A DNA stretch of 64,000 nucleotides from an uncultured Chloroflexia bacterium (GTDB taxonomy: Bacteria; Chloroflexota; Limnocylindria; Limnocylindrales; CSP1-4). Made by a program: the position numbers and the translations under genes. Under the pieces are notes generated by a model. The model was not told the DNA's origin. It ran no database searches and saw only the letters and a list, made by a program, of their open reading frames with translations. The stretch spans positions 384,001 through 448,000 of the forward strand of contig CAVRGP010000011.1 in the NCBI GenBank assembly GCA_963720755.1, written 5' to 3'. How positions within the stretch are numbered: position 1 is the first letter of the stretch; every line of letters begins with the position of its first letter. This document shows, piece after piece, positions 1-64,000 of this stretch.

Positions 1-2
1 AG

Positions 3-653
3 CTACCAGGTGTCAGCGAAGCCTGCGCCGCGGCCACCGCAGCCCACGCGGCGAAGGGCAGCTTCCCGACGTGCGATGCCCTCGTCGAGAAGGTCATCGC
101 CGAGGCGACCTCGCGCATCGCCGCACAGCGGAGCAGCGCGGCCGCAGCCAATGCCGGCGTGCTGGTGCCCGATGGGGTCACCGTCGAGCCGGATCCGCGT
201 GGGATGCCACAGCCGCCCCATTTCGATATCACCCTGACGAGGACGAACGCCGCGCTCCCGACCGGGGTCGACTGCACGATGACCGGGAGCATGACCAGCA
301 CACTCGACGACTGGAACTGGGACGAGTGGAAGTGGATGAATGGCCGCGGCACGTTCACGACCAAGTCGGGAACCGTCACCGGCGAGCCCTTCACGAGGGT
401 GACCCAGGACATCGCGCGTCTGGCTCCAGGCGAGTCTGTCACCTATCAGCTTTGGCTCACCAAGAAGACCATGTGGTTCGAACCGGACGGACTCAATGAC
501 TTCTATGCCAAGCAATACGCCCTGGGCAACGGGGATATCAACCACGATTGGGTCCTGCTGCAGAAGGGCGCAACCGTCGTGGGTCGCCTCGCCGGCAATT
601 GCATCCCCGGTGGCACACTCACGCAAGTGCTCGACGGGCAGGCATCAGATTGA
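3..653 (+). CDS. hypothetical protein, 5'-truncated by window edge
   Basis: Frame of track ORF 159..653 is open back to position 3 (LPGVSEACAAATAAH...). Stop TGA 651-653 overlaps the next TTG start. Confidence 0.7.
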   Translation, partial: LPGVSEACAAATAAHAAKGSFPTCDALVEKVIAEATSRIAAQRSSAAAANAGVLVPDGVTVEPDPRGMPQPPHFDITLTRTNAALPTGVDCTMTGSMTSTLDDWNWDEWKWMNGRGTFTTKSGTVTGEPFTRVTQDIARLAPGESVTYQLWLTKKTMWFEPDGLNDFYAKQYALGNGDINHDWVLLQKGATVVGRLAGNCIPGGTLTQVLDGQASD

Positions 654-1447
654 CGCTGCGACGCTCGCTCCTGATCGCGGCCCTGATGGTTTCCGTGGCG
701 CTGGCGAGCACGAGTCTGGCCGCGGCCGCGACCAAACCGTCAGCCTGGATCGACGAGCCCCTGCCCGGGGCCGTGCTTGAACTTGGTCAGATCCGCGTGA
801 CCGTCCATGCTGCCGATCGCGGCGGGATCGCGAACGTGCGCTTCCTCGTGGATGGCAACGATGCCGCGACGATCGCGGCCCCCGAGGGCGATTTGGTCAC
901 CGTCCCATGGATGTGGGCCTCCCCGACGCCCGGCCAGCATATGATCACGATCCTGGCTGCGGCCAGCGGCGGTTCCACGTCGGATCCCGCATCTGTCGCC
1001 GTCACGATCGAGGGTCCGCCGGTAGCGTCTCCTTCTCCCGTCCCGACCCCGACGCTTGCCCCGACACCGATCCCGACGCCCAAACCGACCCCGAGGCCGA
1101 CCGCGAAACCGACGCCGGCGCCCTGCACACCGCCGATGCCCGACAGGCTGAACCCGACGGACTTCTTCCTGGTGCAGGCATCGGCGAACCCACCCACAGT
1201 CAGGTGGGCGTACGGAACGCCACCCGCCTGTGCCCCGAGCGGTTTCCGCGTCTCCATCGTGGATTCGCCATCAACGGGATACAGCGTCACGTCAGGCGTT
1301 CTGCCAGCGACCGCGGAATCGTGGACTCCGCCGGCCGCACTGCCGATCACGCCCAGCTGCCTGAACTACCAATGGACCTTCGACGTGCTTCGCTCGGACG
1401 GCTCGGTCGGTCAGACGGTGAGCCGCACCTTGGCTGCCTGCCCCTGA
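650..1447 (+). CDS. secreted protein: Ig-like domain, Pro/Thr linker, C-terminal beta domain
   Basis: TTG at 650 overlaps upstream stop; signal peptide (LRRSLLIAALMVSVALA); Ig-like VTVHAADRGGIANVRFLVDG; PTPT repeats. Confidence 0.7.
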   Translation: MTLRRSLLIAALMVSVALASTSLAAAATKPSAWIDEPLPGAVLELGQIRVTVHAADRGGIANVRFLVDGNDAATIAAPEGDLVTVPWMWASPTPGQHMITILAAASGGSTSDPASVAVTIEGPPVASPSPVPTPTLAPTPIPTPKPTPRPTAKPTPAPCTPPMPDRLNPTDFFLVQASANPPTVRWAYGTPPACAPSGFRVSIVDSPSTGYSVTSGVLPATAESWTPPAALPITPSCLNYQWTFDVLRSDGSVGQTVSRTLAACP

Positions 1448-1534
1448 CCGGAGTTCGGCCAGGCCGCGACCCTGTCGAAGTCGACCTCATGGATCCCGGG
1501 CCTTCCCGTCCGGCCGCCAAGTAGACTTCGCGGA

Positions 1535-2923
1535 GTGACGACCGATATCGCCTCGGATCCGCTGGTCGCGGCGATCCGCGCCCGGCTGCCGGCCACGCGA
1601 CTCCTGACCGAGCCGCTCGATCGCGAGAGCTACCGACTCGACGAGACGGCCTACCTGCACGCCGGGTTGCCCGGTGCCGTCGCGTTCCCAACGACGACCG
1701 GGGAGGTCGTCGAGCTGGTGCGCATCGCCGCCGAGCTTCGCATCCCGATCGTTCCTCGAGGTGCCGGGACCGGCCTTTCGGGTGGCGCGGCCGGCATCGA
1801 GGGTGCCCTCACCGTCGCCTTCACTGCGATGGACAAGATCGTCGAGATCGATCGCGAGAACCTGGTGGCGGTCGTCCAGCCCGGGGTCATCAACGCCGAC
1901 CTCAAGGCCGCGGTCGCCGCGCATGGGTTGTTCTACCCACCCGACCCGGCCAGCTTCGAGCTGTGCTCGATCGGCGGCAATCTGGGCACCAATGCCGGCG
2001 GCCTGTGCTGCGTGAAGTACGGACAGACGCGCGAATCCGTCCTCTCGCTCGAGGTGGTCATGGCCGACGGGGCCGTGATCCGGACCGGTGGCCGGAACAT
2101 CAAGGACGTGGCCGGGTACGCGCTGACCCACCTGTTCGTGGGCAGCCAGGGGACGCTCGCGATCACGACCGAGGCGACCCTCAAGCTCCGGCCGGCGCCG
2201 CCCCCGCGCCTGACCATGCTGGCCTTCTTCCCGACGCTCGAATCGGCGGGCGATGCGGTCGCGGCGATCGCCGCCGCGGGCCTCACCCCGGTGACCCTCG
2301 AGTTGCTCGATCGGTTCACGATCGCGGCCGTCGACGACATGAACGACCTGGGCCTGGATCGCTCCGCTGCGGCGATGCTGATGATCGAGTCGGACATGCC
2401 GGGCGTCGCGGCGACCGCGGAGCTCGAGTTGGCCGATACGGCCTGCCGTGGGGCTGGTGCCACCGATGTCGTCCGGGCCGCCGATGCCCAGGAAGCCGAC
2501 TGGCTGCGGCAGGCGCGCCGGGCGGCCCACTACGCCCTCGAACGGCTCGGCGATGTCCGGATGGAGGATGTCGGGGTACCCCGGTCGCGCGTCCCGGAGA
2601 TGCTTCGGGAGATCGAGCGCATCGCTGCCCGGCACGACGTCCGGATCGGGACATTCGGGCACGTGGGTGACGGCAACCTCCACCCGGATCTGGTCTTCGA
2701 TCGCGATGACCCCACGGCCGAGGCGAAGACCGAGGCGGTCAAGAGGGACCTCTATCGGGCGGCGCTCGACCTGGGCGGCACGGTCACCGGGGAGCACGGC
2801 ATCGGCAGCGCGCGACGCGAATGGCTGGAGATCCAGCGTGGCCCGGATGCGGTCCGGGTGATGCGCGCGATCAAGTCGGCCCTGGACCCGCTGGGGATCC
2901 TCAACCCGGGGCGCGTCCTCTAG
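1535..2923 (+). CDS. FAD-linked oxidase, GlcD/D-2-hydroxyacid dehydrogenase family
   Basis: PRGAGTGLSGG, YPPDPAS..CSIGGN, GHVGDGNLHP, GEHGIG, LDPLGILNPG motifs. Confidence 0.9.
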   Translation: MTTDIASDPLVAAIRARLPATRLLTEPLDRESYRLDETAYLHAGLPGAVAFPTTTGEVVELVRIAAELRIPIVPRGAGTGLSGGAAGIEGALTVAFTAMDKIVEIDRENLVAVVQPGVINADLKAAVAAHGLFYPPDPASFELCSIGGNLGTNAGGLCCVKYGQTRESVLSLEVVMADGAVIRTGGRNIKDVAGYALTHLFVGSQGTLAITTEATLKLRPAPPPRLTMLAFFPTLESAGDAVAAIAAAGLTPVTLELLDRFTIAAVDDMNDLGLDRSAAAMLMIESDMPGVAATAELELADTACRGAGATDVVRAADAQEADWLRQARRAAHYALERLGDVRMEDVGVPRSRVPEMLREIERIAARHDVRIGTFGHVGDGNLHPDLVFDRDDPTAEAKTEAVKRDLYRAALDLGGTVTGEHGIGSARREWLEIQRGPDAVRVMRAIKSALDPLGILNPGRVL

Positions 2924-3041
2924 CCGAGGTCGGGCCGGCCCGAGCCCCTCGCCCGGGCCACGATTGACGGTCCGGCTCTCATGCGAGCGGGTCGCCGATC
3001 CGGGCCAAGGATTCAGTCACGTCCCTCGTGCGGTCAAGTTG

Positions 3042-3128
3042 CCTGGCAGGACGCCGAGGCAGGCTACCTGGCAGAACATCGACGCAGGCTACCTGGCAGG
3101 ACGCCGAGGCAGGCTACCTGGCAGAACG
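3042..3128 (+). repeat. 25-bp tandem repeat, 3.5 copies, alternating A/B units
   Basis: CCTGGCAGGACGCCGAGGCAGGCTA (3042, 3092), CCTGGCAGAACATCGACGCAGGCTA (3067), partial copy at 3117. Confidence 0.95.
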
Positions 3129-3310
3129 TTCACCCAGGGATCCTTATGCGAGATCCCGGGGCCGTCCAGCTTTGGTGGGCTGACTCGCCACGCTCGCGTC
3201 GCCCTGCCCGGCTGTCTCGTTTCGCCTGGATCCAGCCGATATCGCGGGATGGATCCGGCGTTACGGTCTGCTGGGGAGAATCCTGCCAGGTTGGGTCGCG
3301 CCGGATCCTC

Positions 3311-3432
3311 CGCCCAGCATCCACGTCCCCAGGGCCACGCCCCCGCCCGCCCCGCGCTCGGGCCTACGCCCCCGCCCAGCATCCACGTCCCCAAGGCCTA
3401 CGCCCCCGCCCAGCATCCACGTCCCGAGGGCC
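3311..3432 (+). repeat. about 34-bp C-rich direct repeat, 3 copies
   Basis: CGCCCAGCATCCACGTCCC at about 3311, 3373 and 3407, with GGCC(T)ACGCCCCC linkers. Confidence 0.9.
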
Positions 3433-3436
3433 GCGG

Positions 3437-3506
3437 TTGACACGATCGGCGCGCGCCCGGATGATGCCCGTATCGTGCATGCACATCTGTCAGATACAAA
3501 CGTGCA
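3437..3506 (+). promoter_or_regulatory. sigma70-type promoter and palindromic SorC-family operator candidate
   Basis: TTGACA 3437-3442, 17 bp spacer, GATGAT 3460-3465; imperfect palindrome TGCACATCTG-N7-CAAACGTGCA at 3480-3506. Confidence 0.65.
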
Positions 3507-3515
3507 AGACGGCCG

Positions 3516-4484
3516 ATGAGCGACTTCGAGCAGCTCGTTCGGGCGAGCCGTCTGTACTACGAGCTTGGCGAGACGCAGAACGACATCGCGACCCAGCTGG
3601 GCGTGACTCGACCGCAGGTGTCGCGGTTGCTCAAGCGGGCTCGAGCCGAGGGGATCGTCGAGATCCGGATCATCGACAAGACTGCGGTCGAGAGCCCGGC
3701 TGCGACCGAACTGTGTCGACGCTACGACCTCCACGCCGTTCACCTCGCCCCGACGGTCGCCGGGCCTGAAGATCTGACCCACCGGATGGTCGGGCGCCTC
3801 GCGGCCGACGTCCTGCGTGGCGTCCTGCGCGCGAGGGCCATCGTCGGCATCGGTGACGGCGTGTCCGTCGCTGCCACGGCGGCGGCCCTCGAGGAGGCGG
3901 CCACGCCGGTGGCCGTCACCGTCGTCCCGTTGTGCGGCGGCCACTGGTCGACGGGCATGGAGCGCGAACCCTACGGACGGGTCGCAGATGCGCTCGGCGC
4001 GCAGGTGCACGGGCTCATGTCGCCGGGTCTCGTGGACGACGCGGCGACCCGTCGGGCGCTCGTGGCACATGCCGGTGTCCGTGCGATCATCGACCTCTGG
4101 GACCGACTCGATGTCGTGCTCTTCGGGATCGGCGGGCCCGCCTGGACGGCCGCCCGGGTCGGGGATGCGGTGGAGCTGGAACTCGAGGAGGCCGAGGCCG
4201 TCGGGGAGGTGCTCGTCGCCCCGTTCGACCTCGACGGCCGGTTCGTCTGCCCGGCCCTGCGCGAGCGGGTCATCGCCCTCGACGCCCGCCGGCTCGGCCA
4301 GATCCCCGTGTCGATCGGGGTCGCCGCCGGTGAAGCAAAGGTGCGTCCGATCCTGGGTGCGCTTCGGGCCGGCGTGGTGAGCACGCTGGTCACGGACGTG
4401 GCCACGGCAGAAGCGGTCGTCGCCCTCGATGACCTGGCCGGAGTCGACCGGGTCGGGCGGCGTTTGCCTGAGGGCGCCCGATGA
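3516..4484 (+). CDS. SorC/DeoR (LsrR-like) sugar-binding transcriptional regulator
   Basis: N-terminal LYYELGETQNDIA..LGVTRPQVSRLL HTH; C-terminal K...ILGALRAG....LVTD sugar-binding domain. Confidence 0.92.
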   Translation: MSDFEQLVRASRLYYELGETQNDIATQLGVTRPQVSRLLKRARAEGIVEIRIIDKTAVESPAATELCRRYDLHAVHLAPTVAGPEDLTHRMVGRLAADVLRGVLRARAIVGIGDGVSVAATAAALEEAATPVAVTVVPLCGGHWSTGMEREPYGRVADALGAQVHGLMSPGLVDDAATRRALVAHAGVRAIIDLWDRLDVVLFGIGGPAWTAARVGDAVELELEEAEAVGEVLVAPFDLDGRFVCPALRERVIALDARRLGQIPVSIGVAAGEAKVRPILGALRAGVVSTLVTDVATAEAVVALDDLAGVDRVGRRLPEGAR

Positions 4485-5957
4485 GCTCAGCGCGAACCGG
4501 TCGTCCTCGGGATCGATCTCGGCACGACCGAGGTCAAGGCGGGCCTGGTGACCCTCGATGGACGCCTCGTCGGTCTCGCCAGGAGTGGATACGACCTCGA
4601 TGTCAGCGGCGGCCACGGCTGGGCGGAGCAGGATCCAGGGGCCTGGTGGTCGGCCGTCGTCAGCGCGGTGCGAGCGCTGCGCGTCCACGATGTCCCGGCG
4701 GTCTTGGCGATCGGCGTGGACGGACACGGACCGACATTGGCGGCCGTTGACGCTCGCGGCGAGGCGACCCGGCCCGCGATCACGTTCCTGGACAACCGTG
4801 CCCACGAGGAAACGGCCGAGCTGGAGCGGACGACCGGGATCCGTGGCTGGGCCCTCGCCGGTCTCCCCGCGGCACTCTGGGTGGAGCGTCACGAGCCCGC
4901 CGTCGCCGAGGCGACACGCTGGTACCTCGCGACCTGGGAGTACCTGGCGTTCCGGTTGACCGGCATCGCCGCCGGACCGCTCGTCGCCGACCAGCTGATC
5001 GCGGATCCGGGCCTGGTGGTCGCGTCCGGGATCCCCGCGGCGAAGCTCCCTCCACCTTCCTCGACCGGCACGGTCGTCGGCGGCCTTGCCGAAGCGGCCG
5101 CCGAAGCCCTTGGTCTGGCGTCCGGGATCCCGGTCGTCGGTGGGACCGTCGACGCGTTCGCGAGCTATCTCGGGGCCGGCCTCCTCGAGCCCGGCGACGC
5201 CTTCGATCCCGGCGGTTCGGCCGGCGGCTTCGGGGTCTACTGGGATCGGCCGGTCGAGGTTCCCGGCGGCTTCGTCACGCCCGCGCCCATCCCCGGCCGG
5301 TTCAGCGTCGGAGCCGCGATGGCGGCGACCGGTCGGGCGCTCGACTGGTATCGCGACGAAGTCCTGGGAGACACGATCACCACCGATGCCCTGCTGACCG
5401 AGGCCGCTGCCACGCCGCCCGGTGCCGACGGCCTGATCTTCCTGCCGTATCTCGCCGGCGAGCGCTCGCCCATCTGGGATCCCGAAGCCAAGGCCGTGCT
5501 CGCCGGTCTCACCCTTGGTCACGGCCGTGGCCATATCGCTCGTGCCATCGTGGAGGCCTCGGCCCTCGCGATCCGCCACGTCGCCGAGCCGATGCTGGCC
5601 GCGGGCGTCCAGGTGACCGAGATGCGCGTCTGCGGCGGACCCGCGCGAAGTCCGTTCTGGAACGGCGTCAAGGCGGACGTCACCGGTTTCCCGGTGGCGG
5701 TACCTGCCGTCCTCGAGACCGCCGTTCTTGGCTCGGCGATCCTCGCGGCGGTCGGCATCCACGCGTATGGCGACCTGCCGGAAGCCATCCGGGCGATGAC
5801 CCGGATCGCCCACCGCGTCGAACCTCGCCGGGACCTCGCCGAGACGTACGACCGGGTCTACGAGGCGTATCGATCGCTCTATCCGGCGACCGCACCCATC
5901 CTTCGGCCCCTCGCCGGGATCATCGTGCCCGGCGGGTCCGTGCGGATGGCGACATGA
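4481..5957 (+). CDS. FGGY-family carbohydrate kinase (xylulokinase-like); start codon out of frame
   Basis: LGIDLGTTEVKA (from about 4506), AEQDP..WW, GGTVD, FLPYLAGERSPIWD, LGSAILA. ATG 4481 has an RBS but is in a different frame from the body. Confidence 0.85.
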
Positions 5958-6790
5958 CCCCGATCCCGCCGGCCACGGGCCGGCTCGACCTGCGCGATGT
6001 GACGTTCGGCTTCACCGATCGATCGGGCAACCCGCTGCCGGTCCTCGATCGCATCGACCTGACGGTCGAAGGCGGTGGCATCGTCGCGCTCATCGGCCCG
6101 AACGGCTGCGGCAAGTCCACTCTGCTCCGGGTGGTCGCCGGGCTGTTGGCTCCGGATCGTGGCACTGCGCTCCTCGACGGGGTACCGGTCGATGGACCCG
6201 ATCCGAGGATCGGCCTCGTCTTCCAGGAACCTCGGCTGCTGCCGTGGCGTTCGATCGCCACCAACATCACCTATCCCCTCGAGCTCGCCGGTTGGTCGCC
6301 GGAGCGTCGAGCGCAGCGCCTGACGGCCCTGACCGACCTGGTCGGGATCGATCCGGCGGTCATGGGTGCGCGCCCGATCGAGCTGTCGGGCGGCACGCGG
6401 CAACGCGTCGCGCTGGCCCGGGCCCTGGCGCTCGAACCCGAGGTCCTGCTGCTCGACGAGCCATTCAGTGCGCTCGACGCGTTGACCCGTGAGCGCTTCG
6501 ACATGGAGATCCTTCGGCTGTGGGAGCGGGCTGGCACGACCATCGTGCTGGTCACCCACAGCATCCCGGAGGCGATCATGGTCGCCGACCGGGTCGTCGT
6601 CCTGTCGCCACGACCGGGCCGGATCGTCATCGACCTGCCGATCGACCTTCCGCGCCCGCGTTCGATCGCCGACCTGGACGCGGCGGCCGTGTCGCGGGCA
6701 TCGCGCGAGATCCGCGCCCACCTCGGAGAACCCGACCCGGCGGCGGACGCGATCGCGCCGGCCGACCTTCCGACGGAACTCGCGTCATGA
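5954..6790 (+). CDS. NitT/TauT-family ABC transporter ATP-binding protein
   Basis: GPNGCGKST, VFQEPRLLPW, LSGG, LLLDEPFSALD, VTH. Confidence 0.95.
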   Translation: MTPIPPATGRLDLRDVTFGFTDRSGNPLPVLDRIDLTVEGGGIVALIGPNGCGKSTLLRVVAGLLAPDRGTALLDGVPVDGPDPRIGLVFQEPRLLPWRSIATNITYPLELAGWSPERRAQRLTALTDLVGIDPAVMGARPIELSGGTRQRVALARALALEPEVLLLDEPFSALDALTRERFDMEILRLWERAGTTIVLVTHSIPEAIMVADRVVVLSPRPGRIVIDLPIDLPRPRSIADLDAAAVSRASREIRAHLGEPDPAADAIAPADLPTELAS

Positions 6791-7536
6791 ACCGGGCGAC
6801 CTTGCTGGCGGTGGCCGGCGCGTTCGTCTTCTTCGTCCTCGCCTGGAAGGCCGTGGTCATCGTCGGGGGTCTGCGGCCCTTCATCCTGCCCGGTCCGGAC
6901 GTGGTCGCCGGCCGGTTCGTCGGCGCCTGGCTCGACGGGACCGTCTGGCCGCACTTCGCGGTGACGATGGTCGAGATCCTGATCGGGTTCACGGTCGGGG
7001 CAGGACTTGCCCTGATCGTCGGCTACGGGCTGGCGCGGAGCGTCCTGTTCGAACGTCTTGCCTCGCCGTACCTCGTCGCGGCCCAGGCGATCCCGATCCT
7101 CGTCCTCGCGCCGCTGTTCGCCGTGTGGTTCGGGCCGGGGCTGCTCAGCAAAGTGGTCATCTGTGCCCTGATCGTCTTCTTCCCGGTGGCCATCGCCACG
7201 ATGGTCGGGTTCCGGTCCGTGGATCGACGGCTGATCGAGCTCGGGCGCAGCCTGCGGGCGACGCCCCGGCAGATCCTCGCCACCATCGAGATCCCCGCCG
7301 CGCTGCCCAACATCTTCGGCGGGCTGCGGGTCGGCGTGACCCTCGCGGTCATCGGCGCCATCGTCGGGGAGTGGGCCGGCGCCGACAAGGGATTGGCCGT
7401 CTTGATCAATCTGGCTCGCGGATCGCTGTTCGATATCCCGCTCATGTACGCCACGGTCGTCACCATCGCCCTGATCGGGGTGGCCATGTATCTCGTCGTC
7501 GTCTACGCGGAGCGTCGCCTCGTCGGCGCCCGGTAG
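6787..7536 (+). CDS. NitT/TauT-family ABC permease (RibX-like)
   Basis: ATGA overlap at 6787; ILPGP, QAIPILVLAPLF..WFG, IPAALPNIFGGL, GAIVGEW. Confidence 0.92.
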   Translation: MNRATLLAVAGAFVFFVLAWKAVVIVGGLRPFILPGPDVVAGRFVGAWLDGTVWPHFAVTMVEILIGFTVGAGLALIVGYGLARSVLFERLASPYLVAAQAIPILVLAPLFAVWFGPGLLSKVVICALIVFFPVAIATMVGFRSVDRRLIELGRSLRATPRQILATIEIPAALPNIFGGLRVGVTLAVIGAIVGEWAGADKGLAVLINLARGSLFDIPLMYATVVTIALIGVAMYLVVVYAERRLVGAR

Positions 7537-7561
7537 CCTGCCTGTCGTTTCGGAGGTCCTC

Positions 7562-8641
7562 GTGTCAGTGTCGCGTCCTCGTCCGGTCGTCATCGCGCTC
7601 ACGGTCCTGGTGGTGGCCGTCATGGTCGGAGGCTGCGCCCAGGGCTCCTCCTCCAGCCCAGGTCCGAGTGCCAGCCCCAGCGTCGCGCCGACGGCGAGTG
7701 GCTCCGCTTCGCCCGAGGCCACCGTCGCGCCCACGAAGCTGGTCGTCGGGCTGGGCTATATCCCGAACGTCCAGTTCGCCCAGTTCTACCTCGCCCAGCA
7801 AGAGGGGCTCTATGCCCAGGCTGGGCTCGACGTCGAGTTCCAGAACCAGATCGACCCCGACCTCATCGCGCTGGTCGGCCAGGGAGCCATCGATGTCGGC
7901 ATCGGCGATGGGACGAGCGTGATCCCGGCCGTCAGCAACGCGATCCCGATCCAGTACATCGCGACGATCTACGGCAAGTTCCCGAACGTCGTCTTCGCCA
8001 AGGCCTCGTCCGGGATCACGACCGCCGCCGATCTGCAGGGCAAGAAGATCGGCGTACCGGGACGCTATGGGTCGGGCTGGATCATGCTCGAGGCGCTGCT
8101 CGCCTCGGCCGGTCTGACGACGGACGACGTGCAGATCGTCGAGTATCCCGACTTCACCCAGGAGATCGCCGTCGAGCAGGGTGCCGTCGACGCCGCGACC
8201 GGGTTCTCCAATAACGAACCGGTCCAGCTCGAACTCCACGGCCAGACGCCCGTGGTCCTGACGATCGACTCGATCACCCCGCTGCCGGGACCGGGCCTGA
8301 TCGCCGGGACGGCCACGCTCGATGCCAAGCAGGACGCGATCGCCGCCTTCGTCGCGGCCACCCTCGAGGCGATGGCCCAGATCCAGGCCGACCCACAGGT
8401 CGGCCTGGAGGCGGCGATCAAGGCGGTGCCGGAACTGGCCAAGGCGACCGGGCAGGCCGAAGTCCTGGCGGCGACGATCAATTCGTGGGTCGGCCCGGTC
8501 CAGGTCGCGAACGGGCTCGGTGCCATCGACCTCGACGGATGGAGCGCATCGATCGACTACCTCGGGACGCTGGGCCTGGTGAACACACCTGTGACCACCG
8601 ACGCTCTCGTGCGACAGGACCTGCTGCCGCCGGGAGGATAG
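7562..8641 (+). CDS. NMT1/THI5-like ABC substrate-binding lipoprotein (RibY-like)
   Basis: GGAGG RBS; lipobox VGGC; LGYIPNVQFAQFYLA..GLY...GLDVEF; DLQGKKIG.PG.YGS. Confidence 0.9.
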   Translation: MSVSRPRPVVIALTVLVVAVMVGGCAQGSSSSPGPSASPSVAPTASGSASPEATVAPTKLVVGLGYIPNVQFAQFYLAQQEGLYAQAGLDVEFQNQIDPDLIALVGQGAIDVGIGDGTSVIPAVSNAIPIQYIATIYGKFPNVVFAKASSGITTAADLQGKKIGVPGRYGSGWIMLEALLASAGLTTDDVQIVEYPDFTQEIAVEQGAVDAATGFSNNEPVQLELHGQTPVVLTIDSITPLPGPGLIAGTATLDAKQDAIAAFVAATLEAMAQIQADPQVGLEAAIKAVPELAKATGQAEVLAATINSWVGPVQVANGLGAIDLDGWSASIDYLGTLGLVNTPVTTDALVRQDLLPPGG

Positions 8642-8745
8642 GGTCGAGCCGGCCGGGAGGGCCGAAATCGGGTAGACTACAGGTCCCCCTCGTCCGCCGG
8701 GCGGCGTTCGCGCCACCCTATGGCGATGCCATCGCAGGAGATCGT

Positions 8746-8931
8746 GTGAACAGTCGCCCACCTGTCAAGCCCACCACGGTCGAGCCGTTCAAGCACGTCA
8801 TCGATGAGTACAAGCACCAGGCGCAGACCATCACCTGCACGTGTGGATGGCATGGAAGCTCTGCGGCGCAGGATCGCGGCGGTTCGGAATGGACCGCCCA
8901 CCTGTTCGAGGTTCGCGGCAAGAAACGCTGA
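8746..8931 (+). CDS. 61-aa small protein with H-x-CxCGW-x-H putative zinc site
   Basis: AGGAG RBS before GTG 8746; MNSRPPVKPTTVEPFKHVIDEYKHQAQTITCTCGWHG...EWTAHLFEVRGKKR. Confidence 0.7.
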   Translation: MNSRPPVKPTTVEPFKHVIDEYKHQAQTITCTCGWHGSSAAQDRGGSEWTAHLFEVRGKKR

Positions 8932-8954
8932 CCTGACCGGCTTCTCGCGCACCA

Positions 8955-8980
8955 CGACCCGGGTCCTTCGATCCGGGTCG
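8955..8980 (+). terminator. GC-rich hairpin without a U-tract
   Basis: CGACCCGGGTC-CTTC-GATCCGGGTCG, 11-bp stem downstream of the small ORF. Confidence 0.5.
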
Positions 8981-9021
8981 GACCACGTCCGGGGCCGATG
9001 AAGCCCTGCTAGCCTGTCGCG

Positions 9022-10344
9022 ATGGACCTGCCGAGTGCGCCGTTCGCCATCCGGGCGCGCCTGCTCACGTCACTCGACGCGGGAGGGACACGGTCCGAGC
9101 GTGACGGTCTCGTGGTCGTGGACGCCGACGGCCGGCTGCGCTTCTCGGGTCCCGCATCGGAGCGGCCGGCGGAGGCGGATGCGGCGATCGATCTGCGACC
9201 CTGGGTCGTCATGCCCGGGATGGTCGACCTCCACGCCCACCTGCCACAACTGCCCAATGCGGGGATCGGGTTCGCGCTCGACCTCCTCACCTGGCTCGAT
9301 CGGATCACGTTCCCGACTGAGCGATCCTGGTCGGACCCGACCGTGGCCGAGCGCCAGGCACCGGGGATCTTCGAGTCATTCGCGGCCGCCGGGACGACGA
9401 CGGTCCTCGCCTTCGGGGTGGTCTATGAGGCCGCCATGGACGCCTCGTTCCGGGCGGCCGATGCGCACGGCATCCGGGCGATCCTCGGCAAGGTGATGAT
9501 GGACCGGGGCACCTATGACGAGGTCATCGATCCGACCACGATCCTCGACCGGTCGCTTCGTGAATCGGCCGGGCTGATCGAGCGCTGGCATGGTGCGGAT
9601 AGCGGCCGCCTCGGCTACGCCGTGACGCCTCGGTTCGCCCCGTCCTGTTCGGCCGACATGCTCCGCGGGTCGGCTGAGCTGGCAGCGACGACCGGAGCCT
9701 GGTGGCAGTCGCACGTGTCCGAGGATCCGCTTGAGATCGCGGAAGTCCGCCGGCAATTCCCCGACGCGCGCGACTACGTCGACGTCTATGACAGGGCGGG
9801 CGCGCTCGGGCCGAGGGCGATCCTCGCGCACGCGATCCACCTGTCCGCCGACGAACTCGCCCGGCTGGTCGACTCGGGGACGCACGTCGCTCACTGCCCG
9901 GCCTCGAACCTGTTCATCGGGGCAGGCGTCATGCCCCTGGCTCGGTACCTCGACGCGGGCTTGTCGGTCGGTCTGGGCTCGGACGTTTCGGGTGGCCCGG
10001 AGGCGTCCATCTTCTCGGTCATGCGGGTCGGGGCATATGCCCAGATGGCGCGACGTTCGGTGGCCGGCGATCCGGGTGCGATCCTCGATCCGCTCGATTG
10101 GTTGCAGATCGGGACGCTGGCGGGGGCCAGGGCGCTGGGCCTCGACGCAGTGATCGGCTCGCTCGAAGCGGGCAAGGATGCCGACCTCATCGCGTTGGAT
10201 CCGAGCTACACCGCCGCCCTCCCCGGGACGGACGACGACGACCCGCGCGACCTCATGAGCCGGTTCATCTTCCGCGCGCACCCTGACATGGTCCGGGCGG
10301 CCTGGGTCCGTGGGCGGCGGCTGGACGGTCCCGGGCGCCGCTGA
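9022..10344 (+). CDS. guaD: guanine deaminase
   Basis: PGMVDLHAHLPQ, LLTWL...FP.E, GKVMMD, YAVTPRFAPSCS, HCPASNL, LGSDVSGG. Confidence 0.9.
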   Translation: MDLPSAPFAIRARLLTSLDAGGTRSERDGLVVVDADGRLRFSGPASERPAEADAAIDLRPWVVMPGMVDLHAHLPQLPNAGIGFALDLLTWLDRITFPTERSWSDPTVAERQAPGIFESFAAAGTTTVLAFGVVYEAAMDASFRAADAHGIRAILGKVMMDRGTYDEVIDPTTILDRSLRESAGLIERWHGADSGRLGYAVTPRFAPSCSADMLRGSAELAATTGAWWQSHVSEDPLEIAEVRRQFPDARDYVDVYDRAGALGPRAILAHAIHLSADELARLVDSGTHVAHCPASNLFIGAGVMPLARYLDAGLSVGLGSDVSGGPEASIFSVMRVGAYAQMARRSVAGDPGAILDPLDWLQIGTLAGARALGLDAVIGSLEAGKDADLIALDPSYTAALPGTDDDDPRDLMSRFIFRAHPDMVRAAWVRGRRLDGPGRR

Positions 10345-10362
10345 AGCTCGGTCGGGCTTCGG

Positions 10363-12084
10363 TCAGGCCCCACAGATCCGGATCGCGCCAACGCCCTCGG
10401 GCAGATCGAGCCGGACCGTCCAGACCGACGCATCGCCGATGTCGGGGACGCTGAGATCAACCGGGTGGTTCGCCGCGACGTCGAAGTCGATCGCCTTCGA
10501 CGGCGGTTGGGTGAGGCCCAGCTGTGCGCTCAGGCGGACATCGGTCGAGGAGTCGATCCGGACACGTGTCCCGGTCGGGACGAGGATGGTGACCCGGGCA
10601 TCTGGACCGGCCCGCATCGGGATCAGACACGCCCCGTCGGCCACGATCGTCACGTCCGCCTGGTTGACCACCGGCAGGTGGGTCGGTGTCTGGCCCCCGA
10701 CGGCGGGGAGGGCGCTGAACCCTCCGCCCACCATCCATAGCAGGGCGGCCTCTCGACCCTTGGCGCCAGGGTCGCGGGCCACGGCCGGGACCAGGGAATC
10801 GTGCAGGGGGGATCCGAACCGCTCGACCGTCGCGATCAGGACCGGCAGGGGTGGGATCCGGAGTGGCCTCGATCCCGGGTCGATCCAATCCTCGCCGCCG
10901 CGCGTGAGGGCCAGCTCGATATACGCTCTGGTCAGGTTCGCGTGTGCCTGGAATTGGGAACGGATCGGACCGAATGCCGCGAGGTTGACCACGGTGACGA
11001 CGAGGACGGCGACCGACACCACCGCCACGAGCGTCACCGAGCCGACTCGACGTCCCTTCGCCCAGTCGCGCAGCAACGGCAGCCAGTCCGCGGCGGATAA
11101 CATCAAGAAGAATGCCGCGACGTAGACGTACCGGCTGCGAGTCGCGAAGTCTGCGGGCAGATCGGCTCGGACCGTTCCGATGATGGTGTACATGACCGCG
11201 ATCGCGAACAGGGAGCCGGCGGCCAGGGCCGGCGGCCGATGGCTCCGGAGGACGGCCCATACCGTCGCCACAGCGAAGATCGCGAACAGGATCACGGACA
11301 GGCTGTCGCCGAGCGGCAGGCGGCCCAGACCCGTGAAGGCGCCGATCGCGTGGCCGATCCCACGGACGATGAAGGCCGCGACCTCCACCAGGCCCGCGAG
11401 GTGTCCATGTCGGTCGACCGAACCCTGGCCGACGGTCACGTACCAGACGGCGTAGACGACCGCTGGCGGGATGATCGCGAGCGCCCGTCGCCGGGCAGCC
11501 GGGTCGAGGAGCGTCCGGCCCGCACCGGCGACGAGAAAGAACAAACCCATTCCCGATGACATGAGCGCAGCGATCAGCAGGAGTGCGGCACCGATGACCG
11601 GCCCGCGTCCGCGACGGTCCAGCATCACCAGTGCCCATGACCCGAACGCGACGGACCCGACGAAGCCGGTCTGGAATGCCCAGAACAGGTTCTCCGAGCC
11701 GCTCCCCAGGAACAACAGCGGGACACAGGCGACGGTGGCCACCACCGTCCCGGCACGGTGCCGGATGAGGAAGAACGCCGCCGCCACCGCGATCAGGTGA
11801 AGGGCGATCACTTCCGCGAGATAGGGCAGATAGGAGTGCAGTCCGACGACGCCGAAGGTGGCCCGATACAGCAGGAGTGGGAACGTCGACCAATGCTCGT
11901 TGACCGGGCGGATGAGGTCGATCAGCCCGCCGCTGAAGGTGATCGAGCCCCATTCGTCCTGCCAGAACGTCATCGACCGGCCGAGGAACATGAGGACCGC
12001 GGCGGCGACGCTCCCGAGCAGCACGATCGGGATGTACGGTGCCACTCGACGCGAGCGCGGGACCGGCCGGGCGTCGAGCATCAT
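10363..12084 (-). CDS. multi-pass membrane protein, probable GT-C glycosyltransferase
   Basis: Start reset to ATG 12084. First helix is followed by FWQDEW..P.NEH (acidic DE loop), then many TM helices and a soluble C-terminal domain. Confidence 0.65.
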   Translation of the reverse strand: MMLDARPVPRSRRVAPYIPIVLLGSVAAAVLMFLGRSMTFWQDEWGSITFSGGLIDLIRPVNEHWSTFPLLLYRATFGVVGLHSYLPYLAEVIALHLIAVAAAFFLIRHRAGTVVATVACVPLLFLGSGSENLFWAFQTGFVGSVAFGSWALVMLDRRGRGPVIGAALLLIAALMSSGMGLFFLVAGAGRTLLDPAARRRALAIIPPAVVYAVWYVTVGQGSVDRHGHLAGLVEVAAFIVRGIGHAIGAFTGLGRLPLGDSLSVILFAIFAVATVWAVLRSHRPPALAAGSLFAIAVMYTIIGTVRADLPADFATRSRYVYVAAFFLMLSAADWLPLLRDWAKGRRVGSVTLVAVVSVAVLVVTVVNLAAFGPIRSQFQAHANLTRAYIELALTRGGEDWIDPGSRPLRIPPLPVLIATVERFGSPLHDSLVPAVARDPGAKGREAALLWMVGGGFSALPAVGGQTPTHLPVVNQADVTIVADGACLIPMRAGPDARVTILVPTGTRVRIDSSTDVRLSAQLGLTQPPSKAIDFDVAANHPVDLSVPDIGDASVWTVRLDLPEGVGAIRICGA

Positions 12085-12148
12085 GCGGGAGCCTACACCT
12101 GGATCGTTCGCGCCGCGGTGGAGCCACCGGGTCGGGTATCGTCGGTCC

Positions 12149-13750
12149 GTGACCGAACACGCCGACGTCCTGATCCGTGGCGGCAGCATCGTCGACGGGA
12201 CCGGCGCTCCGCCGCTCGCTGCAACGGTCGCGGTCCGAGACGGCAGGATCAGCGTCCTCGGTCCGAACGAACCGGAACCGACCCACATCGCCCGGACCAT
12301 CGACGCATCCGGCCGGGTGGTCGCCCCCGGGTTCATCGACCTCCACAGTCACGGCGGCCTGATGATCCTGGCCGACCCTCGCCACGAGCCCAAGGTCCGC
12401 CAGGGCGTCACGACCGAACTCGTCGGCGTGGACGGGAACGGGTTCGCACCGTTCGCCCGGCGTGCTGATCTCGAGGCCTTCGTCACGCTCGACTCGGGTC
12501 TCGACGGACGACCGGACCTCGACTACGACTGGACCACGGTCGGCGGTTACCTGTCGCGCTTCGACGGCACGGTCAGCGTCAACATGGCGACCCTTGTCGG
12601 CAATTCCCAGCTGCGCATCGCGGCGATCGGCTGGGACGACACGCCAGCCGACGCCTCGGCGATCGACCGGATGACCGCGTTGCTCCGCGAATCGATGGCC
12701 GAGGGCGCATTCGGGCTGAGCTCAGGGCTCGACTATCCGCCCGGAGCGTTCGCCACGACCGAGGAACTCGCCGCGCTCACCCGCGAAGCCGGTCGACGTG
12801 GTGGCTTCTACCACTCCCATGTGCGCTACGCGCTGGGCGACCGCTACCTCGATCCGTTCCGGGAGGCGATCGAGATCGGCCGCCGGGCCGAAGCTCCCGC
12901 CCACATCACCCACTTCTATCACCGGGCCACCCAGCCGGGCGGTCCCGGGCCGATGCTCGACCTGGTCGACGAAGCACGGAGCGCAGGGATCGACGTGACC
13001 TTCGACACCTACCCGTCCGAGTGGGCATCGACCCGATTGCTCATCCAACTTCCGCTCTGGATCCAGGCGGGCGGACCCGGTCCACTGAAGGCGCGGCTAG
13101 CCGACCGCGCGGCCCGCGACCGCCTTCGTGCCGACTTCTCGGCGCGGGGCGCGTCGTATGCCAGTTCGGCCGGCTGGGCGGACGTCCGCCTCGGCGCCTT
13201 TCGCCGACCGGCGAACCTGCGCTGGGAGAGCAGGACCGTGGCCGAGGTCATGGCGGAGATGGGTCGGGATGCCGTCGATGTCATCTGCGATCTCCTCCTC
13301 GACGAGGATCTCGGGGTCAGCCAGGTGACGACCGGGCCGGACGCCTCGACGATGCCCCGGTTCGTCGCGCATCCAGCCGGGATGGTCGGGACGGACAGCA
13401 CCTTCCTCGGTGCCAAGCCAAGCCCGCGGACCTACGGCAGCTTCCCGCGGATCCTCGGCCAGTTCGTCCGCGACGAGGCACTCATGAGCCTGGAGGAGGC
13501 GGTCCGCAAGATGACCTCGGCACCGGCCGCACGTCTCGGCCTCCACGACCGCGGAGTGATCCGGGATGGGGCGGTCGCGGACCTGGTCGTGTTCGATCCG
13601 GCGACGGTCCGCGCGACTGCCACGTACGACAGGCCGCGGGCCTACCCGGTCGGGATCGAGCAGGTCATCGTCGGGGGGACACTCGTGGTCGCCGATGGCG
13701 TGCACACCGGCGCGACGCCAGGACGGTCGCTCCGGCTCGGCCGCGACTGA
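12149..13750 (+). CDS. N-acyl-D-amino-acid deacylase family amidohydrolase
   Basis: GTG 12149; VAPGFIDLHSH, QGVTTELVG, GLSSGLDYPPG, PRTYGSFPRILG, AVRKMTS. Confidence 0.88.
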   Translation: MTEHADVLIRGGSIVDGTGAPPLAATVAVRDGRISVLGPNEPEPTHIARTIDASGRVVAPGFIDLHSHGGLMILADPRHEPKVRQGVTTELVGVDGNGFAPFARRADLEAFVTLDSGLDGRPDLDYDWTTVGGYLSRFDGTVSVNMATLVGNSQLRIAAIGWDDTPADASAIDRMTALLRESMAEGAFGLSSGLDYPPGAFATTEELAALTREAGRRGGFYHSHVRYALGDRYLDPFREAIEIGRRAEAPAHITHFYHRATQPGGPGPMLDLVDEARSAGIDVTFDTYPSEWASTRLLIQLPLWIQAGGPGPLKARLADRAARDRLRADFSARGASYASSAGWADVRLGAFRRPANLRWESRTVAEVMAEMGRDAVDVICDLLLDEDLGVSQVTTGPDASTMPRFVAHPAGMVGTDSTFLGAKPSPRTYGSFPRILGQFVRDEALMSLEEAVRKMTSAPAARLGLHDRGVIRDGAVADLVVFDPATVRATATYDRPRAYPVGIEQVIVGGTLVVADGVHTGATPGRSLRLGRD

Positions 13751-13759
13751 ACGACCGGC

Positions 13760-14496
13760 TCAGGCTGGGGAGGGCGATCTCTCGGCGTCGTGGTGGGTCG
13801 GCCCGCTGGCACCGAGTCCGACGTCGGTCGACCGCCGCGCGCCACGACGAAGCTCCGTGAACATCCGTTCCTGGGCGACCGCCGCGGCGTCGACCAGGGT
13901 CGTGTCCGCGGCCGGACTGGCCCAGCCGATGGCGAGTTCGAGCGCGATCGCGCCGGACTCGAGCCAGAGTTCGCAGGCGTGACGGACGCGTTCGACGTAG
14001 TTGACCGCATCGACCTCACCCGTCTCGGGAGCAGGAGGCCGAACCGCTCCGGTCCCGATGCGCGCGACAAAATCGGCGCTCGCGTGCATTGCGCCGAATC
14101 GTATCGGCGAGCGCGGGAAGGACCCGGTCACCGGCTTCGCGGCCAAGCGAGTTGACGAGACGATCGAACCCACCCAATTCCACGATGACGACGGTGGCGG
14201 GGTGGCCGTAGCGATGGTTGCGGGCATCCTCGTTCAGGATGATCCGGTTCCATTCGGTGGCGAGGAGCAGACCCGGTCAGACGGATCGGTCCGGCTCGTC
14301 GGCGCCGGGGTCTCGAGCCGGTGGCATCCGGCTGACATAGCCGAGCGACTCCTGGGTCGGCTGGATGACCTCTTCGGCCTTGTCCGACCTGACGGTCCCT
14401 GCGGCGGAGCAGCACGGACCGGACGAGGGCGATCAGGATCAGGATGAGGTTCGCGGCCACGAGGATGACGAGCAGGATGGCGATGTTCTGGTTCAT
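13760..14496 (-). pseudogene. membrane-anchored degenerate GGDEF-domain protein with multiple frameshifts
   Basis: Joined across frames: TM helix; TDP/LTG/L..EWNR...RYGHPATVVIVEL..FD.LVNSLGREAGDRVL.ALADTIRRNAR/SADFVARIG../RFGLLLP/ETGEVDA.NYVERVR. Confidence 0.75.
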
Positions 14497-14821
14497 ATCG
14501 ACCGTGATAGGGACGGATGATCGGGGCCCGGATGAACGATGAAGGGCTCCCTGGACCGCGGATGATACCGGCTGGCGGGGTTGCGTGGCCCTGTTTCCGG
14601 TGCTGCCACGGACCATTTCACGGTGCCGTGACGCACCGGACCGTGTGGTCCGGACCCGTCTGGTGGAGTGCGCTGTGGAATCGTCACCCGAAGCTCCATG
14701 GACGCAGTCTTGCCTCGAGCGACGCGGAGCGGCCATGACCCGATGGTCACGGGTGGCCCGTTCCGCGCCGATCACGCCGTGAACTCCCGGTGATAGAGTC
14801 AGGTGCCATGGAGGAAGGCCC

Positions 14822-17158
14822 TTGCCTGACTTGACGAGCCGGACGGAGTCACCCGGCGCCCTCGTCATCCAGCCGGGCGTGGTGGTGGCCGGGCGGGCCC
14901 GTGGCGCGCCACCACTGCGTCGCGACGGGCCGGCGAAACTGACCGGCGCGGCCAAGTACGCGGACGACCTGGTCTTCCCCGGTGCCTGGTTCGGAACGAC
15001 GATCCGATCGACCGACGCGCACGCCAAGCTGGTCGAGTTCGTGCCGGACCCGACCTTCGACTGGTCCCGGGTCGTGGTCGTCACCGCGGCCGACATCCCG
15101 GGTGACAACGTGGTGAGCTCGATCAAGGCGGACCAGCCGATCCTGGTCCCGGTCGGGGGCGAGATCCAACATCACGCCGAACCGCTCGCGCTGATCGCGG
15201 CACCGGACCGGGCGACGCTGCGGGCGGCCCGTCGCGCGTTTCGGGTCACGACCGAGGCACTGCCGGCCCACTTCGACCCACTCGAGTCGGACCACATCTT
15301 CGCCGCGTACGACCTGACGACGGGTGACGTCGACGGGGGCCTGGCAGCGGCGGACCGGATCATCGAAGGCGAGTACCGGGTCGGCCATCAGGAGCAGCTG
15401 TACATCGAGAACAACGCGATGATCGCCGTCCCGACCGACGACCACGGCGTCGTGGTCCACGGCTCGCTCCAGTGCCCCTACTACGTCCACGCCGCGCTGA
15501 AGCGGGGCCTGGCGATGGACGACGCCCAGGCCCGCGTGATCCAGGCGGAGACCGGTGGAGGGTTCGGCGGCAAGGAGGAGTATCCGTCGATGATCGCCCT
15601 GCACGCGGCTCTCCTGGCGGGCAAGGCAAGGCGCCCAGTGCGGATGATCTACGACCGGCACGAGGATCTGGCGGCCACGACCAAGCGCCACCCGGCCATC
15701 GTCCGACACCGGACGGGCGTCACCCTGGACGGCCGGCTGGTGGCCCAGGACATCGAGGTCGTGATGGATGGCGGGGCGTACTGCACGCTGACGCCCGTCG
15801 TCCTGTCGCGCGGCGCGATCCACGCCGGCGGCCCGTATCGCTGCCCGAACGTGCGCATCCGTGCGCGGGCGGCTCGCACCAACACCCCGCCGAACGGTGC
15901 CTTCCGCGGGTTCGGGGCGCCGCAGACCGAGTTCGCGGCCGAGACGCATCTGAATCGGATCGCCGAGGTGCTCGATCTCAGTCCGCTCGAGATCCGCCGA
16001 CGCAATGTCTACCGGCTCGGCGATACGACGCCGACCGGCCAGCTCCTCGGCTCGAGTGTCGCCGGCGAGGAAGTCCTCGAGCGCGCCGCCGAGGCCGCCG
16101 AGTTCGAGCGCCTGCGGGTCCGGCATCGGCGCGAACGGACCGATCGCGAAGACACCGGGACCACCCCGGCGTCACGATATCGGACCGGGCGGGCCCGGCT
16201 CGCGAGCGGTGTCGGCCTGGCCCTCGGCTGGCATGGTGCCGGGTTCACCGGCTCGGGCGAGGTCCACCTGGCCTCGGTCGCATCACTCGGATTGACCACC
16301 GAGGGGATCACGATCCTGGTCGCCTCGACCGAGATGGGTCAGGGCACGAAGACCATCTTTCCGCAGCTCGTCGCAGAGGCGCTCGGTGTCCCGTTCGACG
16401 CCGTCGAGATCGCTCCTCAGGACACCGCCCACGTGCCTGATTCGGGTCCGACGGTCGCCTCACGAACGACGATGGTCGTCGGCGGCCTCCTGATCAAGGC
16501 GGCGCAGCGGTTGCGGGCCGATGTGGAAGGTTCGACCGGCGGTCCGTTCGCCGAAACGTACCGTGACTTCGCGCGGGCACACGGCCCGCTCCGGGTCGAC
16601 CAGCGGTTCGAGCCGTATCCGGGCGTGGGCTTCGACGATGCGACCTACCGGGGCGATGCCTATCCGGCGTACGGGTGGGCGGCCTGCGTCGCGAGCGTCG
16701 AAGTCGACCTGGATACTGGCGAGGTCCACGTGCTCGATGTCGTCGCTGCCGACGATATCGGTCGGGTCGTCCATCCGGTCCTCGCCGAGGGCCAGGTCGA
16801 GGGTGGGACGCTCCAGGCTGTGGGCTACGCGACCATCGAGGAGATCAAGCTCCGCGACGGGCGCTACCTCAATGACCGCCTCGCGACGTACATCATCCCG
16901 ACCGCGCTCGACGCCCCGCGGATCACGACGATCCTGGTCGAGGCCCCGTTCGACGGTGTCCCGCACGGAGCGAAGGGGGTCGGCGAGTTGCCGATGGATG
17001 TCGGGGCTCCGGCCGTGGTCGCGGCGATCGCGGATGCGACCGGCGTCTGGATCCCGGACCTGCCGGCGAGCCCCGAGCGGATCCTGGCTGCGATCGCCGG
17101 CATACCGGCTGCGGCCCCGCTGCCGCCCGGTGCGTCCGAACCGGCTGCCCGGCCATGA
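14822..17158 (+). CDS. pucD: xanthine dehydrogenase family molybdopterin-binding subunit
   Basis: GGAGG RBS before TTG; HQEQLYIE, GGGFGGK, AFRGFG, EMGQG, GQVEGG, KGVGE. Confidence 0.9.
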   Translation: MPDLTSRTESPGALVIQPGVVVAGRARGAPPLRRDGPAKLTGAAKYADDLVFPGAWFGTTIRSTDAHAKLVEFVPDPTFDWSRVVVVTAADIPGDNVVSSIKADQPILVPVGGEIQHHAEPLALIAAPDRATLRAARRAFRVTTEALPAHFDPLESDHIFAAYDLTTGDVDGGLAAADRIIEGEYRVGHQEQLYIENNAMIAVPTDDHGVVVHGSLQCPYYVHAALKRGLAMDDAQARVIQAETGGGFGGKEEYPSMIALHAALLAGKARRPVRMIYDRHEDLAATTKRHPAIVRHRTGVTLDGRLVAQDIEVVMDGGAYCTLTPVVLSRGAIHAGGPYRCPNVRIRARAARTNTPPNGAFRGFGAPQTEFAAETHLNRIAEVLDLSPLEIRRRNVYRLGDTTPTGQLLGSSVAGEEVLERAAEAAEFERLRVRHRRERTDREDTGTTPASRYRTGRARLASGVGLALGWHGAGFTGSGEVHLASVASLGLTTEGITILVASTEMGQGTKTIFPQLVAEALGVPFDAVEIAPQDTAHVPDSGPTVASRTTMVVGGLLIKAAQRLRADVEGSTGGPFAETYRDFARAHGPLRVDQRFEPYPGVGFDDATYRGDAYPAYGWAACVASVEVDLDTGEVHVLDVVAADDIGRVVHPVLAEGQVEGGTLQAVGYATIEEIKLRDGRYLNDRLATYIIPTALDAPRITTILVEAPFDGVPHGAKGVGELPMDVGAPAVVAAIADATGVWIPDLPASPERILAAIAGIPAAAPLPPGASEPAARP

Positions 17159-17646
17159 CCGCGTACCGCTTCGTCGTCAACGATTCCGCCGTCGAGGTCG
17201 AGGCCCCGGGGATGCGCCGCCTGCTCGACGTGTTGCGCGAGGACCTGGCCCTGACCGGGACGAAGGAGGGCTGCGGTGAGGGAGAGTGCGGCGCCTGTAC
17301 CGTCCTCCTCGACGGCCTGCCAGTCGACGCCTGTCTCGTGCCGGTCTGCCAGGTCGACGGCTCGTCCGTCGTGACGGTCGAACACCTGGCGGCCCCGCCC
17401 GCGGTTCCGGGAGCCCCGCCCGCGCTCGACGGCCTTCAATCGGCCTTCCTCGAGACGGGTGGTGCCCAATGCGGGATCTGCACGCCGGGCATGCTCATGG
17501 CCGCCCGGGCCTACCTCGAAGCGGGCGGCGGTCCGGACCACGATGCCATCCGCGAGGCGATCGCCGGGAATCTTTGTCGCTGCACCGGGTACACCAAGAT
17601 CGTCGAGGCGATCGCCCTCGCATCCGCGCTGGACCGGAAGGTCTGA
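17155..17646 (+). CDS. pucE: xanthine dehydrogenase 2Fe-2S subunit
   Basis: GTKEGCGEGECGAC, QCGICTPG, GNLCRCTGY. Confidence 0.93.
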   Translation: MTAYRFVVNDSAVEVEAPGMRRLLDVLREDLALTGTKEGCGEGECGACTVLLDGLPVDACLVPVCQVDGSSVVTVEHLAAPPAVPGAPPALDGLQSAFLETGGAQCGICTPGMLMAARAYLEAGGGPDHDAIREAIAGNLCRCTGYTKIVEAIALASALDRKV

Positions 17647-17649
17647 GCC

Positions 17650-18525
17650 GTGGCCGCCAGCCCGACGGTCGCCAGCCCCCAGACCCTGGCCGAGGCCTAT
17701 TCGATCCTGGCCCACGGACCGGCTCGGCCGCTTGCCGGGGGCACGGATCTGATGGTTGCCCTGGATGGTGAACTGGAGGACGCCCCGGGAACCTTCGTCG
17801 ACCTGTGGCGGCTGGACGCGCTTCGGGGGATCGCGCTCGATGGCGATTCGGTGAGCCTGGGTGCGCTGACCACGTATACGGCGATCCGCCGCTCGGCGTT
17901 GTGCACGGAGCACCTGCCGGTGCTGGTCGAGGCGGCATCGACGATCGGCGCGGCCCAGATCCAGAACCGCGGGACGATCGGGGGCAACGTGGCCAACGCG
18001 TCGCCCGCCGGAGACACGCTTCCGATCCTCCTGGCCGCGGACGCTTCGTTCGTGGTCGGGTCGGTGCGCGGTGAACGGACCGTTCCCGCGGCGGCGTTCT
18101 GGCCCGCCTACCGACGCACGGCCATGGCTCCGGACGAACTCCTCCTGCGCATCCGGATCCCACTCATGGCCGGGCGCGAGATGCGCTTTCGCAAGGTCGG
18201 CACGCGCCGCGCCCAATCCATCAGCAAGGTCGTCCTGGCGCTTGGCTGGCGCGACGGTCGGACTGCGGCGGTCCCGCTCGCTGTGGCCCCGTGGACGTCC
18301 GTCCGACTGGCCCTCGGCTCCGTCGCGGCGACACCCATCCGCGCGACCGAGACCGAGGCGGTCCTCGAGGGTCGGCCCCCGACACCCGAGACCGCCGACC
18401 GCGCGACCGAGGCCCTGGCCGCCGAACTCCACCCGATCGATGACGTCCGATCCACCGCCGAGTATCGACGGGTGGTCGCCGCGAGAGTCCTCCATCGCCT
18501 CATCCGCGAAGCCGGCGGCTGGTGA
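17650..18525 (+). CDS. pucC: xanthine dehydrogenase FAD-binding subunit
   Basis: LAGGTDL, QIQNRGTIGGNVANASPAGD, PIDDVRSTAEYR. Confidence 0.92.
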   Translation: MAASPTVASPQTLAEAYSILAHGPARPLAGGTDLMVALDGELEDAPGTFVDLWRLDALRGIALDGDSVSLGALTTYTAIRRSALCTEHLPVLVEAASTIGAAQIQNRGTIGGNVANASPAGDTLPILLAADASFVVGSVRGERTVPAAAFWPAYRRTAMAPDELLLRIRIPLMAGREMRFRKVGTRRAQSISKVVLALGWRDGRTAAVPLAVAPWTSVRLALGSVAATPIRATETEAVLEGRPPTPETADRATEALAAELHPIDDVRSTAEYRRVVAARVLHRLIREAGGW

Positions 18526-19064
18526 TGGCCGGATCCCAGGTGCGCTCGCCCGATGCCCCGTCTATCGACGCTCTCGATGTCATCAGCCCAGGCGCCTTTG
18601 CCGCCGCCGTGTCCCCGCTGTTCGAGGGCGCCCGGGGTTTCCTCGGGCGACTCGCCGTGGCCCGTCCGTTCGGATCGATCGAGGCCCTGTTCAGGACGGC
18701 TCGTGCGATCGCGCACTCGATGCCGGCGGACGAGCAGATCGAGCTGATCGATGCGCACCCGCGGCTCGGTGAACCGCCGGAGAACGTGTCGCGCCTCTCG
18801 TTCCAGGAACAGGGCTACGCCTCCGCCGGCACGGAACGGGCACCGGCCGACGACCGGGTCGCGGCCGAGCTGGCCCGATTGAACGCCGACTACGAGGCCC
18901 GCTTCGGGTTCCGCTACTGCGTGTTCGTGGCCGGTCGCTCCCGAGCGGAACTCCTGCCCGGGCTGGCCGCCGCACTCGAGGCAGACCGCAGCGTCGAGAT
19001 CCACCGGGCACTCGACGCCGTCATCGACATCGCCCGGGATCGCTATGCGAGGCTGTCACCGTGA
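18525..19064 (+). CDS. uraD: OHCU decarboxylase
   Basis: LIDAHPRLG, S..EQ, LN..YEARFGF...VFVAG; directly upstream of uricase. Confidence 0.88.
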   Translation: MAGSQVRSPDAPSIDALDVISPGAFAAAVSPLFEGARGFLGRLAVARPFGSIEALFRTARAIAHSMPADEQIELIDAHPRLGEPPENVSRLSFQEQGYASAGTERAPADDRVAAELARLNADYEARFGFRYCVFVAGRSRAELLPGLAAALEADRSVEIHRALDAVIDIARDRYARLSP

Positions 19065-19906
19065 TCGAGCTCGGCGCCAATCGATACGGCAAGGCCGCCA
19101 TCCGCCTCGTCCGGGTCGCGCGCGGAGGACAGGCGCATCGACTCCGCGACCTGACGGTCGCGATCGCCCTCGAAGGAGCGTTCGAGTCCGCCCATACCGA
19201 CGGCGACAATTCCCCGGTCATCCCGACGGACACGATGAAGAACACGGCCTACGCGTTCGCCAAGGATCACCTCGACGGATCGATCGAGGCGTACGGACTG
19301 GCGCTGGCCGAGCATTTCGGCGCCGCGCCGCAGGTCGAAGTCGCGACCGTCAACATCCGCGCCCACCACTGGGCTCCCATCGATGTCGCCGGCCGGCCCG
19401 CCCCGGATGCGTTCGTCCGCGGGGGAGAGGGGACCAGGGTCGCCACGATCACCACATCGCTCGGCGGGACGACCGTCGAGGCGGGGGTCGAGGATCTGGT
19501 CGTGCTGAAGACCACGCGATCGTCGTTCAGCGGCTTTCCACGCGACCGCTACACGACGCTGCCAGAAGCCGACGATCGACTCATGGCGACGAAGATCACC
19601 GCGATCTGGCGGTACGGCGCCCCGCGGCTCGACCACGACGCGACGTTCGCGGCGGTCCGGGCGACGCTTCTCGAGGTCTTCGCCGACCACGACAGCGCAT
19701 CGGTCCAGGCGTCGGTCTGGATCATGGCCCGGGCGATCCTCGAGCGCCACGAGGAGATCGATCAGATCCGGATGGTCCTGCCGAACCTCCATCACTGGCT
19801 CGTCGACCTGACACCGTTCGGGCTGACCAATGACGGCGAGATCTACGTGGCCACCACCGAACCGCACGGGATCATCGAGGCGACCGTCCGTCGCGGCGAT
19901 GGCTGA
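19061..19906 (+). CDS. pucL: urate oxidase (cofactor-independent uricase)
   Basis: [41 protein letters not shown]. Confidence 0.95.
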
Positions 19907-21494
19907 AGATCGGGTCCAGGACCTCCCGCCCGGCGTCGCGATCCAGCGCGGAACGGTCGCCGGCTCGGATCGGGTGCTGACGCCAGGGGCGCTGGCGTTC
20001 GTCGCTGACCTCCAACGGCGGTTCGGACCGGCCCGGCTCGACCTGCTCGGTCGTCGCGCGGATCGACAGGCCGAGCTCGATGCCGGTGTTCGGCCGGACT
20101 TCCTCGAGGCCACGCTCGACGTGCGCGGATCCGACTGGACCGTCGCGCCTGCTCCGTCGGACCTCGACGACCGGCGGGTCGAGATCACCGGTCCGGCCGA
20201 ACCGAAGATGATGATCAACGCCCTCAACTCCGGCGCCCGCGTCTTCATGGCCGATCTCGAGGACGCGCTGTCGCCGACCTGGGCCAACATGATCGGTGGG
20301 CAAGCGGCCATCGCCGACGCGGTCCGGGGCACGCTCCGATTCGATGCGCCCGATGGCAAGGCCTACCGCCTGGCCGACCGGACTGCGACGCTGGTGGTGC
20401 GCCCACGTGGCTGGCATCTCGTCGAGTCCGGGATGCTGGTGGACGGATCCCCCGTCGCTGCGAGCCTGTTCGACTTCGGGTTGTTCGTCTTCCACTGCGG
20501 CGAGGCGGCGGTGCGTCGTGGGTCCGGTCCGTACCTCTACCTGGCCAAGCTCGAATCCCACCACGAGGCGCGTCTCTGGAACGACGTCTTCGTCCACGCC
20601 CAGGCGGCCCTCGGGATCCCGCAAGGCTCGATCCGGGCGACCGTGCTCATCGAGACGATCCTCGCCGCGTTCGAGATGGACGAGATCCTGTACGAGCTGC
20701 GCGAACACGCCGCGGGGCTCAACGCGGGTCGCTGGGACTACCTGTTCAGTGGCATCAAGAAGTTGCGCGCCTGGCCGGCGCTGGCGGTGCCTGACCGGGC
20801 GCAACTGACGATGACCGTGCCGTTCATGCGCGCCTATACGGACCTGCTCGTGCGGACCTGCCATCGGCGCGGGGCCCACGCGATCGGCGGGATGGCGGCG
20901 TTCATCCCGAACCGGCGCGACCCGGACGTCACCGCGGTCGCCCTGGCCAGGGTCCGAGAGGACAAGGAACGCGAGAGCCGGGACGGTTTCGACGGCACCT
21001 GGGTCGCCCACCCGGACCTCGTGCCGGTGGCGATGGAGGTGTTCGACGGAGTGCTCGGCGCGGCTCCGAACCAGAAGCGCCGCCTGCGCGGAGACGTCTC
21101 GGTCTCCGCGGCCGACCTGCTCGACCTGACGGTCCCGGGCGGTGCAGTCACCGAAACGGGCGTCCGGGCGGATGTCCGGGTCGCCCTCGCGTATCTCGAC
21201 TCGTGGTTGCGAGGGATCGGCGCGGCCGCCATCGACAACCTGATGGAGGATGCCGCGACGGCCGAGATCGCCCGCTCGCAGCTTTGGCATTGGCGCACCC
21301 GCGGGGTCGCCCTCGCCGATGGTCGGCCGTTCGATGCATCGCTCTACGCGGCCATCCGCGATGAGGAGTTGGCGCGGCTCGGCGGGGCAGGGGAGGGGCG
21401 GCTCGCCGATGCGGTCGGCTTGCTCGACCGACTGGTCCTCGATCCCGAGTTCGCCGAGTTCCTGACGCTTCGCGCCTACTCGATGCTCGACTAG
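19899..21494 (+). CDS. aceB: malate synthase A
   Basis: [59 protein letters not shown]. Confidence 0.95.
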
Positions 21495-22906
21495 CCGCCG
21501 GCGATCCGGCCGCGCTCCACGAACCGGCCGAAGTCCCGACGACCGACGAACGCGCCGTCCCGGATCACCGCGCTTCCACGTACGAACACGTCGCGCACCG
21601 CGCCGGCGACCTCCAACCCCTCGTACGGTGTGTAGTCGCTCGTGTGATGGAGGTCGGTGGCGCGGATCGTTCGCCGAGCCGTCGGGTCGAACACGACGAG
21701 ATCGGCGTCACGGCCGACCTCGATCGCTCCCTTGGAACCCAGGCCGAACCTGGCCGCGGGCGTCGTCGCCAGCAGCTCGACCATGCGCTCGAGGCGGATC
21801 CGGCCCTTGGCCACGCCCTCGCTGTACAGGATGGTCAACAGCGTTTCGATCCCGGGGGCGCCGTTGCTGATCCGGTCGAACGGGACGCCCCGACCGGCCT
21901 CCGCCTTCTCCGAGTCGAGGCGGTCGGGGACATGATCGGTGGCGACCAGGTCGAGGGTGCCGTCGGCAAGCCCGGCCCACAGCGCGTCGCGATCCGCCTT
22001 CCGCCGCAGCGGCGGCGAGATGACGAACCGGGCACACGAGACGGGATCGGGGTCGTCGTATCGATCCTCGGACAGGACGAGGTAGTGGGGGCACGTCTCC
22101 GCGGAGACGCGGACACCGGCCGCCCTGGCGCGCCGCACCTCATCGAGGGCTGCCGACGATGACAGATGGACGACGTGGATCGGCGCGTCCACCATCCGGG
22201 CGAAGGCGAGCGCCCTGGCGGTCGCCACGGCCTCCACGTAGCTCGGCCGGGTCGACGCATGGAAACGCGGTCCGACGTCGCCGCGCCCGAGCGCGTCGGC
22301 CACGGCGGCATCGAGCAGGATCGGGTCTTCGCAATGGACCTGGAGCATGCCGCCGTGGCGGGCCATGACGCCCAGGGCCTCGTACAGCCGCTCGTCCGGG
22401 AGGCGGAAGTCGAAGACCATGAAGGCCTTGGAGGTGGCGATCCCCGCGTCGATCGTGGCCGGGATCTCGGACAGGGCATCGTTCGCTCGACCGCTGATCG
22501 CCAGACTCAGCCCGTAGTCGATGGCGCTGTCGCGGTCCGTGGCGGTGCGCCATTCGCGGATCCCGGTCCGGAGCGATCGCTCGGCAGCCGGTGACGATCC
22601 GGTGCCCGGGTTGTTGAACGACAGGAACGTGGTCGTGCCGCCGAACGCGGCCGCCACAGAATCCTGGAAGAAGCGGTCCGGCTGCGCATCGGTCGCGACG
22701 CGGGTGTGGGTGTGGACGTCCACCACGCCCGGCAGCACCAGGAGACCGGCGACATCGACGATCTGGTGCGCGCGTTGGGCGAGGCCGGTCAGGTCGGACT
22801 CGATCGCGCTCACTCGCCCGTCCCTGACGGCGACGTCGGCCCGCCGGGATCCGGTCGCCCCGACGACCGTGCCACCGAGGACGACGAGGTCAGGTGTGTC
22901 CGCCAC
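21491..22906 (-). CDS. hydA: cyclic amidohydrolase (dihydropyrimidinase/hydantoinase; possibly acts as allantoinase)
   Basis: DVHTH, AFGGTTT, K in SKAFM, VHCED, VVHLS, SPPLR, ATDH, DYTPYEG. Confidence 0.85.
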
Positions 22907-22930
22907 CCGGGCAGGATACGCGGAGCGTGG

Positions 22931-24328
22931 TCAGCCGACCGGTGTGTCCGCGATGACCGACATGAGCACGGGATCGAGGCCCCCGAAATAGTCCTCGGAG
23001 GACGGCTCGATCTGGAGTCGCGGCCGGATCGTGATCCTGGCGTCGTCGGCGGTGCTCTTCTGCCAGTAGCGACTGGCGATGTAGACGACCTGACCCGCAT
23101 AGGGCAACGGGATGGCCCGGACATCGGCATACAGGTTCGGGCTGCCGCCCATCGGCTCGCCGACGAATTCGGCGTCCGTCGTCTGTTCGATCGTGGTGGC
23201 GAAATTGGCCGCCGCCGAGAACGTCAGGCGGCCGATCAGCAGGGTCAGGCGGCCTGGCTGGTCGATGGCGGGATCCTGCAGGACGGACAGGAGCCGGCCA
23301 TACGTCCCGTTGTCGCCGCCGCCGTTGTTGCGGAGATCGACGACGACCTGCGCGACGTCGCCCTGCTTCGCGCGAGCCAGGATCTCGTCGGCCACGGCGT
23401 CGATCCCGCCACGGACCTCGTTGTACTGGACGTACAGGGTCCGTGAACTCGCGAGGTATGTCCACCACAGGGGCGTGTCGATGTCACGCAGCCACATCGT
23501 ATCGACCCGGCTCGGCAGGCGCAGCGGCAGTCCGCCATGCCACGCGACATCGTCGGCGGCCGGGATCGGCGCGATGTCCACGTCCCGGTCGTTGCCGTCG
23601 GCGTCGATCACGTTGAACGTCGCCGGTCCGACCTGCTCCTGGATCCCGAGTCCCGTCAGCAATTCGCTGACCCGCAGGTAGAGCGGCGCGTAGGCAAGCA
23701 GGTTCGACGGGTTGTCGCGTGGCGAGAGTGGTTCGACAAGGTCGAGGACATCGGCGATCGGCCGGCCGTCGATGGCGACGATCCGCGCACCGACCAGATC
23801 CTCATACGGCGCCCTCGCAGTCGTGATGAACAGCCCATCGCGAAACTGCCACAGGCGGATCGGGAATTCGTGGGTGGCGCTGTCCGCGGTGAACGGGAAC
23901 ATCCCCGTATGACCGTCGCGTCCGGCCCATCCCGGCATCGCGGCAAGGCGGACCAGCTCCACCAGCGCCTGGTCGTCGGACAGCGTCGGGATCCTTGCCT
24001 TGACGGCGTCGGCGGCCGCGACGTACTGCGCACGCGAGATCCCGTGCCACGGGTCCGGGTGGATCTGCTCCCGCGCGACGAGGAGCGCGTCGATGTCCGC
24101 CCGCCAGCCATCGGTGCGCGACAGGGTGGGAGACGGGGCCGCCGTCGGGGACGGCGCTGTCGTCGGCGAGCCACCCGGTTCGGTCGAGACCGGCCCGACC
24201 GGGGACGTCGCCACGGCAGATGACGGGCTCGGCGTCACGGTCACGCCGCAGCCACCCACCAGGATGGCGACCAGGATGGTCGCGATCGCTGCCGTCGGGA
24301 GCGCGGACGACTTCGTCTGCCTGGTCAT
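22931..24328 (-). CDS. lipoprotein, S41-like peptidase
   Basis: Lipobox LVGGC, Pro/Ser linker, VVVDLRNNGGG, LIGRLTFSAA, FVGEP.GG. Confidence 0.75.
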   Translation of the reverse strand: MTRQTKSSALPTAAIATILVAILVGGCGVTVTPSPSSAVATSPVGPVSTEPGGSPTTAPSPTAAPSPTLSRTDGWRADIDALLVAREQIHPDPWHGISRAQYVAAADAVKARIPTLSDDQALVELVRLAAMPGWAGRDGHTGMFPFTADSATHEFPIRLWQFRDGLFITTARAPYEDLVGARIVAIDGRPIADVLDLVEPLSPRDNPSNLLAYAPLYLRVSELLTGLGIQEQVGPATFNVIDADGNDRDVDIAPIPAADDVAWHGGLPLRLPSRVDTMWLRDIDTPLWWTYLASSRTLYVQYNEVRGGIDAVADEILARAKQGDVAQVVVDLRNNGGGDNGTYGRLLSVLQDPAIDQPGRLTLLIGRLTFSAAANFATTIEQTTDAEFVGEPMGGSPNLYADVRAIPLPYAGQVVYIASRYWQKSTADDARITIRPRLQIEPSSEDYFGGLDPVLMSVIADTPVG

Positions 24329-24792
24329 CCCGTCGCCCGCATCGAATTGGAGGCCAACCTCGACTCGGCCTCGGCGGCGGCGTGCCCGATCGCGCGAAGC
24401 ATCGCCCGGGCGTCATCGGCGTCGATCACGAGGGCATCGCCGAACCGGGAGTCGGCCTGGGCGAACGCCCGGCTGGCGGCGGCGTGGACGGCGAGACCGT
24501 CGCGGGTCAGCGCCAGTCGGTAGGATCGGCGGTCGTCGGCGACGGTTTCGCGCTTCGCGTGTCCCCGGTCCAACAGGGCGCGGACGTGGTGGGACATGGT
24601 CGTCGGCGGCATCCCCACCCGGCGGGCGAGGTCTGTTGGGGTCTGCGGCCCTTCGTCGAACAGGACGCTATAGACGGCGTACTCGTCGGGTCGAAGGGCG
24701 ACGTCCGTCATCGCCCGCTGGACGAGCGTGCGCACGCGCTGTTCGGCCGCGAACAACTCGAACAGGAGCGACAGACGAGATCGGGGGCTCAC
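24325..24792 (-). CDS. MarR-family transcriptional regulator
   Basis: TPTDLARRVGM..TTMS..V..L...G, DRRSYRLALT.DG. Confidence 0.9.
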   Translation of the reverse strand: MSPRSRLSLLFELFAAEQRVRTLVQRAMTDVALRPDEYAVYSVLFDEGPQTPTDLARRVGMPPTTMSHHVRALLDRGHAKRETVADDRRSYRLALTRDGLAVHAAASRAFAQADSRFGDALVIDADDARAMLRAIGHAAAEAESRLASNSMRATG

Positions 24793-24798
24793 CCCGAG

Positions 24799-24814
24799 AT
24801 GATACCAGATGGTA
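24799..24814 (-). promoter_or_regulatory. -10 box overlapped by a palindromic MarR operator candidate
   Basis: TACCA-GA-TGGTA at 24803-24814 overlaps minus-strand TATCAT, 6 nt before GTG 24792. Confidence 0.6.
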
Positions 24815-24831
24815 GTACCTTGCCTCGCGGC

Positions 24832-25254
24832 TCAGTCGACCTCGCGGATGACGATCCGCTGCGCCCCTTCCCAGAGGCAGCGTCGACCGATCTCACGGAG
24901 GCGATCGTCCGAGCCCGGGTCGGGCAGGACGGTCGCGAAATGGTTGGCGGCGAGTTGGCCGACCTTGGAGGCCGTGGTACAGCCACCGTACGGGAAGAAG
25001 ATCTCGCATTCGCTGATCCCACCGGGGTAGATCGCGAGCTGACCCGGAGCAGGATGTGACGTGTGGTTCTCGTAGTCGAGACCGGGCCGGAAGTCCCCGA
25101 ACGGGATCCAGGTCGATTCGCCGGACCATCGGCAATGGATCAGGCGCGACTCGATCGGGAGGAGACGCCGGATCGCCTCGATCGTCTTCGGCGCAGCCGG
25201 TTCCCATCGAGCGCTACAGTGGAGGTCACCGACGACGATCTGCAAGGTACCCAT
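24832..25254 (-). CDS. DUF3830-family protein (cyclophilin-like fold)
   Basis: AP.T, IHCRWSGE..W.P, ENHTSHPAPG...YPGGISE.EI..PYG, SKVGQLA.NHF, WEGAQ. Confidence 0.85.
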   Translation of the reverse strand: MGTLQIVVGDLHCSARWEPAAPKTIEAIRRLLPIESRLIHCRWSGESTWIPFGDFRPGLDYENHTSHPAPGQLAIYPGGISECEIFFPYGGCTTASKVGQLAANHFATVLPDPGSDDRLREIGRRCLWEGAQRIVIREVD

Positions 25255-25268
25255 GCGCGGAGGATAGC

Positions 25269-25652
25269 GTGGCGCGACAGGCGACCCAGCCGGCCCCGAC
25301 CATCTCGACCCACGTCCTCGACACGGAACGTGGCGTGGCGGCTGCCGGAATCCACGTCACCCTCTACCGGATCGCGGACGACGGACGGGCGCTGCGCCTG
25401 ACCCAGGCTCTGACCGATTCCGACGGGCGGGTCCGCGATCTCCTCGAGCGTCCGCTGACGGCGGGGGACTACCGGCTCGAATTCGACCTGGGCCAGACCA
25501 CCGAGCCATCACCGGAGGGCGACGGGGCTCCCGCCCCGGTCCGCTTCTTCCAACGCCTGTCGCTGGACCTGCGAGTCACCGACCCAGGTCGCAGTCACCA
25601 CGTGCCGCTCCTGCTCGCGCCGTACTCGATCACCACGTATCGAGGGACGTGA
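25269..25652 (+). CDS. uraH: 5-hydroxyisourate hydrolase (transthyretin-like)
   Basis: GGAGG RBS before GTG; ISTHVLDT, TDSDGR, HHVPLLLAPY...TYRGT C-terminus. Confidence 0.92.
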   Translation: MARQATQPAPTISTHVLDTERGVAAAGIHVTLYRIADDGRALRLTQALTDSDGRVRDLLERPLTAGDYRLEFDLGQTTEPSPEGDGAPAPVRFFQRLSLDLRVTDPGRSHHVPLLLAPYSITTYRGT

Positions 25653-25690
25653 CAGGCTAGGTGTCACGGCACCGGATCACGATCCGGCGC

Positions 25691-26974
25691 ATGCAGGCCA
25701 CAGTGCGACCGATCACCCCCATCCCACAGGCGCCGGACGCCGATCCGTCGACGAGTGTCCGGCTGGCCGGCGACCGCATCCTCGTGGACCACCTGATCCT
25801 CCCGGACCCTGCCCTGGCAGCGTTCCTCCGGGAGCGTCCGGCCGATGACCGCGCCGACCTCGTCGAGCGGGCCTTGCGGATCGGGTTGCTCGCGCTCCAG
25901 GATGCCGGCGTCACGGTCAATGTGGATGTCGTGCGGTCCGAGTTCGAGAAGCTCATGCACCAGGCGGAAGCGGTCAATGAGAAAGCCGCCATGGCCCTGG
26001 AGCAGACGCTCCGCGCCAATTTCGCGGACGGAGATGGGCGCCTGCCTCGGACCTTGGAGAAGTTCCTGGGCGATCGCGGGGCCTTGCGATCGATGGTGGA
26101 CGAGCTGTTCGACGAGACGAAGCGGGACAGCGCGATCGGCCGGATCGGAACGATGCTGGAACGCTATTTCGACGGCGACGCCTCGAAACTGGCGCAACTG
26201 CTCGACCCGACCCGACTGCATTCACCGATGCACCAGTTCCGTCAGGAGATCGCCGATGGGTTCCGGTCCCTCGAGGAGCGCCTGGTCGCCATCGAGGCGG
26301 CCGCGGCCGCCCGCGGCGCGGAACGAGCGCGATCGACTGCCAAGGGCGGCGATTTCGAGGACCTGCTCGAGGCGATGCTGGCGGAGCTCGCCCGCGGCTC
26401 GGGCGATCTGCTCGATCGGACGGGGACGGACACCGGATCGATCATGAAGTCCAAGAAGGGTGACTTCGTGCTGACCCTTGACGCCCAGGTCGCCCGCGGC
26501 TGCGACGTGCGTGTGGTCATCGAGGCCAAGGATCGGCCGATGTCGATGCGAGCGATGCGCGAAGAGCTACGCGAGGCCAAGGAGAACCGGGGTGCGGCGA
26601 CGGCGGTCGTCGTCTTCAGCCAAGCGCATGCGCCGGCCGGGATCGCGCCGTTCAACCTGGTCGGCGACGACGTCTACTGCGTGATCGACCCGGACGCGCC
26701 GGAACCTGCCTCGCTGGAGGCGGCGATCCGGCTCGCCCGGCTGCTCGCCCTCGCGTCGTTGGTGGAGCGCGAGGTCGACGTCGATGCCGCGGCGATCGGT
26801 TCGGCCCTGACCGCGGTCCGCGAGCAACTCGAGGTCGTCCGCTCGCTCAAGGCCCAGCTGACCTCGATCTCGAACGCGACCAAGGCTGTCTGGACCGGCC
26901 TCGACGCGATGCGATCGAACATCCTGGCCCGGGTTGCGGAAGCCGAGATGGAGCTCCACGCGCCCGACCGGTAG
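25691..26974 (+). CDS. coiled-coil protein with PD-(D/E)XK nuclease-like domain (RmuC/DUF2130-like)
   Basis: Helical N-terminal half; KGGDFE...KKGDFVL...VVIEAKD; helical C-terminus. Confidence 0.6.
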   Translation: MQATVRPITPIPQAPDADPSTSVRLAGDRILVDHLILPDPALAAFLRERPADDRADLVERALRIGLLALQDAGVTVNVDVVRSEFEKLMHQAEAVNEKAAMALEQTLRANFADGDGRLPRTLEKFLGDRGALRSMVDELFDETKRDSAIGRIGTMLERYFDGDASKLAQLLDPTRLHSPMHQFRQEIADGFRSLEERLVAIEAAAAARGAERARSTAKGGDFEDLLEAMLAELARGSGDLLDRTGTDTGSIMKSKKGDFVLTLDAQVARGCDVRVVIEAKDRPMSMRAMREELREAKENRGAATAVVVFSQAHAPAGIAPFNLVGDDVYCVIDPDAPEPASLEAAIRLARLLALASLVEREVDVDAAAIGSALTAVREQLEVVRSLKAQLTSISNATKAVWTGLDAMRSNILARVAEAEMELHAPDR

Positions 26975-27061
26975 GGCTACGACGGACCCGGACCGCCAGA
27001 CGAATGTGAGCGGGACGAAGGGGCTGTTGGCGAGATCGGGCTACAGGCGCATCCTTGCGCC

Positions 27062-29491
27062 ATGCACCGCCGCATCGCGCCCCTGCTGTTTGCCGTGCTC
27101 ATCGCCATCCCGGCCGTCGCTCCGGCCGCGGCGGCTGGGCCCACCGCCCCGGTCGCCCCCACCCCGACAGAGGCACCCACCCCGTCGAACGTGCCGATCC
27201 CGACCGAGGTCCCGACGCCGACCATCGAGCCGGTGCCGTCCGCATCGCCGACCGGTGTCCCGACCCCGACCGTCGACCCTTCGGCGTCGCCGGCCCTCGA
27301 TCTCGCGCCTGCCGCGCAGCAACCCGTCCTCGATGGCGCTCCAAGCGCGCAGGACCGATATATCGTCATGCTCCGCAGCGGCTCGGACCTGAAGACGCTC
27401 GTCGCGAAGGTCCACCAGCGCGACGGCGTCACGGCCGATCGGCGGTTCGGGACCGCGTTCAAGGGTTTCTCAGCCAAGCTGGACGCGGCCCAGAAGCGGG
27501 ACCTGCTCGCCGATCCGGACGTCGTCGCCGTTGTCCCCGACGGTGTCGTGCAGCTCACCCAGACGATCCCGACCGGCGTGTCGCGGGTCGGCGGTCAGCT
27601 CAGTGATGTCGCCGGGATCGACGGGACGGATCAGCGAGTCGACGCGGACGTCGCCATCGTGGATACGGGCGTCTCCGATCACCCGGACCTCAACATCGCC
27701 GGCGGCTACAACTGCGCGACGTCCGACCCGACGGCCTGGCGCGACAAGAACGGCCACGGGACGCACGTGGCCGGCATCGTCGGTGCCCTCGACAACAGTT
27801 TCGGTGTCGTCGGGGTTGCGCCGGGCGCCCGGATCTACGGCGTGCGGATCCTCAACGACAAGGGCTACGGCCTGATCTCCTGGTACGTCTGTGGGCTGGA
27901 CTGGATCCTCGCCCAGCGTGACCCGACCGATGCCAGCCGACCGCTGTTCGAGGCCGTGAACATGAGCGTGACCAAGGCGGGCTCGGACGACCACAACTGT
28001 GGATACACGGGAAAGGATCTCCTGCACCAGGCCATCTGCCGCGTCGTTGCCGGTGGCATCACCGTCGTCGCCGCGGCCGCCAACGACAGCCACAATGCGT
28101 CGAAGAACATCCCGGCCAGCTACAACGAGGTCATCACGGTGTCCGCGCTGGCCGATACGGATGGGAAGCCCGGCGGTCTGGGCGGCCGCGCCTGCTACTC
28201 GTGGGGCGGTTACGACAAGGACGACACGTTCGCCGACTTCAGCAACTACGGCGGTGACGTCGACCTCATCGCGCCAGGCAAGTGCATCCTGTCCACCTGG
28301 CCCGGTCCGACCTACGCGACCCTCTCCGGTACGTCGATGGCGGCGCCCACGGTGACGGGCGCGGTCGCGCTCTACAAGGCCAGCCGGCCGAACGCGACGC
28401 CGGCGGAGGTCCGTGAGGCCCTCCGCTATCTCGGGAATTTCGGCTGGAAGACGTCCACCGATCCTGATTCCACCCACGAACCGCTCCTCGATGTCTCACG
28501 GATCAGTGCGCTTGGGACCTATTCCCTGGCCCCGGCGACCTCGACCCCACCGAATGTCGAGGGAGCGACCACCCTCGCCCTGCCGTTCACGATCGTCCGA
28601 AGCGACACCTTCTTCGAGCGCGTGAAGCTGTCGGTGACGTCGGTGCCCGCGGGCTGGTCCGCGACGATGACGACGACGAGCCTGATGGGCTGGTCGGCGA
28701 ACGCAGGCTCGGTCAAGGTCTCGGTTCCCAAGGGAGCCGCCATTGGGTCGTACACGATCGGGGTCCAGGGCACGAACCAGGGCCGGACCGCGACTGCGGA
28801 CCTCTCGGTCCGGGTCATCCAGGACTTCCCGACCGCGCAGGCGCCGACGGTGTCCCTCGCCACGGGCGTTCGGATGGGCCGGGACGTGATGCCCGTCCGC
28901 GTCGTCTGGCCGGCCGCCAGCGACCCGACCAGCGCGATCGGCGGATATCAACTCCAAAACCAGTCCAGTGGCGGGGCATGGTCGACGGCCGTCAGCCTTC
29001 CCGCCAGCGCCCGGTCGGCGGTCTACGCCATCCCGTTCGACACGAACGATCAGTTCCGGGTCCGGGCGATGGACGCGGCCGGCAACTGGAGTCCCTGGGT
29101 GGTCGGGACGGATCTGATCCGAATCCATCCGGTGGACGATCGGAGCGGCTCCGTGGTGCGGGGAGGGAAGTGGTACCGCTATACCGCCTCGAGCGCGTGG
29201 CACGGAACCACGACCGGCTCGTCGCGGCCCAAGGCCAGCGTTCGCTTCGCGTTCACGGGGCACGGCATCGCCGTCGTCGCGCCGAAGAGCAAGTACCGGG
29301 GCAAGGTCCGCGTGTTCGTGGACGGCCTCTACGTCGGTTCGGTGTCGATGCGGACGCAACCTCTCGGAGCCCGGCGGGTCGTGTTCAGCATGGCCTTCGC
29401 ATCTGGCGGCCAGCACAAGATCACGCTCAAGCCTGCCGGAACCGGTGCCCATCCCCAGTTCCGTCTCGATGCCTTCGTCGTCCTGAAGTAG
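27062..29491 (+). CDS. secreted S8 subtilisin-like serine peptidase with I9 propeptide and FN3-like C-terminal domains
   Basis: Signal peptide; YIVML...FKGFSAKL; catalytic IVDTG, HGTHVAG, GTSMAAP. Confidence 0.93.
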   Translation: MHRRIAPLLFAVLIAIPAVAPAAAAGPTAPVAPTPTEAPTPSNVPIPTEVPTPTIEPVPSASPTGVPTPTVDPSASPALDLAPAAQQPVLDGAPSAQDRYIVMLRSGSDLKTLVAKVHQRDGVTADRRFGTAFKGFSAKLDAAQKRDLLADPDVVAVVPDGVVQLTQTIPTGVSRVGGQLSDVAGIDGTDQRVDADVAIVDTGVSDHPDLNIAGGYNCATSDPTAWRDKNGHGTHVAGIVGALDNSFGVVGVAPGARIYGVRILNDKGYGLISWYVCGLDWILAQRDPTDASRPLFEAVNMSVTKAGSDDHNCGYTGKDLLHQAICRVVAGGITVVAAAANDSHNASKNIPASYNEVITVSALADTDGKPGGLGGRACYSWGGYDKDDTFADFSNYGGDVDLIAPGKCILSTWPGPTYATLSGTSMAAPTVTGAVALYKASRPNATPAEVREALRYLGNFGWKTSTDPDSTHEPLLDVSRISALGTYSLAPATSTPPNVEGATTLALPFTIVRSDTFFERVKLSVTSVPAGWSATMTTTSLMGWSANAGSVKVSVPKGAAIGSYTIGVQGTNQGRTATADLSVRVIQDFPTAQAPTVSLATGVRMGRDVMPVRVVWPAASDPTSAIGGYQLQNQSSGGAWSTAVSLPASARSAVYAIPFDTNDQFRVRAMDAAGNWSPWVVGTDLIRIHPVDDRSGSVVRGGKWYRYTASSAWHGTTTGSSRPKASVRFAFTGHGIAVVAPKSKYRGKVRVFVDGLYVGSVSMRTQPLGARRVVFSMAFASGGQHKITLKPAGTGAHPQFRLDAFVVLK

Positions 29492-29530
29492 ACGCCGGCG
29501 CGGTTGCGCGTTTGCGTGGTTGCGCTATGG

Positions 29531-29595
29531 TGGCCGTCCTCGACGCCTCGGACCGGAGATCCGAAGCGATCGATGCGATCTAGCGAGGACGGTCA
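29531..29595 (+). promoter_or_regulatory. structured ku leader whose stem sequesters the RBS
   Basis: TGGCCGTCCTCG (29531-29542) pairs with CGAGGACGGTCA (29584-29595), enclosing TCGGA/TCCGA and GATCG/CGATC hairpins. Confidence 0.55.
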
Positions 29596-30548
29596 TGGCG
29601 CGTGCGATGTGGAAGGGAGCCATCCAGTTCGGGCTGGTCACCATCCCGGTGAAGCTCTACCTCGCGACCGAGTCCAAGGGCATCAGCTTCAACATGCTCC
29701 ACAAGGCGGACCTGTCGCGCATCCAGATGAAGGTCTGGTGCCCCGTCGAGGACGAGCAGATCTCGCGATCCGACACGGTCAAGGGGTTCGAGTATGCCCC
29801 GGGCGACTACGTGGTCATCACCGACGAAGACCTCGAGAATGTCCCGCTCAAGACCGTCCGCTCCATCGAGATCGAGCAGTTCACCAAGGCCAAGCGCGAT
29901 GATGCCGCCGTTCGGTTCGTCAAGAGCGCCTACTACCTCGAGCCGGACAAGATCGGGCGAAAGGCGTTCCACCTCCTCAAGTCTGTCCTGGAGGCCGATG
30001 GCCTGACCGCGATCTGCAAGGTCGTGATCAAGGACCGCGAGGCACTGGCCGCCCTCGACCCGTTCGGCGACACGATGCTGATGACCACCCTGCATTGGCC
30101 CGACGAGATCCGCTCGGTCGGTGAGCTGGACCTGGGCGACGAGGACTACGACTTCAAGCCGGCCGAGCTGGCGATGGCGCAACAACTCGTGTCAGCGATG
30201 ACGGGTGAATTCGACCCATCCCAGTACAAGGACGAGTACCGGCAGGCGCTCGAATCGATCATCCAGGCCAAGGTCGAAGGCAAGGAGACCGTCGCACTCG
30301 AGGCACCGGAAGAGAGCAGCAATCTCATCGACCTGATGGCGGCGCTCGAGGCATCGGTCAACGCCGCGAAGGCCGCCCGTGATGTGAGCCCGGACAAGCC
30401 GGTCTCCGTCGCCGAGGCCAAGGAAGCCAAGGCGACCAGAGCGGCGAAGGCGACCAAGGCGACGAAGGCCAAGGTCGCCCAGACGGATGATGGCCAGGAC
30501 GAGGACACCGTGGCCGCGAAACCCGCGCGGAGGCGCAAGTCGGCCTGA
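29595..30548 (+). CDS. ku: NHEJ DNA end-binding protein Ku
   Basis: RAMWKGAIQFGLVTIPVKLY.AT, YYLEPD, L.WPDEIR, IDLMAALEASV; Lys/Ala-rich basic tail. Confidence 0.97.
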   Translation: MARAMWKGAIQFGLVTIPVKLYLATESKGISFNMLHKADLSRIQMKVWCPVEDEQISRSDTVKGFEYAPGDYVVITDEDLENVPLKTVRSIEIEQFTKAKRDDAAVRFVKSAYYLEPDKIGRKAFHLLKSVLEADGLTAICKVVIKDREALAALDPFGDTMLMTTLHWPDEIRSVGELDLGDEDYDFKPAELAMAQQLVSAMTGEFDPSQYKDEYRQALESIIQAKVEGKETVALEAPEESSNLIDLMAALEASVNAAKAARDVSPDKPVSVAEAKEAKATRAAKATKATKAKVAQTDDGQDEDTVAAKPARRRKSA

Positions 30549-30594
30549 TCGCGCGACGCAGGTCGGCGCCGCCGACTGGCACACTGATGGCCTG

Positions 30595-33321
30595 ATGCCA
30601 CTCGACGAATACCGCCGCAAGCGCGATTTCGCCAGGACTCCGGAACCGGCGCCAGCCGCGTCACCGGTCGAGCCGGGTCGCCCGGTCCGGAGCGGTCGCT
30701 TCGTCATCCAGCGTCATCGTGCTACCCGACTCCACTACGACTTCCGGCTTGAGGTCGCTGGTGTGCTCGTCTCGTGGGCCGTCCCGAAAGGCCCCACCCT
30801 CGATCCCGCCCAGCGCCGGATGGCCGTCCACGTGGAGGACCACCCGCTCGAGTACTTCGACTTCGAGGGCGTCATCCCGTCGCGTCAGTACGGCGCCGGC
30901 GATGTCATCGTCTGGGACTGGGGCACCTGGCAGGCCGAGCCGCCGACGAACGATGCGACGATCGCGATCCCGGCCGGGGAGCTGAAGTTCGAGCTGCACG
31001 GGCAGAAGGTCAGCGGCCGGTTCACCATCGTCCGGACGAGCGGACGCCGGCACAAGGCGGACGATCCCGCGGCCCGTGCGTTCGAGGACGATCAGGGCGA
31101 GCAATGGCTCCTGATCAAGAAGCGTGACCCGACGGCAGTGACGGGCTGGGATGCCGAGGACCATCCCCACAGCGTCAAGACCGGCCGAACCAACGACGAC
31201 GTGAAGGCCGATCGCGACGCCCTCTGGATCGGTGAAGCGCCGGCGGCCTCGGCCGAGATCGACCTGGCCGGAGCCGTCGCGACCACGATGCCCCAGCGGA
31301 TCGAGCCGATGCTCGCGACCCTGGCGGGCAAGCCGTTCGACGACCCCGGGTGGCTGTTCGAGATCAAGTGGGACGGCTACCGGGTGCAAGCGGTCGTATC
31401 CGACGGCAAGGTCCGGCTGTGGACCCGCAATCTCAAGGACGCCGAAACCTACTTTCCCGGGCTGCTGACCCCGCCCACCTGGATCGATGCGAGCCAGGCC
31501 ATCGTCGACGGGGAAGTCGTCGCGCTTCGGGACGACGGTCGACCGGACTTCGGCCTCCTCCAGGAGCGGCTTGGCGATCGGTCGGCGCCCGACCTCGTCT
31601 TCGAGGCGTTCGATCTCCTCTATCTCGACGGTCGTTCGCTGGTCGACGTGGCGCTCGAGGACCGCAAGCGGCTCCTCAAGAGCGTGCTCCGGCCGAACCC
31701 GCGCGTCCAATTCGCCGCGCACGTCGAGGGCGAAGGGCGCGCCTTCTACCGTGCCGCCGAAGCGCAGGGCCTCGAAGGTGTGATCGCCAAGCTCCGTCGG
31801 TCGCGCTACGAGCCGGGCCGCCGATCCGCGTCGTGGCTCAAGCTCAAGATCCGCCCGGAGCAGGAACTCGTGGTCGGGGGTTGGACGCCCGGGGAAGGAC
31901 AGGCCCGGGATCTCGGCGCGGTCGCGGTCGGCGTCTACGAGGACGGACGGCTCCGGTTCGCGGGCAAGGTCGGCTCCGGGTTCGACGCGCGGAGTCGCCG
32001 GCAGATCCTCGAGCGTCTCAGGACGCTCGAGACCGAGGTACCCGCCTTCGACCCGCCACCGTCGCGCGACCATCGAGGGCGATGGGGTGGCGACCTGCGT
32101 GATGTCCATTGGGTCCGACCGGAACTGGTGATCCGTGCCGAGCTCGGCGGCTGGTCGCGAGACGGGATGGTCCGGCAGGCGGCCTTCAAGGGGATCGAGG
32201 AGGGTCGCGATCCGACGACGGTCGTGCGCGAACGGGCGGTGACGACCGCGACCGCGGTCAGGGACGCGGTGTCGGAGATGGATGCAGCGTCGGGTGTCCG
32301 GACCGGTGCGGCGGTCCCTGGCACCGAGCCCGGCCACGAACCACGACCTGCGTTTGCCTGGGAGGTTGCGGACCCGGAACTGGACGCGCTCGACCGGCTC
32401 GGCAGGGAAGGGATCTGGTCGGTCGGCGGCAACGACCTGAAGCTCACGAACCTCGACAAGCCCCTGTTCGAGGCGCGGCCGGACAGTGGCGAGGGTCCGA
32501 TCACGAAGCGTGAGCTGATCCGCTACTTCGCCCGGATCGCGCCGACCCTGTTGCCGCACCTCGCCGACCGACCGCTCAACCTCCAACGCTTCCCGAACGG
32601 GGCCGGGGCACCGGGGTTCTGGCAGAAGGACATCCCCGCGACGGCGCCGACGTGGCTGACCCGCTGGCACGAGACCGGCGTCGATGGTCGGGAGGACCGC
32701 GACGCGAACGACCACCTGATCGCCGATCGGGCGGCAACCCTGGCCTGGCTCGGCAACCAGGCGAGCTTCGAGATCCACGCCTGGACCGGGCGCCTGCCCG
32801 ATCCGTGGCGACCGACGTTCGCCTACATCGATATCGATCCGGGCGAGCGGACGACCTGGGAGGAGACGCTCGTGCTCGCCCGGCTCTACCGGACGGCCCT
32901 CGGCCACCTCGGCGTCCACGGCTATCCGAAGACGACCGGCAAGCGCGGTATCCAGGTCTGGATCCCGGTCGAGCCCCGCTACGACTTCGGCGACACGAGC
33001 GCCTGGGTCGAGCGCATCTCGCGGGCGATCGGGGCGACCGTGCCGGAGCTCGTCTCGTGGGAGTGGGCCAAGGGCGCCCGCCAGGGCAAGGCTCGTCTCG
33101 ACTACACCCAGAACGCCAGCATCAAGACGCTCGTGGCGCCGTATGCCGTACGACCTGCCGCCGGAGCCCCGGTGTCAGCACCGATCGCCTGGGACGAGCT
33201 TGACGACCCGGAGCTCCGACCGGATCGCTGGACGATCCGCGACATCGTGGAACGCGTGACCGAGAAGGGCGACCTGTTCGCTGCGACCCAGACCGACCTG
33301 CAGGCCCTACCCACGCTCTGA
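30595..33321 (+). CDS. ligD: DNA ligase D (phosphoesterase-ligase-polymerase)
   Basis: YRRKRDF.RTPEP, QRHRATRLHYDFRLE, EIKWDGYR, EGVIAK, TNLDK, RFPNG, DIDP, KTTGKRG. Confidence 0.96.
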   Translation: MPLDEYRRKRDFARTPEPAPAASPVEPGRPVRSGRFVIQRHRATRLHYDFRLEVAGVLVSWAVPKGPTLDPAQRRMAVHVEDHPLEYFDFEGVIPSRQYGAGDVIVWDWGTWQAEPPTNDATIAIPAGELKFELHGQKVSGRFTIVRTSGRRHKADDPAARAFEDDQGEQWLLIKKRDPTAVTGWDAEDHPHSVKTGRTNDDVKADRDALWIGEAPAASAEIDLAGAVATTMPQRIEPMLATLAGKPFDDPGWLFEIKWDGYRVQAVVSDGKVRLWTRNLKDAETYFPGLLTPPTWIDASQAIVDGEVVALRDDGRPDFGLLQERLGDRSAPDLVFEAFDLLYLDGRSLVDVALEDRKRLLKSVLRPNPRVQFAAHVEGEGRAFYRAAEAQGLEGVIAKLRRSRYEPGRRSASWLKLKIRPEQELVVGGWTPGEGQARDLGAVAVGVYEDGRLRFAGKVGSGFDARSRRQILERLRTLETEVPAFDPPPSRDHRGRWGGDLRDVHWVRPELVIRAELGGWSRDGMVRQAAFKGIEEGRDPTTVVRERAVTTATAVRDAVSEMDAASGVRTGAAVPGTEPGHEPRPAFAWEVADPELDALDRLGREGIWSVGGNDLKLTNLDKPLFEARPDSGEGPITKRELIRYFARIAPTLLPHLADRPLNLQRFPNGAGAPGFWQKDIPATAPTWLTRWHETGVDGREDRDANDHLIADRAATLAWLGNQASFEIHAWTGRLPDPWRPTFAYIDIDPGERTTWEETLVLARLYRTALGHLGVHGYPKTTGKRGIQVWIPVEPRYDFGDTSAWVERISRAIGATVPELVSWEWAKGARQGKARLDYTQNASIKTLVAPYAVRPAAGAPVSAPIAWDELDDPELRPDRWTIRDIVERVTEKGDLFAATQTDLQALPTL

Positions 33322-33377
33322 TCTCCGGTCGGTCGTCATCGTCGCCTGGTCGGGCGCCGGCATGGCAGGATGGACCG

Positions 33378-34628
33378 ATGCACGACGAGTCGATCCAGCT
33401 TCGCCAACCGACCGACGATCCCGAGTCGTTGCGCGCATACATCCGACCGGTATCGGCGGCATTCGCCGACGACTACACGGACCAGCAGTTCGAAACGGAT
33501 CGGAAGCTCTGGGAGGTGGATCGGCTGATCGGCGCGGTGGACGGCGAGACGTGGGTCGGTGCGGCCGCCGGGTTGTCGATGCGACTGACGGTGCCGGGCG
33601 GGGAAGTCCGGGCGGTCGGCGTGTCCGATGTCGGGGTCGCCCCGAGTCACCGCCGGCGCGGGATCCTCACCCGGATGATGCGCTGGATCCTCGACCAGGC
33701 CGTCGAGCGGGGTGAACCGGTCGCCGTGCTGTACGCCTCGGAAGGCGTCATCTACCCGCATTTCGGCTTCGGGATGGCGACGCTTCGGGGCAGCTTCGAG
33801 GTCGAACGGCACGCCTTCACGTTCGCTCGGCCGGCCGAGCCGCTCGGCCGGGTCAGGCTGGTCGATGTCGACGAAGGGATGCGACTCGTCCCGCCGCTGT
33901 TCGATCGCGCGCGTCCGGAGCGGATCGGGGAAGTCACCCGGCACCCGGATCGATGGCGGCATCAGCTGCTCGCCGACGATGGACGGATGCGCGCGATCTT
34001 CGGCACGAAGTTCAACGCCGTCCTCGAAGTCGATGGCCTGCCTCGCGGCTACGCGATCTACCGCGTCAAGAGTGAGTGGGACGACCGAGGACCCAAGCAC
34101 GTCCTCACGGCCCTGGAGGTCACCGGCCTGGATCCGGCGGCGGAGCGGGCCTTGTGGGAGTGGCTCGCCGGGGTGGACCTCGTGACCAAGATCCGGGGCC
34201 TGCGCACACCCGTGCCGGCGCCGTTGGTCCTGCAGATGGCGAACCCGCGTCGCCTCGGCTTCACGGTCACGGACGGGATCTGGCTCCGCCTCATCGAACT
34301 CCGGGCCGCGCTCGAAGGCCGGACCTATGCGGCCGGCGGCAGCGTGACCCTCGAGGTGACCGACCCGTTCTGTCCCGGCAACGCCGGTCGCTGGACACTC
34401 GACGTCCCCGAGGGTGGGGGAGCGGGAACCGTCGCGCCAGCGGCAGGCGATGGAGCTGCCGATATCGCACTCGACATCACGGACCTGGCGATGGCCTATC
34501 TCGGGACCTTCTCGTTCGCCGATCTCGTCCGGGCAGGTCGGTCGGAAGAGCTGCGGGCGGGCGGGATCGCCACAGCCGACCGCCTGTTCGCGACGACCAC
34601 CCCGGCCTGGTCGTCGACGATGTTCTAG
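33378..34628 (+). CDS. eis: Eis-family GNAT acetyltransferase with SCP2-like C-terminus
   Basis: V.DVGVAPSHRRRGIL, LYASE..IY..FGFG, WLRLI, D...P.NAG.W, terminal W...F. Confidence 0.85.
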   Translation: MHDESIQLRQPTDDPESLRAYIRPVSAAFADDYTDQQFETDRKLWEVDRLIGAVDGETWVGAAAGLSMRLTVPGGEVRAVGVSDVGVAPSHRRRGILTRMMRWILDQAVERGEPVAVLYASEGVIYPHFGFGMATLRGSFEVERHAFTFARPAEPLGRVRLVDVDEGMRLVPPLFDRARPERIGEVTRHPDRWRHQLLADDGRMRAIFGTKFNAVLEVDGLPRGYAIYRVKSEWDDRGPKHVLTALEVTGLDPAAERALWEWLAGVDLVTKIRGLRTPVPAPLVLQMANPRRLGFTVTDGIWLRLIELRAALEGRTYAAGGSVTLEVTDPFCPGNAGRWTLDVPEGGGAGTVAPAAGDGAADIALDITDLAMAYLGTFSFADLVRAGRSEELRAGGIATADRLFATTTPAWSSTMF

Positions 34629-34706
34629 GGGGACCCGGGATCGCAGTCACCTCATGGACGCGCCGAACCGGGCGAGTCCGGGCTCCATACGACGCGTGAG
34701 CCAGCG

Positions 34707-35324
34707 TCAGCCCAGGTTCAAGATCCCCGACATCGTTTCGAGGGTCGACGCTCGTAGCCCGTCTCCATCGAGCGTGATCGCCACATCGTCCCGCCCGGGC
34801 CAGTTCGGATCGTAGACACGCAACGTGATCGACTCGCCGGCGATCTCGTACGCGTACGCCAGGACCTGGTGGCTTTGCATGAGGTTGAACGGGTTCAGGC
34901 CCTGATGCCGGACCAGGCCGACCATGGCGAGGCGGTCGGCGTCGATGTCCGATCGGATCCTGGGCCACTCCGCCTCGCGCGATCGACGGAGCGCACGGGC
35001 GGCGCCGAATGCGCCCATCCACCAGAACCTGAGCGGCGTCCGCAACCAATCGAGCGATCTGACCTGGCGGCGGACAAGCGCCTGGAAGAGGGGACTGCCG
35101 TTGACGGGTGCCTCCGCATCGGGCGGGATCGGCAAGCCGGCAGCGAACCGCTCGCGGACATACCAGCTCATCCCGCCGCACAGGCCCGCAGACGCATCGC
35201 CGATCCCGATCCAGCGAGGGTCGAGCGGGCCGAACCGGATGGTCGGTCCCGGAGGGAACCGGTTGGCGAACCGCAACCCATGGGTGCTCGGCAGGAACCC
35301 CGGGACGGCATGCGATTCGACCAT
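34707..35324 (-). CDS. hypothetical protein with papain-like Cys-His-Asp motifs
   Basis: FLPSTHG..F.N.F, GLCGGMS, HQVLAYAY, VYDPN. Confidence 0.65.
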   Translation of the reverse strand: MVESHAVPGFLPSTHGLRFANRFPPGPTIRFGPLDPRWIGIGDASAGLCGGMSWYVRERFAAGLPIPPDAEAPVNGSPLFQALVRRQVRSLDWLRTPLRFWWMGAFGAARALRRSREAEWPRIRSDIDADRLAMVGLVRHQGLNPFNLMQSHQVLAYAYEIAGESITLRVYDPNWPGRDDVAITLDGDGLRASTLETMSGILNLG

Positions 35325-35343
35325 GACCGGCCGAGTCTACGCC

Positions 35344-35381
35344 TTGACCGGTCATCATGGTCGGCTATCATGACCGACTAT
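35344..35381 (+). promoter_or_regulatory. toxin-antitoxin promoter with operator repeats
   Basis: TTGACC-16-TATCAT; inverted CGGTCAT/ATGACCG; direct CATGGTCGGCTAT/CATGACCGACTAT. Confidence 0.65.
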
Positions 35382-35715
35382 GAGAACCATCACGGCCATG
35401 GATATGCGCAGGCGTCTGGGCGAGATCCTCGACGCCGCCTCCGCGGGAGAACGGATCCTGATCGAGCGCGACCATCGACCCCTCGCCTACCTCGTGTCGG
35501 TGGAGGATGGCGATCGACTGGATCCGGACGTCGAAGACCTGAGCGCACGGCGGCGCGCCGCCCTCGACCGGTTGATGGCGTTGGGCGCACGGATGCGCGA
35601 ACTTCACCCGCCGCCGGACGATGGCATGACAGACGCTGAGTGGATCCGCCACGAGCACGATCGGCGCGCCGATCAGATCACTCGCGCCGCAGCATCCAGG
35701 CCGGACGAACAGTGA
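35380..35715 (+). CDS. vapB: Phd/YefM-family antitoxin
   Basis: MRTITAMDMRRRLGEILD.A..GERILIER..RPLA.LV; overlaps the downstream PIN gene. Confidence 0.85.
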   Translation: MRTITAMDMRRRLGEILDAASAGERILIERDHRPLAYLVSVEDGDRLDPDVEDLSARRRAALDRLMALGARMRELHPPPDDGMTDAEWIRHEHDRRADQITRAAASRPDEQ

Positions 35716-36248
35716 CTGGACGCTCGGCGCTGGTCATCGACGCATCGGTCGTGATCGCCATCGCCCGGATGGAGCCAGATGGTCCTCGCGCCGCAGCCCT
35801 GATCGATCGATCGACCCAACAGGGAGCTCGGACCGTCGTTCCCGCGCACTTCTGGCTGGAAGTGACCAACGTCCTGATGCGTCGGCACCGATGGGATGGC
35901 GCCGCCATCTTCGAGGCTACCCGCGAGATCGATTCGATGGTCCTGGAAACGATCGAGCTTGACCGACCGACCCTGCTCTTGGCCGTCGATCTCAGCGAGC
36001 GGCACGGCCTGTCGTCGTATGACGCGATGTACCTGGCGCTTGCCGAATTGGTCGATGGGTCCCTCTTCACCCTCGACGAACGCCTGCAGGCTGCCGCTGG
36101 CACCCGCGCCATGGACCTCAGCGGGCACCGGCTCCCGGATGCGGCCCCGCCGTACGAGCACTCGGTGACCTGGCCGGACTACAAGGGGGCGTCCACCTAT
36201 CTCGCCCGGTTGCGCGTGGAAGCGCGCGCGGCCGGAACGCGAAGCTAG
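35712..36248 (+). CDS. vapC: VapC PIN-domain toxin
   Basis: GTGA overlap; LVIDASV, LEVTNVL, LSSYDAMYLALAE, LFTLDERL. Confidence 0.9.
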   Translation: MTGRSALVIDASVVIAIARMEPDGPRAAALIDRSTQQGARTVVPAHFWLEVTNVLMRRHRWDGAAIFEATREIDSMVLETIELDRPTLLLAVDLSERHGLSSYDAMYLALAELVDGSLFTLDERLQAAAGTRAMDLSGHRLPDAAPPYEHSVTWPDYKGASTYLARLRVEARAAGTRS

Positions 36249-36303
36249 GCACCGGCTGGACCGCGGCACGGACCTCCCGCGGGCGGCTACCATCGGTCGC
36301 ACG

Positions 36304-36786
36304 ATGAGCGAACGAGTGAGCGCCGGGATCCTGCTGTATCGACGCGTGGACGGGCGGGATCATGGCCTGGAGCTGCTCCTGGCCCACCCGGGCGGCCCGT
36401 TCTTCGTGGACCGTGACCTCGGCGACTGGACGATCCCGAAGGGCGAACCGAACGGGTCGGACGAGCCGCTTCGGGATGTCGCCCGACGGGAATTCGCCGA
36501 GGAGACCGGGACCTGGGTCCACGCCGGGGCCGCCGCGATCGCCCTCGGCACGATCGTCCAGAAGGGCGGCAAGGTCGTCCATGCCTGGGCGGTCGAGGGT
36601 GACCTTGACCCCGCCACCGCCGAGTCGGACACGTTCGAGATGGAATGGCCACCGCGGTCCGGGCGTCGCCAACGGTTCCCGGAGATCGACCACGTGGACT
36701 GGTTCGATCCGGCCGAGGCCCGCCGCCGGATCAAGGCCAGCCAGCTGCCATTCATCGAGCGCCTGGAGGCGGCCCTGGTCGAGTAG
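36304..36786 (+). CDS. NUDIX hydrolase (COG4119-like)
   Basis: SAGILLYR, HPGGPF, WTIPKGE, ARREFAEETG, EWPPRSG...FPE.D. Confidence 0.9.
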   Translation: MSERVSAGILLYRRVDGRDHGLELLLAHPGGPFFVDRDLGDWTIPKGEPNGSDEPLRDVARREFAEETGTWVHAGAAAIALGTIVQKGGKVVHAWAVEGDLDPATAESDTFEMEWPPRSGRRQRFPEIDHVDWFDPAEARRRIKASQLPFIERLEAALVE

Positions 36787-36793
36787 GGCCGGC

Positions 36794-38617
36794 TCAGTCG
36801 GAAGCGGCGACGACCGTGATTCGGACCAACGTCGGATCCACGCCGGTCGCGACCAGCGAACCCTGGTCCGGGGTCAGGACATCCAGCACGAGCAGGTAGT
36901 CGCCCGGCGCAGTCGGTGCCACGAGGTCCAGGGTGGCATCGAACGAGCCACCTGGCTGGAGCTCGATCGGCAGGTCCGCCAGGGCTGTCCGCTCCGCGGG
37001 ATCCGCCTGCAGCGCCGTCCCTTCGGACAGCGGGATCCAGCGGCCGACCAGGCGAGCCACCTCGGCGGGGACCCAGCCGGACAGGTTCGATACCGGCGGG
37101 ATCGCGGCCTGCCCCCACGCTGTCCGGCCGAGGTTCGCGACGTGGACACCGAGCACGGCCGACGACCCGGCTGGGAGGACGGCGGCGGGGACCGCGGCGA
37201 TCGATCCGTCGTAGTCCCCGGTCACTCGGACGACGAGCGAGGACAGCAGCGCCTGGGTCGCGGCGTCGTACGCCACGCCGTCCGCATCGTGCAGGGTGAT
37301 CGTCAGCCGGTAGCGACCGGGCGTTGCCGGGAGCGCCAGGGGGAGGACCAGGGCTCGCTTGGTGACGTGCACGACCTCGGGCGAGACGACGTCGCCGAGC
37401 TGTTCCGGGACGACAAGATCGAGCGTCGCAGGCGGCACATCGAGCCGGGGTGTGGCGACCGTCGGATCACCGGCGACCGGTTCGACCGCCGGCCGGCGTG
37501 CGCCGACGCCGTCGGTCGTCGCGGACGGTGTTCCGTCGGCTGCCGGATCCGGCACGGCGTCCGGCGCCCCTTGCGCCGGCGCGAACTGGATGGCGATCGG
37601 ATCCCAGCGCGCGCTGGCCCGGACCCCGTCTGGCAGCGCCTTCGGGTCCGGCATCGTGTACGGCACCGCCAGGCTGGCTTGTGTCCCGGCCGACGGCAGA
37701 TCCCCGAAGGCCGGCGACCCGAGCCGCAGACCGACCCTGGACAGACTCGGCTGTGTCGCGAGCGCGCCGTTCACGTCGGGACCGGTCACCGATCCAGCGG
37801 CGCCGGCGAGGACGTCTGCCGGCGCCAGACCGGCGCGCATGACGATCGATCGGCTGAACCCGGACGAGGCGGCCTCCGGGTCCATCTGCGCCACGTAGCC
37901 GGGGCTGCGCTGGCTCGTGAACGCGATCCGATGGCCGTTCGCGCTCGGGGCGCTCTGCCACGCGTTCTGGATGGAGCGACCACCGCCGAGGATCGCCTTC
38001 ACCAGGTACGACGGGCTGTCGTACGCCTCCGCGATGACGGCCGCGGCGCCGGCCAGGATGAACCCGGCGGCATAGTTGTCCACCCGTTGCTTCGCGTCGT
38101 CGAGCGTCCCGACCGCCATGCCCGGTTCGGTCAGACCGCTGGCGTAGCAGAGATGGTTCAGGAGCACGATCGCGTTCCGGGCGAGGTTGATCTGCGACCC
38201 GATGCTCGCCTCGCCGAAGTACTGATGAGCGGAGTCCCCGCCGCCCGTCGCGGGGTTCAGGCCGAAGCCATCCTCCGTCGCTGGAAACAGCTCGTTGTGG
38301 TAGGGGCTCGGCCACCCGTTGCCATGACCCATGTAGATGACAAGCGAGGCCCCATCCAGCGCAGCGCGGACGGCCGGCCAGGTGGCGTCAGGCGAGTAGA
38401 TCTCCACGACGTCCGGGGTGTAGCGACGGGCGACCGCCGCCGCCGCGCGAGCCTGCGTCCGGTACCCGTCGGTGGCGGCTCCAGCGGGGCCGACGATCAG
38501 CACGACCTTCGGTACGGGGGCGCCGGCGGCCGAGACGGACCCAGCGGCGAACGATGTCGGGGCCAGGAGACCGGCGCCGAGGAGGCCCGCGAAGATGGCG
38601 ATCCTGAGGCTTCTCAC
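36794..38617 (-). CDS. secreted protein with clan CD (caspase/gingipain/CHAT-like) His-Cys motifs and C-terminal Ig-like domains
   Basis: Signal peptide from GTG 38617; VIYMGHG, IVLLNHLCYASG, GFILAGAAAVIA; C-terminal V.V.NLG..AW...LP..LQPG...APGDY.L.LDV. Confidence 0.65.
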   Translation of the reverse strand: MRSLRIAIFAGLLGAGLLAPTSFAAGSVSAAGAPVPKVVLIVGPAGAATDGYRTQARAAAAVARRYTPDVVEIYSPDATWPAVRAALDGASLVIYMGHGNGWPSPYHNELFPATEDGFGLNPATGGGDSAHQYFGEASIGSQINLARNAIVLLNHLCYASGLTEPGMAVGTLDDAKQRVDNYAAGFILAGAAAVIAEAYDSPSYLVKAILGGGRSIQNAWQSAPSANGHRIAFTSQRSPGYVAQMDPEAASSGFSRSIVMRAGLAPADVLAGAAGSVTGPDVNGALATQPSLSRVGLRLGSPAFGDLPSAGTQASLAVPYTMPDPKALPDGVRASARWDPIAIQFAPAQGAPDAVPDPAADGTPSATTDGVGARRPAVEPVAGDPTVATPRLDVPPATLDLVVPEQLGDVVSPEVVHVTKRALVLPLALPATPGRYRLTITLHDADGVAYDAATQALLSSLVVRVTGDYDGSIAAVPAAVLPAGSSAVLGVHVANLGRTAWGQAAIPPVSNLSGWVPAEVARLVGRWIPLSEGTALQADPAERTALADLPIELQPGGSFDATLDLVAPTAPGDYLLVLDVLTPDQGSLVATGVDPTLVRITVVAASD

Positions 38618-38771
38618 GATAGAGGGCAAGCTCCCCTTGTGGACCACCGAGGATACCGCTGGCGGTCGAGGTGGACCATAGCGATCGACCCTTACCACGC
38701 TCGTATCCACGACTTACGGTGCGCCGGCGCACCGATCGGGGCTCTCCTCCGTCTCCGCGTACCATCCGGGG

Positions 38772-40841
38772 ATGCCCAACCGCCTTGCCGGAGAGACGAG
38801 CCCGTATCTCCTCCAGCACGCCCAGAACCCGGTCGACTGGTACCCGTGGGGTCCGGAAGCCCTGGCCGCCGCCCGGTCGCTCGATCGTCCGATCTTCCTG
38901 AGCATCGGCTATGCGGCATGCCATTGGTGCCACGTCATGGAACGCGAGTCGTTCGAGCATGCGCCGACCGCTCAATTCCTCAACGACCACTTCGTGTCGA
39001 TCAAGGTCGACCGCGAAGAACGACCGGATCTGGATCAGGTGTACATGGCCGCGGTCCAGTCGATGACCGGCAGCGGTGGCTGGCCGATGTCGGTCTTCCT
39101 GACGCCGGACGGTCGCCCGTTCTACGGCGGTACCTACTTCCCGGACGAGCCACGGCACGGCATGCCGTCGTTCAACCAGGTCCTCCAGGGTGTCGATCGT
39201 GCCTGGCGGGAACAACGGGCCGAAGTCGAAGCCGCCGGCGGCCGCCTGGTCGACGGCCTGGTCGAACAGAGCCGACTCGAAGCCGCCGCGGACGACCCGA
39301 CCGACGCTCTCCTCGAGACCGCGACCGAGGCGCTCGACGCGGCGTTCGACTGGGTGAACGGGGGCTGGGGCCGGGCACCCAAGTTCCCGCAGCCGATGAC
39401 GATCGAGTTCGAGCTTCGACGCCATGCGGCCACCGGCGACCCCCGGCCGCTCGCGGTCGCCCGGCGGTCGCTCGACGCGATGGCCGACGGGGGCCTGCGC
39501 GACCAGCTCGGCGGCGGGTTTCACCGGTATTCGACCGACGCCTATTGGCTGGTCCCACATTTCGAGCAGATGCTGTACGACAACGCTCAGCTTGCCCGGG
39601 TCTACCTCCATGCCTGGACGCTGACCGACGACGACCGCTACCGCGTCGTCGCGCAGGGGACCCTCGACTACATGATCCGCGAGCTGACCACGCCCGACGG
39701 CGCCTTTGCCGCCAGCCAGGATGCCGACACCGAGGGCATCGAGGGCCTCACCTTCACCTGGCGAGCTCCGGAGGTTCGCGACGTGCTGGGCGAGGACGCT
39801 CCGCTGTTCATGGCGGCATACGGCGTGACCGAGGACGGCAACTGGGAAGGCGTGACCGTCCTCAGTCGGGTCGCGACCGACGACGACCTGGCAGTCAGCC
39901 TGGACCTCGCGCCAGGCGACGTCGCCACCCGCCTTGGCGAGGCGCGCATCCGACTCCTGGAACGGCGCCGGGAACGGCCGCAGCCAGCCCGGGACGAGAA
40001 GGCGCTGGCCGCCTGGAACGGGCTGGCCATCGCGGCCTTCGCTGACGGCGCGATGGCCCTCGGGGCGGTCGACCCGGTCGCGGCGGAACGGTATCGCGCC
40101 GCCGCGGTCCGGGCGGCGACGACCATCGTCGACGGCCTGCTCGCGCCGGATGGCTCACTCGGCCGTTCGTGGAAGGATGGCCGCGTGTCCGGCCGTGGTG
40201 TCCTGGAGGATTACGCCGATCTGGCCGACGGGCTCCTGGCCCTGTACGAGGCGACTTTCGTTGAGCGCTGGTTCTCCACCGCCCGTGGGCTGATGGATCG
40301 GGTCATCGACCATTTCGCCGATCCGGGCGGCGGGTTCTTCGATACCGCGGACGATCACGAGCGGCTCGTGACCCGGCCAAAGGATGTCCAGGACAACGCG
40401 GTCCCGTCCGGGAACGCGATGGCGACGCGCGTCCTCCTGCGGCTGGCGGCCTGGACCGGCGAGGCAGGCTACCGGGACGCAGCCGAACGGGCGATCCGCA
40501 CCGTCGTCCCATTCGCCGCCCGGTATCCCGGTGGCTTCGCCCAGTGGCTGGGCGCCATGGACCTCGCCCTCGCCACGGTCGTGGAGGTGGCGATCGTGGG
40601 GCCGCCCGGGGACGTCGCGACCAACGGGCTGCTCGGCGAGGTTCGGCGCGGGTTCCAGCCGAATGTCGTGGTCGCGGTCAGGGCCGACCATGACGTGAGC
40701 GAGATCCCGCTGCTCCGCGACCGCGTCTCGATCGACGGGCGACCGACCGCGTATGTCTGCCGGGACTTCGTCTGCCGCCTGCCGGTGACCGACCCCCCAG
40801 ACCTGCGCTCCCAACTCGACACGGGACGTCGGCGTGGCTGA
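38772..40841 (+). CDS. yyaL: YyaL/SPATA20-like thioredoxin-domain protein (DUF255)
   Basis: [61 protein letters not shown]. Confidence 0.93.
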
Positions 40842-42117
40842 AGCGACGCCGGTCGAGATCCGACCCGCCGCCACGGTCGCCCTGCTCCGACCCGGCCCGA
40901 CCGGTCTCGAAGCGCTCCTGACCGTTCGGCCGACGACGATGGCGTTCGCGGCCGGGATGCATGTCTTCCCGGGAGGGCGAGTGGATCCCGCCGATGCCGA
41001 CCCGGCTCTCGCCGCACGATCGGTCCGCTCGCCAGACCAGGCCGCGATCTCGCTTGGTGGCGACCTGCTCCCGGCCGAGGCACTGGCCGCCTACCTGGCC
41101 GGTGTCCGTGAGTTGTTCGAGGAGGCCGGCGTGCTTCTGGCCGATCACCGGGCCGGGGACGGACCGGTCGCCGCTGCACGGTCGGCGCTGCTGCGCGGCG
41201 AGGCGACCCTCGCGACGGTCGCCGCGGACCTTGATCTTCGCCTTCGGACCGATCGCCTGATCCCGATCTCGCGCTGGGTGACGCCGATCGGGTTGCCGCG
41301 CCGGTTCGACGCCCGCTTCTTCGTCGCGTCGTTGCCCGCGGGTGCGGTCCCGTCATTCGAGGGTGGCGAAGTCACCGACCACGTCTGGATCCGCCCCGGC
41401 GACGCCCTTCGGGCGATGGCCGAGGGCCGTCTGCCGATGTGGCTGCCGACGAGCACGACCCTCCAGCAACTCGAGCATGCCGGGTCGATCGACGAGATCG
41501 CGGAACGGATGACACCGTCCCCGCTCGGGCCGATCGAGGTCGACGATGTCTCGCCCGACGTGCGTCGAGTGGTGATGCCGGCCGCCGGCGGCGTGGCCGG
41601 TCAGCCGGTCGATGCCTACCTTGTCGGTCGGAAGCGTCTCATCCTGGTCGATCCAGGCGACCCGACCGGGCCGGCGCTGGACCGAGTGATCGAGATCGTG
41701 GCGGAGCGTGGTGGTGCGATCGAAGCGGTCGTTCTCACGAGCGTGGAGGCCGCTCATGCCGCGGGTGCCGAGGCGATCGCCGAGCCACTTGGCATCCCGG
41801 TCCTGGTCGGGCCCGGAGGCGGTCGGATCCTGCCATATCCCGTCGTGGAGGTCGCGGACGGCGACGTCCTGGCGATGGCCGATGTCTCGGTCCAGGTGGC
41901 CCACATGCCCGGTCCCCGACCGGACCACCTTGCCCTGATCGTGGCCGGCGGGGCGTACGTGATCAGCGGCGATCTGGGTGGCGTCCGCGGTGCACGGTCG
42001 ATCCCGGGTCCGGCCGACGAGACGGCCTGGGCAGACTCCATCCGACGGCTGCGGACGCTGGCTCCGGATGGGCACTGGCTGGCCGGCCATCCCTCGCCTC
42101 CGAGCGAGATGGCGTGA
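40834..42117 (+). CDS. NUDIX hydrolase fused to a degenerate metallo-beta-lactamase-fold domain
   Basis: [30 protein letters not shown]...RRFD.RFF; then YLVG..LVDPG, SGD, AGH. Confidence 0.82.
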
Positions 42118-42118
42118 C

Positions 42119-43027
42119 GTGACGACCGACCGCCTGCGACCGATCCACGTCGTCGCGGTCCTGTTCGTCGGTCTGGCCATCGCCGACCTGTACTGGTCGC
42201 TGACCAGCCAGCCGCCCGACCCGGGCAGCTCAGCCGTCGACCTGGCGAACTACGCGCTCCAGGTCATTCCATCGGTCGTCTCGATCCTGCTGCCGGCGAT
42301 CCTCCTCGTCCGACACCCCGATGCCCCGAGTCGGACGCCGGTCCTCCTGTTCGGCATGGTCCTGCTGGCCGTCGCCCAGGGCCTGGTCATCCTCAACGGC
42401 CAGCTCCAGGACCTCTTCGCGACCCTGACCCCGCCGAGTTCCGACCTGCCGTTCCTGGTCCCGTCGGCGACCATCTTCAACGTCCTGGTCAGCCTGACGA
42501 CCGCCTTCGCCGTGGGGTACCTCGCGTCGGGTCTGACCCAGGCGCGCCGATACGAAGATCGGGGTGCGAGCGTGACCGCCGTCTTCGTCCCGGTGGCCGC
42601 GGTCTTCGCGACGATCGTCGGGGTCGTCTCGGTCGGTCAGATCGACTTCGGGTCGACACCGATGTCACCGACCCTGATCCTCTACCTCGGGGTCTCCATC
42701 GCCCTCGGGGTCCTCCGGATCTCGGTCTGGACTTATCTCGCGGCCACGACCACGCGAGGTTGGGCGGCGGGCGAACGACCGTCGATCGGCTGGCTGCTTG
42801 CCATGATCTCGGCGATGCTGATCGTGCTCGCGCTCGCGATGGTCAACCTGGGAGGCGTCCTCCCGCTCGACGATCCCGCGGTCAACCAGACCTACGGCTA
42901 TGTGATCGTCGGCGCCTACGGGTTCGGGCATCTGGCCCTCCTCGCGGCGTTCGCCGTCGGTCTTCCGGCCCTCGACGACGACGAAGTCGAGGACGAAGAA
43001 GTCGAGGACGAAGAAGTCGAGGACTAG
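42119..43027 (+). CDS. integral membrane protein with acidic tail
   Basis: About 8 hydrophobic segments; ends DDDEVEDEEVEDEEVED. Confidence 0.7.
   Translation: MTTDRLRPIHVVAVLFVGLAIADLYWSLTSQPPDPGSSAVDLANYALQVIPSVVSILLPAILLVRHPDAPSRTPVLLFGMVLLAVAQGLVILNGQLQDLFATLTPPSSDLPFLVPSATIFNVLVSLTTAFAVGYLASGLTQARRYEDRGASVTAVFVPVAAVFATIVGVVSVGQIDFGSTPMSPTLILYLGVSIALGVLRISVWTYLAATTTRGWAAGERPSIGWLLAMISAMLIVLALAMVNLGGVLPLDDPAVNQTYGYVIVGAYGFGHLALLAAFAVGLPALDDDEVEDEEVEDEEVED
42980..43024 (+). repeat. 15-bp coding tandem repeat (DEEVE)
   Basis: GACGAAGAAGTCGAG-like unit, about 3 copies at the gene end. Confidence 0.8.
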
Positions 43028-43623
43028 GCGCGGTCGGTCGGCAGGGCGGCACCGAGGTTGCGCAGGAAATTGAGGCCCTCGTCCACCTGTTCGATGGGTG
43101 CGTATGGGCCCGGCATCAGGAAGCACGGCCGGCCGGCCAGAGCCACCCCGGGGAGCTGGCCCCAGGGTTCTTCGAGTCGTCGCCCGGCCGCGACGGCGGC
43201 ACCACGCTTGTAGATGAACACGATCGCGGCGGGACGCCAGATCGCGGCCTTCTGCCAGAGCGGACCGACGCCCGCGGTGAGCGCGGCATCGGTCGCCTCA
43301 TCGCGCGCCGTCGGTACCTTGATCAGGTCGGTGATGCCGTGTCCCGCCGCGAGCAAGGCGTCATCTGCCGACTCGATCTGGCTGCCGCCCGGGATGATCT
43401 CCGCGGTCATGAGCCGGCGCCAGAACGTGCGGCCGAGGCGGCCCTGATGATAGTGCCCGGCATCGACGCTGACCGGGGAGGGGTTCAGGCCGACGAACAG
43501 GAGTCGATCGCGCAGCGGCGGCAGGTCGGCCAGGGTCACGACGGAGGCGCCGTCGATCTCGATCGTCGCGCGGTGCGGGCCAGGCTCGGGACGCCGAGTC
43601 AGCGCGTCGAAGTCGTCGGTCAC
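43024..43623 (-). CDS. mug: mismatch-specific uracil/thymine DNA glycosylase (UDG family 2)
   Basis: TLADL, LLFVGLNP...S...GHY, FW, GITDL. Confidence 0.85.
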   Translation of the reverse strand: MTDDFDALTRRPEPGPHRATIEIDGASVVTLADLPPLRDRLLFVGLNPSPVSVDAGHYHQGRLGRTFWRRLMTAEIIPGGSQIESADDALLAAGHGITDLIKVPTARDEATDAALTAGVGPLWQKAAIWRPAAIVFIYKRGAAVAAGRRLEEPWGQLPGVALAGRPCFLMPGPYAPIEQVDEGLNFLRNLGAALPTDRA

Positions 43624-43640
43624 GGTCTCCTGGATCGCCC

Positions 43641-43844
43641 TCAGGCGGGTCGGTCGGAGTCGCCGCCGGTCGTCGTGCCCTCGCCGCTGGCACGCGCCTG
43701 GATCTCGGTCTGGGCCTTGCCCGCTTCCGTCTTCGCTTCACGGACGCCTCGCCCGAGCGCTTCGGCGATCCTGGGCATCGTCTTCGGGCCGCGCCACACG
43801 ATCGCGAGGATGAGGATGACCAGGAGGACGGCGAGCAGATCCAT
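43641..43844 (-). CDS. tatA: twin-arginine translocase TatA/TatE subunit
   Basis: One TM helix, then GPKTMPRIAEALGRGVREAK amphipathic helix; 67 aa. Confidence 0.8.
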   Translation of the reverse strand: MDLLAVLLVILILAIVWRGPKTMPRIAEALGRGVREAKTEAGKAQTEIQARASGEGTTTGGDSDRPA

Positions 43845-43887
43845 GCGGGCATGGTACCCCGCGCGGGAAGCGGTGAGGTGCTCCGGG

Positions 43888-44286
43888 TCAGCGGGGTCGA
43901 CGGGCGACCGGGATGACCAGTCGGAGCGCGGTGTGGGTCGCCGAGAACGAGACGACCTTGTTGTCGACGAGGCCGGCCGCTCGCGCGGCCTCGATGACCT
44001 CCACATCGCGGAGCGTCGCCTGCTTGCCTTTGCGGGATACGACCCAGATGGCCCCCTTGGGTCGGATGCGGCCGGCCAGCGACGCCAGGTGGCTCAGCTC
44101 GTCGGACGAGTCGGCACCGAGGAACACGATGTCGGTGTCCGGCTCGGGCCAGCCGTCGGTGACATCGGTGGTCCGTTCGGCGACCGCTCGTCGGATCCCT
44201 GGGTCGTCGATGTCGAGGAATGCCACGCGCATCCCCGGGCGAACGCCGAGCTTGTCGAGCAGGGGTGTCGTGTAGACGCGTTCCAT
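43888..44286 (-). CDS. DUF3052-like protein
   Basis: Y..PLLDKLGVRPG, GAIWV...K, A...GLVDNKV.SF...HTALR.V. Confidence 0.75.
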   Translation of the reverse strand: MERVYTTPLLDKLGVRPGMRVAFLDIDDPGIRRAVAERTTDVTDGWPEPDTDIVFLGADSSDELSHLASLAGRIRPKGAIWVVSRKGKQATLRDVEVIEAARAAGLVDNKVVSFSATHTALRLVIPVARRPR

Positions 44287-44306
44287 CACAGGTATCGTGC
44301 CACGGC

Positions 44307-45200
44307 GTGGGAGCACGACGATCCGAGTCCCCGACGATCGAGCTTCGGGCCGTGGCCGAGCAGCTGGGTTCGAGACTGATCTCGAGCGAGCCGGTTTCCT
44401 GGGGCAATTCGGCCTCGACCTATCGGATCGATCTGGCCGACGGCCGGGCGGTCGCTGCTCGTCGGTCGATCGGACCCGACGCGCTCGCGATGACCGAACG
44501 GCTGGCGGCCGTCATGGCCATGGCCGCCGCCGTGCGATTGCCGATCCCGACGGCAGTCGTCGTCGCCACGGATCCTTCGGTCTGGTTGGTCAGCCCGTGG
44601 ATCGCCGGCGAGACCGGCGCGGCGTGGTTGGGAACGCCGTCGCGGACGATCACCCTCGCCGGTCGGATGGGGTCGCTCGCCCGCCACCTTCGCGGGCTGG
44701 ACCGTCACCTGATGGGCTCAGGGGGTGGGTCACTGATGGTCGATGATGATCCGGCTGGCTTGACGACCGCCCTTCAGGAATTGGCGGGATCGATCTCGGC
44801 GGCCACCCGGATGTCGATCGGTGAGGCGATCGAGCGATCACGCACGGACTCATCCATGGCGCCGATATTCGTGCATGGCGATTTCGCTCCGATCAATGTC
44901 GTCATGGGACCCGATGGCGATATCAGGGCGCTGCTCGATCTAGAGCATGCCGCGCTCGGCGCGCCGCTGGCGGATGCCGCCTGGTGGGGATGGGTTGTTC
45001 GTCACCATCACCCGGAGGCCTGGTCTACGGCCTGGCCGGCCTTCTGTGCCGCCGCCGACATCGACCTCGAGCGCGACCGCGACACGATCCATGCGTTGGT
45101 GATGCGACAGCTACTCGCGAGGGCGGCCGCCGCCGGGATGCCGGATGTCCGATACCGCTGGCTGCACAGGCTGGAGGTCGCCGGCCGCTGGGAACGATGA
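44307..45200 (+). CDS. APH/choline kinase-family phosphotransferase
   Basis: FVHGDFAPINV and LLDLE.A..G.P..D motifs. Confidence 0.8.
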   Translation: MGARRSESPTIELRAVAEQLGSRLISSEPVSWGNSASTYRIDLADGRAVAARRSIGPDALAMTERLAAVMAMAAAVRLPIPTAVVVATDPSVWLVSPWIAGETGAAWLGTPSRTITLAGRMGSLARHLRGLDRHLMGSGGGSLMVDDDPAGLTTALQELAGSISAATRMSIGEAIERSRTDSSMAPIFVHGDFAPINVVMGPDGDIRALLDLEHAALGAPLADAAWWGWVVRHHHPEAWSTAWPAFCAAADIDLERDRDTIHALVMRQLLARAAAAGMPDVRYRWLHRLEVAGRWER

Positions 45201-45260
45201 GTCAGCCGACGTGCGCGATCGCCCGGATCGCGTCATGGACCGGGAAGCCGGTCGTGCCCC

Positions 45261-46029
45261 TCATTTGGATCCGCGCACCCCGCCGTCGACGAACATCCCC
45301 GACCCGAGCACGAACTTCGATTCGTCGGAGGCAAGGAACAGCGCGGCAGCCGCGACGTCCTCGGGTCGACCGAGGTCACCCGTCAGTTGGCGTCGCTTGA
45401 GCGCCTCGAGCCCGGCCACCGGGTCGACGTAGCTTTCCCGGAGGTATCGATCGACGAACGGAGTATGGATCGTGCCCGGCAGGAGGGCGTTCACGCGGAT
45501 CCCGTTCGCTGCGTAGTCGGCCTGCATCTGGCGGGTCAAGGCCAGGACCGCGCCCTTCGATGCGGCGTACGACGCGCGATCGGCCAGGCCGATCTCGGCG
45601 ACGGTCGAGGACATGTTGATGATCGAACCTTGGCCTGCGCTTGATCATCAGGGGCAGGACGGCACGAGCTACGAGGAACACGCCGCGGAGGTTCACCGCG
45701 ATGACCCGGTCCCAGAGCTCGACCGACGTCTCGTGGAGCTTCCCGACGCCCGCGATCCCAGCGTTGTTGAAGAGGACGTCGATCCGTCCGAATCGAGCCA
45801 GAACGTCGCCCGACAACCGCTCGCAACTCTCGGGATCGGTCACGTCGACGGTGAACGCGGCGGCTCCGTCGGTCGGCAACAGCGAGATCGTTCCAGCCGC
45901 GGCTTCGGGGTCGATATCCGCCACCGCGATCTCGGCGCCCTCCGCCGCGAAAGCGATAGCGGAGGCCCGTCCGATGCCCGAGCCGGCACCGGTGATCAGG
46001 CAGACCTTGCCAGTGAGTCGGTCGGTCAC
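45261..46029 (-). pseudogene. SDR oxidoreductase with one frameshift near 45640
   Basis: TGAGSGIG and NNAG in one frame; GSIINMSS, YAASKG, PGTIHTP, VDGG in another. Confidence 0.8.
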
Positions 46030-46540
46030 GATCCGACCCCGAGGGGCGCCGTCGACCATGCCTTCCCGTTCGGATACGCGTATCGCTCGATCGACGCTGA
46101 TTTCATCGTGATGCTGTAGCCGGCTGCCGTCGGGACGACGTATCGGCCCTCCTTGACGATGGCGGGATCGACGAAGTGTTCATGCAGGTGATCGACGTAC
46201 TCGACGACGCGCTCGTCGAGCGAGCCGCTGACCGCGATGTAATCGAAGATGGCCAAGTGCTGGACATACTCGCAGAGACCGACGCCTCCGGCGTGGGGCA
46301 GACGGGGATCCCGAATTTGGCCGCGAGCAAGAGGACCGCGACGATCTCATTGACGCCGCCCAGGCGGCAGCTGTCGACCTGGGCGAAGCCGATGGCCTCG
46401 GCTTGCAAGAACTGCTTGAACATGACTCGGTTGTGGCAGTGCTCCCCGGTCGCGACACGGATGCCGAGCGGCCGCCTCAGCCTCGAGCGTCGGGGTTCGA
46501 CCGCACGATCCCGGTCCAGGCCGTGATCTTGGGCGGGACC
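46026..46540 (-). pseudogene. truncated, frameshifted L-fuconate dehydratase (ENOSF1/FucD-like enolase)
   Basis: [18 protein letters not shown]...[17 protein letters not shown] / [14 protein letters not shown]...[10 protein letters not shown]. Only the C-terminal third is present. Confidence 0.8.
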
Positions 46541-46587
46541 GCCGCGCTGGCCTGCTGACACGGTCCATCGCCGGTATCGTGCCACGC

Positions 46588-48312
46588 ATGCTCCTCGTGT
46601 ACGGACCCCGCTCCGCGTCCTACGACTTCGGGCCCGGGCATCCGCTCACCCCGAGGCGGTTCGGGCCTGGGATCGACCTTCTCCGCGCGGTCGGCGCGGA
46701 GCCTGGCCTGGCGCCCGAGCCGGCGCCCGACGAGGAGTTGTTGTGGTGCCACCAGCGCCGGTACATCGAGATCGTGAAGCGACTGTCGGCGGACCCGAAC
46801 GGACGACCGGAGGCCGGGATCGGCGCGGCCGGTGACGATCCGCCCTTTGCCGGGATGCACGATGCCGGGGCGACGGTCGCAGGTGGCTCGCTGCGAGGCG
46901 TCGAAGCCATCCTGCGCGGCGACGTCGAGCACGCGTTCCATCCGGGCGGCGGGCTCCACCACGCGATGCCGGCCCGAGCATCAGGGTTCTGCATCTACGA
47001 CGATCCGGCGCTTGCGATCGCCCGGGCGCGACGGGAGGGACTGCGTGTCCTGTACGTGGACCTCGACGTCCACCATGGCGACGGCGTCCAGGCGATCCAT
47101 CGCGACGACCCAGGCGTGCTGACCCTCTCCTTCCACGAGAGCGGGCAGTACCTGTTCCCCGGGACCGGCGGTGTCGAGGAGCTAGGCGACGGCCCCGCGG
47201 CCGCGACCGTCGTCAACGTCCCGCTGGAGCCCTGGACCGGCGAGGAAGCCTGGCTGGCGGCCGTGCGGACGGTCCTGCCCGAAGTGGCCGCGGCGTTCGG
47301 GCCCGACCTGATCGTGTCGCAGCATGGCGCCGACTCGCATGCGTGGGATCCGCTTGCGCATCTGCGGGTCACGACGACGGCGATGGGGGAGGCCGCCCGG
47401 ATCGTGGATCGAGTGGCGCACAGGTACGCCCAGGGTCGGTGGCTGGCGACCGGAGGGGGTGGCTACGATGTCTATCGGGTCGTGCCTCGCAGCTGGAGCC
47501 TTGTCTGGCTCGCCGGGGCCCATCGTGGGGCCCCATCGTCCACCCCGGTGGCGTGGCGTGACCGCTGGGCGCCCGACGCGCGACGGTTCGGTCAGGACCC
47601 GCCACCGGAGCGATTCGAGGATGCGCCGAATGCCGGGGAACCGCGATCGCCCTCACAGGTCGCCGCCGAGGTGGACTCAGCGGTGACCGTGGCCGTCGTC
47701 CGGCAGCTGGTCGTGCCGAGGCTGCTCCGGGTCGCCCGTGACCGTGGTTGGTGGGATCCTCTCGCCGACGCACCGGCCGCGGGTTCCTCGGGCGATGCGC
47801 CTCCTGGCGGATCAACCCCGACGATCATCCCGATCACGGACGGTGCCGCCTGGGCCGGGACCACGCTCGCCGGCGGGGTCATCGCCCCGGCTGATCCTGC
47901 GTCGGGCCATGCGCTGGTCGCGGCGGGACTCGACGACGGTCTCTTCGTCACGACAGCCGTCGTCGGCTCCACGGTCGTCGGTGCCGCGATCTCGCACCGG
48001 CTCGCGTCGAGGGGCCGTTGGACGTTGCTCGCACTCGGCGTCGCGCCGGCTTGGCGTCGGCGCGGACTGGCCGGCCGACTCCTGTCCACCCATGTCGATG
48101 ATCCGCGGTCGGGTGGAAGTGAACACGAAGCCGAGGTCACGGTGGCCGAGCGGGATCCATCCGCCCCGCTCGGTGGCTCGCTTGGACGGACGATCGCCCG
48201 GCGCCTCCTGTCAGACAGCGGGTTCGTGTTCGACGACGTCGCGGAGCCGCTGGTGCGAGCGGCCGACCCGAGTGCCCTGGCCGCGGTTCGCTGGCCTGGC
48301 CTGGTGCCATGA
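46588..48312 (+). CDS. acuC: AcuC/histone-deacetylase-family protein fused to a C-terminal GNAT-like domain
   Basis: [42 protein letters not shown]; C-terminal [17 protein letters not shown]. Confidence 0.88.
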
Positions 48313-49007
48313 CCACCCCGCCCCTTGACGGACTCCCGGCTGAGGACATCGTCGACGTCCGCCTGATCGAAGCGATGCACGCATCGGGTTGTCCGGTGTG
48401 TGCGGTCCGTGCGCGTTCGGAACGCGCGACGCTCGATGCGATCATCAACGAGCGCGTGCTCGACATCGGGTTCCGGGCCGAGCTCGAACGGAAACATGGT
48501 TTCTGCCGCCGGCACGTGGCGGCCCTCGTCGAGACCGACCGTCGCGAGACCGGCGGGATCCTCGGGTCGTCCATCCTGCTCGGCGCCGTCGTGGATCGGC
48601 GGACCGGGGAGCTTGGATCGGCGATCGGTGCGGGTGGTCGGACCGTTCGAGCCCGTGTCCGAGCCGCCCGACGCCGACCCCCATGTCTGGCGTGCACCCA
48701 GGGCGCGACCGGCGTCGATACCGCGATCGCCCGTCTCGCCGCCCGGTCGAGTGACCCCGCCTGGGCCACCGTCATCAGCCGGTCCGAGTTCTGTCTCGAT
48801 GACTTCCTCGCGCTCTGGGAGGAAGCGGCGTCCGAGCGCAGCTTCCAGGCGGTCGCGGAGGCGCAACTCGCCCGGTTCGCCGACCTGCGTCGACGGCTCG
48901 ATGGCTATGCCTACCACTCGAGCCATGACCGACGACACCTGTTGACCGAGGACGAACGGTCCGCGGCCGACGAAGCGACAGACGCCCTCGGCGGCGACCG
49001 GCGCTGA
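48309..49007 (+). CDS. DUF6062-like Cys/His-rich protein
   Basis: GCPVC, GFCRRH, CLAC, FCLDD; ATGA overlap with the acuC fusion. Confidence 0.7.
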   Translation: MTTPPLDGLPAEDIVDVRLIEAMHASGCPVCAVRARSERATLDAIINERVLDIGFRAELERKHGFCRRHVAALVETDRRETGGILGSSILLGAVVDRRTGELGSAIGAGGRTVRARVRAARRRPPCLACTQGATGVDTAIARLAARSSDPAWATVISRSEFCLDDFLALWEEAASERSFQAVAEAQLARFADLRRRLDGYAYHSSHDRRHLLTEDERSAADEATDALGGDRR

Positions 49008-49038
49008 CCGGTCGTTCCGGCCGATCGCCACCACGAAC

Positions 49039-49076
49039 CGAACATCTGGTCGAAATCGCGACGCAACGGTTACACT
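49039..49076 (+). promoter_or_regulatory. candidate LexA (GAAC-N4-GTTC-type) box and -10 of lhr
   Basis: CGAAC-ATCT-GGTCG at 49039-49052 (one mismatch); TACACT at 49071-49076. Confidence 0.55.
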
Positions 49077-49085
49077 GGTTCACCC

Positions 49086-52000
49086 ATGGTCGCGCCCGTC
49101 CGAGTCTCCGACCCACTCGCGCCGTTCTCACCGGCGGTCCGCGATTGGTTCGCGTCGAGTTTCGAGGCACCGACCGAGGCGCAGGCCCGGGGCTGGGCGG
49201 CCATCTCGAGCGGCCGGCACACGCTCATCCACGCGCCGACCGGGAGTGGCAAGACCCTCGCCGCGTTCCTGTGGTGCCTGGACCGTCTTGCCACGGATCC
49301 CAGTCCGACGCCGACGCGAGAGCATCCGGGGGCCGTCCGGGTCCTGTACGTCTCGCCGCTCAAGGCGCTGACCTACGACATCGAGCGCAACCTCAGGGCG
49401 CCGCTGACCGGGATCGCCCACGCCGCGGCACGCCTCGGCGAAGTCCCACCGGCCATTTCCGTCGCCAGCCGGACCGGCGACACCCCGACCGAGGAGCGGC
49501 GTCAGATCGCCCGGCGTCCGCCGGACATCCTGATCACGACGCCCGAGTCGCTCTACCTGATGCTGACCAGTGCGGCCCGAGAGGTGCTCCGTGCCGTCGA
49601 GTACGTCATCGTCGATGAAGTCCACGCCATCGCCGGATCCAAGCGAGGCGCCCATCTCGCCCTGAGTCTCGAGCGGCTCGATGCGTTGCGCCCCGAGGGC
49701 CGCTCGCCGATCCAGCGGATCGGGCTGTCCGCAACCCAGCGCCCGCTCGACACCATCGCCCGGTTCCTCGGCGGGCTCGGGCCGGACCGGGAGGTGGAGA
49801 TCGTCGATGCGGGCTCGCGCAAGCCATTGGACCTCCAGGTCATCGTCCCGGTGGACGACATGTCGGCGATGGGCGAGGTCCTGCCGCCCGACGAGCGACC
49901 CGGTGGGCCGGCCACCGGCCCGGACGCGCGGACCAGCATCTGGCCGGCCATCCACCCGCGGATCCTCGAGCTCATCCGGGCGCATCGCAGCACGATCGTG
50001 TTCACCAACAGCCGGCGCCTGTCCGAGCGGCTCGCCCAGCGACTCAACGAGCTGGCCGGTGAGGAACTCGTGCGAGCCCACCATGGGAGTGTCGCCAGGG
50101 AGCAGCGGCTGGAGATCGAGGAGGGCCTCAAGGCCGGACGCCTGCCGGCGATCGTCGCGACCTCCAGCCTCGAGCTCGGGATCGACATGGGCGCGGTGGA
50201 CCTGGTCATCCAGGTGGAAAGTCCGACGAGCGTCGCCCGCGGGCTCCAGCGCGTGGGTCGTGCCGGCCACCAGGTCGGGGCGCCCAGCAAGGGCGTGATC
50301 TTCCCGAAGTACCGGGGTGACCTGCTCGAGTGCGCGATCGTGACCCGTCGGATGCACGAAGGCGCCATCGAATCCACCCAGCTGCCGCGCAACCCGCTCG
50401 ACGTCCTCGCCCAGCAGCTCGTGGCGATGACCGTCATGGACAGCTGGTCGGTCGACGACCTGCTCGCTTGCGTCAGCCGGGCGGCGCCATACGAGACCTT
50501 GACGCGCGAGGTCCTGGAAGGTGTGCTCGGCATGCTCGCCGGCGCCTATCCGTCCGATGAATTCGCCGAGTTGAAGCCGCGGATCGTCTGGGATCGGGTG
50601 ACGGACCGCGTCGAGGGTCGGCGCGATGCCCGCGTCGTCGCCGTCACCAGTGGGGGCACGATCCCGGATCGTGGGCTGTTCGGCGTGTTCATGGTCGGCG
50701 AGGCGGGTACGCCCGGGCGACGCGTCGGCGAGCTGGATGAGGAGATGGTCTACGAGCTGCGGGTCGGGATGCATGGTGATGTCATCGTCCTGGGGGCCAG
50801 CAGCTGGCGAGTCGAGGAGATCGGCCGCGACCGGGTCACCGTCAGCCCCGCCCCGGGCGTCCCCGGCAAGTTGCCGTTCTGGCACGGCGATGCCGTCGGG
50901 CGGCCGATCGAACTGGGACGAGCGATGGGCGCCTTCGTCCGGGAGCTCGAGGCGGACCTCGGACGCGGCGTGACGGGTCGCCAAGCCGCCACCGACCGCC
51001 TCCGAGAGTCGCATGACCTGGATGAGCGAGCGGCCGACAACCTGCTGGCCTACCTCGAGGACGAACGCGCCGTCACGAGCGTGCTGCCGACCGACCGGCG
51101 GATCGTCGTGGAACGGTTCCGCGACGAGCTCGGGGACTGGCGGCTGTGCCTGCTGACGCCGTTCGGCGGACGCGTCCACGCGCCGTGGGCCCTGGCCCTG
51201 GAGGCGCGGATCGGGGAACGGCTCGGGCTGGAGGTCCAGACCATCTGGTCCGACGATGGGATCGCGATCCGTCTGCCGGAAGGGGACGCGCCGCTCGATG
51301 GCATCGAAGCGCTGCTGTTCCCCGACGCCGGCGAGATCGAGGACCTGGTCGTCGGCCGCCTGGCCACCTCCGCCCTGTTCGCCAGCCGGTTCCGGGAGAA
51401 CGCCGGCCGCGCTCTCCTGCTCCCGAGGCGACGGCCGGGGACGCGCACGCCGCTCTGGCAGCAACGCCAGCGTGCGGCCGATCTGCTCGCGGTCGCGTCC
51501 CGCTACGGCTCGTTCCCGATCCTGGTCGAGACCTATCGTGAGTGCCTGTCCGACGTCTTCGACTTGCCCGCACTGCGGGAGATCATGGCCGGCGTCGCCA
51601 GCCGGGAGATCGCCGTGCACGCGATCGAGACGGCCTCGGCGTCGCCCTTCGCATCGAGCCTCATGTTCGACTATGTCGCCGCCTACATGTACGACGGCGA
51701 CACGCCGCTGGCCGAGCGTCGCGCGGGCGCCCTGACGCTCGATCGAGATCTGCTCCGCGAGCTGCTCGGGCAAGAGGAGCTGCGCGAGCTGATCGATCCG
51801 GACGCGCTGGCCGACCTCGAGCTGTCGCTCCAGGCGTTGATCGACGAGCGGCGGGCGGCGACGATCGATGGCGTCCACGACCTGCTTCGACGGCTCGGCG
51901 ACCTGTCTTCGCCGGAGATCGCCGCCCGCGTCGAAGGCGGCGCGGAGGTGGCCGACGCGTGGCTCGACGAACTGGCTTCTGCACGGCGGATCGTCCGCAC

Positions 52001-53675
52001 CCGGATCGCGGGCGAGGACCGCTGGATCGCGGTCGAGGATGTCGCCCGCTTTCGGGACGGGGTCGGGATCGCCCCGCCGGTCGGCATCCCGGCGGCGTTC
52101 CTCGCTCCGGCGGTCGGCGCCCTCGATGGACTGTTGGCCAGATATGCGCGCACCCACGGCCCGTTCCTCACGCCCGACCCGAGCGGGCGCTGGGGCCTGC
52201 CGGGCGGGGTGGTCGGCGACGCGCTGGGCCGCCTGGAGGCGTCGGGGTCGCTGCTTCGTGGCGAGTTCCGTCCCGGAGGTGCGGAACGCGAATGGTGTGA
52301 TCCGGAGGTGCTTCGCCTGCTCCGGCGTCGCTCCCTGGCGCGACTCAGGCGCGAAGTCGAGCCGGTCGATCCGGCGGCACTCGCACGCTTCCTCCCCGAG
52401 TGGCAGGGGGTCGCTCCGGTCGGCCCGGAACGCGCGGTCCTCCGCGGGACCGCGGCTCTCGAACGCCTGGCCGAGGTCGTCGATCGACTGGCCGGGCTGC
52501 CGATCCCGGCGTCGGTCCTCGAGCGCGATGTCCTTCCCGCACGGATCCCCGGCTATCAGCCGCGACTGCTCGACGAGTTGGGTGCCCTCGGTGAGGTTGC
52601 CTGGGTAGGGCGGGGGAGTCTCGGCCGCGACGACGGGCGGATCGTGTTGGTCCGGCCGGGTCGGGAGATCCTCCGGCCGACCGGCCTGCCAGATGGGGTC
52701 GAGTCTCCCTCGGGGGTACGCCACGTGGCCATCCGCGAGCATCTCGCCGAGCGCGGTGCCTCGTTCTATCGAGAGCTGTTCGCTGCGGCGGGCGGCCATT
52801 CGGACCGCGAGGTGCTCGATGCCCTGTGGGACCTGGTCTGGGCCGGCGAAGTCACCAACGACACGTTCGCTCCGCTGCGCGCCTTGCGCTGGAAGCGAGC
52901 GGGCAGTCGTGGGTCGCCCCGCGGCCACGGTCGTCCCGGTCGACTCACGGCCCTTGGGCCACCGGAAGCAGCCGGGCGCTGGTCCCTGGTGACGGCGGCC
53001 CAGGCGACCGTCGGCGCAAGCAGAGTCCCGGCGGGCGGTCCGACCGAGCGCCTGCATGCCCAGAGCCTGGAACTCCTGGAGCGCTACGGGATCCTCACCC
53101 GCGACGCGGTCGCAAGCGAGGGGATCGTCGGCGGATTCGCCGCCGTCTATCCGGTCCTGCGGGCGATGGAGGACGCCGGGCGCATCCGCCGCGGTTACTT
53201 CGTCGATGGGCTCGGCGCCGCGCAGTTCGCCCTGGCCGGAGCGCTCGACCGGCTGCGAGCCGTGCGCGAGCCGGCGGACCCGACGGGGTCGGGTCAGGTC
53301 CATCTGCTGGCCGCCGCCGATCCTGCCAATCCCTATGGGGTCGCCCTGGCGTGGCCGCGCCGGGGCGAGGCGGACCGGCGTCCACTCCAGCGTGCGGCAG
53401 GCGCCTACGTCGTCCTCGTGGACGGCGTCGCGACGCTCTATCTCGAACGGGGAGGGGCGACGCTCCAGACCCTGCCCGCCGCCGACGAGCCCGCCACGGC
53501 GTCCGCGGCGGCAGGCGGACTCGGAGCGCTCGTCGCGGACGGACGGTTTCGCGACCTGGTGATCCGAAAGGTGGATGGCGACGACGTCGCGGCATCGCCC
53601 TTCCGCCCGCGGCTGCTCGATGCCGGATTCGTGGCCGGCTATCGCGGTCTCGTGTTCCGGACGGGCCGCGGCTGA
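49086..53675 (+). CDS. lhr: Lhr helicase, long form with C-terminal winged-helix domain
   Basis: APTGSGKT, SPLKAL, TTPESL, DEVH, SATQRP, HHGS, ELGIDMG, QRVGRAGH, SGGTIPDRG, AADPANPYG. Confidence 0.95.
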   Translation: MVAPVRVSDPLAPFSPAVRDWFASSFEAPTEAQARGWAAISSGRHTLIHAPTGSGKTLAAFLWCLDRLATDPSPTPTREHPGAVRVLYVSPLKALTYDIERNLRAPLTGIAHAAARLGEVPPAISVASRTGDTPTEERRQIARRPPDILITTPESLYLMLTSAAREVLRAVEYVIVDEVHAIAGSKRGAHLALSLERLDALRPEGRSPIQRIGLSATQRPLDTIARFLGGLGPDREVEIVDAGSRKPLDLQVIVPVDDMSAMGEVLPPDERPGGPATGPDARTSIWPAIHPRILELIRAHRSTIVFTNSRRLSERLAQRLNELAGEELVRAHHGSVAREQRLEIEEGLKAGRLPAIVATSSLELGIDMGAVDLVIQVESPTSVARGLQRVGRAGHQVGAPSKGVIFPKYRGDLLECAIVTRRMHEGAIESTQLPRNPLDVLAQQLVAMTVMDSWSVDDLLACVSRAAPYETLTREVLEGVLGMLAGAYPSDEFAELKPRIVWDRVTDRVEGRRDARVVAVTSGGTIPDRGLFGVFMVGEAGTPGRRVGELDEEMVYELRVGMHGDVIVLGASSWRVEEIGRDRVTVSPAPGVPGKLPFWHGDAVGRPIELGRAMGAFVRELEADLGRGVTGRQAATDRLRESHDLDERAADNLLAYLEDERAVTSVLPTDRRIVVERFRDELGDWRLCLLTPFGGRVHAPWALALEARIGERLGLEVQTIWSDDGIAIRLPEGDAPLDGIEALLFPDAGEIEDLVVGRLATSALFASRFRENAGRALLLPRRRPGTRTPLWQQRQRAADLLAVASRYGSFPILVETYRECLSDVFDLPALREIMAGVASREIAVHAIETASASPFASSLMFDYVAAYMYDGDTPLAERRAGALTLDRDLLRELLGQEELRELIDPDALADLELSLQALIDERRAATIDGVHDLLRRLGDLSSPEIAARVEGGAEVADAWLDELASARRIVRTRIAGEDRWIAVEDVARFRDGVGIAPPVGIPAAFLAPAVGALDGLLARYARTHGPFLTPDPSGRWGLPGGVVGDALGRLEASGSLLRGEFRPGGAEREWCDPEVLRLLRRRSLARLRREVEPVDPAALARFLPEWQGVAPVGPERAVLRGTAALERLAEVVDRLAGLPIPASVLERDVLPARIPGYQPRLLDELGALGEVAWVGRGSLGRDDGRIVLVRPGREILRPTGLPDGVESPSGVRHVAIREHLAERGASFYRELFAAAGGHSDREVLDALWDLVWAGEVTNDTFAPLRALRWKRAGSRGSPRGHGRPGRLTALGPPEAAGRWSLVTAAQATVGASRVPAGGPTERLHAQSLELLERYGILTRDAVASEGIVGGFAAVYPVLRAMEDAGRIRRGYFVDGLGAAQFALAGALDRLRAVREPADPTGSGQVHLLAAADPANPYGVALAWPRRGEADRRPLQRAAGAYVVLVDGVATLYLERGGATLQTLPAADEPATASAAAGGLGALVADGRFRDLVIRKVDGDDVAASPFRPRLLDAGFVAGYRGLVFRTGRG

Positions 53676-53681
53676 TCCAGG

Positions 53682-54509
53682 ATGCCCGAGGGCGACACGC
53701 TCCACCGGACCGCAGCCGGGCTCCGACCGTATCTCGTGGGCCGGAAGGTCACGGCCGCGCGCACCGCCGGCCCCGGTCGGGTGCCCCAGGTCCACCGGAT
53801 CGTCGGTCGCGAGGTCATCGCGGTCGAAGCGATCGGCAAGAACCTGCTGATCCGGTTCGACGGCGGCCTGGAGATCCGGACGCATCTGCGGATGAACGGC
53901 TCGTGGCATCGGTACCGACCAGGCGAGCCCTGGCGACGGGCGCCTGCCCGGGCCCGCCTCGTGCTGGAGGTCCCCGGCGCCGTCGCCGTCTGCTTCGATG
54001 CGCCGGTCGTGGAGTTGCTCGAGCAACGAGCGGAGGGCCTCCACCCACCGCTCGGTGGCCTCGGTCCGGATCTCCTCGACCCGGCTGCCGACCTGGATGT
54101 CGTTGTTCGCCGGTTGCGGGATGCGTCGCGGGCCGATCTCGAGATCGGCGTGGCCCTGCTCGATCAACGTGCCACAGCGGGGATCGGCAACGTCTACAAG
54201 AGCGAGACCCTCTGGATCGAACGCGTCTCCCCGTTCGCGCCGGTCCGCGACCTCGACGACGGCACGCTCCGGCGGCTGGTCTCGACCGCGGCCCGGCTGC
54301 TCCGGGCGAACGTCTCGACTGGACACGGGCCGGAACGGATCACGACCGCAGGTGACCCCGGCGCCCCCGGTCCCCTGTATGTCTATCGTCGGACCGGGCG
54401 CCCGTGCCGGCGATGCCGGCGACCGATCTCGAGCCGGCGCCAGGGGACGGATCTGCCTCGGACCACGTACTGGTGTCCGACCTGTCAGGACCCGGGAGAG
54501 GCCGGCTGA
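53682..54509 (+). CDS. nei: Fpg/Nei-family DNA glycosylase (endonuclease VIII)
   Basis: MPEGD, GKNL, HLRMNGSW, LLDQR..AGIGNVYKSE, CRRC...WCPTCQ. Confidence 0.93.
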   Translation: MPEGDTLHRTAAGLRPYLVGRKVTAARTAGPGRVPQVHRIVGREVIAVEAIGKNLLIRFDGGLEIRTHLRMNGSWHRYRPGEPWRRAPARARLVLEVPGAVAVCFDAPVVELLEQRAEGLHPPLGGLGPDLLDPAADLDVVVRRLRDASRADLEIGVALLDQRATAGIGNVYKSETLWIERVSPFAPVRDLDDGTLRRLVSTAARLLRANVSTGHGPERITTAGDPGAPGPLYVYRRTGRPCRRCRRPISSRRQGTDLPRTTYWCPTCQDPGEAG

Positions 54510-55468
54510 TCGGGTGTCCGTCCGATGCCCCACCGGCTGGCCAGCCAGGCTCGTGCCCCCGCGAGCCAATGTCGCCATGTCGCCGGCCGGAAGATGTCCA
54601 GTGGATCTTCCTTGCGGTAGAACCACGGAACGGTCGCCCACAGGTACACGAGGAAATCGAGCCGCACCGGCCGCGCCCCGAACCCGAACAGCGCCTTCAT
54701 CTGGATGATCGTCAGGGGCAGGGTCAGGAGGCTGAGACCGACCGACACGACCAGCCAGAAGACCCCCCACTGTTTCGCTCGCCCGGGCAGGATCGGCCAG
54801 AACAGGACCGGGACCCATTTCATCCAGGTCGCAAGCGCCCAGAGCAACCCTCCAAGCCGGGGGCCGGTGAACTGGGCCGCCCAGAGCATCAAGGTGAGCT
54901 GCAGGTTGATGTTGCCGGTGTCCAGATTTGCGCCGAACGGGAAGGCCAGCGCGGCGACGATCAGCGCGGTCGTCAGCGGACGACGTCGATAGGCCCAGTG
55001 GATGGTCCACAGGAGCAGGAGGATCGTGCCGACCCGCCACACGAACCAGGCGACATCCCAGGGCAGCATCGCCCACGGGACGAACAGCGGCAGCATCCAG
55101 GGGGCATAGACGTACGGCAGGAATGGCCCGACCGGGTGGTAGGGGTCGCCGCCGTTGAGCCACAGCCGAACCCCGGCCCAGTAGGCCCGGGCATCGGCCC
55201 CGCCCGCGTCGCCCCGGGCGATCAGCCCGGACAGGACCAGCGCGAAGCTCAGGCTCAGGAGCACGATCGCCGCGACTCGCCGTGGATCGCGGAGGCGGAA
55301 GACCTCGCGGCGGAGGGCTCGTCGGAACACGCCCGCGCGTCGGCGTGTTCCGCGATCGATATGCTCGGACAGATCGACCACGATCCGACCACGGCCGCGG
55401 GCACTGCCTGGGACGGGCTGAAGGCCGTTTCCCGGCTGCAGGCCGTTCGGGGGCACGGACGCGCTCAT
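54485..55468 (-). CDS. GT87 (DUF2029) membrane glycosyltransferase
   Basis: DARAYW.G......GGDPY, YVYAP, GNIN, K..P; multiple TM helices. Confidence 0.78.
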   Translation of the reverse strand: MSASVPPNGLQPGNGLQPVPGSARGRGRIVVDLSEHIDRGTRRRAGVFRRALRREVFRLRDPRRVAAIVLLSLSFALVLSGLIARGDAGGADARAYWAGVRLWLNGGDPYHPVGPFLPYVYAPWMLPLFVPWAMLPWDVAWFVWRVGTILLLLWTIHWAYRRRPLTTALIVAALAFPFGANLDTGNINLQLTLMLWAAQFTGPRLGGLLWALATWMKWVPVLFWPILPGRAKQWGVFWLVVSVGLSLLTLPLTIIQMKALFGFGARPVRLDFLVYLWATVPWFYRKEDPLDIFRPATWRHWLAGARAWLASRWGIGRTPDQPASPGS

Positions 55469-55526
55469 GGCACCGGCATTCTCGCATGCGTGGTCGCCCC
55501 GGTCGCCCCGGTATACTCCGCCGGAC

Positions 55527-56363
55527 ATGGCCGATGGAACCGTCATCATCATCGGCGGCGCCGAGGACAAGGTTCGCGACCGCGTCATCCTGAGCCGATT
55601 CGTCGAGCTTGCAGGTGGCGAGAAGGCCACGATCGCCGTCATCAGCACCGCCTCATCTCTCGGGCTCGAAGCCGGGGAGCGGTACCGCGCGGTCTTTGGT
55701 GAGCTCGGCGTGAAGCACGTGCGGCCGCTCCATGCGGTGACCCGTCCACAGGCCAACGACGAGGCGGCCGTGAGCGCCGTCCGCGATGCGACCGGGGTCT
55801 TCCTGACCGGTGGGAACCAGCTGCGGCTGTCATCCACGCTCGGCGGCACCCGCCTGGCCGAGGCTGTCCTGGACCGGTTCCAGAACGGTGCGGTGGTGGC
55901 CGGCACATCGGCGGGCGCATCGGCGATGTCCAGCCACATGATCGCGTTCGGCGCCTCCGGGGCGACCCCGAAGCACCGGATGGCCCAGATCGCAGCGGGA
56001 CTGGGCGTCCTGCCCGGCGTCATCGTCGACCAGCATTTCCAGCAACGCAACCGGCTCGGTCGGCTGCTCAGCCTGATCGCCCAGAACCCCAGCCTGCTCG
56101 GCCTCGGGGTCGATGAGGACACTGCCGGGGTCGTCGGCCCGGATCACATCATGGACGTCATCGGGCGCGGCTCGATCACGGTGGTCGATGGTTCCCACTC
56201 GGAGACCGATGCCTGGGAGGTCCATGGGCACCGGCCACTCATGATCAGCGGTGTCGTGCTCCACTCGTTGCCTGCCGGCTACCGCTTCGACCTTCGCCAT
56301 CGGGAGCGCGTCGCCACCCCAGCGCTGCATGCACTGTCGGGCGGCGAGGCCGCCTCGAGCTAG
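55527..56363 (+). CDS. cphB: cyanophycinase
   Basis: [43 protein letters not shown]. Confidence 0.95.
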   Translation: MADGTVIIIGGAEDKVRDRVILSRFVELAGGEKATIAVISTASSLGLEAGERYRAVFGELGVKHVRPLHAVTRPQANDEAAVSAVRDATGVFLTGGNQLRLSSTLGGTRLAEAVLDRFQNGAVVAGTSAGASAMSSHMIAFGASGATPKHRMAQIAAGLGVLPGVIVDQHFQQRNRLGRLLSLIAQNPSLLGLGVDEDTAGVVGPDHIMDVIGRGSITVVDGSHSETDAWEVHGHRPLMISGVVLHSLPAGYRFDLRHRERVATPALHALSGGEAASS

Positions 56364-56398
56364 CCCACGGCGGGACCGCCGATAGATGGAGGGAACTC

Positions 56399-59257
56399 GT
56401 GGCTGACACCGTGGCTGGCTCCCCATCCGCTCCCCGCAAGAAGCGGGCCAGTCGGGCCAAGGCCACGCCGCCGTCTGGTCCGGCGCCCACCTTGCGGATC
56501 CTCGAGACGCGCGTGCTGCGCGGCCCGAATTACTGGGCTCGCGAGCCGGTCATCCGTCTCCTGCTCGATCTTGGTGTCCTCGAGGCGTACCCGTCGAACC
56601 TCCTGCCGGACTTCGCGGATGCGCTCGTCGCGCTCCTGCCGACGCTCGAGGACCACGCCTGCTCGCTCGGCCGGCGCGGCGGTTTCGTCACGCGGCTTCG
56701 CGACGGGACCTGGGTCGGCCACATCGCGGAGCACGTCGCCCTGGAGTTCCAGAACCTCGCCGGGACCGATGTCCGGCACGGGAAGACGCGGGCGGCCGGG
56801 CCGGTCGGCCAGTACAACTGCATCTACGAATATCGCGAGGAGGCGGTCGGCCTCGAGGCCGGCCGGATGGCGGTGGCGCTCGTCAATCACCTCGTCGCCC
56901 CCGACGACCCATCGGTCTTCTTCGACTTCGCGCCGGAGATGGAGCGACTGATCCGGCTCGCCGAGCGGCAGGCATTCGGGCCATCGACCCAGGCCCTGAT
57001 CGATGAGGCGGTCAGCCGCGACATCCCGTTCTTCCGGCTGGATCGCCACTCCCTCGTCCAGTTCGGCCACGGTGTTCATCAGCAGCGGATCCGGGCGACG
57101 ATGACCTCGCTCACCTCGGCCATCGGGGTCGATGTGGCGTCGGACAAGAGCCTGACCAATCGCCTCCTCGACTCGGCCGGCTTGCCCGTGCCCAGAGCGG
57201 ATGTGGTGGATACGGAGGAAGCCGCGGTCGCCGTGGCGCGGCGGCTTGGCTTCCCATGCGTCCTGAAGCCGCTCGACGGCAACCACGGCCGCGGCGTCCA
57301 CCTCGATCTGCAGTCCGACGATGAGGTCCGCGCCGCCTTCCACGGAGCGCTCGCCCAGAGCCGGAGCGGCGACGTGGTCGTGGAAACGTACGTGGCCGGC
57401 AACGACTACCGCTGCCTGGTCATCGGAGGCAAAGTGGCGGCGATCGCCGAACGTGTCCCGGCGTCGGTCGTCGGGAACGGTGAGCACTCCATCCGAGCCC
57501 TCGTGGACATCGCCAACAGCGACCCGCGGCGGGGGATCGGCCATGAGAAGGTCTTGACCCGGATCAACGTCGACGAGGCGGCCGAGGAGCTGGTCCGTGG
57601 CCAGGGCTTCGAGCTGGATGACACCCTGCCGGATGGCGTCAGGGTCAAGCTGGCCCTGACCGGCAACATGTCGACCGGCGGGACGTCGATCGACCGGACC
57701 ATCGAGGCACATCCCGACAACGTCGAGATCGCCGAGACCGCGGCTCGGATCGTCGGGCTCGACGTGGCCGGCATCGACTTCATCTGTCCCGACATCGCCA
57801 CGCCCGTGCGGGAGACGGGTGGCGCGATCGTCGAAGTCAACGCGGCGCCCGGATTCCGGATGCACACGCACCCGACCGAAGGCGAGCCGCAATACGTCGC
57901 CCGGCCGGTCATCGACTCGCTCTTCCCGTCGGGCTCGTCGGCCCGGATCCCGATCATCGCGGTGACCGGCACCAACGGCAAGACGACGACCGTCCGGATG
58001 ATCGCCCACATCCTCAAGCTGATGGGTCGCCGGGTCGGGATGACGTCGACCGACGGCATCGTGGTCGACGGACGGCTCATCAAGAAGGGCGACATGTCCG
58101 GACCGAAGTCGGCCCAGATGGTGCTCCAGAACCCGACCGTCGATACGGCGGTCTTCGAGGTCGCCCGTGGCGGCATCCTGCGCGAGGGGCTCGGATACGA
58201 CCGCAACGACGTCGCGGTCGTGACCAACGTCACCGGCGACCACCTGGGCCTCGGTGGCATCGATTCGATCGGTCAGTTGGCGAATGTCAAGGGTGTCGTC
58301 GTGGAGGCCGTCCCTCGGTCCGGGACGGCGGTCCTCAACGCGGACGACAACCACGTTTACCGGATGGGCCGGCACTGCGCCGGCCGGGTGGTCCTGTTCA
58401 GCATGGCCACGGCCAAGGGCGAGGATGGCTACGACCGGGTGGACGGCCACACGTCGCGTGGCGGCGCCGCATTCCGGGTCGAAGCCTCCGACGAAGGTGA
58501 GCTCATCGTGCTTCGCCTCGGCTCCCGGACGATGCCGGTCCTGTACACCCACCTCATCCCGGCGACCTTCGGCGGCCGGGCCCGGATGAATGTGGCCAAT
58601 GCCCTGGCCGCCGCCGCGGCCGCCTGGGCGGCTGGAGCTCATCTCCACGATATCCGCCAGGGCCTGCGGACCTTCTCGACGTCGTTCTTCCAGGCGCCCG
58701 GGCGCCTGAACCTCGTCGACGTCGGCGGCGTGCGGGTCGTGATCGACTACTGCCACAACGTGGACGGGATGCGCCAGCTGGCCGACTTCGTGAGCCGGAT
58801 GATGGTCGACGCACCAACGAAGTCCGGGCGGATCGGCGCAGCCGCGACGGCGTCGCGATCCGGCCGAGCCATCGGGGTCATCGGGATCCCGGGCGACCGG
58901 CGCGACGACGACCAGCGGCAGTACGGGGCGATCGCCGCCAGCGCGTTCGACGAGATCATCGTGCGCGAAGACAAGAACCTGCGCGGCCGCACACCCGGCG
59001 AGACTGCCGTCAATGTCATCGACGGCGTTCGCGAGGCGAAGGCCGATGGGTCGGCGCGGGTCGGCCGGGCCGACAAGGTGCTCGACGAGATGACCGCCGT
59101 CCGGGCGGCCCTGCGCCGGGCGATCCCGGGCGACCTCGTCGTGTGCTGCGTCGACGATGCGGTCGGGGTGTACCGGGAGGCCATGGCCGCGGCCGGGTCG
59201 ACCGGGGGCGGATCCGCGTTCGCCGATCCCGGTGAACTCGAAGCACCGGAAGGATAA
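56399..59257 (+). CDS. cphA: cyanophycin synthetase CphA1
   Basis: GPNYW, HACS.G..GGF..RL..GT..GHIAEH, FGPST, KPLDGNHGRGV, EVNAAPGFRMH, GTNGKTTT, EVARGG, PGRLN, DYCHN. Confidence 0.96.
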   Translation: MADTVAGSPSAPRKKRASRAKATPPSGPAPTLRILETRVLRGPNYWAREPVIRLLLDLGVLEAYPSNLLPDFADALVALLPTLEDHACSLGRRGGFVTRLRDGTWVGHIAEHVALEFQNLAGTDVRHGKTRAAGPVGQYNCIYEYREEAVGLEAGRMAVALVNHLVAPDDPSVFFDFAPEMERLIRLAERQAFGPSTQALIDEAVSRDIPFFRLDRHSLVQFGHGVHQQRIRATMTSLTSAIGVDVASDKSLTNRLLDSAGLPVPRADVVDTEEAAVAVARRLGFPCVLKPLDGNHGRGVHLDLQSDDEVRAAFHGALAQSRSGDVVVETYVAGNDYRCLVIGGKVAAIAERVPASVVGNGEHSIRALVDIANSDPRRGIGHEKVLTRINVDEAAEELVRGQGFELDDTLPDGVRVKLALTGNMSTGGTSIDRTIEAHPDNVEIAETAARIVGLDVAGIDFICPDIATPVRETGGAIVEVNAAPGFRMHTHPTEGEPQYVARPVIDSLFPSGSSARIPIIAVTGTNGKTTTVRMIAHILKLMGRRVGMTSTDGIVVDGRLIKKGDMSGPKSAQMVLQNPTVDTAVFEVARGGILREGLGYDRNDVAVVTNVTGDHLGLGGIDSIGQLANVKGVVVEAVPRSGTAVLNADDNHVYRMGRHCAGRVVLFSMATAKGEDGYDRVDGHTSRGGAAFRVEASDEGELIVLRLGSRTMPVLYTHLIPATFGGRARMNVANALAAAAAAWAAGAHLHDIRQGLRTFSTSFFQAPGRLNLVDVGGVRVVIDYCHNVDGMRQLADFVSRMMVDAPTKSGRIGAAATASRSGRAIGVIGIPGDRRDDDQRQYGAIAASAFDEIIVREDKNLRGRTPGETAVNVIDGVREAKADGSARVGRADKVLDEMTAVRAALRRAIPGDLVVCCVDDAVGVYREAMAAAGSTGGGSAFADPGELEAPEG

Positions 59258-59269
59258 GGATCGTCGCGA

Positions 59270-61033
59270 TCAGGCCCGGCGCGGCCGTCCCTGCATCCTC
59301 GGGACGAGGGTCGTGAGCTCGGTTGCCACATCGATCGGTCGTGCGCCCATCTCGGCCAGCAGCTCGAACACGCCGTCGCGATCCTCGTGGCACATGAGCA
59401 CGATCACCCTGGCGGCGTCCGGGCGGGCTCCGTGGATGCCACCGCCGGCTGCCCCGTTGAGTTCGGCCCGGAGCGCATCCGTCTCGCTGTCGTAGATCGG
59501 GACATCGGCCGGGTCGATCCCACCGGCGACGACCCCGACGAGGATCTCGCCCACCACCAATTCGGCGGTCCGTCCGCGGAGGTACCGAAGAGTCTGCTTG
59601 ATGGCCACCCGTTGCGCCCGCTCGGCCGCGATCCGGCCGATCCCACGGAGCGTGTCATCGGGGCGGTCGCCGGCCGTCCCGATGATCGCGGTGATCGGTG
59701 CGGCCCGACCCGCGGCGCCGCCGGCGATCCCCTCTGCGACGTCGAGGACGGCCCCGACCCCGGCCTCGTTGTGGGCGAAGTCGACGATCACGGTCCGGGC
59801 TCCGATCCGGTACAGGTTGAGCCGCCCCGGCGAGCGTTCCGCGCTCGGCGCGAAGTCGGCCAGCCCATCGCGGACCTCGGCGATCGAGGCCCCGAGGCCG
59901 CGGGCGCCACCGGCGGCGGCCATCGCGTTGGCGACGTTGTGGCGGGCCAACCCCCCGATCGTGATCGGAACCTCGACGACATCGACGATCGGCGTCTCCG
60001 ATGCCCCGTCGGCTTCGATGATCGTCCCGGCTCGGACCAGGTAGGCGCGACCGCCGCGCGCACGATGGCGCCGAACCACATCCGACCCGTCGCCATCCAT
60101 CGTGAACAGCGCGACCTTCGCCTTCACCCGGCGGGCGACCGCGGCGACCAGGGCGTCGTCGGCGTTGAGGACCACCCAGCCGTCGGCCCGGGTGATCCGG
60201 CAGACCGTCGACTTGACCTCGGCCAGCTCCGGTAGCGTGTGGATCCCCTGCAGGTCGAGGTGGTCGGACGAGACGTTGGTCAGGATGCTGGCGTCGTTCG
60301 ACTCATAGCCCATGCCGCGCAGGACGATCCCGCCGCGGGCCGTCTCCAGGACGGCCACGTCCACATCGCTCCGGGCCAGGATCTGGTGAGCGCCACCGGG
60401 CCCGGTCCAGTCCCCCTTGTCGACGATCCGCTCATCGACGAGTACCCCGTCCGAGGTGGTCGTTCCGACGTGGTGCCCGGCCACCAGGAGGATGTGCGTG
60501 ATCATCCGGGTCACGGTGCTCTTGCCGTTGGTGCCGGAGATCGAAACGACCGGGACCCGGCGCTCGGCATCGCGCACCCACTCGGGTGGGGTCGTGCGGG
60601 CCGCCACGATCCGCTCGGTCCACCGCGTGACGAGGCGCTCCTGGGCGCCGGTCAGCCGCGCCGTCTTCGACGGCGACACATCGCGCGCCGCCAGGGCAAG
60701 GGCCGCCTCGGTCAGCGTCATCGCCCGCTCGGCCCCGGACCATGGGAACGTGATGATCCAGTGACCCGGGTCCGATGAACGATGGACCGCCACCCCGCCC
60801 TTGCCCTCGTCGTGATCGACGCGCAGGCGACGGATCCAGGCCACGACGGCGGCCACGCCATCCGGTTGGTCACGAGCCCGGACGTCGGCCCCAAGGTGGA
60901 CGAGGGCGTGGCGCCCGGGGTCGCGCTGCCCATACCACGTTCGACGCCGGCCTGAAGCCAGCTCGACCTTGACCACCGGCTCGAGCCGGTAGACGTTCGG
61001 GCCCTCCAGCAGGCGGGTCTCGATGAGGCGCAC
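59270..61033 (-). CDS. CphA paralogue: divergent N domain plus Mur-ligase (M) domain, no ATP-grasp domain
   Basis: RLLEGPNVY..EPV N-terminus; SGTNGKSTV at about aa 165; ETARGG, TNV.SDHL, VLNADD, PGRLN, DFAHN, GDRPD, LRGR. Confidence 0.85.
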   Translation of the reverse strand: MRLIETRLLEGPNVYRLEPVVKVELASGRRRTWYGQRDPGRHALVHLGADVRARDQPDGVAAVVAWIRRLRVDHDEGKGGVAVHRSSDPGHWIITFPWSGAERAMTLTEAALALAARDVSPSKTARLTGAQERLVTRWTERIVAARTTPPEWVRDAERRVPVVSISGTNGKSTVTRMITHILLVAGHHVGTTTSDGVLVDERIVDKGDWTGPGGAHQILARSDVDVAVLETARGGIVLRGMGYESNDASILTNVSSDHLDLQGIHTLPELAEVKSTVCRITRADGWVVLNADDALVAAVARRVKAKVALFTMDGDGSDVVRRHRARGGRAYLVRAGTIIEADGASETPIVDVVEVPITIGGLARHNVANAMAAAGGARGLGASIAEVRDGLADFAPSAERSPGRLNLYRIGARTVIVDFAHNEAGVGAVLDVAEGIAGGAAGRAAPITAIIGTAGDRPDDTLRGIGRIAAERAQRVAIKQTLRYLRGRTAELVVGEILVGVVAGGIDPADVPIYDSETDALRAELNGAAGGGIHGARPDAARVIVLMCHEDRDGVFELLAEMGARPIDVATELTTLVPRMQGRPRRA

Positions 61034-61077
61034 GTTCCGGCGAGGATAGCAAGCCGCCGGAGGCTAGACTGGACGTC

Positions 61078-62325
61078 ATGACCATCAGCCCGACCGATGC
61101 CTCGATGCCGTCCCCGCTCGAGCTCGGTGCGCTGCAGGAAGCGATCGCCGCCGACCTGCCCGCATACCTGGCCGACCTGAAGGACCTCGTGAGCATCGAT
61201 TGCGGGAGCTACACCCCCGACGGCGTCGATGCCGTGGGCCGCTGGGTGCGTGCCTTCGTGACCGGTCTCGGAGCCGAGGTGGAGGTTCGGCCGGATCCTT
61301 CCGGACGGCTCGGCGCGACCCTGATCGCGACCTTCCATGGCCAAGCCGACGGACCGCGGGTCCTCCTGATCGGGCACATGGACACCGTCTTCGACCCGGG
61401 GACCGTCGCCGATCGACCATTCCGGATCAGCGATGGCGTGGCCTACGGCCCGGGGGTCACCGACATGAAATCGGGTTTGCTGGCCGGCCTGTACGCCATC
61501 AAGGCCATCATCGCGGACCGCGGCGGGCTGCCCTTCGAGCGACTCGTGTTCGTCGCCAACCCGGATGAGGAGATCGGGTCGCCGACCTCGACGCCGCACA
61601 TCCGGGAGGTGGCCGCCGACAGTGACGTCGCGCTCGTTCTCGAATGCGCGCGCGCCAACGGAGACATCGTGTCGTCCCGCAAGGGGATCCTGGATCTGCG
61701 TCTCGTGGTCGAAGGTCGGGCCGCCCACGCCGGGGTCGAACCCGAGAAGGGCCGGAGCGCGATCGTCGAGGCCGCTCGGATCGTCGGCGAGATCCATGCT
61801 CTCAACGGTCGCTGGCCGGACGTCACCCTCAACGTCGGTCTGATCACCGGCGGCACTCGTCCGAACGTCGTCGCCGAACGGTGCGCGCTCGAGGTCGACC
61901 TGCGGGCGACGTCACGAGCGGCGCTCGAAGCCGCCGAATCGGAGATCAGGCGGATCGCCGACTCCACGGTCGTGCCGGACACGACGGTCACGTTCGAGCC
62001 GATGGCCCGCTGGTGGCCGATGGAGAAGCTGGAGCGGAGTGGCCGGCTCGTGGAGCACGCCCAGGCCGTTGCCGCCGAACTCGGTTTCACGATCGCCGAT
62101 GCCGCCACCGGCGGGGCCTCCGATGCCAATACGACGGCAGGCATGGGGATCCCGAGCCTCGATGGCCTGGGTCCGATCGGCGGCAGCGACCATGCCCCGT
62201 CCGAATACCTCGAGATCGATTCCATCGTGCCCCGGACGACCCTTCTGGCGGGCCTGCTCCTGGCCATCGCCGGGGACCCCGACATCCCTGGTTGGCGTTC
62301 CGACCGTCCGGCCATCGGCGGCTGA
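61078..62325 (+). CDS. M20-family metallopeptidase (carboxypeptidase G2-like)
   Basis: IGHMDTVF, GPGVTDMKSG, DEEIGS, RKG, AHAG..PE.G, GGASDAN, DGLGP.G..H...E. Confidence 0.9.
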   Translation: MTISPTDASMPSPLELGALQEAIAADLPAYLADLKDLVSIDCGSYTPDGVDAVGRWVRAFVTGLGAEVEVRPDPSGRLGATLIATFHGQADGPRVLLIGHMDTVFDPGTVADRPFRISDGVAYGPGVTDMKSGLLAGLYAIKAIIADRGGLPFERLVFVANPDEEIGSPTSTPHIREVAADSDVALVLECARANGDIVSSRKGILDLRLVVEGRAAHAGVEPEKGRSAIVEAARIVGEIHALNGRWPDVTLNVGLITGGTRPNVVAERCALEVDLRATSRAALEAAESEIRRIADSTVVPDTTVTFEPMARWWPMEKLERSGRLVEHAQAVAAELGFTIADAATGGASDANTTAGMGIPSLDGLGPIGGSDHAPSEYLEIDSIVPRTTLLAGLLLAIAGDPDIPGWRSDRPAIGG

Positions 62326-62374
62326 TCGCGGGTCGCCGGTCGGTGCCGGCCCGATCGGTGCCCGACCCTCGGAC

Positions 62375-62719
62375 TCAGACCGGGATGGCGGCCAGCCCGG
62401 CGGCCCGGGCGACCGCGACGATCGCCACGGCGGCGACGAGGCCGAGCAGCAAGTTGCCCTTGCGAGCGACGATCGCCAGGCAGGCGAAGACGGCCACCCA
62501 TTCGATCCCGACATGGAAGGACGGGACAGCGTCGTCACCGACGACCACCATCACGCTGACCGCGGCCAGCGCCGACAGGACGGCCGGACCCACCAGCTGG
62601 AGGTAGTCGAACGCGATCTTCGGCAGGCGGTCGAGGCCGGGTGCGAGAAGGCCGAGCGCGCGGGTCGGGTAGGTGACCGCGAACATCAGGATCGCCAGCG
62701 GGACGAGGTCCGTGCTCAC
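62375..62719 (-). CDS. azlD: AzlD-family membrane protein
   Basis: VTYPTRA, LP....YL..VGPAVL.AL; overlaps azlC. Confidence 0.82.
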   Translation of the reverse strand: MSTDLVPLAILMFAVTYPTRALGLLAPGLDRLPKIAFDYLQLVGPAVLSALAAVSVMVVVGDDAVPSFHVGIEWVAVFACLAIVARKGNLLLGLVAAVAIVAVARAAGLAAIPV

Positions 62720-63534
62720 CGGTCGGCCGGACGATCCACGGGATCGCCATCACCGCCGGCCTCGACGTGCGTGCCCGGTACCGAGTAACGCTCGGCGGAT
62801 GGCACCGTGCCGAGCGGTGCGGTCTCCATCGCCGCCGCGGTCGGAACGAGAAGGCCGAACAGCGGCCCGACGACCCCACCGGTGACGATCCCGACCGGCG
62901 GACTGACTGCGAGGGCGACGACGACCGCGATGCCGGATCCGACGATCGCCGCCACCAGTTCGCGCCGCCCGGTGACCAGCCCGACCGCCAGGCCGATCAT
63001 CGCTGCCGGGAAGATGATGTCGATCCCCAGGCGGGCCGGCTCGGGGATCTGGGCGCCGAGCACGACGCCGGTGAGTGTCGCCAGATTCCAGGGCACGAAG
63101 ATGGCCCCGATGGCGGCCATCCAGTAGCCTCGTTCGTCCGGCCGCCTGAGTCGACGAAAGTGGCTGATCGACAGGGCGAATGATTCGTCGGTCAGGATGT
63201 GGGCCATGACCGCGCGCCGTCCCGTCGGGACGTCGCGGAGCCACGGCGCGAGGGCCGCCGAGTAGAGCAGATGCCGGGCGTTGAGCAGCGCCGTCAGGAC
63301 GACGATCCCGGGCCAGGCGAGACCGCTCGCCACGTAGCCGACCGCGGCGAACTGGGCGGCACCGGCGAACACGATCGTGCTCATCGCCATCGCCTCGATG
63401 ACGGAGAAGCCGGCTTCTCGTGCCGAGAGGCCGTACACGAACCCGAACCCGATCGCCGACACGGCGATCCCGATCCCGTCGGTGACCAGTCGGCGCCGGC
63501 TGGCCCTGAGGTCCGGATCGATCGCGCTGGTCAG
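62716..63534 (-). CDS. azlC: AzlC-family permease; start uncertain
   Basis: GFGFVYG, MSTIVFAGAAQF, LNARHLLYS, LTDESFA. No ATG/GTG near the expected start; CTG 63534 overlaps the upstream stop. Confidence 0.85.
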   Translation of the reverse strand: MTSAIDPDLRASRRRLVTDGIGIAVSAIGFGFVYGLSAREAGFSVIEAMAMSTIVFAGAAQFAAVGYVASGLAWPGIVVLTALLNARHLLYSAALAPWLRDVPTGRRAVMAHILTDESFALSISHFRRLRRPDERGYWMAAIGAIFVPWNLATLTGVVLGAQIPEPARLGIDIIFPAAMIGLAVGLVTGRRELVAAIVGSGIAVVVALAVSPPVGIVTGGVVGPLFGLLVPTAAAMETAPLGTVPSAERYSVPGTHVEAGGDGDPVDRPADR

Positions 63535-63803
63535 CGCAGGAAGGTCTTGCCGCAGGTCCCGTCGCAGACCACGAACAACGCGTGCTTCTCGGCGGCATAT
63601 CCGGCGACGTGGAGCAGGCCGGGACAACCCTGGGTCGGGCACTTCCAGACCCACCAACGATCGTTGTCATCAAGCGGCGTGCTCTCGGACGCGAGCGTCC
63701 CGCCGAGCGGTTCGCGGGCCGCGACAAGGGCCGCGACCGCCGCGGCGCGATCAGCCTCGGTCTCGCTCGTGTATGGGTAGTTCTGGCCGACGTTGGACGT
63801 CAT
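63531..63803 (-). CDS. 90-aa protein with CxxxxC...H...CxxxC putative zinc ribbon
   Basis: WVWKCPTQGCPGLLHVAGY...VCDGTCGKTFLR; ATG preceded by GAGGG. Confidence 0.75.
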   Translation of the reverse strand: MTSNVGQNYPYTSETEADRAAAVAALVAAREPLGGTLASESTPLDDNDRWWVWKCPTQGCPGLLHVAGYAAEKHALFVVCDGTCGKTFLR

Positions 63804-63875
63804 CGCTCACTCACCCTCTGGCGCGGCTCCTCCGGCGGGGCCAGGCGAGTATCGCACAGGCGCCACGCACGTCGG

Positions 63876-64000
63876 TCATGCCTCGGCGGCTGCGTCCGGA
63901 GCCGTCATGGTGACCGCATCGAGTTCGTGTTCCTGGGTCCGCAGGCGAGACAGTGGGATGAGGGCGATCGCCAGAAGGATCGCGGTGGCGACGAGCATGC
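63876..64000 (-). CDS. C-terminus of a membrane protein, truncated by window edge
   Basis: MLVATAILLAIALIPLSRLRTQEHELD...AEA* hydrophobic helix followed by stop. Confidence 0.55.
   Translation of the reverse strand, partial: MLVATAILLAIALIPLSRLRTQEHELDAVTMTAPDAAAEA

Follow-up and report, generated by a model that had tools for sequence, protein, structure and literature searches.

Genes at the cph locus

Within the window, defined here as the whole 64,000-nt stretch of DNA analysed, cphB (nt 55467–56363, plus strand) encoded a cyanophycinase of the S51 peptidase type (Pfam S51; 265.2 bits with TIGR02069, cut-off 126.6), and cphA (nt 56399–59257, plus strand) encoded a full-length cyanophycin synthetase 1 (CphA1) of 952 aa, possessing N, G and M domains and the motif Cx19HxxEH (Pfam and TIGR02068; 1117.7 bits with the latter, cut-off 850). 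The gene located at nt 59270–61033 on the minus strand, identified from its open reading frame and by Pfam and TIGR02068 searches, encoded a 587-aa paralogue of cyanophycin synthetase without an ATP-grasp domain; the gene was designated as the N-M gene and its product as P0001. The start codon was GTG, common to 11 orthologues. As claimed in the reading of the sequence alone that preceded this analysis (the sequence-only reading), this gene converged on cphA across a gap of 12 bp (nt 59258–59269), which separated the two stop codons and contained a palindrome predicting only a weak hairpin with a 5-bp stem. On the other side, the N-M gene was separated by 44 bp from a divergently oriented gene for an M20 metallopeptidase (nt 61078–62325, plus strand), a pairing kept in two families of the class. 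No sigma-70-like promoter was found by a promoter scan of nt 55000–62600. The N-M gene, a type A member as defined below, was tail-to-tail with cphA and not co-transcribed with it, and this convergent layout with its 12-bp spacer would not favour co-expression of the two genes.

Domain architecture and predicted structure of P0001

All of the motifs listed in the sequence-only reading were present in the translation of P0001, i.e. RLLEGPNVY (residues 7–15), ISGTNGKST (165–173, with the P-loop at G167–T173), ETARGG (229–234), TNVSSDHL (252–259), PGRLN (402–406), and DFAHN (418–422). The Mur-type P-loop was early as described, beginning at residue 167 versus 524 in the neighbouring CphA (TGTNGKTT at 523–530). 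Pfam matches in P0001 were confined to Mur_ligase_M (165–375) and Mur_ligase_C (403–526), whereas the neighbouring CphA matched the Cyanophycin_syn N domain, seven families of the ATP-grasp type, and both Mur domains. With none of the ATP-grasp families matched by P0001 at E <= 0.01, the absence of this domain was borne out. With TIGR02068, P0001 scored 373.8 bits over model positions 473–841 only, below the whole-protein cut-off of 850 bits, and its M domain shared 40% identity with that of the co-resident CphA.

Residues 1–150 (nt 60584–61033, minus strand) formed a homologue of the CphA1 N domain lacking the Cx19HxxEH zinc site, as judged by hhalign, alignments A1 and A2, and VIA-align. Comparison of this region with the N domain of CphA by hhalign gave a probability of 96.8% (E 2.8e-10, 123 columns), and its CphA type was also evident from superposition, while the threshold of Pfam PF18921 was not reached by P0001. 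R7, L9, G11, P12 and N13 were near-invariant. In contrast, the columns of Cx19HxxEH, invariant in 14 CphA1 N domains, were unconserved in 15 N-M N domains; the hydrolytic site is absent from P0001, as had been noticed, and present in the window's own CphA. According to PMC9262961, this peptidase site occurs in 83% of CphA1 sequences, and thus it does not strictly define CphA1.

The remainder of the protein, likewise on the minus strand, consisted of an M core and a lid. The core (Mur_ligase_M, nt 59909–60541) carried the ATP-binding P-loop GTNGKST (residues 167–173, nt 60515–60535), E230, the pair D257-H258 (nt 60260–60265) equivalent to SuCphA1 D585-H586, and K274. The lid (Mur_ligase_C, nt 59456–59827) carried R404, H421, G455-D456-R457, and R486-G487-R488, the last within Y484-L-R486-G-R488 (nt 59570–59584), which lies in the region aligned with the amino-acid-binding motif of MurE; its Tyr, inserted as a single extra residue, typifies the N-M family. 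Members of this unnamed family were defined here as type A when they had about 530–600 aa, an N-terminal R-x-L-x-G-P-N, a CphA-type M domain directly after the N domain, a Tyr before L-R-G-R, and no G domain. P0001 fits this definition by alignment A1, column counts, and tree groups.

The AlphaFold model of P0001 (pLDDT 90, pTM 0.91) was superposed by VIA-align on TeCphA1 7wae_A with a Z of 39.2 and an rmsd of 2.8 Å over 501 residues, with model residues 1..563 lying on chain residues 1..877, and on 7txv_A with a Z of 41.7. The best structures outside CphA were MurE (Z 25.7) and MurC/MurD (Z ~25). On this superposition, the N and M domains are predicted to be placed as in CphA1 with the G domain skipped; the alignment and structure prediction proposed by the sequence-only reading thus point to a CphA1-like arrangement in which the catalytic residues are kept. 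The structures 7LG5, 7LGJ, 7LGQ, 7TXV and 7WAE are solved structures of CphA1.

Among the M domains of 43 type A, 22 type B and 40 CphA1 proteins, N169, K171, E230, D257, H258, K274 and R404 were conserved in 100% and H421 in 97–100%. Residues N169, K171, S172, S194 and E230 of P0001 mapped to N497, K499, T500, T522 and E558 of CphA1, and D257, H258, R404 and H421 to D585, H586, R731 and H748. According to PMC9427784, N497 and K499 of TeCphA1, the counterparts of N169 and K171, belong to the ATP site, and according to PMC9262961, mutation of D585-H586 in SuCphA1 inactivates the M domain. By sequence, P0001 therefore possesses the intact ATP-binding and catalytic residues that characterize the M domain of CphA1.

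The presumed amino-acid pocket was less similar. The Tyr484 insertion occurred in 93% of type A and 77% of type B members, versus a gap in 95% of CphA1; D858 of CphA1 (77% D, 12% E) was replaced by K/T in the N-M family, and S571 by G214 in P0001. In addition, 71% of type A members had R or K in place of the polymer-contacting E607 of SuCphA1. Thus, the simple assumption that P0001 adds Arg to cyanophycin just as CphA1 does may be wrong, and these substitutions hint that the added group is perhaps handled otherwise than Arg in CphA1.

Linkage, distribution and phylogeny

The genome survey proposed by the sequence-only reading revealed both linkage and co-occurrence of the N-M layout with cph genes. 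A full cphA was found in the flank of 12 of the 16 loci whose primary match was an N-M gene, and a 13th locus ended in a partial cphA; at locus L020, the 3.4 kb upstream and the 8 kb downstream of the N-M gene contained no cphA. Copies of type B were on the same strand as, and downstream of, cphB-cphA in six loci (L055, L060, L066, L071, L077, and L080); adjacency of the N-M gene and cphA is kept across different phyla in two orientations. Matches in 121 genomes of Propionibacteriales were assigned to N-M or CphA1 by coordinates and open-frame length: 63 genomes had both genes, none had one alone, and 58 had neither. In 61 of these pairs the two genes were on one contig, 0.1–8 kb apart and, with the coordinates as read, all convergent. 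Among 301 genomes of Chloroflexota, 35 had at least two matches, 4 had cphA only, and 1 had a fragment only; two matches were on one contig in 26 of the 35, within 3 kb by the coordinates as read. As 4 of the 40 matching Chloroflexota genomes (G143, G278, G286, and G319) carry cphA alone, CphA1 is independent of the N-M gene, and in one Chloroflexota family (f30) the short form was unlinked to cphA. Beyond cphA and cphB, a context scan that covered 7 loci and 142 open frames revealed no other conserved partner genes. In five loci of Actinomycetota (L016, L021, L022, L033, and L047), the N-M gene follows housekeeping-like genes for a fabG-type and an inhA-type reductase on the same strand, and the genes separating it from cphA differ between the loci of this phylum. 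Cultured carriers of the N-M gene include Kribbella and Terrabacter.

Within the genus, the frame was conserved in 22 of 24 other species and was intact in this genome and 19 other genomes; 3 of 22 copies were interrupted, by an internal TAG in G018 and by a split in two in G022 and G023, and the gene looks dispensable in some relatives. The dN/dS values of 0.13–0.19 against 10 orthologues from the genus and 0.28 against L015 indicated purifying selection. Hundreds of database proteins had the same length and architecture as P0001, and the homologues likewise lack an ATP-grasp domain, as would not be expected from the local deletion or misassembly that the sequence-only reading had kept in mind. 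The N-M gene is a member of a broad conserved family and not a local deletion.

On trees, the M domains of N-M proteins grouped apart from those of CphA1; the N-M family is therefore taken to be old. The MurE outgroup lay on a long branch outside the N-M/CphA family, and in the rooted trees CphA1 was sister to type B, nested among the N-M proteins. In an AU test on a subset of 46 rows, which had been picked after a first tree of 117 rows had been seen, a single N-M clade was not rejected (p-AU 0.505). As this result is consistent with more than one branching order among type A, type B and CphA1, an ancestral position of N-M proteins is not claimed; more boldly, the trees would accommodate an older N-M layout that gave rise to CphA1 when an ATP-grasp domain was inserted.

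Proposed function and comparison with known systems

Cyanophycin serves to store nitrogen and is a possible feedstock for biopolymers. The set of enzymes acting on it, consisting of CphA1, CphA2, cyanophycinases, and dipeptidases, is regarded as essentially complete. A conserved enzyme having only the side-chain-ligating half would add a step to this pathway, could account for variation in polymer composition in non-cyanobacteria, and could serve as a natural tool for placing chosen amino acids onto poly-Asp or cyanophycin. The N-M gene probably encodes such an unstudied accessory enzyme of cyanophycin. Of the functions considered, a stand-alone side-chain ligase, as had been suggested in the sequence-only reading, is the best supported for P0001. 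With somewhat better than even confidence, we regard P0001 as a member of the cyanophycin-synthetase lineage that works on its own as an active, ATP-dependent amide ligase on cyanophycin-type substrates; that the substrate is cyanophycin itself, we infer.

In a mechanism modelled on the M domain of CphA1, Mg-ATP would be bound through the P-loop (N169, K171, and S172), S194 and E230, the lid would close with R404 and H421, and a carboxylate of the cyanophycin-type substrate, most likely the free beta-carboxyl of an Asp in the polymer or an oligomer, would be converted to an acyl phosphate, to which an amino acid would then be ligated. The zinc-less N domain may pack on the M core via the conserved GPN loop, as in CphA1, giving a groove that would hold the polymer. 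Lacking the G domain, P0001 cannot extend the backbone and would therefore act on chains or fragments from the neighbouring CphA1. A wider and more tentative possibility, which we hold to be well short of even, is that the N-M proteins constitute a third widespread class of cyanophycin enzymes, each acting independently as a side-chain ligase with an amino-acid specificity of its own; if so, cyanophycin with side chains not set by CphA1 alone would be made or re-charged in soil Actinomycetota, in Chloroflexota, and in several further phyla.

The conserved catalytic residues and the linkage to cph genes would equally suit a cyanophycin-pathway ligase for small molecules, which would supply CphA1 with beta-Asp-Arg made from Asp and Arg, with short primers, or with recycled oligomers. 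The first steps of CphA1 without a primer are thought to be very slow (PMC9262961), and the N domain of P0001 has lost the primer-making peptidase site. However, the co-resident CphA retains this primer-generating Cx19HxxEH site, so that there is no evident need for a second source of primers, and the N-M groove, which holds the polymer in CphA1 (PMC9427784), is retained in the model and would suit a long substrate better than free Asp. A role of this kind is regarded as unlikely.

Slightly less probable still, P0001 could be an active ligase of the Mur type whose substrate has no relation to cyanophycin, for example a component of the cell envelope or a different polyanion; the linkage to cphBA would then reflect co-inheritance of a chromosomal block. 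Such a substrate would be consistent with the altered amino-acid pocket, the unlinked copies of f30, the reductase genes preceding the N-M gene in the five Actinomycetota loci with their varying intervening genes, and the reversed charge of the N domain; in each of the 6 type A pairs compared, which are non-independent, this charge was +3 to +10, versus −1 to −6 for the co-resident CphA1. Against such a substrate stand the all-or-none co-occurrence with cphA in the Propionibacteriales (63/0/58), the adjacency across phyla in two orientations, the CphA-specific nature of both the N domain and the way N and M are arranged, and the presence of a MurE (L003) in the source genome.

The sequence-only reading had also raised a hetero-oligomeric regulator, i.e. 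a non-catalytic partner that joins CphA1 oligomers and tunes synthesis. The strict co-occurrence with cphA would fit, as would the shared M domain, which takes part in oligomer interfaces of CphA (PMC10273328, PMC9262961). Nevertheless, this role is very improbable, because catalytic and ATP-binding residues conserved at 97–100% in 65 members would be needless in a pure regulator, and the G domain, described as part of the CphA2 dimer interface in PMC10273328 and presumed to act alike in CphA1, is missing. The convergent 12-bp layout would likewise disfavour such a partner, as would the replacement of W672, a tetramer contact of SuCphA1, by S345 in P0001 and by variable residues in the N-M family, although CphA1 proteins themselves differ at this column (W 35%, R 30%), which makes it uninformative on tetramer formation. 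Finally, a decaying cphA duplicate or assembly artefact, to which the three interrupted copies might point, is refuted for practical purposes by the intact frames in the genus, the purifying selection, the same layout in hundreds of database proteins, and an M domain that is so divergent from that of the neighbouring CphA and falls into a distinct, ancient group on trees.

The stand-alone side-chain ligase favoured here was compared with known systems. No published description of the N-M architecture was found in the portions of the cyanophycin-synthetase literature that were accessible to the search. The architecture is not entirely uncatalogued: thousands of members are deposited in databases under the names 'Mur ligase family protein' or 'cyanophycin synthetase', and DUF4938 (PF16292) covers the distant type B relative P0210 (102 bits, residues 4–273). 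This family was not reached by P0001 (E <= 0.01) or by 35 of the 37 relatives scanned; against its gathering score of 32 bits, P0262 and P0259 had 30.9 and 16.3 bits. DUF4938 is a domain of unknown function, and the one paper retrieved under this name deals, by its title, with a different topic.

The Mur ligases (MurC, MurD, MurE, MurF, and Mpl) share the central and C-terminal fold and the ATP chemistry with P0001 (Z ~23–26 by Foldseek and VIA-align), but the N domain of P0001 is of the CphA type and not the UDP-MurNAc-binding domain. The cut-offs of the Mur families were not reached (best MurE model, 103.7 bits versus 373), nor was that of CapB/PgsB (TIGR04012; 25.5 bits versus 222.7, P-loop region only). 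Rather than with MurC–F or CapB ligases, P0001 grouped with the M domains of CphA, and it was linked to cph genes.

P0001 fits no characterised class of CphA. In CphA1, the G (ATP-grasp) domain extends the Asp backbone. P0001 resembles CphA1 in its homologous N domain, complete M domain, locus beside cphB-cphA and, in the model, spatial arrangement of N and M; it differs in lacking the G domain and with it backbone extension, in lacking the Cx19HxxEH zinc site, and in its presumed amino-acid pocket, which has an extra Tyr and lacks an acidic residue. CphA2, as described in PMC10273328, consists of N, G, and a truncated inactive M domain. Both proteins are reduced members of the lineage with a non-catalytic N domain and one active site, but CphA2 keeps an active G domain, whereas P0001 has none and retains a full-length, apparently active M domain with its lid. 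These features uphold the earlier description of P0001, with N and a full M domain but no G, as the mirror image of CphA2.

Domain content and neighbourhood of the N-M gene

The N-M gene (nt 59270–61033, minus strand), a 587-codon open frame with a GTG start, was convergent with cphA (nt 56399–59257, plus strand), their stop codons being separated by 12 bp. The 952-aa product of cphA is a genuine cyanophycin synthetase 1 (CphA1), scoring 1117.7 bits with TIGR02068 (cut-off 850) and containing, by Pfam, the N domain, the ATP-grasp families and both Mur-ligase domains. Upstream of cphA was the cyanophycinase gene cphB (nt 55467–56363; TIGR02069, 265.2 bits, cut-off 126.6), and 44 bp from the start of the N-M gene was a divergent M20 metallopeptidase gene (nt 61078–62325, plus strand). 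The motifs listed in the sequence-only reading were all found in the N-M translation at the positions it gave, and its description of a CphA-like N domain joined to a Mur ligase without ATP-grasp, 12 bp from a full-length cphA, was borne out by translation, Pfam, TIGR02068 and BLASTP. Pfam detected Mur_ligase_M (residues 165–375) and Mur_ligase_C (403–526) and nothing else; TIGR02068 matched at 373.8 bits over model positions 473–841 only; and BLASTP against the window CphA gave 40% identity between residues 159–504 and 516–876, with a second, short match of residues 1–28 to CphA 32–59 (E 1e-4).

The palindrome GATCGTCGCGATC (nt 59259–59271) fills the spacer between the convergent stops; it is weak, with a 5-bp stem, and is the sole terminator-like element there. 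Transcription past either stop would run antisense to the other gene. Upstream of cphB were a gene for an Lhr-type large helicase (nt 49086–53675, plus strand; 1529 aa), whose domains are DEAD, Helicase_C, DEAD_assoc and four winged helices of the Lhr kind, and an open frame for a GT87 glycosyltransferase (nt 54485–56122, minus strand), which is probably over-extended because it overlaps the cphB start.

The best model for the M20 protein was glutamate carboxypeptidase NF004788 (288 bits, below the cut-off of 349). Its divergent pairing with the N-M gene was present in 12 of 12 loci of relatives reaching that side (L004–L015) and in G049, G074 and G096, three genomes from a different family of the class, and absent from G057 and G171. 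Since its own genome (93.6% complete) contained no match to IaaA (PF01112) or PF04952, and its best score for IadA (TIGR01975) was 21 bits, below cut-off, the M20 enzyme could fill the place of the missing beta-Asp-Arg dipeptidase. CphZ, already known, belongs to the M14 type (PMC9974463).

Conservation and linkage to cph genes

The N-M gene is real and no local accident. Of 8000 candidates scored in a word-indexed protein search, 3905 reached E ≤ 0.001; the best 120 were 566–622 aa long, 80–100% identical and possessed the two Mur Pfam domains only. In an exhaustive search of representatives, 7863 proteins passed E ≤ 0.001 and 1251 passed E ≤ 1e-30; many were 530–590 aa long with 34–43% identity, aligned from residue 1–3 to about 530–565. 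The absence of ATP-grasp was not confined to this locus, as relatives of 530–600 aa likewise had no credible ATP-grasp domain in a Pfam scan of 37 representatives. Within the genus, the gene was found in 22 of 24 other species, in one piece in 20 (one with an internal TAG) and split in two pieces in 2; the two genomes in which it was not found were 69% and 59% complete. Relative to the window copy, the 10 orthologues from the genus had dN/dS values of 0.13–0.19 and one more distantly related had 0.28; all 11 shared the GTG start.

A survey for this architecture beside cph genes, by tblastn of window proteins against 94 fetched loci, revealed cphA in the flank of most N-M loci. Among 16 extra-genus loci with an N-M primary match, 12 carried a full cphA, mostly with cphB, and a 13th a partial cphA at the locus end; of the others, the L019 contig stops 7 bp past the N-M gene, that of L078 is 3.1 kb long, and the fetched L020 locus had no cphA near the N-M gene. 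Carriers included Kribbella, Terrabacter, Nocardioides, other Actinomycetota, Chloroflexota and a Sphaerobacteraceae MAG. The family comprised two subtypes, type A, to which the window protein belongs, and type B, with the N terminus D-S-R-R-L-T-G-P-N and about 180–190 aa ahead of the P-loop. Type B genes lay directly downstream of cphB-cphA on the same strand, in Gammaproteobacteria (L055, L060, L071 from Luteimonas, and L077), Plesiocystis pacifica (L066) and a Planctomycetaceae MAG (L080), with a bias to adjacency in L060, L066, L071 and L077, which were fetched via cphA.

Of 301 Chloroflexota genomes that were at least 80% complete, 40 had a match at E ≤ 1e-40. Thirty-five of these had two or more, representing N-M plus CphA1 as judged by coordinates, identity and open-frame length, while four had cphA only (G143, G278, G286, G319) and one an N-M fragment only (G330). 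Both genes were on one contig within 3 kb by coordinates in 26 of the 35; two of the 35 were too fragmented to judge linkage, and family f30 (7 genomes) had a 542-aa form unlinked to cphA. In Propionibacteriales, the order of Kribbella, 63 of 121 genomes had exactly two matches and the other 58 none; by row reading, the pair consisted of the N-M gene (query residues 1–558) and a CphA1-type gene. By coordinates, 61 pairs shared a contig with spacings from 0.1 to about 8 kb, and all 61 were convergent. Although a count over relatives, which are not independent, does not amount to a statistical test, this all-or-none pattern was striking.

In five actinomycetotal loci (L016, L021, L022, L033, L047), the N-M gene followed a fabG-like and an inhA-like short-chain reductase gene, both on its own strand and preceded in L021 and L033 by a DUF3099 gene; varying genes, such as those for a sigma factor, a Dyp peroxidase or a copper chaperone, lay between N-M and cphA in these loci. 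In a Terrabacter-like clade, the N-M protein seems to possess a C-terminal extension: P0183 (745 aa) had a TPR_5 domain at 622–740, and stop-to-stop frames of 761–766 aa were present in L024 (2333-) and L033 (7902–10184).

Phylogeny of the M domains

A quick-search IQ-TREE phylogeny of 117 M domains (LG+G4, SH-aLRT), with the MurE of the same genome as outgroup, placed all CphA1 proteins, along with a few that lack G but have the standard PF18921 N domain, in a starred 50-row clade, type B in a starred 23-row clade sister to it, and 44 type A rows, including the window protein, across a 99% branch. With LG+C20+F+G4 on a 46-row subset, picked after the first tree was known, type A, type B and CphA1 were each set apart from all other rows by a single branch (97, 96 and 99%). 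Forcing A and B together in this subset gave a log-likelihood 0.31 higher (p-AU 0.505), so that the trees fix neither the branching order of the three groups nor the root. They argue robustly against the N-M gene being a recent derivative of the neighbouring cphA. The CphA1 proteins adjoining type A genes (window, L016, L017, L026, L047) formed their own clade in the first tree, consistent with the cluster having been inherited or transferred as a whole.

Five proteins of 599–657 aa (P0207, P0219, P0238, P0252, P0259) had the standard PF18921 N domain and Mur domains without a G domain; they were scattered within the CphA1 clade and are either independent recent G losses or broken gene calls. 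P0141 (972 aa, a metagenome representative) had a CphA1-type M domain (8–389) lacking the Tyr insertion, followed by a type B N domain and another M domain, in which the insertion is present. Its first half grouped with CphA1 of L060/L071 and its second with type B; if no gene-call artefact, it would be a natural CphA1/N-M fusion. Betaproteobacteria-type loci (L074, L076, L083, L084, L087–L089, L092–L094) carried two tandem cphA genes, the M-domain match of the first ending about halfway; we take these to be the known cphA'/cphA pair, which is distinct from the N-M architecture.

Predicted structure, active site and likely function

The N terminus is identified by profile comparison as a CphA N domain without the peptidase site. 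By hhalign, the profile of 15 N-terminal regions of the N-M family matched that of 14 CphA1 N domains with 96.8% probability (E 2.8e-10, 123 columns). Cx19HxxEH, the primer-generating zinc peptidase site (H57, C59, H79, E82 and H83 of SuCphA1, according to excerpts of PMC9262961), was invariant across the 14 CphA1 N domains, window CphA included, and had no conserved counterpart in the 15-sequence profile. Positions R7, L9, G11, P12 and N13 were kept at 90% or more; the matching hydrophobic loop in CphA1 touches the M domain (Y14, I17; excerpts of PMC9262961). The net charge of the N domain was +3 to +10 in type A versus −1 to −6 in co-resident CphA1 (6/6 pairs, not independent, with two Kribbella and two Terrabacter genomes among them), and the M domains of the same pairs showed the opposite pattern.

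The AlphaFold model (38-sequence alignment) had a mean pLDDT of 90.0 and a pTM of 0.91. Foldseek ranked CphA1 structures at the top (query-normalised TM-scores 0.72–0.75), with alignments of about 900 columns skipping the G domain. VIA-align gave Z 41.7 against 7txv_A (507 residues, rmsd 5.0 Å) and Z 39.2 against TeCphA1 7wae_A (501 residues, rmsd 2.8 Å, model 1–563 on chain 1–877); the best non-CphA match was MurE (Z 25.7), with MurC and MurD about 25. Thus, with G skipped, N and M of this predicted model superpose on solved CphA1 as a single body, a likeness that may be partly learned by the predictor. In CphA1, a cyanophycin analogue sits in a groove that the N domain forms with the M core (PMC9427784, section 10), and this groove is predicted to be retained.

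Residues were mapped by HMMER alignment to SuCphA1, with roles from section 10 of PMC9427784 and excerpts of PMC9262961: N169 (N497 in CphA1) for the adenine-ring sandwich; K171 (K499) for ATP-phosphate contact; S172, S194 and E230 (T500, T522, E558) for Mg2+ chelation; D257 and H258 (D585, H586), which were mutated as a pair to inactivate the M site; and the lid residues R404 and H421 (R731, H748), on the phosphates. When the M domains of 43 type A, 22 type B and 40 CphA1 proteins were aligned, N169, K171, E230, D257, H258, K274 and R404 were conserved at 100% in all three groups and H421 at 97–100%, and the M domain looks catalytically competent.

Columns that are conserved across CphA1 yet changed in the N-M family were clustered at a few sites. 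Tyr484 is a one-residue insertion directly before the invariant L-R486-G-R488; 93% of the type A and 77% of the type B sequences had Tyr in this column, whereas 95% of CphA1 had a gap. Three columns before it, CphA1 had Asp (77%) or Glu (12%), type A K/T and type B L/M; in CphA1 itself the Asp column is two residues before R862. The stretch containing the insertion aligned with D-E-D-P-R-G-E of the MurE from the same genome, presumably in the region of the MurE motif for recognising the incoming diamino acid. CphA1 S571 (90%) was replaced by Gly in 100% of type A. At the column of SuCphA1 E607, which touches bound polymer at the N-domain site (excerpts of PMC9262961), 70% of CphA1 carried E, but 71% of type A had R or K (R279 in the window protein). 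These differences hint that the incoming group, or the way of holding it, may differ from Arg in CphA1.

From homology, conserved residues and gene linkage, we infer that the N-M protein is probably an active ligase using the chemistry of the CphA1 M site. The N-M groove would hold its substrate, a carboxylate of the cyanophycin type, and the enzyme would be unable to extend the backbone.

Members of the family are publicly named 'Mur ligase family protein' (NCBI) or, automatically, 'cyanophycin synthetase' (JGI), and Pfam DUF4938 covers one type B relative. No account of the N-M architecture was found in the literature searched; excerpts of a 2025 Mur-domain phylogenomic study (PMC11915815) present CphA as an ATP-grasp-Mur fusion near MurE/F and lump two divergent sequences with it, without describing this architecture. 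The protein falls outside CphA1, having no G domain and scoring below the family cut-off, outside CphA2, which has G together with a truncated M domain, and, by family-model scores, outside MurC-F and CapB. It is a real, conserved, uncharacterised variant of cyanophycin synthetase.
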